This document shows positions 1 through 64,000 of a stretch of DNA of 64,000 nucleotides, in pieces. Numbering within the stretch: the first letter of the stretch is position 1; each line of letters begins with the position of its first letter. Made by a program: the position numbers and the translations under genes. The stretch lies in contig CP065011.1 in the NCBI GenBank assembly GCA_016699795.1, positions 819,449 through 883,448 on the forward strand. Direction: 5' to 3'. The notes under the pieces are model-generated. The model was not told where the DNA came from. It saw only the letters and a list, made by a program, of their open reading frames with translations, and did no database searches. The stretch comes from Candidatus Moraniibacteriota bacterium (GTDB taxonomy: Bacteria > Patescibacteriota > Minisyncoccia > Moranbacterales > GCA-2747515).

Positions 1-678
1 GATATCGGAGAAGCTGATCGAATGTATATTTTGTATACAAAAGAAGAAGGAAAAATTGTTGTAAAAGCCCCTGGAAGTAGAAAAAATGGAGCAAAACTTT
101 CTTCTCATTTAGAAACTGGAATGTTGTCTTCCGTTTCGATTATGCGATCACGGGGCATGGGTCGAGTGACGTCTGCTTTCTGTGAACAATCTTTTTTTGA
201 AGAAGATCTGATATTTCCCATTGCGCATGAAATGATGAATATTCTCTATTACATGAATCGATATACAGTAGAGCATGATAAGAATGAAAATATTTTTGAC
301 CTTTTGATGTCTTTTTTAAAAAAAGCAAAACATTTTTCAATCCTTGGAAAAGAAGAAAGATTCTCTTTAATGGGAAGTGGTTTTTTATTTCAATTACTTT
401 CTCATATGGGATTTTCTTTTGAAATATCGCGTTGCGTTTCTTGTCTGGAAAAACTTGAAGGTGAGCAATTCTTCTTTGGTATACAACAAGGAGGAATTTT
501 ATGTAGCAATTGTTCTTTAATAGAAAGTGTAGGATTAGAAATAGAAAAAAATAATATAAAATTATTTCGATTATTTGCCACGAATGCTATAGAAAATTTA
601 GGAAAAATTCATGTATCTAGAAAACAGAGCGATCAAATGCGTAATCTTCTAGAAATGTTCTTTCGAAATTTGGAATAG
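1..678 (+). CDS. recO: DNA repair protein RecO, 5' end truncated by window edge
   Basis: The reading frame is open from base 1, so the N-terminus lies upstream. The N-terminal OB-fold-like region (GKIVVKAPGSRK) and the C-terminal CxxC...CxxC zinc finger (CVSCLEKLEG...CSNCS) are typical of RecO. Confidence 0.6.
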   Translation, partial: DIGEADRMYILYTKEEGKIVVKAPGSRKNGAKLSSHLETGMLSSVSIMRSRGMGRVTSAFCEQSFFEEDLIFPIAHEMMNILYYMNRYTVEHDKNENIFDLLMSFLKKAKHFSILGKEERFSLMGSGFLFQLLSHMGFSFEISRCVSCLEKLEGEQFFFGIQQGGILCSNCSLIESVGLEIEKNNIKLFRLFATNAIENLGKIHVSRKQSDQMRNLLEMFFRNLE

Positions 679-761
679 CTCTAATAAAATTTTAAAAAGG
701 CAAATATTTTCATAAAAAATGGATGACAAGGAAAAGAAAATAGCGTATCATTGTATTTCGG

Positions 762-1862
762 TTGGATGAAAGAATTATTGCCAAGCTCCGCTTTTTACTA
801 CAATTTCCAAGTTTCGTTACGAAAGGAGAATATCGACAGCCCTATAAAAGAAATAAGCGAGATAAAACAATTATGATTGAGCATTCGATAAAGAAATCTT
901 TTCCAAGAAATCAACTTCGAAAGAACATTCTTTCTACGGTATGTTACTTTGACGCGATAGAAAAATCACTTACAGCTTTAGAAATTTGGCGTTTTTGTTT
1001 GGACACGCAATATCTTTTTGGAGAAAATTCTCATCGTTTGGAGCCGGGAAATGTTTCCTATAGTGAAATTCTTCGAGTTTTAGATGATCTTGTGAGAGAA
1101 AATTTCTTAGTTTTTTCTGAAGGATTCTATATAATTTCTTCAAAAAAAGAAGAACATGAGATAAGAAAAAAGAATAAAAAAATTTCAGATGAGAAACTTT
1201 GGAAACTTCATTCCTGGGCTTCTTTTTTGCGATACATTCCTTTTATTCGATCAATTATTGTTACTGGTGGATTATCGTCTGGAAATGCAACAAAAAATAG
1301 TGATTGGGATGTTTTAATAGTTGTCCGACGAGGGCATATTTGGACAGCTCGTTTTCTTATGGTTTTTGTGACGCAGCTTTTGGGGAAGAGAAGATATGCT
1401 CATTATATTAAAGATAGAATATGTCTTAATCATTTCATTTCCGATGGAGCTCTTTCTCTTCAATTACGAGATCTTTTTTCCGCCAAGGAATATATCCTTT
1501 CTCTTCCTTTGTGTAATGAAAGATTGTTTGAAAGATTCTTAAGGGAAAATTTGTGGATACGATCATTTTTTCCTCTTTGGGAAATTCCTCGAGCCAAAAA
1601 TATGATTTGTTTAGAGAAAAATTCTTTAGGAAAAATTCTTCAGCGTTTTTTGGAAGCTATTCCTTTTTGGGGAATCCTTGAAAAAAAACTTCGAGTTTGG
1701 CAAAAACAAAAGATTCTCAAAAATCCAAAAACAAATGAACTAGGAAGTTACATTGTAGCTAATGATGATGCTTTAATTTTCCTTCCCGATCCCCATGGGC
1801 CTCGGATATTTGAAAAATTTAAAGAAAATACTTTTCGATTTTCAAGTCGAACAGAGATATAA
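762..1862 (+). CDS. hypothetical protein with a polymerase-beta-type nucleotidyltransferase motif
   Basis: 366-aa ORF containing GGLSSGNATKNSDWDVLIVV, a GS...DxD-like nucleotidyltransferase signature. Nothing else was recognised. Confidence 0.3.
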   Translation: MDERIIAKLRFLLQFPSFVTKGEYRQPYKRNKRDKTIMIEHSIKKSFPRNQLRKNILSTVCYFDAIEKSLTALEIWRFCLDTQYLFGENSHRLEPGNVSYSEILRVLDDLVRENFLVFSEGFYIISSKKEEHEIRKKNKKISDEKLWKLHSWASFLRYIPFIRSIIVTGGLSSGNATKNSDWDVLIVVRRGHIWTARFLMVFVTQLLGKRRYAHYIKDRICLNHFISDGALSLQLRDLFSAKEYILSLPLCNERLFERFLRENLWIRSFFPLWEIPRAKNMICLEKNSLGKILQRFLEAIPFWGILEKKLRVWQKQKILKNPKTNELGSYIVANDDALIFLPDPHGPRIFEKFKENTFRFSSRTEI

Positions 1863-1868
1863 AAGATT

Positions 1869-3011
1869 TTAAAGGTAGGGACATTTACCTTCTTTTTTGA
1901 GTTTATCAATAAGTTTCTTGATATCGCTTCCTACAGTTTTTCTATCTGCTACGAGAATAGCATCTTCAGAATCTATAATAACAATATTCTTGAGATTGAG
2001 TGTGGTGATGAGTTTATTTTGGCCAGAAATAAAACATTCTTTACTTCCTAAATCAATATGATTTCCTTTGGCAACGATAGAGGAATTATATCGATTTTTG
2101 AGAAAGTCATAGAGCGCTTCCCAGTTTCCAATATCATCCCATTCAAGATCAGTCGGGATAACAAGTCTTTTATCTTTGGGCATTTTTTCGATAATGGCAG
2201 TATCGATAGGATCTTCTGGCATAGTAAGATAAAGAGTTTCAATAGTTTTTTTGGAAGGATGTGGTTTTTGGAGTTCTTTATTAATTTTTCTAAGAGGTTT
2301 CCAAATAGTAGGTGCATATTCTTTCACGAGTTCTAAGAGTGATCCTGGAATAAAAACAAAATATCCCGCATTCCAAAGATACTCCCATCCAGAAAGGTAT
2401 CTTTTCGCGGTTGCAATTTGGGGTTTTTCTTTGAAAGCGTCAGCATGAAAAACACGTTTTGTGAAAGTATTTTCTATTTCTTTTCCAATTTTTATATATC
2501 CAAATGCTGTGGAGGGATGCGTGGGATTAATACCGAGAGTTGCAATGCTATCAGGAAATTCTTCAATAGCCTCAAAAGATGTCTTAAGTGCATCGGAGAA
2601 TTCTTTGATATTGCCAATAGCATGATCTGAAGCAATGGTTGCTATAATGGCATCCTTATGAAGAAAGGAAAGTTCAAGTGCGGCTAGTGCTATTCCGGGA
2701 GCAGTGCTTCGTTGAGCGGGTTCGATAATAAGATGATCTTGTGAAATATCGGGAATGTTTTGAAAAACAAGATCCTGGTATCTCTTTGTGGTAGAGATGT
2801 AGATATTATTTTTTGGTACTATTGAGAGAGCTCGTTCATATGTTTCCTGAAGAAGTGTTTTCGAAGAAAGAAGTGTGTGGAATTGTTTGGGTTTTGACGA
2901 TCGTGAAATGGGCCAAAGTCTTGTTCCTGTTCCACCTGCCATAATAACAATAATCCTTTCTTTCAAAGGTTTTTTTATAACATCTTCTGATTTGTCGTTG
3001 ACTTTTTTCAT
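1869..3011 (-). CDS. manC: mannose-1-phosphate guanylyltransferase (GDP-mannose pyrophosphorylase)
   Basis: The N-terminal IIVIMAGGTGTRLWPISRSSKPKQF nucleotidyl transferase signature and overall length match ManC/CpsB. Confidence 0.75.
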   Translation of the reverse strand: MKKVNDKSEDVIKKPLKERIIVIMAGGTGTRLWPISRSSKPKQFHTLLSSKTLLQETYERALSIVPKNNIYISTTKRYQDLVFQNIPDISQDHLIIEPAQRSTAPGIALAALELSFLHKDAIIATIASDHAIGNIKEFSDALKTSFEAIEEFPDSIATLGINPTHPSTAFGYIKIGKEIENTFTKRVFHADAFKEKPQIATAKRYLSGWEYLWNAGYFVFIPGSLLELVKEYAPTIWKPLRKINKELQKPHPSKKTIETLYLTMPEDPIDTAIIEKMPKDKRLVIPTDLEWDDIGNWEALYDFLKNRYNSSIVAKGNHIDLGSKECFISGQNKLITTLNLKNIVIIDSEDAILVADRKTVGSDIKKLIDKLKKEGKCPYL

Positions 3012-3074
3012 AGAGATTGGTACTGTTAACTATGTTTTACGTATAAATGATTGTGAATCTTCTCTTTATATATT

Positions 3075-3296
3075 ATGCATACTTTAGAAGTTCTTCAAGT
3101 GATTGTATCTCTTTTGCTCATTGTTTCCATACTTATGCAAAATCGTGGGTCGAGTCTTGGGGGAGGTTTTGGGGGAGATTCTTTTTCAAGTTACCACACA
3201 AAGCGGGGATTTGAAAAGTTTCTTGTCCGTATATCAATCTTCCTTTCTTTTGCGTTTCTCGCTTTGTCTCTGGCAAATGTCTGGACCGTCTCGTAG
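3075..3296 (+). CDS. secG: preprotein translocase subunit SecG
   Basis: 73-aa protein with two transmembrane segments and a Gly-rich loop (NRGSSLGGGFGGDSFS), the characteristic SecG pattern. Confidence 0.6.
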   Translation: MHTLEVLQVIVSLLLIVSILMQNRGSSLGGGFGGDSFSSYHTKRGFEKFLVRISIFLSFAFLALSLANVWTVS

Positions 3297-3333
3297 AGAT
3301 TTATTGTGATTTTGGAAAAATGAATACGCGCCT

Positions 3334-5049
3334 ATGTCGTTGTATCGAAAAAGCACTTCTTCTGTAAGTCGATTTACCCTCGGATGGTGGGGGGCTCTTC
3401 GTTCGTTTTCTTTTCGCGAAAAACTTGTCGTGGGTTCTTTATTTATTCTTATTGCAAGTTCTATTTTTTATTGGGGAAATTTGGTTTACAAACATTTTAC
3501 TATAGCCATCCCTAAAGAAGGAGGGACGTATATAGAGGGAACAATAGGAAATCCTCATCGTATCAATCCAATATTTTCGAAAGCAAATATCCCAGATCAT
3601 GAAATTTCTCGATTAGTTTATTCTGGACTTTTAAAATATGATGCGCAAGGAAACCTCATAGAAGATATTGCAAAAAGCTGGGAAGTTTCTGAAGACGGAA
3701 AAACCTATACCGTACAGCTTCGAGAAGACGTTCTTTGGCATGACGGAGTTTCTTTGAATGCTCATGATATAACTTTTACAATTGATACAATAAAGAATGC
3801 TGAATATAGTAGTCCTTTTAGAAATATTTGGCTTGATGTTAGTGTAAAAAGAGGAGAAAATGATTATCAAGCTATTTTTACTTTACAAAGTCCGAGGGCA
3901 AATTTTAAAGAAAATCTTACTGTGGGAATTTTACCAAAACATATTTGGGAAAGTATTCCTCCCCAAAACTTTGCACTTCACCCTTCCAACTTAGAGCCTA
4001 TAGGGACTGGTCCTTATCGTTTCGAGCAATCTCAAAAGGACACTGAAGGGAAGATTCTTATTTATGAACTTTCTTCCTTTGCTAAATATTATGGAAAAAA
4101 ACCAAATATTTCAAAAGTTATTTTTAAATTTTATCCAGATAGAGAGTCTTTGCGTCAGGCTTATAAGAATAAAGAAGTGAAGGGTTTGAGTGGCATTGAT
4201 ACTTCTGACCTTCAAGAATTAGGAGATCACGTTGAACGTCTTAATCTTCATGCTATTGAAGTACCTCATTTTTTTGTTGTGTATTTTAATCAATCAAAAA
4301 GTAAATCTCTTGCCTATAAGGAAGTAAGAAATGCACTTAATCTTGCCACGAATCGTACAAAAATTGTTGAAGATATTCTTTCTGGAAAAGGAAAGGTTGT
4401 TCGAGGACCTTTTTTGGAAGAAAGCTTCACGGAAGAATCATTTGAAGATCGTCAAAAAAAAGCAAAAGATCTTTTAGAAGAGAATGGTTGGAAGTTGGGA
4501 GCTGATGGTGTGCGAGAGAAGAATGGAGTTCGTATTGAATTTGATATGTATACAGGAGATATTATTCAGGATCTTTCTGTTACTGCAGATGCTTTGAAAT
4601 CACAGTGGGAGGTTATAGGAGTAAGGGTCAATGTAAAAGTCCTTCCTGATCATGATCTCTTTAATAATTATATGAAACCTAGAGAATATGATTCTTTGCT
4701 CTACGCCCACATGACAACATTCATTCCCGATATTTCTCCCTTTTGGCATTCTACTAAAACAAAGGATCCAGGATTGAATTTTTCAGTGTACAAAAATGAT
4801 GAACTCGATGGATTTCTTGATACGCTTCTTATTTCACAAAACGATGAAGAAAGAAAAAAGGCATCAGAAGGAACTACACGCATTTTTGCGGAAGAGAGTC
4901 CTGCTCTCTATCTTTATTCTCCCTCATACATATATCCTTTGGATAAAAGTATTCAAGGAGTTACCTTAAAGAGGCTCACCGAAGACGCTAATAGGTTTTA
5001 CGATATTGAAAATTGGTATATAAAAACAAATCGTATTTGGAAAAAGTAA
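3334..5049 (+). CDS. ABC transporter substrate-binding protein, family 5 (peptide/nickel type)
   Basis: N-terminal transmembrane anchor, then the YSGLLKYDAQGNLIEDIAKSWEVSEDGKTYTVQLREDVLWHDG block typical of family-5 solute-binding proteins; 571 aa. Confidence 0.65.
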   Translation: MSLYRKSTSSVSRFTLGWWGALRSFSFREKLVVGSLFILIASSIFYWGNLVYKHFTIAIPKEGGTYIEGTIGNPHRINPIFSKANIPDHEISRLVYSGLLKYDAQGNLIEDIAKSWEVSEDGKTYTVQLREDVLWHDGVSLNAHDITFTIDTIKNAEYSSPFRNIWLDVSVKRGENDYQAIFTLQSPRANFKENLTVGILPKHIWESIPPQNFALHPSNLEPIGTGPYRFEQSQKDTEGKILIYELSSFAKYYGKKPNISKVIFKFYPDRESLRQAYKNKEVKGLSGIDTSDLQELGDHVERLNLHAIEVPHFFVVYFNQSKSKSLAYKEVRNALNLATNRTKIVEDILSGKGKVVRGPFLEESFTEESFEDRQKKAKDLLEENGWKLGADGVREKNGVRIEFDMYTGDIIQDLSVTADALKSQWEVIGVRVNVKVLPDHDLFNNYMKPREYDSLLYAHMTTFIPDISPFWHSTKTKDPGLNFSVYKNDELDGFLDTLLISQNDEERKKASEGTTRIFAEESPALYLYSPSYIYPLDKSIQGVTLKRLTEDANRFYDIENWYIKTNRIWKK

Positions 5050-5092
5050 ACACATAAAGGAGAAATCTTTAAAGTTTTAAAAAAGAAATACT

Positions 5093-6130
5093 ATGGAAAA
5101 TAGAGAAAAAGATCCTTCAAATATGCGAAAAGTTATTCTTGAAGAATATGCTCAATTTCAAGAAGGTTTCTGTACTGTAGATAATGCCACGAAAGAAATT
5201 ATACCTTTAGTAAAGCCTTATAAGCGAATCCTAGTCTTTGGTATGGGAGGAAGTGCCCTTCCTTGTGATATAACGGATATTTATATTCGAGATGCGGCGG
5301 TTCGCTTACATTTTCCTTATATTCCTTTTTCATCTTTTCGTTCTTATGAAACTCCTTTGGAAAGTTCCAAGGAAACATTGCATATTATATGTTCGCATTC
5401 TGGAAATACAGAAGAAACGCTTTCAGCATTGGAAGTTATTGCAAAAAAAGGATTTCCTCTTATTGGTGTATCAAGTGGAGGAACATTAGAACGTCGATGT
5501 TTGGAATTAGATATTCCTTTTGTAAAACTTCCTATTCCTTTTTTGAATTTTCAGCCACGGATGGCGTCAGGTCATTTTTTCTCTGTACTTATTGGCATTT
5601 TGATTCGTAGTGGTATTCTTCCGGAAATTCTTCGTGAAGAGATTCTTTCTGAAGCAAAAAATATGCAACAATGCATTGAGAATCAAGAAATGATAGCCAA
5701 GGAAATAGGAGAATCTTTGAAGGGTAAAACACCAATTATATATTCTTCGGAAAGATTTCGAGCTTTGGCGATGACTTGGAAGATAAAGATAAATGAAAAT
5801 GCAAAAACTCCTGCTTTTTGGAATTATTTTCCAGAACTTAATCATAATGAGATGGTTGGATTTACGTATCCTCAAGCTGAATTTTCTTTCTTTTTGCTTC
5901 GTGATGAGGATGAAGATCCGAGAATCCTTCGTAGGTTTGAAGTCTTTTCGCAATTAATGAAAAAAGCAGGAAGGGAAGTTAAGATTATTGACATTTCTGG
6001 AAATACGGTATATAGTAAACTTTTCTCGACGCTTTCTTTTGGTGACTGGGTTTCGTATTATTTGGCACTCGCTTATGATATAGATCCAACACCTGTGGAT
6101 ATGGTTGAAGCATTTAAGAAAATGCTTTAA
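5093..6130 (+). CDS. bifunctional phosphoglucose/phosphomannose isomerase (SIS domain)
   Basis: The SIS-domain pattern (ILVFGMGGSALPCD ... IICSHSGNTEET) and ~345-aa length match archaeal-type PGI/PMI. Confidence 0.55.
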   Translation: MENREKDPSNMRKVILEEYAQFQEGFCTVDNATKEIIPLVKPYKRILVFGMGGSALPCDITDIYIRDAAVRLHFPYIPFSSFRSYETPLESSKETLHIICSHSGNTEETLSALEVIAKKGFPLIGVSSGGTLERRCLELDIPFVKLPIPFLNFQPRMASGHFFSVLIGILIRSGILPEILREEILSEAKNMQQCIENQEMIAKEIGESLKGKTPIIYSSERFRALAMTWKIKINENAKTPAFWNYFPELNHNEMVGFTYPQAEFSFFLLRDEDEDPRILRRFEVFSQLMKKAGREVKIIDISGNTVYSKLFSTLSFGDWVSYYLALAYDIDPTPVDMVEAFKKML

Positions 6131-6174
6131 TTTGATAGATAAGAGGTACTATTTTTTGTAAAATTTACCTCTTC

Positions 6175-6258
6175 GGGGATATGGCGAAATTGGTAGACGC
6201 GTCAGCTTCAGGGGCTGATAATAGCAATGTTATGAGAGTTCAAATCTCTCTATCCCCA
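6175..6258 (+). tRNA. tRNA-Leu (anticodon CAG)
   Basis: Cloverleaf folded by hand: acceptor GGGGATA/TATCCCC, anticodon stem TCAGC/GCTGA with loop TTCAGGG, a long variable arm, and T-stem GAGAG/CTCTC with loop TTCAAAT. CCA is not encoded. Confidence 0.8.
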
Positions 6259-6385
6259 CGAATTTTTTGGATAGAGAAATGAAATATTTTTTATCAAATT
6301 TCCTCGCTTTTGATAAAAAGGTTCATTTTTCTATCCTTGATGAATAGAATAAGACTTTTTAAAAGAAATTTCTTTCTATTTTTAA

Positions 6386-8446
6386 GTGATTACAATACTA
6401 AACAGTGAGAATGAAAATATGTTTATAGATACTATACGAAGAGACAGAAAAACATCGCCAAAAAAAGTGAACCCTCAGGATAAAGAAGGGCACACACTTA
6501 ATGCGAAAAAATCTGTTGAAAGAAGAAAAACGGAGATATCTCCGTTAAAGAATCAAGCTAAAAATGTGAGTAGTGGAACGAATCAAGCATCCCCGACACA
6601 GAATGAAAATACACCACAAAGAAAAAGATCTGCGCAAGGGGGAAGAAGAGGTGGGCAACAAAAGCGAACGCCATCTCATTCTTTTGGGGGTTCAACGCAC
6701 ACACTTCGAGGAGGTGCAGACCGTGTTACAACAAGACAAGATCAATCAAGAGTGGAAATTGTTCCACCTGTAAAGCCTAAAACACTTCGAGTTATTCCTA
6801 TTGGGGGACAAGAAGAGGTGGGAAGGAATATGGCAGTGTTTGAATATGATGGCGATATTGTTATTGTAGATATGGGAATGCAGTTTCCTGAAGAAGATAT
6901 GCCCGGTATCGATTATATCGTTCCTAATATTGATTATTTAAAAGGAAAAGAAAGTCGTATCCGAGGGGTAATCTTTACTCATGGTCATTTAGATCATATT
7001 GGCGCAGCACCGATTCTTTTGGAAAAATTGGGGTATCCTCCTATTGTGGGAAGAGATCTTACTATTGCTATGTTGAAGAGAAAAATAGAAGAACATAATC
7101 CTAATGCAGCGTCAAAACTTAAAGTTATCCATGTAAAATCTTTTCGAGATACTGTCCGACTTGGCCAATTTCAAGCAGGATTTTTCGATGTTGAACATTC
7201 GATTATGGATGCTATAGGAGTTGTTCTTGCTACCGACGCTGGAACAATTGTTCATCTCGGAGATTGGACTATCGGACATGATTCTATAGAAAAAAATAAT
7301 ATTTCGTATACTCATTTATCTCGACTTCCTCGACCTACCATTTTAATGCTTGAAAGTTTGGGGGCTATCAATAAAAATCCTCCTAAATCTGAAAAACAAG
7401 TGCAAAAAAATCTCGAAGATCTTATAGCGGAAGCTCCCGGACGAGTTATTATCGGAACATTCTCTTCTCAGATTAAACGCGTTTCTTATCTTTTGAGCTA
7501 CGCGGAAAAGATTGGAAAGAAAGTTGCTCTTGATGGGTATAGTATGCGAACCAATATTGAAATCGCTCGAGAGCTTGGTTATCTTAATGTTCAAAAAGAT
7601 ACACTTATTCCGGTTTCTGATATTCATAAATATCCCGAAAATAGAATTGTGGTTATTTGCACCGGTGCTCAAGGCGAAGCGAATGCTGTTTTTAATCGAA
7701 TCGTTACGGGGAATCATAGATTTATTACTTTGCAAAAAACAGACACGATCGTTTTTTCTTCGTCGGTTATTCCTGGAAATGAACGAAGTGTGCAACGATT
7801 AAAAGATAATCTTTATCGAAAATGCGAGAATGTAATCCATAGCGATATTATGGATATTCATATGAGTGGACATTCTACAGCTGAAGATATTCGTGAAATG
7901 ATTCGTCAGATCAAACCTTCATATTTCCTTCCTGTATATGCTAATCATTTTTTTCTCAAAGAAGCTAAAAAACGAGCAGTAGAAATTGGTTATCCTGTGG
8001 AAGATGTATTTGTTTTGGATAACGGAAACGTAATTGACTTTAAAAAAGGAGAACGACCTAAAGTTCTTAAAGAAAAAGCTGATTCTAGCTATGTATTCAT
8101 CGACGGACTTGGTATTGGAGATATTGGGCACGTAGTTCTTCGTGATCGACAAATGCTTTCTGAAGATGGTATGTTTGCCATAACTATCATTCTTGATTCG
8201 AAGACCAAAGAGGTTGTTGGGAATATGCAAGTAACTTCTCGAGGATTTATTCTTGTGAAAGAAAACTTTGACTTGGTTAATGAAACGAAACGTCGTGTAG
8301 GCGATATTATAAAAAGAACAACGTCCAAAGATACTAAGTTAGATCCTCGATTTGTAGAAAATGCTATTAGGGATCAAATTGGAGAATTTCTTTTTCAAAA
8401 AACACAAAGACGTCCAATGATTCTTCCTGTTGTAGTGGAAGTATAA
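6386..8446 (+). CDS. rnj: ribonuclease J (beta-CASP metallo-beta-lactamase RNase) with an N-terminal basic low-complexity extension
   Basis: The HGHLDHIG metallo-beta-lactamase motif and the beta-CASP/C-terminal domain organisation match RNase J. The first ~125 aa are rich in R/Q/G/K and have no counterpart in canonical RNase J. Confidence 0.8.
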   Translation: MITILNSENENMFIDTIRRDRKTSPKKVNPQDKEGHTLNAKKSVERRKTEISPLKNQAKNVSSGTNQASPTQNENTPQRKRSAQGGRRGGQQKRTPSHSFGGSTHTLRGGADRVTTRQDQSRVEIVPPVKPKTLRVIPIGGQEEVGRNMAVFEYDGDIVIVDMGMQFPEEDMPGIDYIVPNIDYLKGKESRIRGVIFTHGHLDHIGAAPILLEKLGYPPIVGRDLTIAMLKRKIEEHNPNAASKLKVIHVKSFRDTVRLGQFQAGFFDVEHSIMDAIGVVLATDAGTIVHLGDWTIGHDSIEKNNISYTHLSRLPRPTILMLESLGAINKNPPKSEKQVQKNLEDLIAEAPGRVIIGTFSSQIKRVSYLLSYAEKIGKKVALDGYSMRTNIEIARELGYLNVQKDTLIPVSDIHKYPENRIVVICTGAQGEANAVFNRIVTGNHRFITLQKTDTIVFSSSVIPGNERSVQRLKDNLYRKCENVIHSDIMDIHMSGHSTAEDIREMIRQIKPSYFLPVYANHFFLKEAKKRAVEIGYPVEDVFVLDNGNVIDFKKGERPKVLKEKADSSYVFIDGLGIGDIGHVVLRDRQMLSEDGMFAITIILDSKTKEVVGNMQVTSRGFILVKENFDLVNETKRRVGDIIKRTTSKDTKLDPRFVENAIRDQIGEFLFQKTQRRPMILPVVVEV

Positions 8447-8465
8447 GAAATCTTTTTCTTTTTAA

Positions 8466-8497
8466 AAAAGTATACCTTGAAAAAGGTATACTTTTTT
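8466..8497 (+). terminator. rho-independent terminator after rnj
   Basis: Perfect 13-bp inverted repeat AAAAGTATACCTT-gaaa-AAGGTATACTTTT followed by a T-run. Confidence 0.55.
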
Positions 8498-8588
8498 GTG
8501 AGTCTTACTATTTTGGAGAAAGATATTATTTGTGATATTCTTATAAAAGAAAAATTCTATGAAAATAAATAATAAAAATATATTGAGT

Positions 8589-9512
8589 ATGAAACAAAAG
8601 AATCTTCTTTTTTTCTTTGGATTTTTTGTATTTAATTTTTTCATACTTCCTTTTTCCGCTCAAGCTCAAACAAGTCAGTGGATGTGGGGAGGGGGAGTTG
8701 CACCAACAAATCCTCCTGGATATGATGGTATGGGTTGGATAAGTGCTACAAATGAAAATATAGGAGGAGGCTCGACATACAAAGTAATAATTCCTCCTGC
8801 TGACGGAGCGGTTTCAGGATATGGATGGAGCGAATATTACGGTTGGATTGATTTTCAACCCACAGGACCTTATCCAGCAGGGCCTAATCATCCAGCACAA
8901 AGAGAGGGAAATCTTCTTACTGGTTGGGCAAGGATTCTTTCGATACAAAATGAAGGGATTAATTCTGGAGGATGGAGTGGTTGGATAAAATTAAGTGGTT
9001 CAGGCTATGGGGTGGATGTAACAAAATTTGGAGTTGAAGGAACGTATGCATGGTCGGATGAGCTTGGTTGGATCGATTTTCGTTATATAGGAATTCCTAC
9101 AGACGGAAAATGCGGAACTGCTAAAAGAAACTATCTTTGTTCTGAGACTGCGTATTCTCCGGGAGATACTTTTTGTGATAAAGGAATGTCTATTCCAACA
9201 ACGCCTTCATTTCCTACCTCAGCCATTCCTGTTATATGGCAATGTCCTGGAGAAAATGGAGGAAAGGATTTGGATTGTCCGGCTACAAAACAAGTCACTG
9301 AAGATGGACGCTGTGGAACGAATTTAAAATGTGCAGAGGGTTCTTTAGGGGAGGATGATCGCGAATTTTGCCTAACAGGAACGGTTAAGAATTTAGATTA
9401 TTCCTCAGGACGTTGGACATGGAAATGTGAGGGATCGTGTGGTACTTCTGAGGATTGTAATGATAGTAAAGGATTATCGCAGTGTGCTCGATATATGGAA
9501 GTAACGCCATAA
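8589..9512 (+). CDS. secreted hypothetical protein with Trp/Gly repeats and a Cys-rich C-terminus
   Basis: Signal peptide ending in AQA. A GWIDF/GWIKL-containing unit recurs three times, and the last ~110 aa contain at least 14 Cys. The start is taken at an internal Met at 8589; the track ORF begins at 8559. Confidence 0.4.
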   Translation: MKQKNLLFFFGFFVFNFFILPFSAQAQTSQWMWGGGVAPTNPPGYDGMGWISATNENIGGGSTYKVIIPPADGAVSGYGWSEYYGWIDFQPTGPYPAGPNHPAQREGNLLTGWARILSIQNEGINSGGWSGWIKLSGSGYGVDVTKFGVEGTYAWSDELGWIDFRYIGIPTDGKCGTAKRNYLCSETAYSPGDTFCDKGMSIPTTPSFPTSAIPVIWQCPGENGGKDLDCPATKQVTEDGRCGTNLKCAEGSLGEDDREFCLTGTVKNLDYSSGRWTWKCEGSCGTSEDCNDSKGLSQCARYMEVTP

Positions 9513-9565
9513 ACAAAAGAACGAAGAAAGAATTTTTAATAAATAGATACTATAGTAAAAATTTT

Positions 9566-9898
9566 ATGATAATAAAAAAGAAAAAATATCTTTCAGCCTT
9601 TCTTATTTTCCTTTTGTTTATAATGATTATTTTCGTTCTCTTGGCTTTGTTTTGGAAAGGGAATAGTAATCAAGGGAATGGAGATAAAAAGGAGTCTTTG
9701 AAAGTATATACAGATAACGAGACAGTATATTCAGAAGAGGAAATTCGAGAGGCTTTGAATAAACGTCTTCCGGAAGGAGATCAAAAAAATGAACTTTCCC
9801 AAGAAGAAATACGGACTCTTTTAGATGAAAGAAAAGAAGCTGAAACGAAAGTATATTCCGAGGAAGAATTACAAAAGGCTCTCAATGAAAGAAAATAA
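9566..9898 (+). CDS. small membrane-anchored hypothetical protein with an internal tandem repeat
   Basis: N-terminal transmembrane segment, then a duplicated YSEEE(I/L)..AL(N)(K/E)R unit. The start is taken at the Met at 9566. Confidence 0.3.
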   Translation: MIIKKKKYLSAFLIFLLFIMIIFVLLALFWKGNSNQGNGDKKESLKVYTDNETVYSEEEIREALNKRLPEGDQKNELSQEEIRTLLDERKEAETKVYSEEELQKALNERK

Positions 9899-9937
9899 AT
9901 GTATAAAAGTTTTATAAAAAAATAAGAGAAAAGAATT

Positions 9938-10531
9938 ATGAAAAAAAATGTATCATCCTTTACTTACTGGGTATCTGTTATTGTTTTTGGTGTAGTATTT
10001 GGAACAGGACTTCAAATTGCTCGTGCTTGGACTGAACCTATTTTACCTCCTCCTAGTGGAAATATAAGTGGACCTCTTACAACAAGTGCTACCGGACAAG
10101 AAAAAAAAGGGAATCTTGTGATTTCTACACTCAATACAATAACAAATGGACTTATTGTTGCTTATGGAAAAGTGGGAATAGGAACTTTAAATCCTCAAGC
10201 AAAGCTTGATGTGAATGGGAAGGCTATATCTCACTCTACGATAGATACTGATCCAGGGAATACTTTGGTGACAAAAGATTATGTTGATGCGCAAATGGGA
10301 GGGGGAAGCGGTATAACAGGGGGATGCGTCGCTTTTATATCAAATGACGACGGTAAACTTTATGTTCCTGAAAGATGGGGGAATGGTTGTTCACAGGGAG
10401 GGGGTAAAGTAGATATGAAGAAAGATTGGTATTATCCTTGTAGAATTGTTACTACTGCGGGTTATGAATGCGGAAACGCTGGCGCATTAGGAGAACAGCG
10501 TATCTGTATCTGTATCAAAAAATCCAGTTAA
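9938..10531 (+). CDS. secreted/membrane-anchored hypothetical protein
   Basis: N-terminal hydrophobic segment, a Gly-rich middle, and a Cys-containing C-terminus. No recognised domain. Confidence 0.3.
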   Translation: MKKNVSSFTYWVSVIVFGVVFGTGLQIARAWTEPILPPPSGNISGPLTTSATGQEKKGNLVISTLNTITNGLIVAYGKVGIGTLNPQAKLDVNGKAISHSTIDTDPGNTLVTKDYVDAQMGGGSGITGGCVAFISNDDGKLYVPERWGNGCSQGGGKVDMKKDWYYPCRIVTTAGYECGNAGALGEQRICICIKKSS

Positions 10532-10627
10532 AAAGAATTTGTAAATTTTTATTTTTTCAGTTATGAGGAAGAAATCATATAGTAAGATTTCTTCCTTTTT
10601 GTAGGGATTATTTTTGGTTTTTCAGGT

Positions 10628-11200
10628 ATGCTTCGATTTTCTTTTTTGGATAAAACTTTTTGTAGGATTGTTATTCTTTTTATTTTTATAAGTATGGGTG
10701 GTTTTTCTTTTTTTCTTTTTGAAAAAAATTCTTCTCACCCTTCAACTTGCCAGGTGAGTCGAGAGATAAAAACAGTCCGAGGTCATTCGATGGAACCTTT
10801 ATTTTTGGATGGAACTGAGGTGACCGCTCTTATGGGATATTTTGAATGTAAAAAACCCTCTCGAAATGATATCGCACTTGTTTCTTATGGAGGAAATAAA
10901 TTCCCTCTTATAAAACGTATACGCGCACTCCCTGGTGATACGTATGAATTTTTCGAAAGAGAACAGGAAAGATTTTCTTTGGTAATAAATGGAGAAATAC
11001 TTACGAATAGTGCTGGAAAATCCTATAATTTTCTTCGATCAGATATCCAAGAAATGGTACGCTATGGAAGTGCTTATGGCTATGTCATTCCTGAAAATAG
11101 ATATCTTATTCTTGGAGAAAATAGCGCTGGAAGTATGGACTCTACGCAGTTTGGTTTTTTGGATAGAGATACTCTTATTGCAAAAGTGATGAAAAAATAA
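10628..11200 (+). CDS. lepB: signal peptidase I (S26 family)
   Basis: Catalytic Ser box VRGHSMEP, the K-containing box IKRIRALPGDTY, and the GENSAGSMDS (GDN..S.DSR-like) box. Confidence 0.75.
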   Translation: MLRFSFLDKTFCRIVILFIFISMGGFSFFLFEKNSSHPSTCQVSREIKTVRGHSMEPLFLDGTEVTALMGYFECKKPSRNDIALVSYGGNKFPLIKRIRALPGDTYEFFEREQERFSLVINGEILTNSAGKSYNFLRSDIQEMVRYGSAYGYVIPENRYLILGENSAGSMDSTQFGFLDRDTLIAKVMKK

Positions 11201-11363
11201 AATTTTCTGTAAGGGAAAAGGAAACTTCAATAGGAGATTAAGAAGAAACTTGTTTGAGAAGTCTTAAAAAATTCTTTATTTTTTAAGAAAGAATATTTTT
11301 CTATTTTTGCTAAAAAAAGAAAAACGAGTATACTTTAAACTATAATGTTTTGAAACCTATAGT

Positions 11364-12341
11364 ATGAAAAAAAGACTTTTTTCTGGGGTTCAGCCTTCAG
11401 GAAGACTTCATTTGGGAAATTATGTTGGAGCGGTTCGGCAATGGATAGCTCTTCAAGAAGAATTCGAAGCTTTGTTTTGTGTGGTAGATCTCCATGCTAT
11501 AACCGTTTCTCAAAATCCTGAAATTTTGCGAGAAAAAACTCTTGAAATAGCTAAGACTTATTTGGCGCTTGGTATTGATCCTGAAAGAGCTCATATTTTT
11601 ATTCAGTCCCAAGTCTCAGAACATACAGAACTTGCATGGATTCTTAATACGCTTACCAGGATGAGTGATTTAGAAAAGATGACTCAATTCAAAGATAAGG
11701 CAAAAAGTCGTGAAGAGAGTAGTGTGGGATTATTTGATTATCCCGTTCTTATGGCAGCAGATATTTTACTCTATAGTACGGATACCGTTCCCGTTGGAGA
11801 AGACCAAACGCAACATCTTGAACTTACTCGAGTCCTTGCTCGTCGTTTTAATAAAAAATTTGGAGATACGTTTTTTGTTCCCAAGACATTTGTTATCGAG
11901 GAAGGTTCTCGTATTATGGGACTTGATGATCCAACTAAGAAAATGTCAAAATCAGCAACAAGTGAATATAATTATATCGCACTTGATGATGACGTTGTGA
12001 TGGCAAGAAAGAAGATTATGCGGGCGGTAACAGATAGTGATAAGGGAATAACATACGAAGATAATCGTCCAGGACTTAAAAACCTTCTTATCCTTTTTAC
12101 TCTTTTATCAGGGCGAACACTGGAAGATGTTATCTTGGAATATAAAGATAAAGGATGCTCTGAATTTAAAAAAGATGTAGCGGATATCGTGGTGGATTTT
12201 CTGGAAACATTTCAAGAGCAATACCAATCTATTTCCGATGAAGATGTTTTGAATATTTTGGAAGAAGGTAGGAAATATGCAAAAAAAATTGCAAAAGAAA
12301 AAATTTGTGAGGTAAAGGAGAAAATGGGTTTATATCTTTGA
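11364..12341 (+). CDS. trpS: tryptophan--tRNA ligase
   Basis: Class I aaRS HIGH-type motif (SGVQPSGRLHLGNYVG) and KMSKS motif; 325 aa. Confidence 0.9.
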   Translation: MKKRLFSGVQPSGRLHLGNYVGAVRQWIALQEEFEALFCVVDLHAITVSQNPEILREKTLEIAKTYLALGIDPERAHIFIQSQVSEHTELAWILNTLTRMSDLEKMTQFKDKAKSREESSVGLFDYPVLMAADILLYSTDTVPVGEDQTQHLELTRVLARRFNKKFGDTFFVPKTFVIEEGSRIMGLDDPTKKMSKSATSEYNYIALDDDVVMARKKIMRAVTDSDKGITYEDNRPGLKNLLILFTLLSGRTLEDVILEYKDKGCSEFKKDVADIVVDFLETFQEQYQSISDEDVLNILEEGRKYAKKIAKEKICEVKEKMGLYL

Positions 12342-12347
12342 TAGAAT

Positions 12348-13064
12348 ATGGATGTTTTTTCTAAAAAAATATGCATTTCAGCAGATGACTTTGGTATGTG
12401 TCGATTGGGAAATGATCGGACACTTTTTCTTCTTGAGCAAAAAAAAATTCATCGAATTTCTTGCTTAGTCTATGGAGAATATAATGAAGATGACATTCAA
12501 CGTCTTGTAGCATCAAATGCAAAGCTAGATATTCATTTGGATACAGAAACGGAAGTGAAGCAAGAAGGGTCGGGTCGTGGATCAGTTGCGAGAAGGGGAC
12601 TTTATTTTCTCTATGAGTTTTGGTTCACAAAAAAATATCTTTCAAAGAAGATGGAGCAAGAATGGGAAAAACAAATTCTTCTTTTTTATAAAAAATTTGG
12701 AAAATATCCTGACGGTTTAAATACACATCAGCATATTCATTATTTTTTTCCTTTTTTTCGGGTCCTCATAAGACTTTCAAAAAAATACTCTATTTCCTAT
12801 ATTCGATTGGGAAAAAATTCGTTTTATGTACCAGACGCTGTTGCTATTATATTGGATATTCTTCGAATTTTTGATATTACTTTACTTAAAAGATCAAAAA
12901 AACAAACAAGTGATGTTCTTTTGAGTTTTGATTGGTTTAGACAAGGAAACTTTTTGACGATAGAAACATTATATTCTCGATTACAAGGAAGAAATATAGA
13001 AATAATATTTCACCCTAAAAGAGAGGAAGATTTTGTTTTTCTTTCGGAGAAAAATAATTTTTAG
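12348..13064 (+). CDS. YdjC/ChbG-family carbohydrate deacetylase-like protein
   Basis: The N-terminal ICISADDFGMCRLGNDRTLFLL block resembles the YdjC-family ADDFG motif. The rest is weakly conserved. Confidence 0.35.
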   Translation: MDVFSKKICISADDFGMCRLGNDRTLFLLEQKKIHRISCLVYGEYNEDDIQRLVASNAKLDIHLDTETEVKQEGSGRGSVARRGLYFLYEFWFTKKYLSKKMEQEWEKQILLFYKKFGKYPDGLNTHQHIHYFFPFFRVLIRLSKKYSISYIRLGKNSFYVPDAVAIILDILRIFDITLLKRSKKQTSDVLLSFDWFRQGNFLTIETLYSRLQGRNIEIIFHPKREEDFVFLSEKNNF

Positions 13065-13130
13065 TTTTAAGACGTTTCGGCCAGTTTCTATTTTTTCTTG
13101 CAATCCCCAAGCTCTCGCTATAACTTCGAT

Positions 13131-13202
13131 GAAAATCTGACAGAATATTCAACTATTCCTTACAAATTTTTCACAATTTTTGTGAAAAATTTGAAGATTT
13201 TG
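13131..13202 (+). promoter_or_regulatory. copy 1 of a ~70-nt repeated promoter-like palindromic element
   Basis: CTGACA-N17 (containing the GAATATTC palindrome)-TTACAAAT, then the CAAATTTTT...AAAAATTTG inverted repeat. About 85 percent identical to the copy at 46929-47000. Confidence 0.45.
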
Positions 13203-13231
13203 TTACTGAAAGAAGTGGTGTAACAACCCCT

Positions 13232-14572
13232 TTAAAAATCTTTTTTAATAATAGAGAGAATCTCTTTCGTTTTTTCTTCCATGAGAGTTTTCGTTTTTGC
13301 TTCTAAATTAAGGCGAAGTACAGGCTCGGTATTAGAAGGACGAACATTAAACCACCAATTGGAAAATCGAATTTTTGTGCCGTCTAGCTCAGAGATTTTT
13401 CCTTGTCTGTAGACTGTTTTAAGCTCTTCTAAAACAATATTTTTATCCTTTACTTCGCTGTTTATTTCGCCACTATGATGATAGCGACGAAGATCCGCAA
13501 CAAGTTCTGAAATAGGAAGTTTTGTTTCTGCCATAAGATTAAGAAGGGTGAATGCTGCAAGTGTAGAAGACTCACCATTTTTATTGGCCTGAAAATAATA
13601 ATGTCCTGAAAGTTCTCCTGCAAAAAGAGCGTTTTCTTCTCGCATTTGTGCTTTGATAAAAGAGTGTCCAACACGACATTCTTTTGCTATTCCTCCATTT
13701 TCTTCTATAACTTCTTTAACAGAATCCGATGAACGAAGATCATAAAGAATAGTAGCTCCATGATTTTTTTCCAAAAGTACTCGAGCGATAAGTCCTGTTA
13801 CAAGATCCATAGGAATAATTTCTCCTTTTTCATCTACAAACCCTACTCGATCAGCATCTCCGTCATAAGAAATTCCAAGATCGGCCTTTTTCTTTACTAC
13901 GACTTCTTGAAGTTCTTTGAGAGTTTCTGTGTTAAGAGGATTAGCCTCATGAGCGCTATAGGGATGATCAAGATCGCAATAAAGAGGATGTATTTTTATA
14001 TTTTCTTGAAATTTTTCATAAAAAGGAAGTTCAAGAACTCCCATAGTATTTGCACAATCAATGACAAGCGAAAATTTTTGGTTTTTGAAATGGGCAAATT
14101 GACCAAAATATTCGTAATAGTCAGTCTTTATGTCTTGTGTTTTTTCTGAACCTTTTTTTTGCACGGGAATGAAATTCCCAGAAAAGGCTCTGTCTCGAAT
14201 ATCGAAAAGTCCAGACATTTCTCCTACAGGAATAGCATTTTTGAGACAAATTTTTACGCCGTTATATTCGGCGGGGTTATGAGAAGCTGTGACAGAAAGA
14301 GCTCCATCAACAGGAAGCTGCCAAGAAGAGAAATAAAGCATGGGAGTGGTTATCATTCCAATATTTATCACAGTACATCCAGCGTCAGTGAGTCCACGAA
14401 TGAGTTCTTTCATGAGGGATGGCCCAGAAGCACGGGCATCTCTTCCCACAGCAACGGTTGTAAGGCCGAGTATTTCAGCAGTTGAAAATCCTATAGCATA
14501 CGCACAAGATTCATCTATATCAGTTGGATAAATTCCTCGTATATCGTAAGACTTAAAAATCGATGGATTCAT
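13232..14572 (-). CDS. phosphomannomutase/phosphoglucomutase
   Basis: Phosphoserine loop TASHNPAEYNG, the Mg-binding DGDADR-like motif (YDGDADR), and a 446-aa alpha-D-phosphohexomutase architecture. Confidence 0.85.
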   Translation of the reverse strand: MNPSIFKSYDIRGIYPTDIDESCAYAIGFSTAEILGLTTVAVGRDARASGPSLMKELIRGLTDAGCTVINIGMITTPMLYFSSWQLPVDGALSVTASHNPAEYNGVKICLKNAIPVGEMSGLFDIRDRAFSGNFIPVQKKGSEKTQDIKTDYYEYFGQFAHFKNQKFSLVIDCANTMGVLELPFYEKFQENIKIHPLYCDLDHPYSAHEANPLNTETLKELQEVVVKKKADLGISYDGDADRVGFVDEKGEIIPMDLVTGLIARVLLEKNHGATILYDLRSSDSVKEVIEENGGIAKECRVGHSFIKAQMREENALFAGELSGHYYFQANKNGESSTLAAFTLLNLMAETKLPISELVADLRRYHHSGEINSEVKDKNIVLEELKTVYRQGKISELDGTKIRFSNWWFNVRPSNTEPVLRLNLEAKTKTLMEEKTKEILSIIKKDF

Positions 14573-14726
14573 AAATGTGAGATATTAAAATTATAAAATC
14601 ATTTACTTTTCTAGCATAACATTGACAGGGGTAGGTAAACAAGACACACTTTAGGAGTAAGAGAAATGTTTTTTTGGAAAAATAAGGAGAAGAAATAGTG
14701 TATAATTTTTAATCTTTTGTGCATAT

Positions 14727-15764
14727 ATGAAAGTTGGAATTGTGGGCCTTCCTAATGTTGGAAAATCAACCTTATTTAAGGTGCTTACTCGAAATCCTGT
14801 AGATATAAATAATTATCCTTTTTGTACTATTGATCCAAATATTGGAATAGTAAAAGTTCCTGATGAAAGATTATGGAAACTTTCTCAAATGTCTCAAAGT
14901 AAAAAAACGGTTCCTGCTGTTGTTGAATTTGTTGATATTGCTGGATTGGTAAAGGGAGCTTCGCAAGGAGAAGGTTTGGGGAATGCTTTTCTTGCTAATA
15001 TTCGTGAGGTCGATGCTATTGTTCATGTTGTTCGAGTTTTTGGTGATGGAAGAATCATTCATGTGGATGGTTCGGTAAATCCTCATCGAGACAGGGATAC
15101 TATTTCAACAGAACTTATGCTTGCAGATCTTCAGACTATACAAAAACATGTAGATAGACTTTCTAAAGAATCAAAATCAGGAGATAAGGATGCCCTGAAA
15201 GCATTTTCTGCAAGTAAGAAGATACGAGAAACTTTGGATGAGGGTAATTTGGCTATTCACACAAAACTTCCTGATGAAGAAATGTCATATATGCGACAAT
15301 TTGGCTTACTTACAGCAAAACCTATGATATATGTTTTTAATGTGGGTAATGTTGAAGAAGCGCTTTCTGATGAATTGGAAAATCTTGAACATATAAAACT
15401 TGATATAAAGATGGAGGAAGAAATATTGGATATGACAGATGAGGAAAGAAAAGAATTGGAAGTAAAAACAAATCTGGATCAACTTATTCGAAAAGCATAT
15501 GATGTATTGGGTCTTATTACTTTTCTCACAACAGGAGAGCAAGAAAGTCGAGCGTGGACAATAAAAAGAAATTCTACCGCGCCAGAGGCGGGTGCTGCTA
15601 TTCATACGGATTTTATGAATCGTTTTATTCGAGCAGAAGTAATTTCTTGGAATACCCTTCTTTCTCTTGGGTCATGGAATAGAGCAAGAGAAGAGGGGAA
15701 GTTAAGAACTGAAGGGAAAAATTATATTGTTTGTGATGGGGACGTTATTGTATTTAAAGTATAA
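14727..15764 (+). CDS. ychF: ribosome-binding ATPase YchF (Obg family)
   Basis: N-terminal G1 motif [15 protein letters not shown], a coiled insertion, and a C-terminal TGS-like domain; 345 aa. Confidence 0.9.
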
Positions 15765-15892
15765 TATCAAAAATCTTGACAAGATTCTCTAGCACGCTAC
15801 AATATTAGCAGTCGAACATAAAGAGTGCTAATAATTTATCCGTAATGATTTTCTTTATTGGTAAATCATGAATTATAAATACCGATAAATGA

Positions 15893-17557
<1,665 letters not shown>

Positions 17558-17583
17558 TTTTTCGATGGTTTTTTTCGATCGAA

Positions 17584-17618
17584 GACAGACTCTCTGAAAA
17601 TGGGAGTCTGTTTTTTTG
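17584..17618 (+). terminator. rho-independent terminator after groEL
   Basis: ACAGACTC-N11-GAGTCTGT hairpin followed by TTTTTTT. Confidence 0.5.
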
Positions 17619-17720
17619 TTTTCTTAGAATATGGTATACTTAAAATATATGTATAAAAAGAAAGAATGAAAATGTTACCGGAGAAGAAATTTTTCAAAAA
17701 TAATAAAATTAAAACGATAG

Positions 17721-19490
17721 TTGGCTCTGGAAAAAGTGTGTATGATAAAAATAGAAAATAAAAAATTAAGGGATTTCCTTCTTGATACCAATTTTATAAA
17801 AAAGGATATTATTGAAAATGCTTTTCTTGAAGCGGAATCAAAAAATGAGAATCTTTCTACTATTTTATTAGAACAAAAAGCTATAGAAGAAGCAGATCTT
17901 CAAAAATTCATTGCTTACATTCTAGGTATTCCTTTTGTGGATCTTGAGAAGATGATTATTAATTCTGATGTTTTGAGAATTATCCCAGAGCCGATTGCAA
18001 AAAAATATACCATAGTAGCTTTCGAAAAAAATGGAAAAGAATTAAAAATTGCAATGCTTCATCCTGAAGATCTTCAGACAATAGATTTTATTTCAAAAAA
18101 AAGTGGTTTAAAAATTGTTCCTTGCTTTTCAACAAAGAAAAGTATTTTATCCGCATTGCGTCAATATGAGAAAAGTTTACAAGCAGAGTTTATTAATCTT
18201 ATAGATGAAGATACGGGGAAAATTCATGAAGAAGAAAATTCCGATTCTGATCTTGAAAAAGTTGCTCAAGATATACCCGTTATTCGCATAGTTGATACAC
18301 TTCTTAAATATGCCATTATTCAACAAGCGAGTGATATTCATATAGAACCAACAGAAAAAGAAGTTATTGTTCGTTATCGGATTGATGGAATGCTTCATGA
18401 TGCTATGAATCTTTCGGCAAAAGTTCTTCCTGGAATTGTTGCTCGTATAAAGATTCTTTCCAATTTAAAACTTGATGAACATAGACTTCCTCAAGATGGA
18501 AGGTTTAAAATACAAACCAATGAATATAAAATTTCTTTTCGAGTAAGTATTTTGCCAGTATTTGATGGTGAAAAAGTGGTTATGCGTCTATTGGATGAGA
18601 CTTCTCGTGGATTGACTTTGGAATTAATTGGTTTTTTGGGAAGAGATCTCGAAGTTATGCATCGGCTTATACGAAAATCCAATGGTATTATTTTAGTTAC
18701 TGGACCTACAGGATCAGGAAAAACGACTACGCTTTATACCATTATGGATATTTTAAATTCTTCCGATGTGAATATATCCACAGTAGAAGATCCAGTGGAA
18801 TATCGAATGCAACGTATAAATCAAACGCAAGTAAATGCTAAAATAGGAATGACTTTTGCCACAGCCTTACGTTCATTGCTTAGACAAGACCCCGATATAA
18901 TTATGGTTGGAGAAATTCGAGATCAAGAAACGATGGAAATAGCTCTTCATGCTGCTATGACAGGGCACCTTGTTCTTTCTACTCTTCATACAAACAGTGC
19001 AGCAGCGACCATTCCTCGACTTGTGGATATGGGGGCGGAGCCTTTTCTTGTAGCTTCAACGGTAAATGGAATTCTTGCTCAACGTCTTGTTCGAAAATTA
19101 TGTCCTGATTGCAGAAAAGAAAGATTTTTAAGTGAAAAAGAAGTTCGAGCTATGAAGAAAAGTCTTCATATGGATGATATTCTTAAATATCTTCAAGAAA
19201 CATTAGAGAATCCAAAAGGTAAAACTCAAACGTGGAAAAATATAGCCTTTTTTTCTCCACAAGGATGTGAAAGGTGTGGAGGTACTGGCTTTAAAGGAAG
19301 AATGAGTATTTTTGAAACACTAGAAATGTCGGAATCTATAAGAAAAGCTATTTCTGAACGAGCTACTGCAGAAAAAATTCAAGAAATCTCTCGAAAAGAG
19401 GGTATGCATAGCATGCTAGAAGACGGACTTCTTAAGGCAGCCAGAGGAATCACTTCAATAGAAGAAATATTGCGTGTAGTACAAGAATAG
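17721..19490 (+). CDS. pilB: type IV pilus assembly ATPase PilB (GspE family)
   Basis: N-terminal GspE-N-like domain, Walker A GPTGSGKTTTLY, and the CPDC...CERCGG tetracysteine motif. Confidence 0.9.
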   Translation: MALEKVCMIKIENKKLRDFLLDTNFIKKDIIENAFLEAESKNENLSTILLEQKAIEEADLQKFIAYILGIPFVDLEKMIINSDVLRIIPEPIAKKYTIVAFEKNGKELKIAMLHPEDLQTIDFISKKSGLKIVPCFSTKKSILSALRQYEKSLQAEFINLIDEDTGKIHEEENSDSDLEKVAQDIPVIRIVDTLLKYAIIQQASDIHIEPTEKEVIVRYRIDGMLHDAMNLSAKVLPGIVARIKILSNLKLDEHRLPQDGRFKIQTNEYKISFRVSILPVFDGEKVVMRLLDETSRGLTLELIGFLGRDLEVMHRLIRKSNGIILVTGPTGSGKTTTLYTIMDILNSSDVNISTVEDPVEYRMQRINQTQVNAKIGMTFATALRSLLRQDPDIIMVGEIRDQETMEIALHAAMTGHLVLSTLHTNSAAATIPRLVDMGAEPFLVASTVNGILAQRLVRKLCPDCRKERFLSEKEVRAMKKSLHMDDILKYLQETLENPKGKTQTWKNIAFFSPQGCERCGGTGFKGRMSIFETLEMSESIRKAISERATAEKIQEISRKEGMHSMLEDGLLKAARGITSIEEILRVVQE

Positions 19491-19495
19491 AATAT

Positions 19496-20713
19496 ATGAA
19501 AAAATTTACCTACGAAGCGAAACATAATGAAACCGGAGAATCTCTTTCCGGAATTATGGAAATGGAAAGTCGGGAAACTCTAGCACATAATCTCAGAGCT
19601 CAGGGATATATTCTTACTTTCGTCCAAGAAGAGAAAAAAGGCACTTCTCCCGTAGTTTTTTTTAAGAGAATGTTTTCATCAGTACCTTTGAAAGAAAAAA
19701 TGGTATTTGCAAGAAATTTGAGTATCATGATTGAATCCGGACTTCCTTTGGTGCAGGCAATTGATGGATTAAAAGAGCAAACAAAGAATAAAACATTTCA
19801 ACATGTTTTGAATGAGGTAAAAGATTCAATACATGGAGGAAATTCTTTTGGAGATGCTCTTTCGAAGCACCCTGAAGTCTTTGATGATCTTTTTGTTAAT
19901 ATGGTCCGGGTAGGGGAACTTGGGGGTGATCTTGATCATGTTCTTACTATTGTGGCAACGCAGTTAGAAAAAGAACATTCCCTTAAAAGTAAAGTTCGGG
20001 GAGCAATGATTTATCCTTCAGTTATACTTTTTGCCATGCTTATTGTGGCAGTTCTTATGTTAACATATATTTTGCCTCAAATACTTGGAGTATTTAAAGA
20101 TATGGATGTGGAATTGCCGATGATGACAACTATGATTATGGATTTGAGTGAAATTTTTCAGCATCATTCTGCTTTGATAGGATTTGGATTTTTAATTTTT
20201 ATTATTCTTTTCCGTTTGTTTCTGAAAACAGCCTCGGGAAAAAGAGCTCTTTCTTGGCTAACTCTTCATCTCCCCGTTGTGAGAACTATTACAATAAAAG
20301 TGAATTGTTCTCGTTTTGCACGTATTTACAGTTCATTACTTAGAAGTGGCGTGGGCGTTGTGGAGGCGCTGGGTATTATCGCTCAAACGTTGAGTAATGT
20401 TTATTATAAAGACGCTATTTTGGAGGGAAGAGAACAAATTCAAAGAGGACTTGAACTGAGTAAGATAATTGAGAAAAATGAAGCTATTTTTCCTGTTCTC
20501 GTTCGTCAGATGTTTCAAGTTGGAGAGCAAACTGGAAAATCAGAAGAAGTTCTTCTCAAACTGGCAGGATTTTATGAAGAAGAAGTTGATCAGATAACAA
20601 AAAATCTTTCCTCAGTAATAGAACCCTTATTGATGCTTGTTATTGGGAGTGCTGTTGGATTCTTTGCTGTCGCTATGCTTCAGCCGATGTATAGTGTTAT
20701 GAATTCTATTTAA
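19496..20713 (+). CDS. pilC: type IV pilus inner-membrane platform protein PilC (GspF family)
   Basis: Duplicated GspF-type domains with three transmembrane segments; 405 aa, immediately downstream of pilB. Confidence 0.85.
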   Translation: MKKFTYEAKHNETGESLSGIMEMESRETLAHNLRAQGYILTFVQEEKKGTSPVVFFKRMFSSVPLKEKMVFARNLSIMIESGLPLVQAIDGLKEQTKNKTFQHVLNEVKDSIHGGNSFGDALSKHPEVFDDLFVNMVRVGELGGDLDHVLTIVATQLEKEHSLKSKVRGAMIYPSVILFAMLIVAVLMLTYILPQILGVFKDMDVELPMMTTMIMDLSEIFQHHSALIGFGFLIFIILFRLFLKTASGKRALSWLTLHLPVVRTITIKVNCSRFARIYSSLLRSGVGVVEALGIIAQTLSNVYYKDAILEGREQIQRGLELSKIIEKNEAIFPVLVRQMFQVGEQTGKSEEVLLKLAGFYEEEVDQITKNLSSVIEPLLMLVIGSAVGFFAVAMLQPMYSVMNSI

Positions 20714-20728
20714 AAAAAGGATTTTTGT

Positions 20729-22123
20729 ATGAAAGTTTTTAGATTTAAAACATTTTTTTTAAGAAAAGAAAAAAATAAAAAAGGATTTTCTTTAATGGAA
20801 AGTCTTATGGTTATTTTTATTGCAGGGATAATCACCTCTTCATTTTTTGCAGCATTCACTCAGGGGAATAGATTAATTAATGAATCCAAAAAAAAAGTTA
20901 CCGCAAGTTCTCTTGCTAATGAACGGATGGAAATGCTTCGAAATCTTAATTATGATGATATAGGAGTTGTGGGAGGTATACCCCAAGGAGTTTTTCCTGG
21001 AAATGAATTTATTGAAAAAAGTGGCACAGAATATCGAATTTTTACTGATATTCGTTACGTTGATGATATCTACGATGGAAAGCAAGGGGGGGATCCTGAG
21101 GATCTTGTAAATACTGATTACAAAATAGCAACAGTATCTGTGTTGTGGGGTGCGGAAGCTGAGAATCAAAAGGTACAATTTAGTTCCTTTTTTGTTCCCC
21201 CAGGTTTGGAATCTGATAGTGGGACGGGGACACTTTCTATTAATATAATTGATTCTTCAGGAGCTGGTGTTCCTTCGGCAAATGTCACGATACAAAATAT
21301 TCCAGAAAACATTTCATTTTCTACAAGTACGGATGCGGTGGGAAATGTTTTTTTGCCAGGATCTCCTCAATCGCAACAATTGTATAAAATAGCGGTAGAA
21401 AAAAATGCATTCGAATCAGTTTCTACATACCCACCGTATCCAACTACAGAATTTACTCCCGTTGATGAACATGCTTCTGTTTTTGAAGGTGGTGTTTCTA
21501 ATAAAGTTATTCTTATTGACAAACTTTCTGACATTCATTTTATAGCTAAGACAGCGAGCGGTGAAATTGTTCCTGATGTTGAATTTTCTCTTACTGGAGG
21601 AAGGGTTATAGGAAGTCGAGCTGGGACAGAAGAAAAAGTTTTTGGATATGAAGAAGATATTTCTCTCGGAATTGATGGAGAAACGGATGTATTAAATTTG
21701 AGCCCTGGTCAATATGCTGTTGAGATTTCTGAAGATATGTTGCCTAGATATCATTTTCTTTCTGTATCCACGAGTGTTTTTGGTGAGGAAAATGTTTTTT
21801 CTTTGAATTCAGATACTCATGAAACAATAGAGATTTTATTTCTTGATACACAAGCATCTTCTCTTCTTGTTTCCGTTCAAAATGAACAGGATAACCTTGG
21901 TATTTCTGGAGCAAATGTTCGAATAGAAAGTTCAGACGGAATATTTTCTAAAGAAAAACTTTCTGATCAATATGGTAATGCATTTTTTTCTTTAGAGGAC
22001 GGCATAGTTTTGGGAGAAACGTATACAATTGAGGTATCTTTGGAAGAATATGTATCTATGAATAAAGATATTGTAATACAAGAAAATATGTTACTAGAAA
22101 AATTCCTTCTTCAACGAGAATAA
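20729..22123 (+). CDS. large prepilin-type protein (type IV pilin-like N-terminus)
   Basis: A basic leader followed by G-FSLMESLMVIFIAG, matching the class III signal / N-methylation motif G(F)xL(I/M)E; 464 aa. Confidence 0.5.
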   Translation: MKVFRFKTFFLRKEKNKKGFSLMESLMVIFIAGIITSSFFAAFTQGNRLINESKKKVTASSLANERMEMLRNLNYDDIGVVGGIPQGVFPGNEFIEKSGTEYRIFTDIRYVDDIYDGKQGGDPEDLVNTDYKIATVSVLWGAEAENQKVQFSSFFVPPGLESDSGTGTLSINIIDSSGAGVPSANVTIQNIPENISFSTSTDAVGNVFLPGSPQSQQLYKIAVEKNAFESVSTYPPYPTTEFTPVDEHASVFEGGVSNKVILIDKLSDIHFIAKTASGEIVPDVEFSLTGGRVIGSRAGTEEKVFGYEEDISLGIDGETDVLNLSPGQYAVEISEDMLPRYHFLSVSTSVFGEENVFSLNSDTHETIEILFLDTQASSLLVSVQNEQDNLGISGANVRIESSDGIFSKEKLSDQYGNAFFSLEDGIVLGETYTIEVSLEEYVSMNKDIVIQENMLLEKFLLQRE

Positions 22124-22153
22124 TAGTGTTAGATAGAAAATAAAAAATGGTAT

Positions 22154-22762
22154 ATGAAAAAAACGAAAAAAGGAATGACATTAATAGAAGTAATCGTGGC
22201 TATAGGAGTTTTTTCTATAGGGATGGGCCTTGCTGTTCTTCTTTTTGTTCAATCATGGAATATGTATAAAATTTCTTTCTCAACGGGGAGTATGCAATTC
22301 GTGGCTTCTAATGGAGTTCAAAGAATAATAGATTCTATTCGTAACGCACAACGATCAGAAAATGGTTCTTATCCAATTGTGAGCGTGGATGAAAATGAAA
22401 TTATTCTTTATTCTAATGTAGATGATGATGAGGAAATAGAAAAAATACGCTTTTTTTATTCTGGCTCAGGTATTGTTCGAGAGGTGCGTAACTCTGTTTT
22501 TGGTACGCCACCTCAATATCCTGCTGGCTATGAAATTTCGGAAGAAATTATTCCTTATGTAATAAATACTGCAGATACACCTTTATTTTCTTATTATAAT
22601 AATGAAAATGAAAAACTTACTGAGCCAATTTCTCTTATTGATGTGAAGATGGTAAAAGTAGATCTTTATGTAGATGAAAATATTAACAGAGATCCTGAGA
22701 GCATAAATATTGAATCATTTGCTTCTATTCGTAATCTTTCCCAATATGAAATTTCGAATTGA
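22154..22762 (+). CDS. type IV pilin / pseudopilin
   Basis: MKKTKKG-MTLIEVIVAIGV is a canonical prepilin N-terminus; 202 aa. Confidence 0.6.
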   Translation: MKKTKKGMTLIEVIVAIGVFSIGMGLAVLLFVQSWNMYKISFSTGSMQFVASNGVQRIIDSIRNAQRSENGSYPIVSVDENEIILYSNVDDDEEIEKIRFFYSGSGIVREVRNSVFGTPPQYPAGYEISEEIIPYVINTADTPLFSYYNNENEKLTEPISLIDVKMVKVDLYVDENINRDPESINIESFASIRNLSQYEISN

Positions 22763-24128
22763 AATAAAAAAAAATCGTGGGGCAGTTCTTGCATATACAT
22801 TAGTTATTATTTCTATAACAATGATATTATTGGTTGCTATTATGCAATTTACTGTTTCGCGCATTGAATATGCAAAATATAGAGAAATACATGAACAATC
22901 TTTACAAATAGCAGAGTCGGGAATTTATTTCTATAGGTGGTATTTAGCGCATGAAGTCGAGGGAAAAACAACACAACAAATTAAAGATTTTTGGGAAAAT
23001 GGAAATCCTTTGGGCGTTGAAACTCCTTATGAACGAGATTTAAGTGATATTGATGGAACTGTTCGAGGAAGGTATCGAATTACAGTAACACCTCCAGAAG
23101 CTTACTCGACAATTGTTTTAGTAGAAACAGAAGGGTGGACGTTTCGGAATCCTGATATAAAAAGAAAAATACAAGTTCGTTTTCGAAGACCTTCTTGGAG
23201 TGATTTGGCTGTTTTGGGAAATGCGTATATGCGTTTTGGAAATGGAACTACGGTAATGGGACCTCTTCATGTGAATGGAGGTGTCCATTTTGATGGAGTT
23301 GCTTATAATGTCGTGAGTAGCTCTGTAGAACAATACTACGACAATGATAGTGATGTAAAAGGCTGGCATGACGGTGTTTGGACCTCTTGGGCTAATGAAT
23401 ACAATACAAGCATGGGGGAGTCCGTTTTTTCTGGAGGAAATGAATATCCTGTTGCTGAAAAAAGTTTCGCTAATGTTTTTACAGATCTTTCTATTATAAA
23501 AAGTACAGCACAAAACACGGGAACGTATTTTGGTAATAATGGACAAGGGCGTCATATCATTTTGAATAATAATAAGACTTTTAGTGTTCGAACAGTGGCT
23601 ACTTACAATACATCAACAAACGCAATAGCGACGTACTCAGGTAATTGGTCAACTTTAGCACTTCCTGATGATGGTGTTATTTTTGTAGAAGATAATATTT
23701 GGTTGGAGGGAAAAATAAATGGGAACCGATTAACAATTGCCGCGGCAGATTTAGTGGGGAGTGTAAAACCTAGTATCTTTATAGGAAAAGATATACTCTA
23801 TACATCCTATGACGGACGTGATATATTGGGAATAATAGCTCAAAATAATATAGAAATAGTTTTTGGAAGTAAGGATGTTCTTCGTTTAGATGGAGCTCTT
23901 CTAGCTCAGAATGGACGAGTCGGACGTTCTTATTATCCAGGAGATCAAAAAAGTACGATAACAGTTTTTGGCTCATTAGCATCGAATACAAGATATGGAT
24001 TTGGATATACTGATGGTACTGGATATGCTATCAGAAATTTATTTTATGATAATAATCTCTTGTATTATCCCCCTCCTTATTTTCCTACGGGAAATGCTTA
24101 TTCTATAGATCTCTGGAAAGAAATATAA
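22746..24128 (+). CDS. PilX-like minor pilin / pilus-associated protein
   Basis: The N-terminus KKNRGAVLAYTLVIISITMILLVAIMQF resembles the PilX N-terminal domain. The start is taken at an internal Met; the call follows from operon context. Confidence 0.35.
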   Translation: MKFRIEIKKNRGAVLAYTLVIISITMILLVAIMQFTVSRIEYAKYREIHEQSLQIAESGIYFYRWYLAHEVEGKTTQQIKDFWENGNPLGVETPYERDLSDIDGTVRGRYRITVTPPEAYSTIVLVETEGWTFRNPDIKRKIQVRFRRPSWSDLAVLGNAYMRFGNGTTVMGPLHVNGGVHFDGVAYNVVSSSVEQYYDNDSDVKGWHDGVWTSWANEYNTSMGESVFSGGNEYPVAEKSFANVFTDLSIIKSTAQNTGTYFGNNGQGRHIILNNNKTFSVRTVATYNTSTNAIATYSGNWSTLALPDDGVIFVEDNIWLEGKINGNRLTIAAADLVGSVKPSIFIGKDILYTSYDGRDILGIIAQNNIEIVFGSKDVLRLDGALLAQNGRVGRSYYPGDQKSTITVFGSLASNTRYGFGYTDGTGYAIRNLFYDNNLLYYPPPYFPTGNAYSIDLWKEI

Positions 24129-24135
24129 AAATATT

Positions 24136-25254
24136 ATGTTAGAAAGAATTTCAAACACCTTAGGATCAAATATTTTTCGACCAGTTCAATCTTTTATGGG
24201 ACTGGATTTAAGTGATCTTAGTGTGAAATATATTCAACTTGAGAGAAAGGGAAAAAATCATTCCGTTCGATCTTTTGCATCTGTTCCTTTAGCGAAGAAC
24301 TCAATTATAAATGGAGAAATAGAGAATCCAGGAGCAGTTATAGATGCTATAAAAGAGTTGATGCAAAGAGGAAAACCAAAGCCACTAAATACACGATCAG
24401 TTATATGTTCTATACCTGAAATAAAAGCTTTTTTACGTATCATTGATATCGTAAAGATGACTGATAAAGAAATGAGAGAGGCAATACCATGGGAGTTAGA
24501 AGAAAACATACCTTTAGCAATTGACCAGGTTTATTATGATTGCCAGACTCTTCCTACAAGAATTCAATCAAAAGATGAAAGTCGTCAGAATGTTTTGATT
24601 GTTGCTGTTGCAAAAAAAGTTATTGATTCATTTATACATGTAGTTGAAGGTGCTGGTTTAGAAGTTATGGGTATGGAGATTGAATCTATTGCTCAATCGA
24701 GATGCCTTCTTTCAGAAGGAGCTTCTAATGAGCATTGTACCTTAATATTAGATATAGGAGATCGTCGAACTAGTTTATTTTTTTCTGTCGGAAATATTAT
24801 AGTATTTACTTCAAGCATACCTCTTTCTTCGCAGATGCTAACTGATGCTTTCGCAAGCCATTTTGGTGTTAGCCAAAAAGAAGCTGAAAAAATAAAAATA
24901 GAATATGGAATAGGTTCTTGTGTGAAAAAAGACCCTCATTTTTTGGCAGCAGAACCCCTTCTTGAGAATCTTTTCTCTCAGATACGACATTCAATGGATT
25001 TTGTTATTCAAAGTCTTGGTTATACGAAAATTATCAATGAAATTTTATTATGTGGTGGAGGTGCTAATACAAAAGGACTCCCTCTTTATCTTTCAAAGAA
25101 AATAGGAATTCCAGTTAGTATGGGAAATCCTTGGATGAATATTACGCTTGGAAAAGATCTTCCCACAGAGCTTCAAAAATCATCTATAGAATATTCAACC
25201 GCCATTGGTCTTGCCCTTCAATCTATGTATTCAAAATATGAGAATAACACTTAA
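24136..25254 (+). CDS. pilM: type IV pilus assembly protein PilM (actin-like ATPase)
   Basis: FtsA/PilM-like fold, 372 aa, with the conserved pilM-pilN-pilO gene order. Confidence 0.75.
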   Translation: MLERISNTLGSNIFRPVQSFMGLDLSDLSVKYIQLERKGKNHSVRSFASVPLAKNSIINGEIENPGAVIDAIKELMQRGKPKPLNTRSVICSIPEIKAFLRIIDIVKMTDKEMREAIPWELEENIPLAIDQVYYDCQTLPTRIQSKDESRQNVLIVAVAKKVIDSFIHVVEGAGLEVMGMEIESIAQSRCLLSEGASNEHCTLILDIGDRRTSLFFSVGNIIVFTSSIPLSSQMLTDAFASHFGVSQKEAEKIKIEYGIGSCVKKDPHFLAAEPLLENLFSQIRHSMDFVIQSLGYTKIINEILLCGGGANTKGLPLYLSKKIGIPVSMGNPWMNITLGKDLPTELQKSSIEYSTAIGLALQSMYSKYENNT

Positions 25255-25783
25255 TATACTTCCAGACGATCATAAAAAAAGAATTCGACAAAAAGAACTT
25301 TTTTCTCGAGTCCTTTCTTATGTAATAGGAATATTTTTTCTCACATTATTTTTTGTGATGATTCTTTTTAGTATTCTTTTTGGTATTCAATCTCGAGAAT
25401 TTCCTCTTTTTACAGATGAAACAATTGATGAAAAAAAACTTCAGAGTCTTATTGAATATGATGAAATCCTTTTTCAAAAAAATAAAGATATGGAACTTAT
25501 AGAAAAACTTCTTCAAAATGAGAAAAAATATACAAAAACACTTTCCCTTTTTAGTGATTTAAATTTGGAAGGCATTACTTTTTCTTCTTTAAATATAGCA
25601 GAAAATACAAAGGTTAATTCGAAGGGCTTTTCAAAAACTCGAGATAAAATTCTTGAATTACAGGAAAAACTTCGCCAGGATGAATGTTTTCTTTCCGTCG
25701 AAGTTCCTATAGAGGATCTTGTGAAGAAAGAAGATGTGGATTTTTCACTTTCTTTTACTTTAAATGATGCGTGTCTTTTGTAG
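25205..25783 (+). CDS. PilN-like bitopic pilus assembly protein
   Basis: Short cytoplasmic N-terminus, a single transmembrane segment, and a periplasmic coiled region; positioned after pilM. Confidence 0.4.
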   Translation: MVLPFNLCIQNMRITLNILPDDHKKRIRQKELFSRVLSYVIGIFFLTLFFVMILFSILFGIQSREFPLFTDETIDEKKLQSLIEYDEILFQKNKDMELIEKLLQNEKKYTKTLSLFSDLNLEGITFSSLNIAENTKVNSKGFSKTRDKILELQEKLRQDECFLSVEVPIEDLVKKEDVDFSLSFTLNDACLL

Positions 25784-26484
25784 AATATATGAGAACACTT
25801 TCAATACAATACCGATTCACCCTTCTTGTGGGTATAAGCCTTGTCTTTTTTTTACCGATTTTTTTTGGAATAAATTTTTTGTTGAAAGAAATAACAAAGA
25901 ATGAATCTTTGGTATATACAAAGATTGTTGACAAAAAATGGCGACAAGATCGTTTGAAATCATTTGAAACTATTCGTATGCAAGTAGAGAAGGTTTCATC
26001 GTGCACTGATGTTTTTTGTGAAAGAATTTTAGATAGAGAAAATCAAATCGCTTATCTTACTTTTCTTGATGAAACAGCTGAAAAAAGAAATGTTTTTATT
26101 AAGGTGGTTGTTGGGAAAGTTGATAGTACGTCTGTCAAAAATAAGAAAGTTAAAGAAGAAGAAAAGAAAGAGATTGATTATGGAAGTACTATAGAGCCTT
26201 TTGATCTTTCGGTTCAGGTTTTGGGATCTTATAAGGATATATTTCTATTTCTTTCTGATATAGAAAATGCGCCTATAGTTATTCACTTTAGTTCACTCTC
26301 CATAGCTTTAGCGGAAGAAGATGCTTTCAAAAAATCAGCTCTTACTGGTAAAGAAAATATTGCTTTTGATGTTGATTCAGAAAAAACGAATGAAAAAATA
26401 GATGCCATAAAATTTGATGTTGTTGCTGATATGAAATTGCGAACATATATTCGAAAATCAGTCGAAACCCCTAAAGAGAAATAG
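25771..26484 (+). CDS. PilO-like pilus assembly protein (hypothetical)
   Basis: A single N-terminal transmembrane segment and operon position only. Confidence 0.3.
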   Translation: MSFVEYMRTLSIQYRFTLLVGISLVFFLPIFFGINFLLKEITKNESLVYTKIVDKKWRQDRLKSFETIRMQVEKVSSCTDVFCERILDRENQIAYLTFLDETAEKRNVFIKVVVGKVDSTSVKNKKVKEEEKKEIDYGSTIEPFDLSVQVLGSYKDIFLFLSDIENAPIVIHFSSLSIALAEEDAFKKSALTGKENIAFDVDSEKTNEKIDAIKFDVVADMKLRTYIRKSVETPKEK

Positions 26485-26493
26485 AATAAATTT

Positions 26494-26829
26494 ATGGAGA
26501 AGGAAAAGGAGAAAATTTGGAAAAGTTTTTTTACATCGAATATAAGAAATATTTTTTCTTTGTTATTTCAAAAACAAGAAACTTTTTTTGTTATGATATT
26601 CGTTGTATTAAGCGGCTTTGGTATTTGGATTTGGTATGAAAATTTATATCTTTTGGGGAGGGATGCTGGACGTATTGAAAATATGTTAAAAGAAAAAGAT
26701 GAAATTCAATTTAATGAAAAACTTTACGATAACATTAAACAAAATTTTGATTCTCGAAAGAATCTCTATGGCTCAGATAGGGATACAAAAGAACTTTTTA
26801 TTAAAAAAGAAAAAGAAGAAGAAAAATAA
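26494..26829 (+). CDS. small membrane hypothetical protein (last gene of the pilus cluster)
   Basis: 111 aa with one transmembrane segment and no recognised motif. Confidence 0.25.
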   Translation: MEKEKEKIWKSFFTSNIRNIFSLLFQKQETFFVMIFVVLSGFGIWIWYENLYLLGRDAGRIENMLKEKDEIQFNEKLYDNIKQNFDSRKNLYGSDRDTKELFIKKEKEEEK

Positions 26830-26964
26830 GGATCGTTTTTATGAAAAAGTAGGGTGTTTTCTTTTTTTAAATTTAGCTTGCACGATATTTTTTTAAAAAA
26901 ACAAAAAAATATTTTTCATTGAAGACAGAGAAAAAGTTTTTATTTTTTCTTTGAGTTTTTTTGT

Positions 26965-27060
26965 ATAGAGCAGGACTCGGTTACGAATATATTTTTTAAA
27001 AATATTTCTCGACTCCGACTTGCGGTTTCGCATAAACGCGAAATGTCGCTTCGTCTTTCT
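26965..27060 (-). repeat. tRNA-trailer repeat A: partial copy of the tRNA-Arg(TCG) T-arm plus a ~65-nt conserved unit
   Basis: GCAGGACTCG is shared with the tRNA-Arg(TCG) T-arm. The segment then aligns at ~65-70 percent with the unit at 27351-27440 (cggtYacgaRtat...ctcgacYccRcYtSggg...tcgca). Confidence 0.45.
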
Positions 27061-27118
27061 TGCTCTGACTCAAATAAAACCCTTTATTTGCTACGCAAAA
27101 CAAGTACTTTGTTCATTG

Positions 27119-27191
27119 TGTCCCCGGCAGGACTCGAACCTACAACCTTCTGGTCCGAAGCCAGACACTCTATCCATTGAGCTACGGGGAC
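27119..27191 (-). tRNA. tRNA-Arg (anticodon TCG)
   Basis: The reverse complement folds as acceptor GTCCCCG/CGGGGAC, anticodon stem TCTGG/CCAGA with loop CTTCGGA, and T-loop TTCGAGT. Confidence 0.8.
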
Positions 27192-27212
27192 TTTTTCTTC
27201 TTTGTGAAGAAG

Positions 27213-27286
27213 GGGGCGACTACTGGGAATTGAACCCAGATTCTTGGGACCACAACCCAATGTCCTACCATTGAACGATAGCCGCC
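27213..27286 (-). tRNA. tRNA-His (anticodon GTG) with encoded G-1
   Basis: The reverse complement folds as G-1 + GCGGCTA/TAGTCGC, anticodon stem TTGGG/CCCAA with loop TTGTGGT, and T-loop TTCAATT. G-1 pairs with discriminator C. Confidence 0.75.
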
Positions 27287-27350
27287 ATGTATCGTAAATT
27301 GTATCAACTTTTCTCGCTTATTGCGAGATGAGAACCCGCAATAACTTTTT

Positions 27351-27440
27351 TGTGCCCTCGGAGGGAATCGGTCACGAGTATTTTTCTAAAAGAAAAATCT
27401 CTCGACCCCACCTCGGGGTGCTTCGCACATCACTCCGGTT
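27351..27440 (-). repeat. tRNA-trailer repeat B: exact 20-nt copy of the tRNA-Arg(TCT) 3' end plus the ~65-nt conserved unit
   Basis: TGTGCCCTCGGAGGGAATCG at 27351-27370 is identical to 27495-27514, the T-arm 3' half plus acceptor 3' strand of tRNA-Arg(TCT). The sequence then diverges into the shared trailer unit. Confidence 0.5.
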
Positions 27441-27496
27441 TTCTCATCCCTCATGCACGTAAAGCAGTTTACGTGCTCTCGTGCACAAGAAACTTG

Positions 27497-27568
27497 TGCC
27501 CTCGGAGGGAATCGAACCCCCATCAAGAGCTTAGAAGACTCCTGCTCTATCCATTGAGCTACAAGGGC
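27497..27568 (-). tRNA. tRNA-Arg (anticodon TCT)
   Basis: The reverse complement folds as acceptor GCCCTTG/CGAGGGC, anticodon stem GGAGT/GCTCT (two GU pairs) with loop CTTCTAA, and T-loop TTCGATT. Confidence 0.8.
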
Positions 27569-27601
27569 TTTAAAAAAACAGTTTTCATCAATTCAACTAT
27601 G

Positions 27602-27674
27602 TGCGCGCAGAGGGATTCGAACCCCCGACCGTTTGGTTAAGAGCCAACTGCTCTACCAGCTGAGCTATGCGCGC
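27602..27674 (-). tRNA. tRNA-Lys (anticodon CTT)
   Basis: The reverse complement folds as acceptor GCGCGCA/TGCGCGC, anticodon loop CTCTTAA, and T-stem GGGGG/CCCTC with loop TTCGAAT. Confidence 0.8.
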
Positions 27675-27955
27675 AAAGTGTGCTATTGTGGGATGCTTTT
27701 TGTAAAAAAACGATACGAGATGAGCGTACCAGAAAAGTAAAAATGAGTCAATAAAAAATAGTTGACTGTATAAATTGATCTGTGCTAGTATGAAAACCTC
27801 ATTTGAGAAGGGGAGACCGAAAGGTCTTTTTTGATTGTCTTTAGGGGGTTTATTTGTAAGAACAATGTATGTGTAATCTTCTTCAAGAAGGAAGCGCTGA
27901 AAGTTTTGTTTCCTATAAAAATAACCTAAAAAATAATAAAAAGAAGAAGAAAGGA

Positions 27956-28657
27956 ATGTATTTAGTGGGAAAATATATTTTCCTCGTTTTTTTGACAGCT
28001 ACTTGGTTATTTATAAGACCATGGGTTGTTTCAAAAGCTTATGAAAGTAAAGATTTTAGCTCTTTTGAAAGGAGTTCAAATGAATTTGATTTAGATACTA
28101 TTCGAAAAGAAATAGATTTTTTCTTTCTTTCTGAAAAGAATGATCAGGAAAATTTAAAAGAACGTGAGCAACTTTTTAAGGAATTTGAAAAAACAGAAAC
28201 CGAGGATTATTTAAAAAATATACTTTCTGGATATCCAATGGAAGACATGATACCGTTTCTTTTAACCCAGGATAGTCAGGTTATGGCATTTTTGGTTGGT
28301 ATCGCAAAGAAAGAAAGTGATTGGGGAAAACATGTTCCTGTGGATAGACATGGTACGGATTGTTATAATTATTGGGGATATAAAGCTCCTGGCTCCTTGG
28401 GTGTACAAAAATCGGGCTATGGCTGTTTTTCAAGTCCAGAGGAAGCAATTTCTCGTGTTGGGGAAAGAATAAAAAAACTTGTACTAGAAAATAAGAAAGA
28501 TACTCCTGGAAAAATGGTAATTTGGAAATGTGGATCTTCATGTGCTGGTCATGAAAAAGGCTCAGTTCAAAAATGGATTGGAGATGTGGGATATTATCAT
28601 GCTAAAATCCTTGCTGTTGTAGAAAAAGATTCTCTATGGAAGAAAAACAAAACATAG
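27956..28657 (+). CDS. secreted hypothetical protein
   Basis: Signal-peptide-like N-terminus (start taken at the Met at 27956) and a Cys-containing C-terminal region (CYNYWGY, CGSSCAGHEKG). No family recognised. Confidence 0.35.
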   Translation: MYLVGKYIFLVFLTATWLFIRPWVVSKAYESKDFSSFERSSNEFDLDTIRKEIDFFFLSEKNDQENLKEREQLFKEFEKTETEDYLKNILSGYPMEDMIPFLLTQDSQVMAFLVGIAKKESDWGKHVPVDRHGTDCYNYWGYKAPGSLGVQKSGYGCFSSPEEAISRVGERIKKLVLENKKDTPGKMVIWKCGSSCAGHEKGSVQKWIGDVGYYHAKILAVVEKDSLWKKNKT

Positions 28658-29145
28658 TTATTCTGGCACATAACATTCGAAGTGCTCATAATATTGGAGC
28701 ATTATTTCGAACTGCGGATGGCTTTGGTGTTTCTAAAATTTTTCTTTCAGGATATTCCCCTGTTCCTTATAAAGAAAATTCACTTTATAAGAATAAAGGA
28801 CAGAAGGAAATCGAAAAAACAGCACTTGGAGCTGAAAAAAATATTCCATGGGAATACTTTTCAAAACTTTCTTCTGTTTTAGAAAGAATACATAAAGAAG
28901 GATTTTTTCTTGTTGCTCTCGAACAAAGTCCCAAGAGTATTCCTTTTCATAATGAAATAATAAGAAAAAAGACTCAACTAGCTATACTTTTGGGAAATGA
29001 AGTTCTTGGAGTACATGGTAAAACACTCAAAAAAATGGATGCTATTTGTGAAATACCCATGAGGGGAAAGAAAAATTCTTTTAATGTTATCATTGCATGT
29101 GCTGTTTTTCTGGGAGCTATTCGCTATTTTGACAAAGATTCATAA
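28636..29145 (+). CDS. SpoU/TrmH-family RNA 2'-O-methyltransferase
   Basis: Motifs NIGALFRTADGFGV and C-terminal EIPMRGKKNSFNVIIACAVFL are characteristic of the SPOUT class. Confidence 0.75.
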   Translation: MEEKQNIVILAHNIRSAHNIGALFRTADGFGVSKIFLSGYSPVPYKENSLYKNKGQKEIEKTALGAEKNIPWEYFSKLSSVLERIHKEGFFLVALEQSPKSIPFHNEIIRKKTQLAILLGNEVLGVHGKTLKKMDAICEIPMRGKKNSFNVIIACAVFLGAIRYFDKDS

Positions 29146-29738
29146 TAGCGACGATTTTGAAGTGAACTAATAAGAGTTTGTTCATCAGCATGTTCGATAT
29201 CTCCACCTGTCGCGAGTCCTCGTGCTATGCGACTTATTCGAATATGAGGGAATTGATTGAGTTGTTGACGAATATAAAGAGCTGTAAGATCTCCTTCGGA
29301 AGTCGGATTGGTCGCTAAAAGAATTTCTTGTATATTCTCTTTTTCTGTTCGTTGTAAAAGATCTGAAACAGTAAGAGGTGCATCTATTTGCTTTTTATTT
29401 TTTCCTGGTTCGATAACACCACCAAGAATGTGATATCTTCCACTGAAAACGCCAGTTCTTTCTATAGCGATAGCATCCAAAGCATCTTCTACTACACAAA
29501 GAATAGTAGTATCTCTTTTTGGATCACGACAGATGGAGCAGTATTCTTGATCGCTTATAGCATAACAACGTTTGCAAGAAGAAAGTTTAGTGAGAGCTTC
29601 GAGTGCGTGCGAAAAAGATATAATATCTTCTTTGGATTGTTTGAAAACGAAAAGTGTTAATCTCTCAGCCATTTTTGGTCCAATAGAAGGAAGATTTACA
29701 AAATGTCGTATAAGTTCTTGAAAAGTATTTGGAAGCAT
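29124..29738 (-). CDS. recR: recombination protein RecR
   Basis: HhH N-terminus (LPSIGPKMAERL), a C4 zinc finger (CKRCYAISDQEYCSIC), and a Toprim domain; 204 aa. Confidence 0.9.
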   Translation of the reverse strand: MLPNTFQELIRHFVNLPSIGPKMAERLTLFVFKQSKEDIISFSHALEALTKLSSCKRCYAISDQEYCSICRDPKRDTTILCVVEDALDAIAIERTGVFSGRYHILGGVIEPGKNKKQIDAPLTVSDLLQRTEKENIQEILLATNPTSEGDLTALYIRQQLNQFPHIRISRIARGLATGGDIEHADEQTLISSLQNRRYYESLSK

Positions 29739-29754
29739 AGAAAAAAAGAATGTA

Positions 29755-31113
29755 TTATTTTTCTTGATGAATTCTTTCTAAAGAACGAAATGTTGTAGAA
29801 GCTTCATCAAAATAGAGCTGTACTTTTCCTAAAGGACCATTTCTATGTTTTGCAATAATAACTTCTACAATATTTTTATTAGGGGTGTCAGGTTTATAGC
29901 GGTCTTCTCTATAAAGAAAAAGAACGACATCAGCATCTTGCTCGATAGAACCAGATTCTCGAAGATCTGAAAGTTTTGGAATTTGATCTGTTCGAGATTC
30001 TACAGCTCGAGAAAGTTGAGAGAGTGCAATTATGGGTATATTAAGTTCTTTGGCAAGATTCTTAAGTCCACGAGAAATCTCGGAAATTTCTTGGACACGA
30101 CTTTCTTTACTACGTCCTTCCATAAGCTGGAGATAATCGATGATAATCATCCCTAAATGATGCTCTGCTTGAAGACGTCGTGCCATAGTACGAAGTTGCA
30201 TAATATTAGCACTTGAGCTGTCATCGATATAAATAGGAGCTTCACTGAGGACTCCCATGGCATTATTGATGCGCTCAAAATCATCAGAACCTTCTCCACT
30301 TTTAAGCTTTCCCGTTCGGAGTCGCCAAAGATCAACACCTCCTTGAGCCGCTATCATACGATCAACGAGCTGATCACTGGACATTTCCAAAGAAAAAATA
30401 CCCACAGGAACTTTTGCTTTTGTTCCAACATTTCTAGCTATATCAAGTGCAAAAGTTGTTTTTCCTATAGAGGGTCGAGCTGCAAGGATAACAAGATCAG
30501 ATTTTTGAAATCCAGCAAGAATATTATCAAGATCGGGATAACAAGAGGGAACGCCACGCATTTCATCACCATTATTATGGAGCTCATCAATACGATTAAA
30601 AGCTTCTTCCAAAACAGATTTTATAGGAACAAAATCTTTTTTGATGTGTTTTTGAGATATCCCAAAAAGCTTTTGTTCAGCCTTATCAAGGGTAAGTTGA
30701 ACATCTTGGGATTCTTCAAATCCTAAATCGGCAATTTCATTGGCAACGGCTATGAGTCGACGAAGAATGGCCTTTTTCTGGACAACTCCAGCATAATGTC
30801 CAACATTGGATGCGGAGGGGACACTATTCACAAGAGAAGCGAGATAACTTGTCCCACCTATTTCCTCGAGTTTATTCTTTTCCTCGAGTTTATTAGAAAG
30901 ACTGAGGAGATCAATAGGATCTCGTTGTTCATAAAGATCAAGAATGGCTTCATAAATAAAACCATGTTTGCCATTATAAAAATCTTTGATACCCACTATA
31001 TCAGCAACACGAATAATGGCATCTTTATCGAGCATGAGTGCTCCGAGAACACTTTGTTCAGCATCAATATTATGAGGAGGAACACGAAGCTCTTTGTGAG
31101 AAGTGATGGGCAT
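29755..31113 (-). CDS. dnaB: replicative DNA helicase DnaB
   Basis: N-terminal DnaB domain, Walker A ARPSIGKTTFALDIA, and the RecA-like C-terminal domain; 452 aa. Confidence 0.9.
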   Translation of the reverse strand: MPITSHKELRVPPHNIDAEQSVLGALMLDKDAIIRVADIVGIKDFYNGKHGFIYEAILDLYEQRDPIDLLSLSNKLEEKNKLEEIGGTSYLASLVNSVPSASNVGHYAGVVQKKAILRRLIAVANEIADLGFEESQDVQLTLDKAEQKLFGISQKHIKKDFVPIKSVLEEAFNRIDELHNNGDEMRGVPSCYPDLDNILAGFQKSDLVILAARPSIGKTTFALDIARNVGTKAKVPVGIFSLEMSSDQLVDRMIAAQGGVDLWRLRTGKLKSGEGSDDFERINNAMGVLSEAPIYIDDSSSANIMQLRTMARRLQAEHHLGMIIIDYLQLMEGRSKESRVQEISEISRGLKNLAKELNIPIIALSQLSRAVESRTDQIPKLSDLRESGSIEQDADVVLFLYREDRYKPDTPNKNIVEVIIAKHRNGPLGKVQLYFDEASTTFRSLERIHQEK

Positions 31114-31248
31114 AAAAGAAAAATAAGTGTCTGATGTCTGACAAGTATACTTCCTTTACGGAGTTTGGAAAAGTCTTGACGGTGTTTTGTTTTTATAGCG
31201 AAAATAAAAATTTTCCTTATTTGTAAAAAATAATGGTATACTTTTTTT

Positions 31249-32775
31249 ATGAATATCGAATTATTACAAGCTTTAGTTGTCTGGAGAAAAAAGATAGCCC
31301 AAAGGGATGGTTTTCGCGAGCTTTATCGCATTTTTTCCAATAGCACTTTGGAAGAATTAGCTCGAAAAACTCCTCAAAATGAGTACGAATTGCTTAATAT
31401 AAAAGGCATAGGGCAAAAAAAATGCGAACGTTACAGTAAAGATATCCTGAAATTAGTAAAAGAAACAACATTTGAAAAAGAAGATGTTGTTTCTCAAAAA
31501 GAAAAATATAAAGAGGATTATGCTACAAAAGAAATAGAATGTGTTGGAGATTTTCTTGATCGTCTTAATCAATCGCTTGGGGTCAATCGAGGTCGGGTGA
31601 GGGGAGAAATAACTTCACTTCAATGGCGAGAAACCTGTGTATACTTTTCTCTAAAAGATGCTGAAAAAGATGCCATACTCCCTTGTTTTATGTGGTCATC
31701 AGATCTTTTGCTTTTTGGTTTAAATCTTTCAGAGGGTATGGAAATTATTGCTTTAGGTGTACCAAATATTTATAAACCTGTGGGAAAGATGACGTTTCGG
31801 GTTTCTGATATTGAATTAGTTGGAGAGGGAGCTCTTAAAATGGCCTACGAAGCTTTGAAAAAGAAGTTGGAAATAGAGGGTTTATTGGATGAAAAACGAA
31901 AAAAGAAACTTCCTGAATTTCCAAGGAAGGTGGGAATTATCACATCACTTCAAGGAGCTGTCATTCATGATTTTCTTAATAATGTATCTCATTATGGATT
32001 TCGATTTTTTTGTAGGGATACTCGGGTAGAGGGGCAATCAGCAGTTCGAGATTTACTTCAATCTCTTCGTGTATTCAAAAATCAAGATATTGACATTCTT
32101 GTAGTTATGCGTGGAGGAGGAAGTTTGGAGAGTTTGCAGGCATTTAATAACGAAATACTTATTCGAGAATTAGCAACGATGCCTTTTCCTGTTGTGGCAG
32201 CGATAGGACATCATCAAGACATGCCTTTATTTGCACTTGTTTCTGATAGTGCTGTTTCTACACCAACCGCCGCCGCTCATATTTTAGGAGAATGTTGGAA
32301 TAGTGCTAAAGTTCGCTTATTGGATATGGAACATTCTCTTTTTTCTTTCTTTGAAATCGCCTTAGAAAGACATCATCGAATACTGGATCGTTCTGGAAGT
32401 GATCTAGAAAAATACAGCACTACTATTATAGAAAGAATTACACAGGTTAGAAGAGCTCTTTATAAATGCAGTCTTCTTTTGGAAGCTCGCATCCAAATAT
32501 TAGGAAAAGAAATATGTGAAGGAAATAAACGTTTATTTACTTTATATGAGATGATTTTGATGCGTACCGAAGAAAAAATTGTGCAATATGAAAAATCTCT
32601 CTCTTCTCATGACCCCAAACGAATGCTTGCATTAGGTTACTCACTCATTCGAAAAGATGCTAAAATAATACGAAGTGTCGAAGACGTTTGCAAAAATGAA
32701 GAACTCGAAATAACTATGTATAACGGAAAAATAATTACTCAAGTAAAAAATATTACGTATGAAGGAAAAAAATAA
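31249..32775 (+). CDS. xseA: exodeoxyribonuclease VII large subunit with an N-terminal HRDC-like domain
   Basis: Residues ~95-508 match XseA (OB fold, VGIITSLQGAVIHDF core). The first ~85 aa look like an HRDC/HhH domain (LEELARKTPQNEYELLNIKGIGQKKCERY). Confidence 0.75.
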   Translation: MNIELLQALVVWRKKIAQRDGFRELYRIFSNSTLEELARKTPQNEYELLNIKGIGQKKCERYSKDILKLVKETTFEKEDVVSQKEKYKEDYATKEIECVGDFLDRLNQSLGVNRGRVRGEITSLQWRETCVYFSLKDAEKDAILPCFMWSSDLLLFGLNLSEGMEIIALGVPNIYKPVGKMTFRVSDIELVGEGALKMAYEALKKKLEIEGLLDEKRKKKLPEFPRKVGIITSLQGAVIHDFLNNVSHYGFRFFCRDTRVEGQSAVRDLLQSLRVFKNQDIDILVVMRGGGSLESLQAFNNEILIRELATMPFPVVAAIGHHQDMPLFALVSDSAVSTPTAAAHILGECWNSAKVRLLDMEHSLFSFFEIALERHHRILDRSGSDLEKYSTTIIERITQVRRALYKCSLLLEARIQILGKEICEGNKRLFTLYEMILMRTEEKIVQYEKSLSSHDPKRMLALGYSLIRKDAKIIRSVEDVCKNEELEITMYNGKIITQVKNITYEGKK

Positions 32776-32965
32776 TCTTACAGATTCGTTGAAAGAATTA
32801 GAAAAAATTATTTCTTGGTTTGAATTACAAAATGAAATCGATGTAGAAGAGGGTTTAAGAAGGGTTCAAGAAGGCGCGAAACTCGTTGAAAAGTGTCGAA
32901 AAAGACTTAAAGATGTAGAAAATGAGTTCAAAATAATTCGAGAAGATTTGAAAGATTCTGAATAA
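32759..32965 (+). CDS. xseB: exodeoxyribonuclease VII small subunit
   Basis: 68-aa coiled-coil protein overlapping the xseA stop; FEKALEELE-like core (LKELEKIISWFE). Confidence 0.7.
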   Translation: MKEKNNLTDSLKELEKIISWFELQNEIDVEEGLRRVQEGAKLVEKCRKRLKDVENEFKIIREDLKDSE

Positions 32966-33149
32966 TTTTCTTTCAAGAAAATATTTATTTGACGATTAGG
33001 CTGTTTTTTGCTATCTTGTTCTCGTAAGGTTTCTCGGGTTTCGAGTCGATTCGAAAACGACGTATGGCGTCTTAGTATATTCGATCGGCGTTTTGTTAAG
33101 GGCTACGGGAAAGGGTCGACTTACGTTCGTAAATCAAGAAGATGTTTAC

Positions 33150-33407
33150 ATGAACAAAAGACTTTACGTTGGAGGTATTCCCTACAGCTCTACGGAGGAT
33201 GGTCTCAAAGACACGTTCTCCCAAGCCGGTGAAGTTACTTCCGTTCGCATTATTCTCGATAGAATGACTGGGCGATCTCGTGGTTTTGGTTTTGTCGAAA
33301 TGGCAACCGAAGATGAGGCTCAGAAAGCTATTGAGTTGTTTGATGGCAAGGAATTCGAAGGAAGAACCCTCGTTGTCAACGAAGCGCGATCGGACGAAAG
33401 ACGATAG
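33150..33407 (+). CDS. RNA-binding protein with an RRM domain
   Basis: RNP-2 (LYVGGIP) and RNP-1 (RGFGFVEM) motifs; start taken at the Met at 33150. Confidence 0.75.
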   Translation: MNKRLYVGGIPYSSTEDGLKDTFSQAGEVTSVRIILDRMTGRSRGFGFVEMATEDEAQKAIELFDGKEFEGRTLVVNEARSDERR

Positions 33408-33443
33408 ATTTCGTTTTCTAAGTCCGTAGAAAAAATCTAAGAT

Positions 33444-33477
33444 AAACGAGGTGACGCCACCTCGTTTTTTCTTTTTT
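33444..33477 (+). terminator. rho-independent terminator after the RRM gene
   Basis: AAACGAGGTG-acgc-CACCTCGTTT hairpin followed by TTTTTT. Confidence 0.55.
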
Positions 33478-33682
33478 TGTTTTGTCTGAATTTTTTAGAA
33501 TTCTTGCTCGAGATTTCATTCTTTGGTATAGTGTTTTTGCAGATAGGTTTGTTGTTTGTAAAATAATTGTGAAGATACGCGAATTTTTTGGTATTTTTAG
33601 AAAAAATCGAAGTAAACAACAAGAATACGAATATTAGTTTTTATCGAAAAAAGGAATTACAAAGAAAGAGAAAAACATAGTT

Positions 33683-34024
33683 ATGAAAATATTCTCATTT
33701 TTTCTTGGTATTATTTCCATTTTCGGTTTAAGCGGAACTGTTTTATTTCTTGATCCAGAAAGTAAAACACTCCTTCCGTTTATAGCTTTTTATGGAAGTT
33801 TTTTTCTTTTTATTTTTTCTTTTTTTCTTTTTTTTCTTTTGAAAAAGCAATCTGCTGACGTGACAAAAGCTGTTCGTCAGAGTATACTATTAGGACTTCT
33901 TGCTTGTGGAATTCTTTTTCTTCAACAATGGAGGATTTTAAGTTGGTGGAGTTCTGGAATCATTGTTTTTGGCATATGTCTTTTGGAGTTAGGTTTTTCC
34001 GCCTTCTCTTTTCAAGAAGAATAG
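33683..34024 (+). CDS. small multi-pass membrane hypothetical protein
   Basis: 113 aa with about three hydrophobic helices; the DNA region is low-complexity T-rich. Confidence 0.3.
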   Translation: MKIFSFFLGIISIFGLSGTVLFLDPESKTLLPFIAFYGSFFLFIFSFFLFFLLKKQSADVTKAVRQSILLGLLACGILFLQQWRILSWWSSGIIVFGICLLELGFSAFSFQEE

Positions 34025-34060
34025 AGAAAAAAAATAATTGAATAGAATGTTGACTCGGGT

Positions 34061-36058
34061 ATGGTTGAAAAAAATGTAAAGAAAGAGCAGGAATATGGAG
34101 CAAAATCCATTCAAGTTTTAGAAGGATTGGACCCAGTTCGTAAGCGCCCAGGAATGTATATAGGAGGAACTTCTCTTGAGGGGCTTCATCATTTGATATG
34201 GGAAATTGTTAATAACTCTATAGATGAAGCTATAGCAGGACATTGTAAAAATATTTTTATTAGACTTCTTCCTGATAATACTGTGGAAATCGGAGATGAT
34301 GGTCGAGGTATTCCCGTAGAAAAACATCCTCAGACTGGAAAATCTACGTTGGAAACGGTTCTTACTATTTTGCATGCTGGAGGAAAATTTGGTGGTGGTG
34401 GTTATAAAATATCAGGAGGTCTTCATGGTGTTGGTATATCAGTTGTAAACGCTCTTTCTGTGTGGCTTCGTGCTGATATTCATCGAGAGGGATCAGTTTT
34501 TTCTCAAGAATATTCACAAGGAAAGCCCTCTGCTGATTTGAAAAAAATAGGAACATCTACAAAAACTGGAACGATTATAGCATTTCGACCTGATCCAGAG
34601 ATATTTCCCGAGATAAAATTTCAATGGAAAAGAATACTTGATTATGTTCGTTGGCAAGCGTATTTAACGAGGGGTGTTAAGATAGAAATATACGATGAAA
34701 GAAAAAAAGAAGAAAAAGGCATTCGCCGTTACGCATTTTCTTTTGATGCTGGGATTATTTCATTTGTTGAGTTTCTCAATCGATCTCAAGAGACGAAACA
34801 TCGATATCCTATTTATATATATAAAGAAGTAGAAAGTTCTATTGTAGAAGCAGCTATCCAATATACAGATGGCTACAAAGAACATTTATATTCTTTTGCT
34901 AATAATATTTATAATCCTGAAGGCGGTACCCATGTTACGGGATTCAAAATGGCGCTCACAAGAGTTCTTAATGACTATGCTAAAAAGAATAACCTTTTAA
35001 AAGAAAAAGATGGTGCGTTCACTTCTGACGATCTTAGAGAAGGCTTAACCGCTGTTTTGAGTGTAAAACTTACAGATCCTCAATTTGAGGGTCAAACAAA
35101 AGCAAAGCTCGGAAACGGAGAAATGAGAGGTCTTGTTTCTAATGCTATCGCAGAAGGATTATCTGATTATTTGGAAAGTCATCCCGCAGAAGCGAAGGCA
35201 ATACTTGAAAAATGTCTTTTGACAGTAAGGGCTCGCGTAGCTGCTCGCGCTGCAAAAGATGCTGTACTTCGAAAAGGCGCCTTGGAAGGAATGGCACTCC
35301 CAGGAAAACTAGCTGATTGTTCGACGAAAAAAGCAAGTGAATCAGAGGTATTTATCGTAGAGGGAGATTCTGCTGGTGGTAGTGCCAAACAGGGGAGAAA
35401 TAGACGATATCAGGCTATACTTCCACTTCGAGGAAAATTAGTAAATGTTGAGAAAACGACATTAGATAAAATAGTTAAGTCTGATACCCTCAAACCTATT
35501 ATTATTGCTCTCGGAACAGGTATAGGAGACACTTTTGATGTGAGTAGATTACGATATCATAAAATAATCATCATGGCGGATGCTGATGTGGACGGTGCTC
35601 ATATTAGAACTCTACTATTGACGTTTTTTTATAGGTATTTTGAAGAACTTATTCAACAAGGGTTTGTTTATATCGCTCAACCGCCATTGTATAGGCTTCA
35701 AAAAGGAAGGACGATAAAATTTGTGTATACAGAAGAAGAAAAAATAGAAGCACTTAAAAAATTTGGTATCAAAGAAAGTCTTTTGAACGAAGAGGATTCT
35801 CAAGCAGAAGCTTCCAATGAAAATCAAGAGAGTGTTGGAGGGGTAAATATCCAGAGATATAAAGGTTTGGGAGAAATGAACCCGGAACTTCTGTGGCAAA
35901 CCACTATGAATCCGGATACAAGAATGATGTACCGAGTAACTATTCAAGATGCACAAGAAGCTGATAGAGTATTTGAAATTCTTATGGGAAAGGAAGTTGC
36001 TCCAAGAAAGAGTTTTATACAAACCCATGCTAAACGTGTAAAAAATCTTGATGTTTAA
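34061..36058 (+). CDS. gyrB: DNA gyrase subunit B
   Basis: GHKL ATPase motifs (LHHLIWEIVNNSIDEA, GLHGVG), a Toprim domain (EGDSAGGSA), and MADADVDGAHIRTLLLTFF; 665 aa. Confidence 0.85.
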   Translation: MVEKNVKKEQEYGAKSIQVLEGLDPVRKRPGMYIGGTSLEGLHHLIWEIVNNSIDEAIAGHCKNIFIRLLPDNTVEIGDDGRGIPVEKHPQTGKSTLETVLTILHAGGKFGGGGYKISGGLHGVGISVVNALSVWLRADIHREGSVFSQEYSQGKPSADLKKIGTSTKTGTIIAFRPDPEIFPEIKFQWKRILDYVRWQAYLTRGVKIEIYDERKKEEKGIRRYAFSFDAGIISFVEFLNRSQETKHRYPIYIYKEVESSIVEAAIQYTDGYKEHLYSFANNIYNPEGGTHVTGFKMALTRVLNDYAKKNNLLKEKDGAFTSDDLREGLTAVLSVKLTDPQFEGQTKAKLGNGEMRGLVSNAIAEGLSDYLESHPAEAKAILEKCLLTVRARVAARAAKDAVLRKGALEGMALPGKLADCSTKKASESEVFIVEGDSAGGSAKQGRNRRYQAILPLRGKLVNVEKTTLDKIVKSDTLKPIIIALGTGIGDTFDVSRLRYHKIIIMADADVDGAHIRTLLLTFFYRYFEELIQQGFVYIAQPPLYRLQKGRTIKFVYTEEEKIEALKKFGIKESLLNEEDSQAEASNENQESVGGVNIQRYKGLGEMNPELLWQTTMNPDTRMMYRVTIQDAQEADRVFEILMGKEVAPRKSFIQTHAKRVKNLDV

Positions 36059-36083
36059 TACTTAGAAAAATAGTAGAAATATT

Positions 36084-36120
36084 AAAAAACATCCTTTTAT
36101 AAAAGGATGTTTTTTAAAAA
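36084..36120. terminator. bidirectional terminator between gyrB and rpmB
   Basis: ACATCCTTTT-at-AAAAGGATGT hairpin flanked by A-runs and T-runs on both sides. Confidence 0.55.
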
Positions 36121-36135
36121 CTAAAAACGAGGAAA

Positions 36136-36318
36136 CTATTTAGTTTCTTGTTTGGCAAGTGTTCGAATACAACTCGTACATAATCGAATAGTTTTTCCTT
36201 CGATTTTTTTCGTTTGAATATTAGCACCGAATCGTCGTCTTGTGGCAATGTTTGAGTGACTTCTCTTATTTCCTGTTCTTGCCGTTTTGTCACACATTTG
36301 GCATTTTTTTTGACTCAT
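36136..36318 (-). CDS. rpmB: 50S ribosomal protein L28
   Basis: MSQKKCQMCDKTARTGNKRSHSNIATRRRFGANIQ matches the L28 signature. The start is taken at the internal Met. Confidence 0.75.
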   Translation of the reverse strand: MSQKKCQMCDKTARTGNKRSHSNIATRRRFGANIQTKKIEGKTIRLCTSCIRTLAKQETK

Positions 36319-36602
36319 ATTCATTCTTTCCATTGATTTATACGAAAACATCGTATAGAGTTATAACATAGGGATTGTTAAAACGCAAGTCTTTATTCTC
36401 GAAGGTAAGATGAATAAAATAGAAGATCCTTTCTATATTTGAGAAAATATAGAAAATACTGTGAAAATTTGAAAATTTATGTTGTGTTTTTTGAAAGAAT
36501 TATGAATAAAAGAATACTTTTTGAAGTAATATTTAAGACTCATTTTTTGTCTTAAATAAAGTATTTTTTATTATTATAACTTATTATTTTTTTCCATAGT
36601 CT

Positions 36603-37298
36603 ATGAGCAATGAATTAATCCTTATTGGTTTCTATGTTCTTATTCTTATTTATAGTATTATCCTTCATGAGATTTCTCATGGATGGGTTGCTTTGTGGTT
36701 AGGAGATGTTACTGCTAAATATGCAGGAAGATTAAGTTTAAATCCAAAAAGTCACATAGATCCCATTGGTTCAATTCTTGTTCCTATAATGCTCCTTCTT
36801 GTTTCGGGTGGAAAAATGGCATTTGGTTGGGCAAAACCAGTTCCTTACAATCCTAATAATCTTCGAGATAGAAAAAAAGGAGAGCTTCTTGTGGCTCTTT
36901 CTGGACCTGCTACGAATCTTTTATTGGCAATTGTCGCAGTGATTCTTTCTTATTTAATAAATCTTTCTTCTGTTACAAAAAAAGAAATGATTTATAATCT
37001 TAATGATTGGGAAAAAATAACACAAATGCTTTCGGGTTCATTTGAATCCATCGCATTTATTCTTCTTGTCTATGTAGTTTTTTGGAATGTTATTTTAGCT
37101 TTTTTTAACCTTATTCCTATTCCTCCGTTAGATGGTTCTAAAATTCTTTATGCTCTTTTTCCTCTTGATATAAAAACAAAAATTTTTCTAGAACAATATG
37201 GCTTTTTTATTCTTCTTTTTATTATGATTTTCTTTGGAGGTTTAATAAATGGTCTTATGTCATGGGCATTAAATATTTTCTTTTCACTCATGATTTGA
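36603..37298 (+). CDS. site-2 protease family (peptidase M50) zinc metalloprotease
   Basis: HEISH zinc-binding motif in the first transmembrane segment and LDGSKIL (the conserved LDG motif); multi-pass membrane protein. Confidence 0.55.
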   Translation: MSNELILIGFYVLILIYSIILHEISHGWVALWLGDVTAKYAGRLSLNPKSHIDPIGSILVPIMLLLVSGGKMAFGWAKPVPYNPNNLRDRKKGELLVALSGPATNLLLAIVAVILSYLINLSSVTKKEMIYNLNDWEKITQMLSGSFESIAFILLVYVVFWNVILAFFNLIPIPPLDGSKILYALFPLDIKTKIFLEQYGFFILLFIMIFFGGLINGLMSWALNIFFSLMI

Positions 37299-37372
37299 TC
37301 TTGAGGAGAAATTTTTCCTATAGAAAAACTACATTGAGATTTTTTATTAAAAAATGAAATCATAAAAAACAG

Positions 37373-37403
37373 AAGACTCTTCCTGAGGGAGGAGTCTTTT
37401 TTG
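37373..37403 (+). terminator. rho-independent terminator after the M50 protease gene
   Basis: AGACTCTTCC-tgag-GGAGGAGTCT hairpin followed by TTTTTT. Confidence 0.5.
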
Positions 37404-37552
37404 AAGGAATGTGTTTTGGGGAGACTTGTCGTTACCTGCGTAATGTATTGATTGTCAAAAAAATATATGGTAAAATTTATTTACTAAATAATTAATAAGG
37501 ATTATAATTTTCTTTTTAATAAAAATGAAGGAAAGAAAAAATCATTGTATAT

Positions 37553-37873
37553 ATGGAAGTAGTATTTACGGATGGTAATTTTGATGAAGAAGTTCTTAAA
37601 AGTAATGTTCCCGTTTTAGTCGATTTTTGGGCTCCATGGTGCGGACCTTGTCAAATGATGAGTCCAGTAATCGAAGACCTTGCTAAAGAAATGGAAGGAA
37701 AAGCAAAAATAGGAAAATTGAACGTAGATGAAAATCCTGAAAAGGCAAGTCAATATGGAATTATGTCCATTCCTACTCTTAAAATTTTCAAAGATGGTCA
37801 GATCGTAAAAGAAATGACAGGGGTACAATCTCTTGATTTTCTTAAAGAATCTCTCCAGTCTTTTTCAAAGTAA
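37553..37873 (+). CDS. trxA: thioredoxin
   Basis: WAPWCGPC active site; 106 aa. Confidence 0.9.
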   Translation: MEVVFTDGNFDEEVLKSNVPVLVDFWAPWCGPCQMMSPVIEDLAKEMEGKAKIGKLNVDENPEKASQYGIMSIPTLKIFKDGQIVKEMTGVQSLDFLKESLQSFSK

Positions 37874-37899
37874 TTTCAGCGTATTAAGAAAAAGAAAAA

Positions 37900-38340
37900 A
37901 TGAAAATAGAAACACAAACAATAAAGTTTGAAACGAAATCACAAATAGATTTTATTGACATTACAGAACAAGTTCAAAATATCATTGAAAAAAGTGGTGT
38001 TCGTGAAGGAATAGTTCTTGTTTTTTCTTCTCATACTACGATGGGTGTGTGTATTAATCACAATGAACCACTTCTTCTTCAGGATTTTATGTCTATGATG
38101 TACCGACTTTCTCCTGTAGATAATAGATATAATCATGATCTCTTTGAATTAAAGAAAAAAATAAAGAGTGATGGACGAAGTAATGGTCATTCTCACTGCA
38201 AAGATCTTCTTGTTGGGAATAGTGAAACAATTCCAATAGAAAGAGGAGTGGTATCTTTGGGACGATGGCAAAGTATATTCGCTGTAGAATTTGATGGATC
38301 CAGAAAGCGAGATATTGTTGTTCAAATAATGGGAGAATAA
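37900..38340 (+). CDS. YjbQ/UPF0047 family protein
   Basis: The pattern HTTMGVCINHNEP...GHSHCKDLLVG...LGRWQSIFAVEFDG fits the YjbQ family; 146 aa. Confidence 0.55.
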   Translation: MKIETQTIKFETKSQIDFIDITEQVQNIIEKSGVREGIVLVFSSHTTMGVCINHNEPLLLQDFMSMMYRLSPVDNRYNHDLFELKKKIKSDGRSNGHSHCKDLLVGNSETIPIERGVVSLGRWQSIFAVEFDGSRKRDIVVQIMGE

Positions 38341-38350
38341 ATTTTCTTAT

Positions 38351-38977
38351 TTGTTTTTTATGAGTCAATTGGTAAACAATCTTATTCTTAAAGGATATCT
38401 TTTGACTGATAGAGTAGTAGATGCTTTCTCAGAAATTCAACGAGTTGAATTTCTTTCTGATGAGTTTTCTCAATTTTCAGATGCAGAAATTTCTCTTCCC
38501 GCTGGCTTTGGAAGAACTATGATTCAGCCACAAGTAGCTGCCACTATGATTGAACTCCTTGATGTGGGACAGGGACAAAAAGTTCTTGAAATTGCCAGTG
38601 CTTCTGGGTGGATAACTTCAATTCTTGCTTACATAGTAGGAAAAGAAGGAAAAATTATTGGTATTGAAGAATCTTCAGGTTTAGTAGAACTTGCTCGCGA
38701 AAATGTTGATAAATACCAGTTCATAACGAGAAAACAAGTGGAAATACAACAATGCGATATTCAAAAGGGATATCCCAAAGAAGCTCCTTATGATAGAATA
38801 ATGGTCAATATTAGTTTCGATCATATCCCTGATGTTTTTCTTGAACAGCTTCAATGTAATGGTGTTATAGTCATGCCTTTATATAATGGAATTTGGCGTA
38901 TTTCTAAGGATAAAGATGGAAATATTAAGAAAGAATCCTATGCGGGATTTTCTTTTTTATCCGATGAAGGAAGGTGA
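38351..38977 (+). CDS. pcm: protein-L-isoaspartate O-methyltransferase-like SAM methyltransferase
   Basis: SAM motif I VLEIASASGW with PCMT-like flanking blocks; 208 aa. Confidence 0.5.
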   Translation: MFFMSQLVNNLILKGYLLTDRVVDAFSEIQRVEFLSDEFSQFSDAEISLPAGFGRTMIQPQVAATMIELLDVGQGQKVLEIASASGWITSILAYIVGKEGKIIGIEESSGLVELARENVDKYQFITRKQVEIQQCDIQKGYPKEAPYDRIMVNISFDHIPDVFLEQLQCNGVIVMPLYNGIWRISKDKDGNIKKESYAGFSFLSDEGR

Positions 38978-40029
38978 TAGAGAATAAAAATATGAAAATA
39001 GTAAAAATAATTATTTTTCTTCTATTTACGCTTTGTTTTTTTGTATATCTGAGCATATTTCATTTATATAAAAAAGATATTGCTTATCAAGGATCTGAAC
39101 CTCTCCTTATCACTATTCAAGAAGGATCAAATGTTCTTGATATTGCGCGTGAGTTAAAGAAACAACGATTAATAAGCTCCGAATGGGCTTTTATTATAGG
39201 AACATGGAGTGATGATCTGAGAGGTAAATTTTTTGCGGGAGAATTTTCAATTAAACCAGGCCTTTCTAGTATGGACATCGCCTATATTTTGACAGATGAA
39301 AAATTAGGAAGAAAAAAAGATGTTCAAAATCAAATAACTTTTCCTGAAGGTTGGACATCTCGTCAGATGGCAGATAGATTGACCGCAAAAGGTTTTCGAG
39401 GAGAAGAATTCTTCAAACTTACCCAAAACCCTTCGCAAGAAATACTTGAAAAATTTCTTTTCCTTTCCTCCTTGCCACAAGGAAGATCTCTCGAAGGCTT
39501 TCTTTTTCCAGATACTTATATTTTTGCTTCTGATGACAGGGCGCAGGATATTATAGAAATGCTTTTAGAGACATTTGAGAAAAAAGTTTTTCGTGTTCAT
39601 AAAGATGCTTTTTATTCAGACGGAATATTTGATCAAAATGCTTTTTATGAAAAGGTTATTCTTGCAAGTATTTTGGAAGGAGAAGTTCGTGTAGATAGAG
39701 ATAGAAAAATTGTGAGTGGTATTTTTCAAAAACGATTAACTTCCAATATGCGACTTCAGAGTTGTGCTACGGTCGCTTATGCTTTGGGAGAAAGAAAAGT
39801 TCAATATACGGCAGAGGATTTAACAGTGGATTCTCCTTATAATACCTATACTCATGATGGCTTACCACCCGGACCAGTATCTAATCCATCCCTAAATTCT
39901 CTTGAGGCGGCATTTTTTCCAGAAAAATCGGAATATTTATTTTTCTTAAACGATCCTGAAACAGGAGATACGTATTTCGCAAAAAATTTTGAGGAGCATA
40001 AAATAAATAAAGAAAAAACGGGATTGTAA
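38974..40029 (+). CDS. mltG: endolytic murein transglycosylase MltG (YceG family)
   Basis: N-terminal transmembrane segment, the YceG-like domain, and the conserved C-terminal block GLPPGPVSNP...YLFFLNDPETGDTYFAKNFEEH. Confidence 0.8.
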   Translation: MIENKNMKIVKIIIFLLFTLCFFVYLSIFHLYKKDIAYQGSEPLLITIQEGSNVLDIARELKKQRLISSEWAFIIGTWSDDLRGKFFAGEFSIKPGLSSMDIAYILTDEKLGRKKDVQNQITFPEGWTSRQMADRLTAKGFRGEEFFKLTQNPSQEILEKFLFLSSLPQGRSLEGFLFPDTYIFASDDRAQDIIEMLLETFEKKVFRVHKDAFYSDGIFDQNAFYEKVILASILEGEVRVDRDRKIVSGIFQKRLTSNMRLQSCATVAYALGERKVQYTAEDLTVDSPYNTYTHDGLPPGPVSNPSLNSLEAAFFPEKSEYLFFLNDPETGDTYFAKNFEEHKINKEKTGL

Positions 40030-40870
40030 ATGTATTTTTTGATGTACATTTAACACTAATGAGTTTATTTCTTACTGTTCTATTTGTAGTAAATTATTCT
40101 TTTAATCTAAAGTTAAGGAAGAATACAATATTATTAATAAATAAATTATTTTGAAACATATTTTTTTGAAAGTGTAAGTACGAGTCTTTCCAACTGGGAA
40201 GGATTTTTCTTTAGAACTAATTGTTTTTATAATAGTGACGATAACAGATACAAATGAAAAAGTTGAACACTTTTATAGAATATTCGAGGATAGAATTTTA
40301 AAATTTAGATTTATTGCAACTGAACCACTTAATGTTACGCAACAATATAAGTTAAATAAACTTCCGTATTATTAAAAAAGAGACGTCGAGTGTTTGAATA
40401 TAGGAAACAAAAGTTCTCATCTATAAAGATTTCGAAACTTTGTAAATGTAAATTTGACGCTGTAATGTAACATTTGTGGACAAGTTTGATTTTTTGTGGG
40501 ATAAAGGAGATGAAAATATTTTAAAAGAGGAGGAAATTAGTTATGGCAACCTTGTCTTTTTTGGAATTTGCTCAAGAAGAAGAAGTGAGATCTTCGATTC
40601 AAGAAAAAAAAATAAGAATAATTCTTGAACCTTCCTCATCTGAGTACTCGTCGAGCTTAAACGAAGAAATGGTGAGAAAATTTCTGACCATCATGTATGG
40701 TGAGGATAAAAAATTAAATGATTTCATTTGAAATGAAACTCTTTACGCCTTCAATGAAGGCTTTTTTCTTTTTCTTCAAGGGAGGAAAAAATTTTTACTC
40801 CTTGACAATACTTCAATTATATTTTATTTTGTTTCTATACGTATGAAACTGATTAAAGACCTGTAAAACA

Positions 40871-41752
40871 ATGAAATCATCATTATCATCTTTTCACAAA
40901 AAGTCTTCGGAGAGCCAATTTCTTTTTGGTGTGAGAGAAATATTACGAGATTTTCCTGAAAGAACACAAAGCGTTCTTTCAGATCGATATAATTTGAGTG
41001 GAAAATTAAAAAAAGGGAAAACACTTGAAGCTATTGGTTGTGAGTACGGAGTAACCCGAGAACGTGTACGTCAGATTATTCAATATGCAATGAAAGTTTC
41101 GAGAGATAGGGGCATGAAGAGTCTTGATAGCGCTATAGAGACTGTGAGTACTACTCTTTCTGAGCGTGGAGGGATCCTTTCCAAAAAAGGTCTTTTGCAT
41201 AATCTTGATATAAAAGTTCCAGGAGATGATGGTGCGCTTGATTTTATTCTCGATCTTTCTGATAAATTTGTAGTACTTTCTCCCAATCGCTATGTCACTC
41301 ATGCTGTTTCTATGATAGGTTTTGATCATAAAAGATTTCAGAAAGTTATTGAGGATGTTGAATCGTTCTTACAAGATATTAAAAAACCAAGCTCTTTAGA
41401 ATTCCTTCATAAAATTCTTTGCGAACGTTCCGATGAGCAGGCTGATATTCTTCATTTAGAATCTTTCTTGATTTCTAGTGCAACTATTGATAAAAATCCT
41501 CTTGGAGAATGGGGTATGCTGAAATGGGGAGAAATACGACCGAAAAGTGCGGGTCAACGCGCATATTTAGCACTTCGTTTTCATGGAAAACCGATGCATT
41601 TTACGCAAATATCTCAGAAAATTCACGAGCTTGGACTTTCTTCGAGAAAAGTTAATTCTCAAACAGTTCATAATGAACTTATAAAGAGCTCTTTGTTTGT
41701 GTTGTGTGGAAGGGGAATTTACGGTCTTTCTGAATGGAAAAACTTTTCTTGA
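40871..41752 (+). CDS. hypothetical DNA-binding protein with a sigma-70 region-4-like HTH
   Basis: TLEAIGCEYGVTRERVRQIIQYAMKV matches the sigma-70 region 4 helix-turn-helix. No region 2 is present, so this is not a complete sigma factor. Confidence 0.4.
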   Translation: MKSSLSSFHKKSSESQFLFGVREILRDFPERTQSVLSDRYNLSGKLKKGKTLEAIGCEYGVTRERVRQIIQYAMKVSRDRGMKSLDSAIETVSTTLSERGGILSKKGLLHNLDIKVPGDDGALDFILDLSDKFVVLSPNRYVTHAVSMIGFDHKRFQKVIEDVESFLQDIKKPSSLEFLHKILCERSDEQADILHLESFLISSATIDKNPLGEWGMLKWGEIRPKSAGQRAYLALRFHGKPMHFTQISQKIHELGLSSRKVNSQTVHNELIKSSLFVLCGRGIYGLSEWKNFS

Positions 41753-41804
41753 TTTCTTTCGTAAATACGAAGATAATAAAAAATAATATACAAACATTAA
41801 ACCG

Positions 41805-43082
41805 ATGAATCTTACAGCAATTATATCTTCTGGATTTTTTTTCCAACTCGGGGAATTTTTTGATGTTATCTCTGTAATCTGGGTTTTTGTTTTGCCGTTT
41901 GCTTTTTATTATCTCTTCATGCTTCTTTGGATGGATTATGTGAATGATAGATATGCTGGAAAGATGAGTTTTATTCTTCTTGAAATCACGCCTCCTCAAA
42001 ATATCGAAAAAAGTCCTCAGCCAATGGAGGCTTTGTACTCTGGAATGGCCGGTGCTTATAAAACACCAAATGTTTTTGAACAGTATCTGGATGGTTTCTT
42101 TGTAGATTCTTTTTCTTTGGAGTTTGTGGGAAGTGGGGGAAAGGGGGTTCACTTTTATATTCGAACACCTAAACAATTTCAACATCTTGTAGAGGCTCAT
42201 CTCTATGCACAATATCCTGAAGTAGAAATTCTTGAGGTGGAGGATTATATACACGAAGTTCCCCCTGTAATTCCTAATGATGAATGGGATATCTGGGGCT
42301 CTGATTTTGAGCTTACTGAGCCTGATCCGATGCCAATTAAAACGTATAGACATTTTGAAGAAGATGTTACTGGAAAGATGATAGACCCTCTTGCAGGTCT
42401 TATTGAAATAATGGGACAACTTACCCCTGAGCAACATTTATGGCTTCAGTATATTATCACCCCAGTTTCAGAAGGTTGGTCAAAGGAGGGTCGTCAATAT
42501 GTGCAAGAACGAGCTGGACGAGTAACTAAAAAACCTGGATTTTGGGATAAATTCATAAAAGATTTTTTTGATGTGATTAAAGCGATTGTATCGGGTATTT
42601 TTAGTCCGCCACAATTTTCAACAAGTGAAGAAAAAAAAGATGCTCAACCTTTGGAGGATCGATTAACTCCTATGGAAAAACGTATTCTTGAGGCTTTGGA
42701 AGGAAATGTTGGAAAGAATGTTTTCCAGGTAAAAATGAGAATGGTTTATGTGGGAAAGAAAATAGGTTTTGATAAAGCAACGTTCGTTTCTGGTTTGATG
42801 GGAGGAATTAAACAGTTTTCAGATATGAACTATAACGGGCTTCGTCCAGAGGATGCCTCCAAAACATACGCAAATTATATTATGAAAACTTCGAGATTGA
42901 ATTATCGACAGAGAAAAATATTCAATCGATATCGTGATAGAGATCCTTCGGGAAAGAGATTTATTTTTAGTACAGAAGAACTTGCTACTGTTTTTCATCT
43001 TCCTGATATGGCTGTCATTTCACCTTTCTTTCGACGTGTAAGTGCTAAAAGAGGAAGCGCTCCAATAAATCTTCCTTTCTAA
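41805..43082 (+). CDS. membrane-anchored hypothetical protein, probable partner of the downstream ATPase
   Basis: One or two N-terminal transmembrane helices, then a ~380-aa soluble domain with no recognised motif. Separated from the next gene by 30 bp. Confidence 0.35.
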   Translation: MNLTAIISSGFFFQLGEFFDVISVIWVFVLPFAFYYLFMLLWMDYVNDRYAGKMSFILLEITPPQNIEKSPQPMEALYSGMAGAYKTPNVFEQYLDGFFVDSFSLEFVGSGGKGVHFYIRTPKQFQHLVEAHLYAQYPEVEILEVEDYIHEVPPVIPNDEWDIWGSDFELTEPDPMPIKTYRHFEEDVTGKMIDPLAGLIEIMGQLTPEQHLWLQYIITPVSEGWSKEGRQYVQERAGRVTKKPGFWDKFIKDFFDVIKAIVSGIFSPPQFSTSEEKKDAQPLEDRLTPMEKRILEALEGNVGKNVFQVKMRMVYVGKKIGFDKATFVSGLMGGIKQFSDMNYNGLRPEDASKTYANYIMKTSRLNYRQRKIFNRYRDRDPSGKRFIFSTEELATVFHLPDMAVISPFFRRVSAKRGSAPINLPF

Positions 43083-43111
43083 TTTCCTTATTTTGTGGTA
43101 TACTTTTTCCT

Positions 43112-45124
43112 ATGACAAATCTAAATGAAATAACAAAATTTGCCAAAACTAATTTCCGTAATAGGGAGGTAGTGTTTGGAATAAAGACCGATGATAGACG
43201 TCGGCATATGTATATCATTGGAAAGACTGGAATGGGAAAAACGAATCTCTTGGAACATCTTGTAAGTCAAGATATTAAAAATGGACATGGCGTAGCTTAT
43301 GTGGATCCCCATGGAGATACTTCAGAAAAACTTACACACCTTATTCCACCCGAAAGAATTAAAGATGTTATCTATTTTAATCCTGCTGATCAAGATTTCC
43401 CTATAGCCTTCAATGTGATGGAAAGAGTGGATCCAGCGTACCGACATCTTGTTGCATCAGGTTTGGTGGGTGTTTTTAAAAAACTATGGGCAGATTCATG
43501 GGGACCAAGATTGGAATATATTCTGAGAAATGCTCTTCTTGCTCTTTTGGAATACCCAGAAAGTACTCTTTTGGGTGTGATGCGTATTTTGGTTGACAAG
43601 AAATATCAGAAAGAAGTTGCTTCTTATATTACTGATCCTGTAGTGCGAAGTTTTTGGGTAGATGAATTTACAAAGTGGAATGATAGAGTTTTGCAAGAAG
43701 TAATCGCTCCGATTCAAAATAAAGTAGGCCAATTTCTTTCGAGTTCATTAATTCGAAATATCGTTGGTCAAACGGAATCCTCTTTTAATATCCGACAAGC
43801 GATGGATGAGAAGAAAATCCTCATTTTCAATTTGTCGAAAGGAAGAATAGGAGAAGATAATAGCGCACTTTTGGGTGCTATGATGATTACGAAAATTCAG
43901 CTTGCGGCCATGGGTCGTGTAGATATTGCAGAAGAAAGTCGAAATGACTTTTATTTGTATGTAGATGAGTTTCAGAATTTCGCTACAGAATCTTTTGCTA
44001 ATATTCTTTCAGAAGCGAGAAAATATCGATTAAATCTTATCCTTGCTAATCAGTACATAACACAGATTGAAGAAAAGGTTCGTGATTCTATCTTTGGAAA
44101 TGCGGGAACATTGGTATCGTTTCGTGTGGGAGCAGCAGATGCTGAATTTTTAGAGAAGGAATTCGAGCCTGTTTTTTTGCAGAATGATCTTGTGAATCTT
44201 CCTAAATATCATATTTATTTAAAGCTTATGATAGATGGCGTGGCTGGAGATGCTTTTAGCGCAACAACACTTCCTCCTGTGGAAGGACAAGAAGTAGAAG
44301 ATGTTTCGGAGCAAGTTATTTTTGAAACTCGAAAACGATACACATCTTCTCGTGAGCAGGTGGAAGCAGATATTCGAAAACGAAGTGGTATGGACGAATT
44401 GCTTTTCCCCTCAAAAAGAGAAGAACCAAAAGAGAGAAAATTTGAAATGAAAAGTAATCCCCCTCATTTTGCAAAAGCATCTGTTGAGGAAAATGAAGTA
44501 CCTACTCATCCTCTCGTTACACCACCTATTGTCGTACAAAAAGAGCTTTTGCATGAAGAGATAACTCTTCCTCAAAGAGAAGCACAGCCAAATGAGCAAA
44601 ATTTTGAAAAACAAGTGGAGAGGGAGCAAGTTTCTAAAGAAGTTAGCCCAAAAAATATTTTGTCCGAAGAACATAAAACACATCCTCTTCAAGAAGAAAA
44701 AACAGTAAGAATTCTTTATGATTCTGTTTGTGAATCTTGTGGTGTTCCTATTCAAGTTCCTTTCAAACCAGATGTAACAAGACCTACTTTTTGTAGAGAA
44801 CATTTGAAAGAACACCAGAGACAAACAGCACTTGCTCGAGGAGCGACAAAGTCTCACAGTAGACCCCGCATTGTTCAGCAATCTGAGCCTCCAAGAAAAG
44901 AAGAAGAAATTACTTTAGAAAACAAGAACACTTCTTCCAAGGTGTATACTTCAAGTGAACCGGCAATGTCTCTTTCTCAAATGCAATATGTAGCACCAAA
45001 GAAGTTTCGATCATTACAGAAACCAAATTCTAATGATATTCGAACATTGCTTGAGAGCCTTAAGCGAAATGGACCCCAAGAAAATGAAGATACAGATTTT
45101 TCTCAAAAGAAAAATTCTGAATAG
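43112..45124 (+). CDS. TraD/TrwB/VirD4-like (DUF87/HerA-related) P-loop ATPase with a C-terminal zinc ribbon
   Basis: Walker A IIGKTGMGKTNLLEHL, Walker B LYVDEFQNF, an ARKYRLNLILANQ sensor block, and CESCGVPI...CREH Cys pairs. The C-terminal ~250 aa are low-complexity. Confidence 0.5.
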   Translation: MTNLNEITKFAKTNFRNREVVFGIKTDDRRRHMYIIGKTGMGKTNLLEHLVSQDIKNGHGVAYVDPHGDTSEKLTHLIPPERIKDVIYFNPADQDFPIAFNVMERVDPAYRHLVASGLVGVFKKLWADSWGPRLEYILRNALLALLEYPESTLLGVMRILVDKKYQKEVASYITDPVVRSFWVDEFTKWNDRVLQEVIAPIQNKVGQFLSSSLIRNIVGQTESSFNIRQAMDEKKILIFNLSKGRIGEDNSALLGAMMITKIQLAAMGRVDIAEESRNDFYLYVDEFQNFATESFANILSEARKYRLNLILANQYITQIEEKVRDSIFGNAGTLVSFRVGAADAEFLEKEFEPVFLQNDLVNLPKYHIYLKLMIDGVAGDAFSATTLPPVEGQEVEDVSEQVIFETRKRYTSSREQVEADIRKRSGMDELLFPSKREEPKERKFEMKSNPPHFAKASVEENEVPTHPLVTPPIVVQKELLHEEITLPQREAQPNEQNFEKQVEREQVSKEVSPKNILSEEHKTHPLQEEKTVRILYDSVCESCGVPIQVPFKPDVTRPTFCREHLKEHQRQTALARGATKSHSRPRIVQQSEPPRKEEEITLENKNTSSKVYTSSEPAMSLSQMQYVAPKKFRSLQKPNSNDIRTLLESLKRNGPQENEDTDFSQKKNSE

Positions 45125-45197
45125 TACTTGTAGAAGAAATTTTGAAAAAACTATTTTGTTTTTTTAGCTTATTTTATTTGATGATAGAAATTGATGT

Positions 45198-45479
45198 ATG
45201 TATCTAAGAAGTTATGAGAATTTAGAGCAAAACGAGCGAAGAAAATTAATGGCTGAAATTGAAAATGAATTAGTTATAATAGAATCTGATTTGAAACGAA
45301 ATGCGAGAAAAAAAGAGGATCTTCTTTTGGAAAAAAGGCGTTTAAATGATCAGATTTTGGTACTTCAAGCTCGTTTAGAAGATCTTTCAAAAGAGCTTAA
45401 AAATAGTTTGAAAGAAGAATTTTACTTTCAAACTGAAATTGATCGATTAAAGAAAAAGAGAAACGTTGTAGGGAATTAG
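45198..45479 (+). CDS. small coiled-coil hypothetical protein
   Basis: 93 aa, charged heptad-like sequence, no motif. Confidence 0.2.
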   Translation: MYLRSYENLEQNERRKLMAEIENELVIIESDLKRNARKKEDLLLEKRRLNDQILVLQARLEDLSKELKNSLKEEFYFQTEIDRLKKKRNVVGN

Positions 45480-45620
45480 ATTTCTTTAACTTCGAGTAAA
45501 AATTTTAAAAATCTTCGAAGAGGTGTCGATATATTTTAAAATAATTTTGGTAATTTACAGCCGAAATTATGAAATTTTGAGTGATAGAAGAAACCATTCT
45601 CGCTTTAAAGAGAAGGGTTT

Positions 45621-46766
45621 TTAGTATATGATCACGGGCATTCCAATATATGACCATTCATAAACCTTTTGAGCAGGGCCAACTCCCAAACGAACACAGC
45701 CATGAGAAACGGGTATTCCAAGATGATTCGCCCCTTCTTTATAACCTCCTGGCCATTCTGGAAGTTCATGAATGCCATACTTTCCATCCGGAGTTATCGC
45801 CATCCAATGAGGCATAAAAAGAGAATATTGTTTTGACCAGGGTCTAGGGAACTGATTGTGAATAGCAAATGTTCCTTTGGGCGTATCCATACCTCTTTTT
45901 CCAGAAGAGATAAGATAGGAGTCAACAAAACTTCCATTTTCAAAAAGTGTCATTATTTGAGCGCTAATATTAATATCAATATATTTTCCTTCTAATACTT
46001 TCGGATTGGTATATTTTCTTACTTCAGAGAGGCGATCATTGAGATTCAAAGACCATGTGGAGGGGCGAGGAGGGAGTGTGGTAAAAGAAAAAGTAGTAAT
46101 CTTTTTTTGATATTCTTCATTTGGGAAATCAATAGGATAAGCGACAACATCCACAGTATATGGCACACCACTTTCGAATGTTTCTTTTGGTAGTATTTCA
46201 AATCTTGATCGATTGTCATTGCTTTGATAGATAACCTGACGCTTGGGATTGAGAGAAAAGTCTATCCAAAAATCTCCAGCACCGCGATCAAGTTTAACGG
46301 ATAAAGGGTCTTCAATTCCCACAACAACATCTGTCGCATTATTTTCAGGCCAAACTTCTTCCACTTTCGGATAAGGAATAGTTTTAAAAGAAAGTGTCTT
46401 TCCTGGAAATGTCGACATGAATTTTGTTTTTCCTTCGGGGAGGGTTATGGTGTAGTCCATTTCTGGTTTCCAAATAGATTTTGGTTTTATGACGAGGGTG
46501 TTGTTTTTTTCCCATGAAACAAAAACATTTGTCTTGGGTGTAATGCGAAGAGATTCTCGAAAATTTTCTGTCGTTATTGCTTCTGTAAAATGAATAGTTA
46601 TCGATTCGGTAAGACCTAGATACGAAGGCATGTCTTTAAACTCAGCAATAACGTTTTGAGCTGCTGAATAAGAAAAAAAACCAAAAATAAAAAGAAATAT
46701 CAATGAGGGTGTACCAAGAATAAAAAATAAAATTTTTTTGAGAAGAACGTTTGCTTTTTTTGTCAT
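45621..46766 (-). CDS. L,D-transpeptidase (YkuD domain) with N-terminal Ig-like domains
   Basis: The C-terminal catalytic block HGIHELPEW...GIPVSHGCVRLG carries the His/Cys of YkuD; N-terminal transmembrane anchor. Confidence 0.75.
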   Translation of the reverse strand: MTKKANVLLKKILFFILGTPSLIFLFIFGFFSYSAAQNVIAEFKDMPSYLGLTESITIHFTEAITTENFRESLRITPKTNVFVSWEKNNTLVIKPKSIWKPEMDYTITLPEGKTKFMSTFPGKTLSFKTIPYPKVEEVWPENNATDVVVGIEDPLSVKLDRGAGDFWIDFSLNPKRQVIYQSNDNRSRFEILPKETFESGVPYTVDVVAYPIDFPNEEYQKKITTFSFTTLPPRPSTWSLNLNDRLSEVRKYTNPKVLEGKYIDINISAQIMTLFENGSFVDSYLISSGKRGMDTPKGTFAIHNQFPRPWSKQYSLFMPHWMAITPDGKYGIHELPEWPGGYKEGANHLGIPVSHGCVRLGVGPAQKVYEWSYIGMPVIIY

Positions 46767-46928
46767 GGAAACGATGTTAATATAAATCTTTCTCTAGTAT
46801 ATCAATTTGCGGTTTCTTTGAGAAGGTGTCATTTTTAAAGAGAGTTTGTTACACTAAAATAGTATAAGGGAGCTATTGCCAATCTCCATTTTTTATTACA
46901 ATCTTCAAATTTTTACTACAAATTCGGT

Positions 46929-47000
46929 AAAAATTTGACAGAATATCCAGATATTCCTTACAAATTTTTACAATTTTCGCAAAAAAATTTGAAAATTTCA
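46929..47000 (+). promoter_or_regulatory. copy 2 of the repeated promoter-like palindromic element, upstream of rmlD
   Basis: TTGACA (46935-46940), a 17-nt spacer containing the GAATAT-N5-ATATTC palindrome, TTACAAAT, then CAAATTTTT...AAAAAATTTG. Near-identical 14-nt inverted repeats (TATTGCCAATCTCC / GGAGATTGCCAATA) flank it at 46875 and 47010. Confidence 0.5.
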
Positions 47001-47046
47001 TATACGAAAGGAGATTGCCAATAGTCCTATAAGAGAATAAAATAAT

Positions 47047-48000
47047 ATGCAATCAGTACTTATTCTTGGTGCCAAAGGAATGTTAGGACAGGAACTTGTT
47101 AAATCTTTTTCTAAAAAAGAATCTTACGAGGTTATTGCTTGGGATAGAGATGATTTTGATGTGAGTGATGAAAAAATTCTTCGCGAAAAAGTTTCAGATC
47201 TCTGGCCTGATATTATTCTTAATGCTTGTGCTTATAATGCGGTAGATGTGTGCGAAATTGATGATGAGGAATATGAAAAGGCCAAAATTCTTAATACACA
47301 TGTTCCTGGTGTCTTAGCAGAAATCGCTAAAGATCTTCGTTCCATTTTTGTACATTATTCGACTGATTATGTTTTTGATGGAAATCGCCCTCAGTATCGT
47401 TTGGGAGGTCGGGCCCCTGGATGTTGTGGAAGTGGCTGTTCTGGTTGTTCTTACAAAAGTCCGAGTGGAAAATTTGATGGGTACAGAGAAAATGATTTAC
47501 CCAATCCGCTTTCTCGGTACGGTATGACAAAATATGAAGGAGAGCAAAAAATCGAGAAAGTAGGGGATCAATATTATATTTTTCGACTTTCTAAACTTTT
47601 TGGAAAGTCTGGTTTTGGAAATTATTCAAAACAATGTTTTTTTGAAAGTATCGAAAAATTGGCAAAAACTCAAAATGAAGTTCGAGTTGTTGATGGAGAA
47701 ATAAGCTGTTTTACCTATGCTCCTGACCTTGCTTTACAAACTGAAAAAATACTTTCTTCAGGTTTGGCTTTCGGAATATATCATCTTGTGAATAAAGGAG
47801 AAGAAACGTGGTACAGTGCTACGAAAAAACTTTTTGACGAAATGGGTATTCATACAAAACTTACAGCGGTATCCCCAAATGAATTTAAAAGGAATGCTAC
47901 TCGTCCTGAAAGGTCAGTTCTCGTTTCAACAAAAATAGAGGCTATGCGAAATTGGGAAGAGGCATTAAAGGATTATATAAAGGAAAATAAGAAGGTATAA
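47047..48000 (+). CDS. rfbD: dTDP-4-dehydrorhamnose reductase with a Cys/Gly-rich internal insertion
   Basis: The GAKGMLG Rossmann motif and the YSTDYVFDG ... YGMTKYEGE catalytic region match RmlD. A ~25-aa insert (RLGGRAPGCCGSGCSGCSYKSPSGKF) lies between them. Confidence 0.6.
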   Translation: MQSVLILGAKGMLGQELVKSFSKKESYEVIAWDRDDFDVSDEKILREKVSDLWPDIILNACAYNAVDVCEIDDEEYEKAKILNTHVPGVLAEIAKDLRSIFVHYSTDYVFDGNRPQYRLGGRAPGCCGSGCSGCSYKSPSGKFDGYRENDLPNPLSRYGMTKYEGEQKIEKVGDQYYIFRLSKLFGKSGFGNYSKQCFFESIEKLAKTQNEVRVVDGEISCFTYAPDLALQTEKILSSGLAFGIYHLVNKGEETWYSATKKLFDEMGIHTKLTAVSPNEFKRNATRPERSVLVSTKIEAMRNWEEALKDYIKENKKV

Positions 48001-48220
48001 TAATACTTTCCCTAAAATTAAACCGTAAGAGACTTATCGTAGAGGTTACAAGGTATACGGAGATTTTTTTAAACCCTTTTATTTTTAAAAGTTTCGAAAA
48101 ATTTTTTAAGAAAAATCTTTATTTTTTTCGTTTTACGCTCTGTAAATTCTTTTTTAGAACTTTTCTCTTGCGAGTTTTTTCTTTTATGTTATACTTTCGC
48201 AAGTATTGAGTGAGAAAAAT

Positions 48221-48294
48221 GCCGCCATCGTCTAGCCCGGTCAGGACGCCAGGTTCTCATCCTGGTAACAGGGGTTCGAATCCCCTTAGCGGTA
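48221..48294 (+). tRNA. tRNA-Glu (anticodon CTC), with one acceptor-stem mismatch
   Basis: Anticodon stem CCAGG/CCTGG with loop TTCTCAT, T-stem AGGGG/CCCCT with loop TTCGAAT, and a D-arm like tRNA-Glu. The acceptor stem GCCGCCA/TAGCGGT has one C-A mismatch and one GU pair. Confidence 0.6.
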
Positions 48295-48409
48295 CAATGC
48301 GGCAATAAAATTGTTGTATTTTTAGAATAAAGTGTTATTATTTTGGAATTTTTTAGAGAAAACAAAAAATCTAAAAGATCAATTTTAGTGAAAAATCGAA
48401 CGAATTTTT

Positions 48410-49480
48410 ATGAATATTCATGAAGAATTAGCTCTTTTTAAAAAGAGGTTGGATATTGAATTGAAACTGTTTCTTGATCGGGAAATTGCTTTAGCAAAGA
48501 AACAAGACCATTTAGTTTCTCTCGCATTAATACAGGCGAGAGAAATTCTTCTTTCAGGCGGAAAGAGAATTCGTGCTGCTATGATGTATATTGGATATCT
48601 TGCTGCAGGAGGAAAAAATACTGAGGAAATAATAAAAGCTTCGATGAGTATTGAACTTGTCCATGCTTTTTTACTTATTCATGATGATGTTATGGATCGT
48701 GATGATGTTCGGCATGGGAAGAAAACTATCCATGCTCACTTTCGCGAATACGGAATAAAATATTTTCCAGAAAAAGATACGACTCATTTTGGTAATATTA
48801 TGGCAATATCTATTGGGGATATTCTTACGGCTTATGGAGGTCAATGCATTTTTTCTTCTACGTTTGATCCTAATGATATCGTAATAGCCCTCAAGCGACT
48901 TCAGTCTATTGTTCTTTCAACGGTTATTGGTCAAATTAAAGATGTGAAAATGGGATTTTCTTCTAAAATTGCAACTGAAGAAGAAATTCTTCTGATGTAT
49001 GAACTTAAAACAGCGAGATATACTTTTGAAGGACCTCTTTGTTTGGGTGTCACTTTGGCTGGAGGATCACAAGAGCTTCTGGATGATATGAAAGAATATT
49101 CAATTCCTATGGGTATAGCGTATCAAATACAAGATGACATTCTCGGTATTTATGGCGAAGAAACTTCTGTAGGAAAAGTGATGGGATCTGATTTGGAAGA
49201 AGGTAAAATGACTCTTCTTGTAGCGGGAGCTCATCAACGAGGAAATAAAAATCAAAAAAAAGAATTGAAAAGCCTTTGGGGGACAACTCTTACTCAAGAG
49301 AAGCTCTGTCGTATTCAGCAATTATTCAAAGAAACAGGCTCCTTTGACTATGCAAACAATCTTCAAGAAGAATTATTACAAAAAGCACGTCAAGTAGTGC
49401 AAAGAATGGTAACTCAGGATACGTATTCTCGAGATTTTCTTTTTTCAGTAATTTCTTATCTTGCAGAAAGAAAAACATAG
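48410..49480 (+). CDS. polyprenyl diphosphate synthase (trans-isoprenyl diphosphate synthase family)
   Basis: First DDxxD motif (LLIHDDVMDRDDVRHG) and second DDxxD motif (IQDDILG). Confidence 0.8.
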   Translation: MNIHEELALFKKRLDIELKLFLDREIALAKKQDHLVSLALIQAREILLSGGKRIRAAMMYIGYLAAGGKNTEEIIKASMSIELVHAFLLIHDDVMDRDDVRHGKKTIHAHFREYGIKYFPEKDTTHFGNIMAISIGDILTAYGGQCIFSSTFDPNDIVIALKRLQSIVLSTVIGQIKDVKMGFSSKIATEEEILLMYELKTARYTFEGPLCLGVTLAGGSQELLDDMKEYSIPMGIAYQIQDDILGIYGEETSVGKVMGSDLEEGKMTLLVAGAHQRGNKNQKKELKSLWGTTLTQEKLCRIQQLFKETGSFDYANNLQEELLQKARQVVQRMVTQDTYSRDFLFSVISYLAERKT

Positions 49481-49503
49481 TAATGAATAGGCAATAAATA
49501 TAT

Positions 49504-50232
49504 ATGGAAAAAAAGGAGCACGTTCTTCCTATATCTGTCGTTCCCAATCATGTGGCTATCGTTCCAGATGGCAATCGTCGTTGGGCAAAAAACAGAGATC
49601 TTCTTCCTTGGGAGGGTCATCGTTTCGGTGCTGAGAATACAGAAAAGCTTATAAAAACTGCAAATAATTTAGGAATAAAATGTCTTTCTTTTTGGGGATC
49701 ATCGCAAGATAATCTAACAAAGCGACCAATTCGAGAGAAGAAAGAGCTTCTTGATGTCTATAAAGTATACTTCGAGCGATTGTTAAGAAGTGATGAAATT
49801 CATAAAAATGGTGTAAGGATTCGTGTCTTGGGTGAATGGGAAAAACAATTTCCAGAATCTCTCAAATCACTTCTTTTGGAATGTATAGATATAACGAAAG
49901 AGTATACTGATCGTATGCTTAACTTTTTTTTGGCTTATAATGGTGATAGAGAGATGCTTTTTGCTATACAAAAAATGATAGAAGATGGTATATCTGCACG
50001 AGATATTCATCCTGAAACTATAAAAAAATATCTTTTTACAAAAGATATTCCTTCTGTTGATTATCTTGTTCGAACGGGAGGAGAGCCTCATTTAAGTGCT
50101 GGTTTTATGATGTGGGAAGTAGCAAATGCTCAACTTTTTTTCTCAGATACCTGCTATCCAGATTTCGGGCCGGAAATGTTTACGGAAGCTATAGAAGAAT
50201 TTTCACGGCGAAAAAGAAGACTAGGTGCTTAA
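49504..50232 (+). CDS. uppS: isoprenyl transferase / undecaprenyl diphosphate synthase
   Basis: HVAIVPDGNRRWAK N-terminal signature of cis-prenyltransferases; 242 aa. Confidence 0.85.
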   Translation: MEKKEHVLPISVVPNHVAIVPDGNRRWAKNRDLLPWEGHRFGAENTEKLIKTANNLGIKCLSFWGSSQDNLTKRPIREKKELLDVYKVYFERLLRSDEIHKNGVRIRVLGEWEKQFPESLKSLLLECIDITKEYTDRMLNFFLAYNGDREMLFAIQKMIEDGISARDIHPETIKKYLFTKDIPSVDYLVRTGGEPHLSAGFMMWEVANAQLFFSDTCYPDFGPEMFTEAIEEFSRRKRRLGA

Positions 50233-50348
50233 ATTAAAGAGAGACCATTGTTAATTTCTGTTTTTTCCCACAATTTTCAAACTTCTCTTGTAATGGGATG
50301 AAAAATTGATGAGACAGTAAGATCTTTATAAAAAATAAAATTAAATAT

Positions 50349-51926
50349 ATGTACGACATTCTTCTTCGCGGGGGTTTGGTATACGATGGAACTGGAGCAA
50401 AACCCGTTCGTGCTGACGTGGCAATCAAAGATGGTTTTATCCATGAAATGGGGGAAATTTCAAAAAATCAAGCAACAAGAGAATCTATTGATGTCGAAGG
50501 AAAGGTTGTTTCTCCAGGATTTATCGATGTAAATAATCATAGTGATACACACTGGAGAATGTTTTTTGATCCAAAATTAGAAAGCCTTCTTTCTCAAGGA
50601 ATAACAACCATCATTGGAGGCTCTTGTGGTTCATCTCTTGCACCACTGCTCAATGAAAAGGCCATAGATTCTATACGAAAATGGATTGAAGTTCGATCTG
50701 TTCATGCAAATTGGGGACATCTTTGTGAATTTTTCTCTTACCTTGCTCTTCGTGGCATTCCTCTCAATTTCGCTACGTTGGTGGGACACAACACTCTTCG
50801 ACGTGCTTTAGTTGGAGATGAAAATCGAGCCTGTACAGAAGAAGAGTTAGCTCAAGCAGTGCGGGCAGTTCAGACTTCTCTTCAAGAGGGTGCTCTTGGA
50901 TTATCTTTTGGTTTAGCGTATACACACGCAAAGGCTGCGGATGAAAGAGAGATACAATCTCTTATGAAAGCAGTTTCTGCGAAGGGTATTATAACAGTTC
51001 ATCTTCGTAATGAAGGACCTTTTATTCAGGAATCTTTGGGGGAGATGCTGGAATATGCAAAAAACACTCAATCCCGTTTGCATATTTCTCATCTTAAAGT
51101 GATGGGAAAAAGAAATTGGCAAAGTTTTGATGGAGCGCTTTCTCTCTTAGATACTGCATCTCAAGAAGGTGTTGATGTGAGTTTTGATGTATTTCCTTAT
51201 GATTTTTCTGGATCCGTTCTCTATACATTACTCCCTGATTGGGTTTGTGAAGGGGGAAGAATGCCTATGCTTGAAAGATTGCGAGATTTCCCCACAAAAA
51301 GACAAATTGTTTCTGAGATGAAACAATCTTCTTTTGAATTTGAAAAAATGCATATTTTAAGTGCAACATTTCTCAATCAATCACTTACAAAGAAAAACAT
51401 TTCAGAAATTGCAAAATCTAGAGGTATCGAGTCAGAAGAGGCCTTTATTGAAATTCTTCTTGCAAGTGAAGGAAGAGCGCTGGCACGAATGAATGTTCTT
51501 AGTGAAGAAAATATGGAAAAGGCTATGAAACATCCTCTTTCTATGATTTGTTCTGATGGTTCGGGATATAGTTTGAAACATAAAATTATTGGGGAAGAAA
51601 TTCATCCTCGAAATTTTGGAGCATTCCCGAGGTTCCTTGGTCATTATGTGCGAGAGAAAAAACTCCTTTCTCTGGAAGAAGCTTTGTATAAAATAACGGG
51701 ATTTCCAGCGAAACGTTTCGGTATTTCTCAGAGGGGAGTCTTAAAAGAAGGAAACTATGCAGACATTGTTGTATTTGATCCGGATAAAATACGAGATGAA
51801 GCTACCGTACAAAATCCTTATCAGTATGCAAGTGGGATTGAATACGTTGTGGTAAATGGAGAGTTTGCATGGAGGGATTCCCAATGTGTTGCGAAAAATT
51901 CTGGATTGATTGTTAAACGGAAATAA
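50349..51926 (+). CDS. D-aminoacylase family amidohydrolase
   Basis: The N-terminus YDILLRGGLVYDGTGAKPVRADVAIKDGFI, metal-binding His pairs and 525-aa length match N-acyl-D-amino-acid deacylases. Confidence 0.65.
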   Translation: MYDILLRGGLVYDGTGAKPVRADVAIKDGFIHEMGEISKNQATRESIDVEGKVVSPGFIDVNNHSDTHWRMFFDPKLESLLSQGITTIIGGSCGSSLAPLLNEKAIDSIRKWIEVRSVHANWGHLCEFFSYLALRGIPLNFATLVGHNTLRRALVGDENRACTEEELAQAVRAVQTSLQEGALGLSFGLAYTHAKAADEREIQSLMKAVSAKGIITVHLRNEGPFIQESLGEMLEYAKNTQSRLHISHLKVMGKRNWQSFDGALSLLDTASQEGVDVSFDVFPYDFSGSVLYTLLPDWVCEGGRMPMLERLRDFPTKRQIVSEMKQSSFEFEKMHILSATFLNQSLTKKNISEIAKSRGIESEEAFIEILLASEGRALARMNVLSEENMEKAMKHPLSMICSDGSGYSLKHKIIGEEIHPRNFGAFPRFLGHYVREKKLLSLEEALYKITGFPAKRFGISQRGVLKEGNYADIVVFDPDKIRDEATVQNPYQYASGIEYVVVNGEFAWRDSQCVAKNSGLIVKRK

Positions 51927-51940
51927 AGAATATACAGAGT

Positions 51941-53344
51941 ATGTCTTGGAAAGAACAATTCTCGGGAAAGAAAATAACAGTATATGGTTTGGGTCTTCAC
52001 GGAGGAGGTGTAAGTACCGTTCGTTTTTTTGCAGAGGCCAATGCTAAAATAACAGTTACGGATCTAAAAACAAAAGAACAGCTCGCACCGTCTTTGGAGC
52101 AATTAAAAAAATACAAAAATATTCAGTATGTACTCGGAGGACACCGAGAAGAAGATTTTATTTTTGCTGATCTGATTATAAAATCCCCAGCTATTCCTTG
52201 GGAAAATAACTATATTCGTCTAGCTTTGGAAAAGAATATACCCGTAGAAATGGATTCGAGTTTGTTTTTTCATTATAGCTCTTCTCCTATTATTGGTGTT
52301 ACAGGAACGAAAGGAAAAACAACAGTATCTCTTCTTACAAGTAGGCTCCTTGAATTGGCAGGAGAAAAAGTTGCTCAAGTGGGTATAGGGCAGGTTCCCG
52401 TTTTGGATGTTTTAGGAGAAATTGAAAAATATTCTGTTTGTGTTTTTGAACTTTCAAGCTGGCGTTTGAGTGCTTTCAACAAGGTGAAATTCAAGAAGAG
52501 TCCTCATATAGCGGTGTTTAAAAATTTTCTTCCTGATCATTTAAATTATTATTCTTCTATGGAAGAATATTTGGAAGACAAAAAAAATATTTTTCGTTAT
52601 CAAAATGAAAATGATTGGCTTCTTCTTAATTATGATGATGATGTTGTAAGAGAACTCTCTAAAGAAGCGCGATCAAAAATTATATATTTTGGATTTTCTC
52701 AACCAGAAGAGGGAAAGTTTGTGAGTATTGAAGGGGATTATCTGGTATATGGAGATGGTGAAAAAACATACCGTATTGTGGAGAGTCGAGATCTTACCTT
52801 GAGGGGTAATCATAATGTTCTTAACGTTATGGCAGCTGTCGGTGCTTGTATAGCGTATGGAATGTCTTTGGAAGATCTTCGAAAAAATATACCTTTACTT
52901 GAAGGCGTTCCTCATCGGCTTGAATTTGTAAGAGAGATGAGAGGGGTTAAATTTTATAATGATACGACAGCCACTATACCTGAAGCGACTATATCTGCAC
53001 TTCATTCTTTTACTCAACCCGTTATCCTTATAGCAGGGGGATCTAATAAAGGCCTTCACTATGAAGGTTTTGCAAAAGCGCTCCTTCATAAAGCAAAGGC
53101 AATTGTTTTTCTCTCTGGTACGGCAACACAGGATATGATAAAGGCGCTCGAAGATAATAGGCAAGAAGGAGAAAAGAAGTTTATAGAAACACAATCGATA
53201 ACAGAAGCAGTAACGCAAGCTTTGAGCCTAGCAGAGACGGGGGATATCGTAGTGTTATCTCCAGGAGCAGCGAGTTTTGGTATGTTTGAGAATGAATTTG
53301 ATAGGGGAAATAAATTTCGTCAAGCGGTAAGAGATCTTCATTAA
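51941..53344 (+). CDS. murD: UDP-N-acetylmuramoylalanine--D-glutamate ligase
   Basis: N-terminal Rossmann-like GLGLHGGG and the Mur ligase P-loop IIGVTGTKGKTT; 467 aa. Confidence 0.85.
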   Translation: MSWKEQFSGKKITVYGLGLHGGGVSTVRFFAEANAKITVTDLKTKEQLAPSLEQLKKYKNIQYVLGGHREEDFIFADLIIKSPAIPWENNYIRLALEKNIPVEMDSSLFFHYSSSPIIGVTGTKGKTTVSLLTSRLLELAGEKVAQVGIGQVPVLDVLGEIEKYSVCVFELSSWRLSAFNKVKFKKSPHIAVFKNFLPDHLNYYSSMEEYLEDKKNIFRYQNENDWLLLNYDDDVVRELSKEARSKIIYFGFSQPEEGKFVSIEGDYLVYGDGEKTYRIVESRDLTLRGNHNVLNVMAAVGACIAYGMSLEDLRKNIPLLEGVPHRLEFVREMRGVKFYNDTTATIPEATISALHSFTQPVILIAGGSNKGLHYEGFAKALLHKAKAIVFLSGTATQDMIKALEDNRQEGEKKFIETQSITEAVTQALSLAETGDIVVLSPGAASFGMFENEFDRGNKFRQAVRDLH

Positions 53345-53380
53345 TTTTTTTTAAGAGAATAGAATCTTTTCCATCTTTTC

Positions 53381-53490
53381 GACTGATGAATCTTCGAGGA
53401 GTGGAGACTTGGTCCGCCTTTGGCGGAAATCTCGCGGAGACGGAAAAAGAGTCCTTGCGAGGAGTCCGCGAAGTGACGAAGCAATTCAGA
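53381..53490 (+). repeat. GC-rich structured repeat element, left copy, upstream of the AAA-ATPase gene
   Basis: Sub-blocks CGACTGATGAATC, GGTCCGCCTTTGGCGGAAATCTCGCGGAGACGG (two palindromes) and GTCCTTGCGAG...GCGAAGCAATTCAGA. Each has a counterpart at 54884-54980, but in a different order. Confidence 0.5.
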
Positions 53491-53653
53491 GTATATTCGA
53501 GAAAAAAAATAGAGGGTATATATTTCAAAAAAATAAAGTCTTCACCGTATAATCCTGGATTGCCACGCAGAGCCTCGAAACGACGGAGGGAAAGATCTTG
53601 CAAACAGAAAAAAGAGAGAAAAAAAGAGGATATTTGCTTATTTTGTTAATTTT

Positions 53654-53701
53654 GTGTATTGTAAATACATAAATTAATGTAATAATTTGTATTATAAATA
53701 C
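53654..53701 (+). promoter_or_regulatory. tandem palindromic operator-like sites upstream of the AAA-ATPase gene
   Basis: TGTATTGTAAATACA (53654-53668) and TGTATTATAAATACA (53687-53701) are 15-bp palindromes repeated in tandem, ending 9 bp before the ATG. Confidence 0.4.
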
Positions 53702-53709
53702 ATAAATAT

Positions 53710-54861
53710 ATGATAAAGCGATTTTTTAGCCCTCTCGAGCCATTATTATGTCCGAATAAAGTATTGGTACTGTATGGACCACGAAGAGTTGGAAAAACAA
53801 CACTTCTCAAGGAACTTCTTGAAAAAACTTCTTTAAAGTATCGTTTTGATAGTGGTGAAAATTTACGAGTTCAAGAACTTTTTGCTTCTGGTGATTTTGA
53901 AAAAATGAAAGAATATGTTGGTGATAATGAGCTTATTGCTATTGATGAGGCTCAGCAAATACCTTCTATCGGAATGGGATTAAAAATCATAGTTGATCAG
54001 ATTCCTAGGATAAAGATTATTGTGACAGGTTCTTCGAGTTTTGAATTGTTTAATCAAATTGGAGAGCCTTTAGTGGGGAGAAAAAACACTCTTACTCTTT
54101 ATCCATTCGCTCAAGTTGAACTTAAAAATGAATTCAATATTTTTGATCTTAAAGAAAGACTTGAAGAATTCTTGATTTATGGTTCCTATCCAGATGTTTT
54201 TCTTGCTCCGAGTAAACAGGAAAAAATAATATTTCTCAATGATATTGTAGATTCTTATTTATTAAAGGATATTCTTGCTTTAGATGGCGTAAAAAAATCT
54301 CGAGTCTTAGTTGATCTTGTTACATTACTTGCTCTTCAAATTGGGAGCGAAGTTTCTCTTAACGAACTCGCACAACAACTCAATGCTAATGTGCGGACTA
54401 TCGAAAAATACCTCGATATACTAGAAAAGGGCTTTGTTATTACTTCACTTTCGACCTTAAAACGTAACCTCCGAAATGAAGTAAGGGGAAAGCGAAAATA
54501 TTATTTTCTTGATCTTGGTGTTCGTAATGCATTACTTTCACAATTTAATGAAATTGCTTTACGAAATGATGTAGGAGCTCTTTGGGAAAATTTTCTCTTT
54601 ATTGAACGATTGAAAAAATGTTCCTATCAGAAAATTTTTGCCAATCGATACTTTTGGAGAACGTACAATCAAAAAGAAATTGATCTTGTAGAAGAACGTG
54701 GAGGTGAGTTTTTTGCCTACGAATTCAAATGGAGTATGGACAAAAAACAACCACCAAAAGAATTTATAGAAGAATATACGCAATCTCATTTTGAAAATAT
54801 TACTCGAGAAAAGTATTGGGACTTTATCGCGGGAGAAAATGAAGACAAAGAGGGTGTATAA
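53710..54861 (+). CDS. AAA-family ATPase (AAA_14 / DUF4143-type ATP-binding protein)
   Basis: Walker A LVLYGPRRVGKTT, Walker B LIAIDEAQ, and the C-terminal DUF4143-like region; 383 aa. Confidence 0.65.
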   Translation: MIKRFFSPLEPLLCPNKVLVLYGPRRVGKTTLLKELLEKTSLKYRFDSGENLRVQELFASGDFEKMKEYVGDNELIAIDEAQQIPSIGMGLKIIVDQIPRIKIIVTGSSSFELFNQIGEPLVGRKNTLTLYPFAQVELKNEFNIFDLKERLEEFLIYGSYPDVFLAPSKQEKIIFLNDIVDSYLLKDILALDGVKKSRVLVDLVTLLALQIGSEVSLNELAQQLNANVRTIEKYLDILEKGFVITSLSTLKRNLRNEVRGKRKYYFLDLGVRNALLSQFNEIALRNDVGALWENFLFIERLKKCSYQKIFANRYFWRTYNQKEIDLVEERGGEFFAYEFKWSMDKKQPPKEFIEEYTQSHFENITREKYWDFIAGENEDKEGV

Positions 54862-54883
54862 GAGAGGATTTCCCCGTTCTTTC

Positions 54884-54980
54884 GAGTGATGATGTTTTGT
54901 TTTTTCTGTCTTTGCGAGCGTAGCGAAGCAATCCAGAAATTCGGATGGACCGCCACGTTGCGGACTCCTCGCGGAATCGG
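54884..54980 (+). repeat. GC-rich structured repeat element, right copy, between the ATPase gene and the DGR target gene
   Basis: CGAGTGATGATG, GTCTTTGCGAGCGTAGCGAAGCAATCCAGA and GATGGACCGCCACGTTGCGGACTCCTCGCGGAATCGG match the left copy's sub-blocks at about 70 percent identity. Confidence 0.5.
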
Positions 54981-55083
54981 AGATCCAGCATTTCACAAAA
55001 AACACAAAACATCCTATACTAAAAAAAGAAAAAAGATTATTTCACAAACAAAAAAAAGAACATTTATTATACAATAAAATAGT

Positions 55084-56229
55084 ATGATGTTTACGAAAAA
55101 AAATACTCCCCCCAAACTACAAAGAACTCTTGATGGAATACGAAAAGAAAAAAACAATACTTATTCTATAAAAGAAAAAAAAGAAATCTCTCTTTCTTCT
55201 TTTTTTTCTTTCCTCTCCAAAAAAAGAAAACTCACTTCTACTTTCCTCTTAACCATTCTTATCTTAGGAGGAGTCTCTTTTTTCTTTTCAAAAAATATAA
55301 AAGGAGCAACGTATGGATGGATTCAAAGTAGTTGGATAGGAGGAGTAACAGTAAATACTGCTACACATACCAATAATCAAGAAAACTGGACGGAGTTTGC
55401 TTCGAAAGATACAAACATTGATACAACATCTACTCCTGGAGAAGTAAAAATTGTGGGAGTAAATAATAGCTGGATACAAACAAGTGATGCGGATTTCAAT
55501 GCGGGAACGAATGACGGTATTGTGGTGAGTGGAGGAGCTGTTTCTTCTCTCCGCCCTCCTGGAGCAAGTTGTACAAGTTATACGCAGTGTACGAGTTATT
55601 CTTGTACTGGGAATCTTTGTGGATCGGATAATGGCTGTGGCGTGGCTCAGGATGCGGATGGCAATCGTTATGGATCTATCTGGGTGGGGACACAATGCTG
55701 GCTCAATAGAAATCTTAATGTAGGAACGATGCTTGCAAGTGCAAGTACCCTTCCTACCAATAATGGAACGATAGAAAAATGGTGCTATGATAATAATAGT
55801 GCGAACTGTATTTCAGAAGGGGGTTTGTATCATTGGAGCGAAGCAATGAGTTGGGTAACGACAGAGGGAGCTCAAGGCATCTGCCCCACAGGTTGGCACA
55901 TACCAACGGATGCAGAACAAAACACGCTTGATCAGTACCTCAAAGACACGCTTGCAACCTGCAATGCTTCACGTTCAGGAGCGTATGATTGTATCAGTGC
56001 AGGAACCAAGCTCAAAGTAAATGGAATATCAAATATGAATATACCGCTCGCTGGTAACCGTCTTACCTCCGGCACGTTTGTCGTTCGAGGGGCGTACACG
56101 TACCTTTGGTCTTCGTCAGTTTCAGGCTCGGATGCTTGGTATCGTAATTTGAATTCTGGGTCTGATGGTGTCGGTCGCGGTCCTTATTCCCAGGCTTACG
56201 GGTTTAGTGTCCGTTGTCTCAAGAACTGA
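55084..56229 (+). CDS. DGR target protein: membrane-anchored, C-type-lectin-fold variable protein (FISUMP-like ligand-binding domain)
   Basis: N-terminal transmembrane helix, a Thr/Ser-rich linker, a DADGNRYGSIWVGTQCWLNRNLNVG block resembling the FISUMP domain, and a C-terminal VR ending ...AYGFSVRCLKN as in known DGR targets. Confidence 0.75.
   Translation: MMFTKKNTPPKLQRTLDGIRKEKNNTYSIKEKKEISLSSFFSFLSKKRKLTSTFLLTILILGGVSFFFSKNIKGATYGWIQSSWIGGVTVNTATHTNNQENWTEFASKDTNIDTTSTPGEVKIVGVNNSWIQTSDADFNAGTNDGIVVSGGAVSSLRPPGASCTSYTQCTSYSCTGNLCGSDNGCGVAQDADGNRYGSIWVGTQCWLNRNLNVGTMLASASTLPTNNGTIEKWCYDNNSANCISEGGLYHWSEAMSWVTTEGAQGICPTGWHIPTDAEQNTLDQYLKDTLATCNASRSGAYDCISAGTKLKVNGISNMNIPLAGNRLTSGTFVVRGAYTYLWSSSVSGSDAWYRNLNSGSDGVGRGPYSQAYGFSVRCLKN
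56041..56229 (+). repeat. DGR variable region (VR)
   Basis: The last 63 codons of the target gene. They align to the TR with substitutions confined to TR-adenine positions, plus one A/C difference. Confidence 0.85.
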
Positions 56230-56279
56230 TATATTTTCTTTTATTCTTTTTTTATTTTATTCTTTTTCCGAAAAAAAAT

Positions 56280-56642
56280 ATGGCAATGCATCATAATCTC
56301 CCAGTATATCGAGCGAGCTATGATTTTCTTAGAGATTTTTTTCTTTTTTCCAAACATATTCCAAAAGAGTATAAATATACCGTTGGGGAGAAAATAAAAA
56401 ATGAAGCCGTTGAAATGACTCTTTGTATTGTGGAAGCAAATGCATCCAGAGAAGGAAGAAAAGAAAAAATTCAAAAAGGAATCCTTCATTTAGAACGAAT
56501 ACGGCTTCTAATGAGGCTTTTAAAAGATACTAAAAATATAAGTTTAAAATCTTTTGCTCAATTATCTTTGGATCTAGAGACAGCCAGTAGACAACTTACA
56601 GGATGGAAGAATTATCAACAAAATGGCCAGAGTCGCGAATAG
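56280..56642 (+). CDS. avd: Avd-like accessory variability determinant (four-helix-bundle protein)
   Basis: ~120-aa basic helical protein between VR and TR (MAMHHNLPVYRASYDFLRDFF...VGEKIKNEAVEMTLCIVEANASREGRKEK), in the position and of the size and character of bAvd. The start is taken at the Met at 56280. Confidence 0.55.
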   Translation: MAMHHNLPVYRASYDFLRDFFLFSKHIPKEYKYTVGEKIKNEAVEMTLCIVEANASREGRKEKIQKGILHLERIRLLMRLLKDTKNISLKSFAQLSLDLETASRQLTGWKNYQQNGQSRE

Positions 56643-56782
56643 TCAAGGCTTTCGCGAGTGCGCCAAAATCAGTTCCATAGCCCTCTCGTTTTTCGGGAAA
56701 TATAAAAATGAGGAGTAGGAATAAGGTATTCCATTGGACAAAAGCGTGTAGCATTTGTTCAAGAGTAATAGTGGCTATTTGA

Positions 56783-56974
56783 CATAACGCTCGCTGGTAA
56801 CCGTAATACCTCCGGCACGTTTGACAATCGAGGGACGAACACGAACCTTTGGTCTTCGTCAGTTTCAGGCTCGAATGCTTGGAATCGTAATTTGAATTCT
56901 GGGTCTGCTGGTGTCAATCGCAATCCTAATTCCCAGGCTAACGGGTTTAGTGTCCGTTGTCTCAAGAACTGATA
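56783..56974 (+). repeat. DGR template repeat (TR)
   Basis: Noncoding ~190-nt copy of the VR with A at every variable position and AAC/AAT codons in the VR frame; immediately upstream of the RT. Confidence 0.85.
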
Positions 56975-56985
56975 CGCGATGATGT

Positions 56986-58035
56986 ATGAAAAAAGAGGAT
57001 GTGGAGATTTATATTTACATCCTCGTCTCGCGTTTTTTTGAATCCCAATATTTTTCTATGAATAAACAAGAACTTTTTGAAAAAATTCTTTCTGCCTACT
57101 ATGACGCTCGAAAGAATAAAAGAAAAAGTCACGACGCAATTTTTTTTGAGATGAATTATGAAAAAGAATGTATGCGATTGTGTGAAGAGCTTATGGATAG
57201 AACGTATAGAATTTCACCCAGTTCTTGTTTTATTGTGAACAGACCAGTAAAAAGAGAAATTTTTGCCGGAGCTTTTCGTGATAGGGTTATTCATCATTTT
57301 CTTTTTAATGCTGTAAATCCCTGGTGTGAAACAATGTTTATCCGTGATACGTATAGTTGTCGAAAAGGAAAGGGAACCTCCTATGCCGTATCTCGTGCAA
57401 TACATTTTCTTCGCTCTGTTTCAAAAAATTATTCTTCGGATGCTTGGGTAATACGACTAGATATAGCGGGGTATTTTATGTCTATTCGAAAGGATATTTT
57501 ATTTTCTATCTTTGTAGATCTTTTAGAACGTCATCGAAACGCTATGTTATATGACTTTGATCTTCTTTTTTGGTTAGGACAAAAAATTATTGATAATAAT
57601 CCAATTTTTTCTGCTAAAGTGAAAGGAAAGAAAGAGGATTGGGTTGGGTTGCCGAGAAATAAAAGTCTTTATTGGGCTGAAAAAGGTTGCGGATTACCTA
57701 TCGGAAATTTAACAAGTCAACTTTTTGCAAATGTATATTTGAGTGATTTTGATTACTATGTTCGATCTATAGTTTCTCGTCTTGGGGGATGTTATGGGCG
57801 ATATGTAGATGATATTCTTATTTTTATACCTAAGAATAAGAATATTCGGACAGTTGTGCAATTACTCGAACAGCATCTTTTTAAAAAAAGACGGCTTTAT
57901 ATACATCCGAAAAAAATTTTCACACAACCGTATAAAAACGGTTTTTCTTTTGTTGGTAGATATATCCTTCCTTATAGAATATATATAAAACGAAAAACAA
58001 AACAGAATATGAAAAAAATTTTATTAAGAAGATGA
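56986..58035 (+). CDS. DGR reverse transcriptase
   Basis: RT motifs FRDRVIHHFLF (1/2), GLPIGNLTSQLFANVYLSDFD (B/4) and YGRYVDDILIF (C/5, YxDD); 349 aa. Confidence 0.85.
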   Translation: MKKEDVEIYIYILVSRFFESQYFSMNKQELFEKILSAYYDARKNKRKSHDAIFFEMNYEKECMRLCEELMDRTYRISPSSCFIVNRPVKREIFAGAFRDRVIHHFLFNAVNPWCETMFIRDTYSCRKGKGTSYAVSRAIHFLRSVSKNYSSDAWVIRLDIAGYFMSIRKDILFSIFVDLLERHRNAMLYDFDLLFWLGQKIIDNNPIFSAKVKGKKEDWVGLPRNKSLYWAEKGCGLPIGNLTSQLFANVYLSDFDYYVRSIVSRLGGCYGRYVDDILIFIPKNKNIRTVVQLLEQHLFKKRRLYIHPKKIFTQPYKNGFSFVGRYILPYRIYIKRKTKQNMKKILLRR

Positions 58036-58317
58036 ATACAATTTCAAAACGAAAGACAAAATAATAGAACTTGTGAAATTCATTCATTTCATGCTTGTTG
58101 GATATCGTATGAAGGTATATTTGAATATTGTAATGCTTATAAAGTAAGAGAAAGATGGACTTGTGTTTATAAAAAGAAGAAGAAAGAATTGGAATTGATA
58201 GAAATGAATACTATAAGAGTGTAACTGATGCAAGTCATTGGGTTCTTATTAGAGGGAAATAAAGAAGATTTTTTGAAAATTTTTTTGAAAATAAAAACTA
58301 TGGTATACTTGGAGGGT

Positions 58318-61300
58318 ATGAAATTTCTCAAACAAACAGCACAAAAAAGGAAAATACAGTTTTTTGTAGGAATGTTTTTTGTGGTGCTTGTGAATGTTTT
58401 TTCTGTGGGAGAGGCGAAGGCATATACTTTTGATACTAACTGGATATCGCCGATCAGATCGTATCCAACAGCGGTTGGTTTTGGCACTCTTTCTTGGACG
58501 GAAACTCCTGCTGTGGATGCAAGTGCTTTGATGTATATTCGTGCAGGGAATACAGCTATTCCTGATGGTTCATGGACGGATTGGACGGCTATTTCCAATG
58601 GAGGGAATCTTGCTGTCTTGGGGGTCAAAAAATATGTGCAACAAAAAATTAATTTCTTTGGAAATGGCTTAGCTGTTCCTGTTATTTCCGACATTACTTT
58701 ATCTACGTATTCTGGAGAGCTTTTTTCTTCGTCTTATGATACTAAAGCTTCTCTCAATCAAATCCTTTCTTTTCATTGGAATGCATTAGAATCTGGCTGG
58801 GGGAATACGGCGTTTCAGATACAAGTTTCTCGAGACAAAACAACATGGAATTCATGGTGTAGTGGAATGGAAAATCCAAGCGGAAATTGTGATACTTCGG
58901 TGTGGTTTGAAAATGATTCTGGAACGAATGAATCGACGGTTGTGATGGATAATGCACAGTATCGTTATATTCGATATAGACTTTTTTTTACAGGAAATAC
59001 TGAAAATACGGCTTCCATAGGGGATGTTCGTATAGAGTATGATAAAAAAATATACCAAACACATTTTACCAGCCCCGTCAAAGACTTTCTTTCCCCCTCT
59101 CTTTTCCAAACGCTTTCTTGGAATGAAACTCCGGGACTTGAAGCAGCACTCACTATGAATGTCCGATCAGGAAATACTCCAACACCTGACGGAACATGGT
59201 CTTCATGGATTCCCATTTCCAATGGGGGAGATATATCCCAATTTACAGGCAATCGCTATCTTCAGTATGAAGCAACGTTTTCTTCGTATGATGTAGATAC
59301 ATCAGTTATTCTTTCCGATGTAACAGTTGCTTACTCCCAATACCCCGTAGGCTCCTATCTTCTCACCTCTTCCCCCTACAACTCCACCGATACTGCGAAC
59401 CTCCTCTCTAAAATAGAATGGAATGAAACCATTCCTCCTCAAACAAATATACGTTTCCAACTCCGAACCGCACCAGATCTAACAGGATCTCCTGATTGGA
59501 ACAATGGTTCCAAATGGTGTGGACCTACAGATTGCGCCCTCACAACAAATAGCAATGACTTTGCTTCGAGTTTTTACGAAACAACACCACAAGGAGAATC
59601 TACCAATCCCATACATCTAGAAGGAAACAATGATCAATGGTTACAGTATGCTACCTGGCTTTCTAATGAAAACACCGGAGCCACTCCAACACTTTCTCAA
59701 GTAACGCTTACCTATCTGGTAAACGCTTCTCCTATGATTCAAAATGTAACTGCTACTCCCAATACAGATAAAACAGTAGATATCACCTACGAAGTCAAAG
59801 ATCCTGATACAACTACAGGAACCAATACTCCAGGATTTATTACTCCGAGCTTTTCCTATTGGGATGGAGATTCATGGGAAAGCATTGCTTCTAATACTCT
59901 AGCTCCCGAAGATGTACAAAACAAAGCAGTGAATCAAGATTCGTACACAACACACACAGCTACCTGGACTCCTTCACTTTCTCACTCAAATCTCTATCTT
60001 TCTGGATCAGCCAAGATTCGTGTCACTATAGGGGACAATGAAGGAGCAAATAATACAGCAAATGCAGAATCCAATACCTTTACATTGGATACAAAGATTC
60101 CAGAGAACCCTTCTCTTTCTATAGACGCATCCACTCAAGATCTTCTTGATACCAACACCACATCACTCCTTACTCTTTCTGTATCTGAAGACTCTCAACG
60201 ATTCATGAAAGTTTCTCTTTTTCCTGATCTCTCTGATACTGATTGGGAACCCCATACTCTTAACAAAACTATCAAACTCCAAAGTGATCCTGATACCGTC
60301 TACGCACAATTCAAAGATCAATACGGAAATGAAACACAAATCATTGCTACTGAGAGTATAGAGACTCCTTCTCATATCATGACACAAGATACTTCTAATC
60401 TTTATCTTACTCCTCCTGAATATCGAGTCTTTCTTAGTTTCAAACCATCAGAAATCTCTTCTCAAGAATTCTCTCGTTATGAACTCTTCAGAAAAGAAGA
60501 AGGGGGTTCTTATGGTACTGACCCTCATGATATACGAACAGTTCCTCAAGAAAACTTTCTTACTGATTCAGGAGGAGGTGTTGATCCTAATACTCTCTAT
60601 ACGTATAAAGTACGAACCAAAGATACACTCGGAAATATTTCTTTCTTTTCTCAAGAAGTAACTGCCAAAGCAAATGGCATCCAAGATGCAGGAGAGGGTG
60701 GTGGTGGAGTTGATGATAGTTCTCCTTCTATTGCCAACGTAACCGTAGAATCTAAAGACACCACAACCGTAACTATCACATGGGAAACAGATGAACTCTC
60801 TGACTCTCGTGTAGAATATGCAACCACTCCCAACACCTATACCAAACAAACAGGAGTCTCTACCTATGCTGACACCCAAGCACAATCAGGACTTCATAGA
60901 GTCACTCTTACCAACCTCACACCAAACACTCCCTACTTCTTTAGAGTTGCCTCTACTGATCCTCAAGGCAATACCGGAGTCAATGACAATAATGGCAATG
61001 GATATGAAGTCACAACGAATCCTGGACCTTCTATCAGTGGTGTAGCGGTATCAAGTGCTTCTAACACACAAGCAACCATATTCTGGAATACGAATGTCCC
61101 TGCAGACTCTGTACTCCATTACAGTGAAAACAAGAATGGATCTCTTATCGATCCTATCACTCTCTCCGGATCAAGTGTTCTTACAAAAAATCATCAAGTA
61201 ACCTTAGATGCTCTTACTCAAGGAACCACCTACTATTTCTACGTTACCTCCACCGACTCACAAGGAAACATTGCCAATGACAATAATGGAGGAAACTATT

Positions 61301-63159
61301 TTCAATTCTCTACAACACTCGACGAAACACCTCCTACCATAACGAATCTTCAAACATCTCTTATCTCAAATGACAAAGCAGTTATTACAGCAAACACAGA
61401 TGAAGAAGCATCCTTCCTCCTTCAGTACAGAAAAAAAGGAAGCCTTACCTTCACACAAACAGAACAAGGAACAACATACGATAGATCTCACTACAGGGTA
61501 CTCGATACTCTTACTCCTGATACAGAGTATGAATATCAAGTGAGTGTTAAAGATATCAATCAAAACGAATCACAGAGTGATATACAAACAATGAAAACAA
61601 CCTTAGATCCAGAATACAATCATGCACCTCTTTCAAAGATTCATACTATCAGTGATCCTCCTAAAGTACTCACTGATCAAAAAGCAGTCATAACCTTCCA
61701 GACGGATCAAGCAGCAAACTGCATCCTTGAATATGGAACCCAATCAAGAAACTACCAAGAAGTTCCTCAAACAGAAGCGACAGGAATCTATGACACACTC
61801 CATTCCCTGCATCTTGGAGGACTCATCTTTAACACAACCTACTTCTACAAACTTCTTTGTGAAGATAATCTTGGAACCCTCATAGAGAGTGAAGAAAAAA
61901 GCTTCACAACAAAACTCAAACAAGTAGACAGTGGAAGTGAACAAGCAGAATCTACTCCTCCCTCTATCTCAGGAGTCAAAGTCAAAGACATTACAGGAGA
62001 GAGTGCAGTGGTGAGTTGGGAGACGGATGAAGTTTCAAACTCACAGGTGAGGTATGGGACGACGGAGGAGATGGAAGAATTAAGAGGAAATGCTTTGATA
62101 AATACAGACATCGCTAAATTCTCAACAGCCCATTCTGTAACCTTGCGAGGACTCATTCCTTCAACAAAGTATTTTTTCAGTGCAAGCTCATACGACACCG
62201 CCGGAAACATAGGCACCTCCTCCCAACAAACCTTCCAAACGCAATCTCCTTCTTCCATCTCTTCCATTAAAGCTTCTTCCAAACAAATAGGGGAAACAAC
62301 TATCACATGGAAAACTTCCACTCCCACTACCTCTATTGTTGAATATGGAAACACAGAAAACTATGGACAAACAAGAAAAAGTGAAGAACTCAAAAAAGAT
62401 CATGAAATTATCATAAACAATCTTTTAGAAAACTCTACCTACCACTTCCGAGTAAAAGGAGAAGATGAATCAAAAAATCTCTTCTCTTCTTCCGACTCTA
62501 CCTTTGAACCAAAGTCTCCACCACAAATCAAAGAAATCAAGATAGAAGTTCTTTCAGACAGAGAAGCAAAAGTAAACTTCCTTACTGATACTCTTACCGA
62601 CTCTCTTGTAACCTACAAAAACAAAAACAAAGAAGAAGATCAAAAGAGTGAAGGAAATCCCTCCCTCCTCCAAACTCACTCCCTCACCCTCAAAGAACTC
62701 ACTCCTGGAGAAAACTACGTTCTTACTGTACGAGTCAGAGATGATATGGGAAATGAAACTCTCTCTGATGAGATAGAATTCACTATGCAAAAAGATGAAA
62801 CTTCTCCTACAGTAGAAAGAGTCTCTACCGACTCCGCTCTTTCACAAAACGGAAAAGTACAAATGATTATTAACTGGCAAACAGATGAAGATGCTTCTTC
62901 CTCCCTCATCTACAAAGAAGGAAGAGCAGGAGAAGAAAAAACAGTGAATGTAAGTTCTTCCCCAACAAAGAATCACATCATTGTACTCACCTCTTGGAAA
63001 CCAGGAACTCTCTACTCTTACAAAGTCATAGTAAAAGATCTGAGTGGGAATGAAACCATAACCAAAGACTACATCACCCTTACACCACAAACAAAAGAAT
63101 CTGTTGTAGAACTCATCATAAAGAACTTCAAAGAAATCTTTGCTTGGACGGGAGGGTAG
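58318..63159 (+). CDS. giant secreted surface protein with about eight tandem fibronectin type III-like repeats
   Basis: Signal peptide MKFLKQT...VGEAKA. The C-terminal ~800 aa consist of ~100-aa units of the form ...SI(S/A)xVxV....TxAxIxWxTDE.SxSxVxYG....Y.....L.......L.P.T.YYFRV. 1643 aa from the track start. Confidence 0.5.
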   Translation: MKFLKQTAQKRKIQFFVGMFFVVLVNVFSVGEAKAYTFDTNWISPIRSYPTAVGFGTLSWTETPAVDASALMYIRAGNTAIPDGSWTDWTAISNGGNLAVLGVKKYVQQKINFFGNGLAVPVISDITLSTYSGELFSSSYDTKASLNQILSFHWNALESGWGNTAFQIQVSRDKTTWNSWCSGMENPSGNCDTSVWFENDSGTNESTVVMDNAQYRYIRYRLFFTGNTENTASIGDVRIEYDKKIYQTHFTSPVKDFLSPSLFQTLSWNETPGLEAALTMNVRSGNTPTPDGTWSSWIPISNGGDISQFTGNRYLQYEATFSSYDVDTSVILSDVTVAYSQYPVGSYLLTSSPYNSTDTANLLSKIEWNETIPPQTNIRFQLRTAPDLTGSPDWNNGSKWCGPTDCALTTNSNDFASSFYETTPQGESTNPIHLEGNNDQWLQYATWLSNENTGATPTLSQVTLTYLVNASPMIQNVTATPNTDKTVDITYEVKDPDTTTGTNTPGFITPSFSYWDGDSWESIASNTLAPEDVQNKAVNQDSYTTHTATWTPSLSHSNLYLSGSAKIRVTIGDNEGANNTANAESNTFTLDTKIPENPSLSIDASTQDLLDTNTTSLLTLSVSEDSQRFMKVSLFPDLSDTDWEPHTLNKTIKLQSDPDTVYAQFKDQYGNETQIIATESIETPSHIMTQDTSNLYLTPPEYRVFLSFKPSEISSQEFSRYELFRKEEGGSYGTDPHDIRTVPQENFLTDSGGGVDPNTLYTYKVRTKDTLGNISFFSQEVTAKANGIQDAGEGGGGVDDSSPSIANVTVESKDTTTVTITWETDELSDSRVEYATTPNTYTKQTGVSTYADTQAQSGLHRVTLTNLTPNTPYFFRVASTDPQGNTGVNDNNGNGYEVTTNPGPSISGVAVSSASNTQATIFWNTNVPADSVLHYSENKNGSLIDPITLSGSSVLTKNHQVTLDALTQGTTYYFYVTSTDSQGNIANDNNGGNYFQFSTTLDETPPTITNLQTSLISNDKAVITANTDEEASFLLQYRKKGSLTFTQTEQGTTYDRSHYRVLDTLTPDTEYEYQVSVKDINQNESQSDIQTMKTTLDPEYNHAPLSKIHTISDPPKVLTDQKAVITFQTDQAANCILEYGTQSRNYQEVPQTEATGIYDTLHSLHLGGLIFNTTYFYKLLCEDNLGTLIESEEKSFTTKLKQVDSGSEQAESTPPSISGVKVKDITGESAVVSWETDEVSNSQVRYGTTEEMEELRGNALINTDIAKFSTAHSVTLRGLIPSTKYFFSASSYDTAGNIGTSSQQTFQTQSPSSISSIKASSKQIGETTITWKTSTPTTSIVEYGNTENYGQTRKSEELKKDHEIIINNLLENSTYHFRVKGEDESKNLFSSSDSTFEPKSPPQIKEIKIEVLSDREAKVNFLTDTLTDSLVTYKNKNKEEDQKSEGNPSLLQTHSLTLKELTPGENYVLTVRVRDDMGNETLSDEIEFTMQKDETSPTVERVSTDSALSQNGKVQMIINWQTDEDASSSLIYKEGRAGEEKTVNVSSSPTKNHIIVLTSWKPGTLYSYKVIVKDLSGNETITKDYITLTPQTKESVVELIIKNFKEIFAWTGG

Positions 63160-63403
63160 GAGGGGAGGGGAAAACTCTCTGAACTCATAAAAAAAGAGAG
63201 ATCGTCAAAACAATCGTGACTGGTTTTCTCTTACATTAAAATTATCAAGATATAATTCTTGCGGTGACGGAGGGAGGGAGGTTCCTATAAAAAAGTGTAT
63301 TTGATGTAACTAATGACTTTACTCGACTTTAATAAAAGAGTATTACCCAAACGACAAGAGAACTAAAAATTTGCTGAGGCTCTGGGACAAAGTTGGAATT
63401 TTA

Positions 63404-63871
63404 TTAAGAATTTATAGATTGCTCAATTGCAGCTTTAAGCTCTTCGGGGACATCCGTTCCTATGCGATAGACTTTCCCATTTTTCATAGTTATCTCAACC
63501 GCATAAAGACCGGAAACACTGTAAATCCACATATATGGCCAGAACCAGATTTTTATTCCCCATCCGTAGTACCAGTGATTCTTTACTGTTTGAGTTGAAT
63601 CTATCTGATCAAGTGCAAATTTCTTGGCAAAAATTCCGTAACCAAACCTGATCCGAAGATAGCTTTCATCGATTGACACTTTCAGTGTGGCAAATGATCC
63701 AAGAATAAACAGAATCAATGCCATTATGGCAGAAACGGCAAAATTTGTTCCGGAGTCGACCGAAGGAGCCTCGGCTCTAGCCGTAATTTGAGCCCATGTA
63801 AAAAGTACTAGTATGGCTAGTGTAACAACTAGCATTAGGTACCCAATTTGGGTGTGTTTGTACGAAGTCAT
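63404..63871 (-). CDS. membrane hypothetical protein
   Basis: 155 aa with two or three transmembrane helices and no motif. Confidence 0.3.
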   Translation of the reverse strand: MTSYKHTQIGYLMLVVTLAILVLFTWAQITARAEAPSVDSGTNFAVSAIMALILFILGSFATLKVSIDESYLRIRFGYGIFAKKFALDQIDSTQTVKNHWYYGWGIKIWFWPYMWIYSVSGLYAVEITMKNGKVYRIGTDVPEELKAAIEQSINS

Positions 63872-64000
63872 AAATCTATGAGTTTATTTTTCCAGACTAC
63901 TACTTTACCGGCAGATGGGTCTTTCCTTGTTTGATCCTTTTCATCATAACACAAACAAAAAAGCCCTTAAAGGGACTTTTTATTTGCGTATGCTGGGCCG

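Follow-up and report, generated by a model that had tools for sequence, protein, structure and literature searches.

FISUMP/DUF1566 proteins are an established class of DGR targets. They were published as category 'd', or CLec2 (Wu et al., 2018, PMC5758913), and FISUMP is annotated in 43 DGR target proteins of freshwater and wastewater MAGs (PMC11661182). The targets of CPR DGR clade 2 are typically without a recognizable transmembrane or conserved domain (Roux et al., 2021, PMC8144416). The crystal structure of the C-terminal domain of Legionella Lcl was described by its authors as C-type-lectin-like, with reference to snake-venom toxin domains (PMC11162425).

The locus described here lies in a 64,000-nt stretch of DNA from a Candidatus Moraniibacteriota bacterium (contig CP065011.1, positions 819,449 to 883,448), hereafter called the window. 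Its target gene is an ordinary member of the already described target class. A preliminary description, made from the letters of the DNA alone, had named the FISUMP family a known class of DGR targets, in agreement with category 'd'/CLec2 of PMC5758913 and with PMC11661182. We consider it likely that the gene product is a single-pass, N-in/C-out CPR surface protein with a C-terminal FISUMP domain, the tip of which is diversified by a complete chromosomal DGR.

Organization of the DGR locus

The ORF at positions 55084 to 56229 of the + strand is genuine, and it is targeted by a complete DGR, made up of target, avd, TR and RT. The following features were assigned:

55084 to 56229, + strand: DGR target gene (variable protein), 381 aa, from the ORF list
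56041 to 56231, + strand: variable repeat (VR), aa 320-381 and the stop codon; 191-nt repeat, 91% identical to the TR
56280 to 56642, + strand: avd accessory gene (four-helix-bundle bAvd; PF22296, NF033474)
56784 to 56974, + strand: template repeat (TR), 191-nt repeat with 13 in-frame AAY codons
56986 to 58035, + strand: DGR reverse transcriptase (RT), 349 aa; RVT_1 match (E 2.1e-12), YVDD present

The target protein is 100% identical to the NCBI entry 'hypothetical protein IPN70_04085' (P0001; 1,186,598-bp contig) of a Candidatus Moraniibacteriota MAG, and the setting is chromosomal, with murD two genes upstream. The avd product matched PF22296 (bAvd) with an E-value of 3.8e-13 and 50.3 bits (cut-off 40); the match to the NCBIfam equivalog NF033474 (E 7.5e-12, 45.5 bits) was below the cut-off of 80. 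The RT was 27% identical to Brt of the Bordetella phage (E 2e-25), with PIGxLTSQLFANVY as a common motif, and it contained the DGR-type I/LGxxxSQ motif in the aligned stretch PIGNLTSQLFANVY. Together, the VR/TR pair, the profile matches of avd and RT, the FISUMP match of the target (see below) and the homology to Brt bear out the original assignment of the ORF as a DGR target.

The DNA around the cassette gave few further signals. The RNA fold of a GC-rich element upstream of the ORF (54900-55000), which is present as a single copy in the window, was not significant (z = -1.39). Scans for promoters and terminators, and for a hairpin after the VR, gave nothing above chance, and the Rfam scan of the window returned tRNAs only.

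Adenine-biased variation of the VR

The VR differed from the TR at 18 positions, 17 of which were adenines in the TR (binomial p 3e-10, given 23.6% A in the TR). The AAY codons of the TR correspond to aa 325, 327, 334, 338, 340, 350, 353, 355, 357, 364, 366, 368 and 372, and the residues changed in the VR are P321, L327, V333, V334, A337, Y338, Y340, D350, Y353, G364, G366, Y368 and Y372. The sole mismatch off adenine is at D361, where the TR has C and the VR has A. Most of the variable residues listed in the preliminary description were recovered; the list contained an additional glycine (G336), which is identical in VR and TR, and missed D361. The VR was correctly said to end in ...AYGFSVRC, and the C-terminus of the protein itself reads ...AYGFSVRCLKN.

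Between the AAY codons the scaffold residues G324, R326, F332, W342, S344, R354, L356, R365, G373, S375, R377 and C378 are constant. As the 13 AAY codons are interleaved with these invariant residues, the theoretical diversity amounts to about 10^19.5 protein variants, all free of stop codons. Across the family, the column entropy was 3.32 bits at the 13 AAY positions versus 1.76 bits in the remainder of the VR (Mann-Whitney p 1.3e-6). In the predicted strands 350-357 and 363-369, columns of high entropy alternate with nearly invariant ones. This pattern is indirect evidence that the variable residues would be exposed on one face of the domain and the constant VR residues buried.

A difference between IMH and IMH* was not visible, the VR and TR being identical from the last adenine mismatch through the 3' end. 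Downstream of the VR there was no GC-rich hairpin, only A/T-rich inverted repeats. IMH/IMH* asymmetry and the hairpin belong to the BPP-1 paradigm, and DGR surveys do not require them for membership. Within the window, no second VR for this TR was found.

Turnover of the VR between strains

The corresponding locus of the related strain L001 allowed a between-strain comparison. Upstream of the VR, the two target genes were 92.7% identical over 735 nt (54 mismatches), and the L001 TR was identical to the present TR at 154/154 nt, the length covered by its contig. The two VRs differed at 16 positions, 14 of them at TR-adenine sites. Between these strains the VR has turned over, while the TR has stayed constant.

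A decayed relic, in which the VR/TR differences would be fossils of past activity, would fit the one mismatch off adenine, the lack of a visible IMH/IMH* distinction and of a downstream GC hairpin, and the state of the L001 locus, where the TR ends after 154 nt and the contig carries no RT. We nevertheless regard this as very unlikely. Avd and the RT, the latter with its catalytic YVDD and its IGxLTSQ motif, are encoded by intact ORFs, none of the 13 AAY codons has been lost from the TR, and a TR that is 100% conserved stands next to a gene that is 7% diverged and to VRs that differ at adenine sites. The break in L001 may be an assembly junction at the repeat.

Layout and probable membrane anchoring of the target protein

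Four parts would make up the target protein: a short basic cytoplasmic tail, a membrane helix, an extracellular spacer of ~120 aa with a Cys cluster, and the FISUMP domain. They are delimited as follows:

55084 to 55233, + strand: Lys-rich N-terminal tail, aa 1-50; 14 K/R versus 4 D/E, AF2 pLDDT < 50
55234 to 55287, + strand: single hydrophobic helix, aa 51-68, by Kyte-Doolittle hydropathy; AF2 helix at aa 51-67
55288 to 55656, + strand: predicted extracellular spacer, aa 69-191; pLDDT 48-86, no known family
55657 to 56226, + strand: FISUMP / Fib_succ_major domain, aa 192-381, the VR-bearing scaffold (PF09603, TIGR02145)

The hydrophobic segment, TSTFLLTILILGGVSFFFS, reached a Kyte-Doolittle maximum of 2.05 in a 19-residue window (aa 50-68). 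Single-pass type II (N-in) proteins are characterized by one hydrophobic helix of ~18-20 aa that is not cleaved and by a positive-inside charge bias; the helix and the bias are present in the target. All 12 Cys of the target lie C-terminal of the helix. Given the hydropathy, the positive-inside bias and the position of the Cys residues, the protein is very likely anchored by this one N-terminal helix, with the remainder predicted to be extracellular and the tail cytoplasmic. The N-terminal transmembrane anchor proposed in the preliminary description is therefore upheld as very likely on the grounds of hydropathy, charge bias and the AF2 helix.

The helix would accordingly act as a signal-anchor; a cleaved signal peptide, with this segment as its core, is less likely. 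In the latter case the protein would be secreted or associated with the cell wall, the Sec signal peptide being cut off close to the conserved KGA/TYGW. A motif [AK]KGATYGW does follow immediately on the hydrophobic stretch and is kept in distant homologs; some homologs have short, signal-peptide-like N-termini (P0055 and ORFs of L006 and L004), and P0055 is named 'putative lipoprotein' by NCBI. The n-region of the target, however, is 50 aa long and conserved between strains (the tail is kept in P0002 and P0003), which is atypical of a cleaved signal peptide. Under the -3/-1 rule of signal peptidase sites a Lys at -3, as found at the putative site, is unfavourable. A lipobox Cys is also absent from the target, its first Cys being residue 163; a lipoprotein signal, described as frequent in the FISUMP family and not as defining it, is replaced here by the transmembrane helix. 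Cleavage and release thus seem unlikely, and the signal-anchor is the reading that we follow below.

The spacer contains the conserved motif GATYGWIQSSWIGG, a second motif, W.QTSDADF, and a cluster of four Cys (C163, C169, C174 and C179) with the pattern CX5CX4CX4C. The motif [YFHW]GW.Q..W.GG was found in 28 of 120 homologs, and a Pfam search of aa 69-191 gave no match. This region had been called a Ser/Thr-rich stalk, a label that its composition does not justify: Ser and Thr make up 25% of aa 69-190 versus 22% of the whole protein.

The variable repeat lies inside a single FISUMP domain

The C-terminal half of the target matched PF09603 with an E-value of 1.3e-24 and 87.9 bits (cut-off 33.9; aa 201-380, model positions 3-187 of 187) and TIGR02145 with an E-value of 1.1e-25 and 91.3 bits (cut-off 41.65; aa 192-381, model positions 7-176 of 176). 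The Cys-containing stretch beginning with DADGNRYGSIWVGTQCW, which had drawn attention to a FISUMP-like module, marks the beginning of the significant Fib_succ_major match, and the two profile matches (E 1.3e-24 and 1.1e-25) confirm that module. As the FISUMP model is covered from position 3 to its final residue, the VR is located inside the FISUMP domain, of which it forms the last 62 codons.

The preliminary description had instead separated a FISUMP-like module from a following C-type lectin/FGE-fold module that would carry the VR. The FISUMP-like Cys motif and the VR are indeed ~120 residues apart in the sequence. Both alignments, however, run continuously from aa 192/201 to aa 380/381, the AF2 model of aa 192-381 is one compact domain (pTM 0.92), and no match to FGE-sulfatase or to any other second domain was obtained for the target and 88 homologs. 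We consider two modules extremely unlikely, the coverage of the PF09603 and TIGR02145 models ruling out this architecture; one FISUMP domain, aa 192-381, holds the VR.

Six Cys residues (C185, C205, C234, C242, C267 and C378) were at least 90% conserved in 120 homologs, and the conserved Cys of the target suggest extracellular disulfides.

Fold of the FISUMP domain

The domain-only AF2 model had a pLDDT of 97.3. Foldseek searches against the PDB gave nothing below an E-value of 0.55 for the full-length model, and for the domain-only model the best E-value was 1.2, with TM-scores of at most 0.37. Among the 50 PDB matches listed for the domain model, 18 were C-type lectins, with an rmsd of 12-15 Å for the lectin matches, and neither Mtd nor TvpA was present. 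In BFVD, the domain matched phage FISUMP proteins (E 1.3e-10 and 2.3e-5). Sequence and profile searches of the PDB returned a single, insignificant sequence match (a coat protein, E 0.74). When the family profile was aligned with Mtd by hhalign, the probability was 0.45% and only the motif GLY.W.EAM...G.HIPT..E was aligned, which is not significant.

Cross-matches to Lcl_C/DUF1566 (PF07603) were found in 30 of 88 FISUMP homologs, with E-values down to 2.6e-15; the target itself reached none of the Lcl_C thresholds. FGE-sulfatase (PF03781) did not match the target at E-values up to 10 and did not appear in the list of 25 families matched by the 88 homologs (E <= 0.01), so the FGE-fold label that had been attached to the variable domain is not supported. 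The domain is probably a disulfide-rich, DUF1566/Lcl_C-related, C-type-lectin-like scaffold. Its link to the CLec fold is indirect, since there was no significant Foldseek match in the PDB, lectins were found among the weak matches, and the connection otherwise runs through the Lcl_C cross-matches and the published Lcl structure.

A manual pairing of strands from the DSSP string, by which the variable residues were assigned to faces of the domain, was set aside, as the register of the third strand was ambiguous.

Related loci and the proposed role of the variable domain

Reference genomes, a set that did not include the source genome, were scanned for related loci. Adenine-biased VR/TR pairs of the same kind were present in 12 of 80 such loci. 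In 11 of these 12, the Asn codons of the TR occupied the same positions (LAGNRNT.GSFNN...NAN.WSS...AWNRNLN...VNRN.N..ANGFSVRC), and nine of the 12 encoded an N-terminal hydrophobic segment. In two relatives, the same head was found on type IV pilin-like N-termini.

By analogy with the Bordetella phage paradigm, the TR would be transcribed and then reverse-transcribed by the RT together with Avd; adenines would be miscopied, and the cDNA would then replace the VR. The diversified positions, presumably exposed, most likely form a ligand-binding surface whose ligand, a glycan or a protein, is probably carried by host cells, particles or phages. The attachment to hosts or phages suggested in the preliminary description would be a putative role of this kind. 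Such a mechanism could allow an organism with a small genome to retune its binding specificity rapidly.

For cellular membrane-bound DGR targets, Roux et al. (2021, PMC8144416) also raised an evasive role, in which phages would use the target as a surface receptor and its variation by the DGR would serve to escape adsorption. The sequence does not distinguish evasion from a role in binding. Still, the scaffold is probably that of a lectin-like binding domain, 11 independent loci have kept the AAY pattern at identical positions, as expected of a designed binding site, and the pilin-like N-termini of the two relatives suggest outward-directed adhesion. Evasion therefore appears improbable to us, and a diversified binding surface is the reading that we prefer.

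Paralogs with a shared N-terminus

Two paralogs, IPN70_05320 and IPN70_03575, are encoded in the same 1.19-Mb genome. Over their first 104 residues, which comprise the tail, the predicted transmembrane helix and the GATYGW module, they match the target with 100% identity. Past residue 104, the identity between IPN70_03575 and the target drops to roughly 60% up to aa 180, and IPN70_05320 diverges as well, as judged by inspection. The lectin-like heads of the two paralogs differ: one is a FISUMP domain that has diverged, the other a weakly Lcl_C-like domain. Complete identity over 104 residues followed by divergent heads may reflect repeated recombination, or gene conversion, acting on a common 5' cassette. 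As a speculative extension, in which we place little confidence, the target may be one of several modular surface lectins whose heads are swapped on an anchor that they have in common. If this were true, a CPR cell could adjust its attachment repertoire at two levels, coarsely by swapping heads and finely by means of the DGR.

The paralog P0013 is unlikely to be targeted by this TR; by eye, its C-terminus differs from the TR peptide at non-adenine positions. Among the target, IPN70_05320 and IPN70_03575, the DGR would diversify only one of the three heads.

Comparison with known systems

The locus adds one well-resolved example of a CPR bacterium that varies a surface protein, predicted to be lectin-like, by means of a DGR, and it shows Asn-codon positions of the TR that are common to at least 11 independent related loci. 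The understanding of DGRs is unchanged by these findings. Despite a very confident model, no solved relative of the FISUMP scaffold could be detected, and an experimental structure of a CLec2-type variable protein would fill this gap.

The systems of Bordetella phage BPP-1 Mtd and Treponema denticola TvpA, two DGR variable proteins of the CLec fold with solved structures, share general features with the locus. The order is target, avd, TR and RT, the RT is homologous, and the VR is at the C-terminus, with scaffold residues between its AAY codons. Mtd, however, is a phage tail-fibre protein, whereas the target is a predicted cell membrane protein, and its variable domain had no detectable similarity to Mtd by sequence, profile or Foldseek comparison (50 matches listed for the latter). 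TvpA is of the FGE type, unlike the target, which gave no FGE-sulfatase match. The C-terminal domain of Legionella Lcl (PF07603) resembles the target domain through the Lcl_C matches in 30 of 88 homologs and through the C-type lectins that dominate the weak Foldseek matches; it differs in that Lcl-CTD is free of disulfides and trimerizes on a collagen stalk (PMC11162425), whereas the target domain contains 8 Cys.

The closest described systems are category 'd'/CLec2 of Wu et al., with which the target shares a VR that makes up the very C-terminal part of a Fib_succ_major/DUF1566-type domain and ends in ...GFSVRC, the predicted nature of a surface protein with an N-terminal membrane-targeting signal, and a cassette with avd, TR and RT. 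Within this category, LdtA, from a diderm bacterium, is a lipoprotein of the outer membrane and is located on an integrative conjugative element (PMC5758913); the target, in contrast, has a transmembrane helix and no lipobox, is chromosomal beside murD, and belongs to a CPR host. The targets of the freshwater and wastewater MAGs (PMC11661182) have the same domain as the target. CPR DGR clade 2 (Roux et al., 2021) shares the host phylum, Patescibacteria. In contrast to what has been reported as typical of that clade (PMC8144416), the target and 9 of the 12 related loci combine an N-terminal hydrophobic stretch with a clear Pfam domain, so that some CPR DGR targets do carry both a hydrophobic anchor and a Pfam domain.

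Organization and past activity of the DGR

The DGR in the window is complete, and its parts follow one another on the forward strand:

55084..56229, + strand: DGR target ORF from the ORF list, 381 aa
56041-56231, + strand: variable repeat (VR), the last 62 target codons and the stop codon, a 191-nt direct repeat with TR
56280-56642, + strand: bAvd gene, between the repeats (PF22296, score 50.3 bits, cut-off 40)
56784-56974, + strand: template repeat (TR), a 191-nt direct repeat with VR
56986-58035, + strand: reverse transcriptase (RT), 349 aa, directly 3' of TR

The RT was 27% identical to Brt of the Bordetella phage (E 2e-25), and the motif PIGxLTSQLFANVY was common to both. The repeat was searched for across the window and had no copies beyond VR and TR. 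Comparison of VR with TR showed a strong adenine bias, with an A in TR and a non-A in VR at 17 of the 18 mismatches (binomial p 3e-10, given that TR is 23.6% A). The only non-adenine mismatch, C56908 in TR against A56165 in VR, changes GCT (Ala) to GAT (Asp361); at this site the VR of a related strain retains the TR base. The residues that are now unlike those encoded by TR are P321, L327, V333, V334, A337, Y338, Y340, D350, Y353, G364, G366, Y368 and Y372, together with D361 from the non-adenine change. The variable residues listed in the preliminary description agreed with this set, except that one glycine was superfluous (G336, GGG in both repeats) and D361 had been missed. TR contains 13 in-frame AAY codons (325, 327, 334, 338, 340, 350, 353, 355, 357, 364, 366, 368 and 372) as well as several single-adenine codons, and its adenine codons were calculated to permit ∼10^21.7 variants at the DNA level and ∼10^19.5 at the protein level, none of which contains a stop codon.

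To assess past activity, the cassette was compared with L001, an ENA metagenome contig of a related strain that carries the same target-avd-TR order (target protein P0002). Over the 735 nt of target sequence 5' of VR, the strains differed at 54 positions (92.7% identity), whereas all TR nucleotides present on the L001 contig were identical (154/154). The VRs differed at 16 sites, 14 of which correspond to TR adenines. An unchanged TR combined with diverging VRs is the signature expected of mutagenic retrohoming, and this between-strain comparison thus indicates that the system has been active. Judged from these sequences, the protein is a genuine DGR target, and the DGR is probably active. On L001 (4398-4687) the TR breaks into unrelated sequence after the 154 identical nt, and no RT was found on that contig; the break marks a junction made in assembly at the repeat, or else the RT has been lost.

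Genomic context

The context of the target is chromosomal and not phage. The target is 100% identical to the NCBI protein IPN70_04085, which lies on a 1,186,598-bp contig and places the host among the CPR/Patescibacteria, and a genuine murD (TIGR01087, E 1.7e-109) is located two genes upstream. The G+C content of the window is ∼35%. Further features are:

6175-6258 and 48221-48294: two tRNAs
27119-27674, - strand: cluster of four tRNA genes
53710-54861, + strand: AAA_14/DUF4143 ATPase gene (E 2.8e-26 and 1.4e-36), immediately 5' of the target
58228-63159, + strand: large protein, 1643 aa, directly 3' of the RT

The 1643-aa protein is probably a large surface protein. It contains six stretches of the Pur_ac_phosph_N type plus three of fn3 (E 2.9e-53 and 2.6e-27), matched no NCBIfam family and carries no VR of the TR at 56784-56974.

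Upstream of the target ORF (54900-55000), an ∼80-nt GC-rich element is embedded in AT-rich sequence. L001 has about three copies of it (2369-2583, 2598-2638 and 2666-2752), two of which fall within the annotated 5' end of a longer target ORF (441 aa). RNA folding of the element gave no significant structure (z = -1.39).

Predicted membrane anchor and paralogs

The first 50 residues of the target form a Lys-rich tail (14 K/R versus 4 D/E), followed by the sole strong hydropathy peak of the protein (aa 50-68, 2.05), which is a helix in the AF2 model (aa 51-67). All 12 cysteines are C-terminal to this helix. The basic tail, the hydrophobic helix and the position of the cysteines fit with an N-in/C-out signal-anchor, and the target is accordingly predicted from sequence and model to be a membrane-anchored extracellular protein. 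Alternatively, the hydrophobic segment may be cleaved after a conserved KGA/TYGW site instead of being retained as an anchor.

Two paralogs encoded outside the window but in the same genome, P0013 (IPN70_05320) and P0023 (IPN70_03575), are 100% identical to the target over residues 1-104 (55084-55395 in the window). Past residue 104 the identity of P0023 falls sharply, to ∼60% until ∼aa 180, and by inspection P0013 departs likewise. The heads of P0013 and P0023 differ, one being a divergent FISUMP domain (E 3.2e-9) and the other a domain with weak likeness to Lcl_C (E 0.006). This pattern suggests a recent gene conversion of the 5' anchor cassette that the three sequences share.

Domain structure and fold of the target

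The spacer between helix and head (aa 69-191) matched no family and was modelled by AF2 with low confidence. It carries a CX5CX4CX4C cluster and the motif [YFHW]GW.Q..W.GG, which is present in 28 of 120 homologs. The head is a single FISUMP domain that is DUF1566-related, lectin-like and VR-bearing. The match to PF09603 Fib_succ_major (E 1.3e-24) covers positions 3-187 of the 187 in that model; it and the TIGR02145 match (E 1.1e-25) run without a break from aa 192/201 to 380/381, through the C-terminal end, and the FISUMP domain is therefore the domain that bears VR. In the AF2 model aa 183-381 formed one compact domain (pLDDT 97.3, pTM 0.92). The preliminary identification was right in the main: a DGR target with a FISUMP domain was supported by the adenine-biased repeats, bAvd, the RT and both family matches. 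Other parts of the preliminary description did not hold: no lectin module separate from the FISUMP module exists, since one domain spans VR; an FGE fold found no counterpart, as FGE-sulfatase was matched neither by the target (E up to 10) nor among the 25 families listed for 88 homologs (E ≤0.01); and the supposed Ser/Thr-rich stalk has 25% S+T versus 22% in the whole protein.

Among 120 homologs, mean column entropy was 3.32 bits at the 13 AAY positions versus 1.76 bits at the other VR positions (Mann-Whitney p 1.3e-6). Along the strands predicted at 350-357 and 363-369, high-entropy residues interleave with the near-invariant R354, L356, V363 and R365. Positions that tolerate 15 different residues among natural sequences are probably not buried.

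The FISUMP domain probably belongs to the CLec fold. [quoted passage not shown] Foldseek comparison of the domain model with the PDB gave a best E of 1.2 and TM ≤0.37, and the full-length model gave a similar picture. C-type lectin domains made up 18 of the 50 weak matches listed, with rmsd values of 12-15 Å, and included CEL-I, the snake-venom lectins EMS16, ZK002, rhodocetin and botrocetin, and CLEC4D, Mincle, dectin-2, Reg3-alpha and ovocleidin-17. Neither Mtd nor TvpA, the solved CLec-fold variable proteins, was among these 50 matches; when the family profile was aligned to Mtd with hhalign, the probability was 0.45%, and PDB sequence and profile searches returned nothing meaningful. Against predicted viral structures, two phage FISUMP proteins were significant (E 1.3e-10 and 2.3e-5), followed by a DUF1566 protein (E 0.03).

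Related DGR loci and comparison with known targets

To place the target among its relatives, 80 related loci were taken from reference genomes. An adenine-biased VR/TR pair adjoined the FISUMP gene in 12 of them, and in 11 of these 12 TR encoded Asn at the same positions as in the window, following the pattern LAGNRNT.GSFNN..NAN.WSS...AWNRNLN...VNRN.N..ANGFSVRC. An N-terminal hydrophobic segment was present in nine of the 12 targets, two of which were type IV pilin-like:

L017 5497-6642 and L024 5545-6645: FISUMP relatives diversified by a DGR, with N-termini that are type IV pilin-like, KAFTLVELLVVIAIIGLL

PF07963 N_methyl was matched by two of the 88 homologs. As read from their sequences, the L017 and L024 targets would be pilin-like proteins topped by a lectin head that a DGR varies.

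Fib_succ_major/DUF1566 targets constitute 14% of a curated DGR set (PMC5758913), and 43 FISUMP targets were reported from MAGs, chiefly of freshwater and wastewater (PMC11661182). The target adds to these already published FISUMP/DUF1566 DGR targets. According to a survey, CPR targets are typically without recognisable transmembrane or conserved domains (PMC8144416); the window target and its relatives are exceptions to this generalisation.
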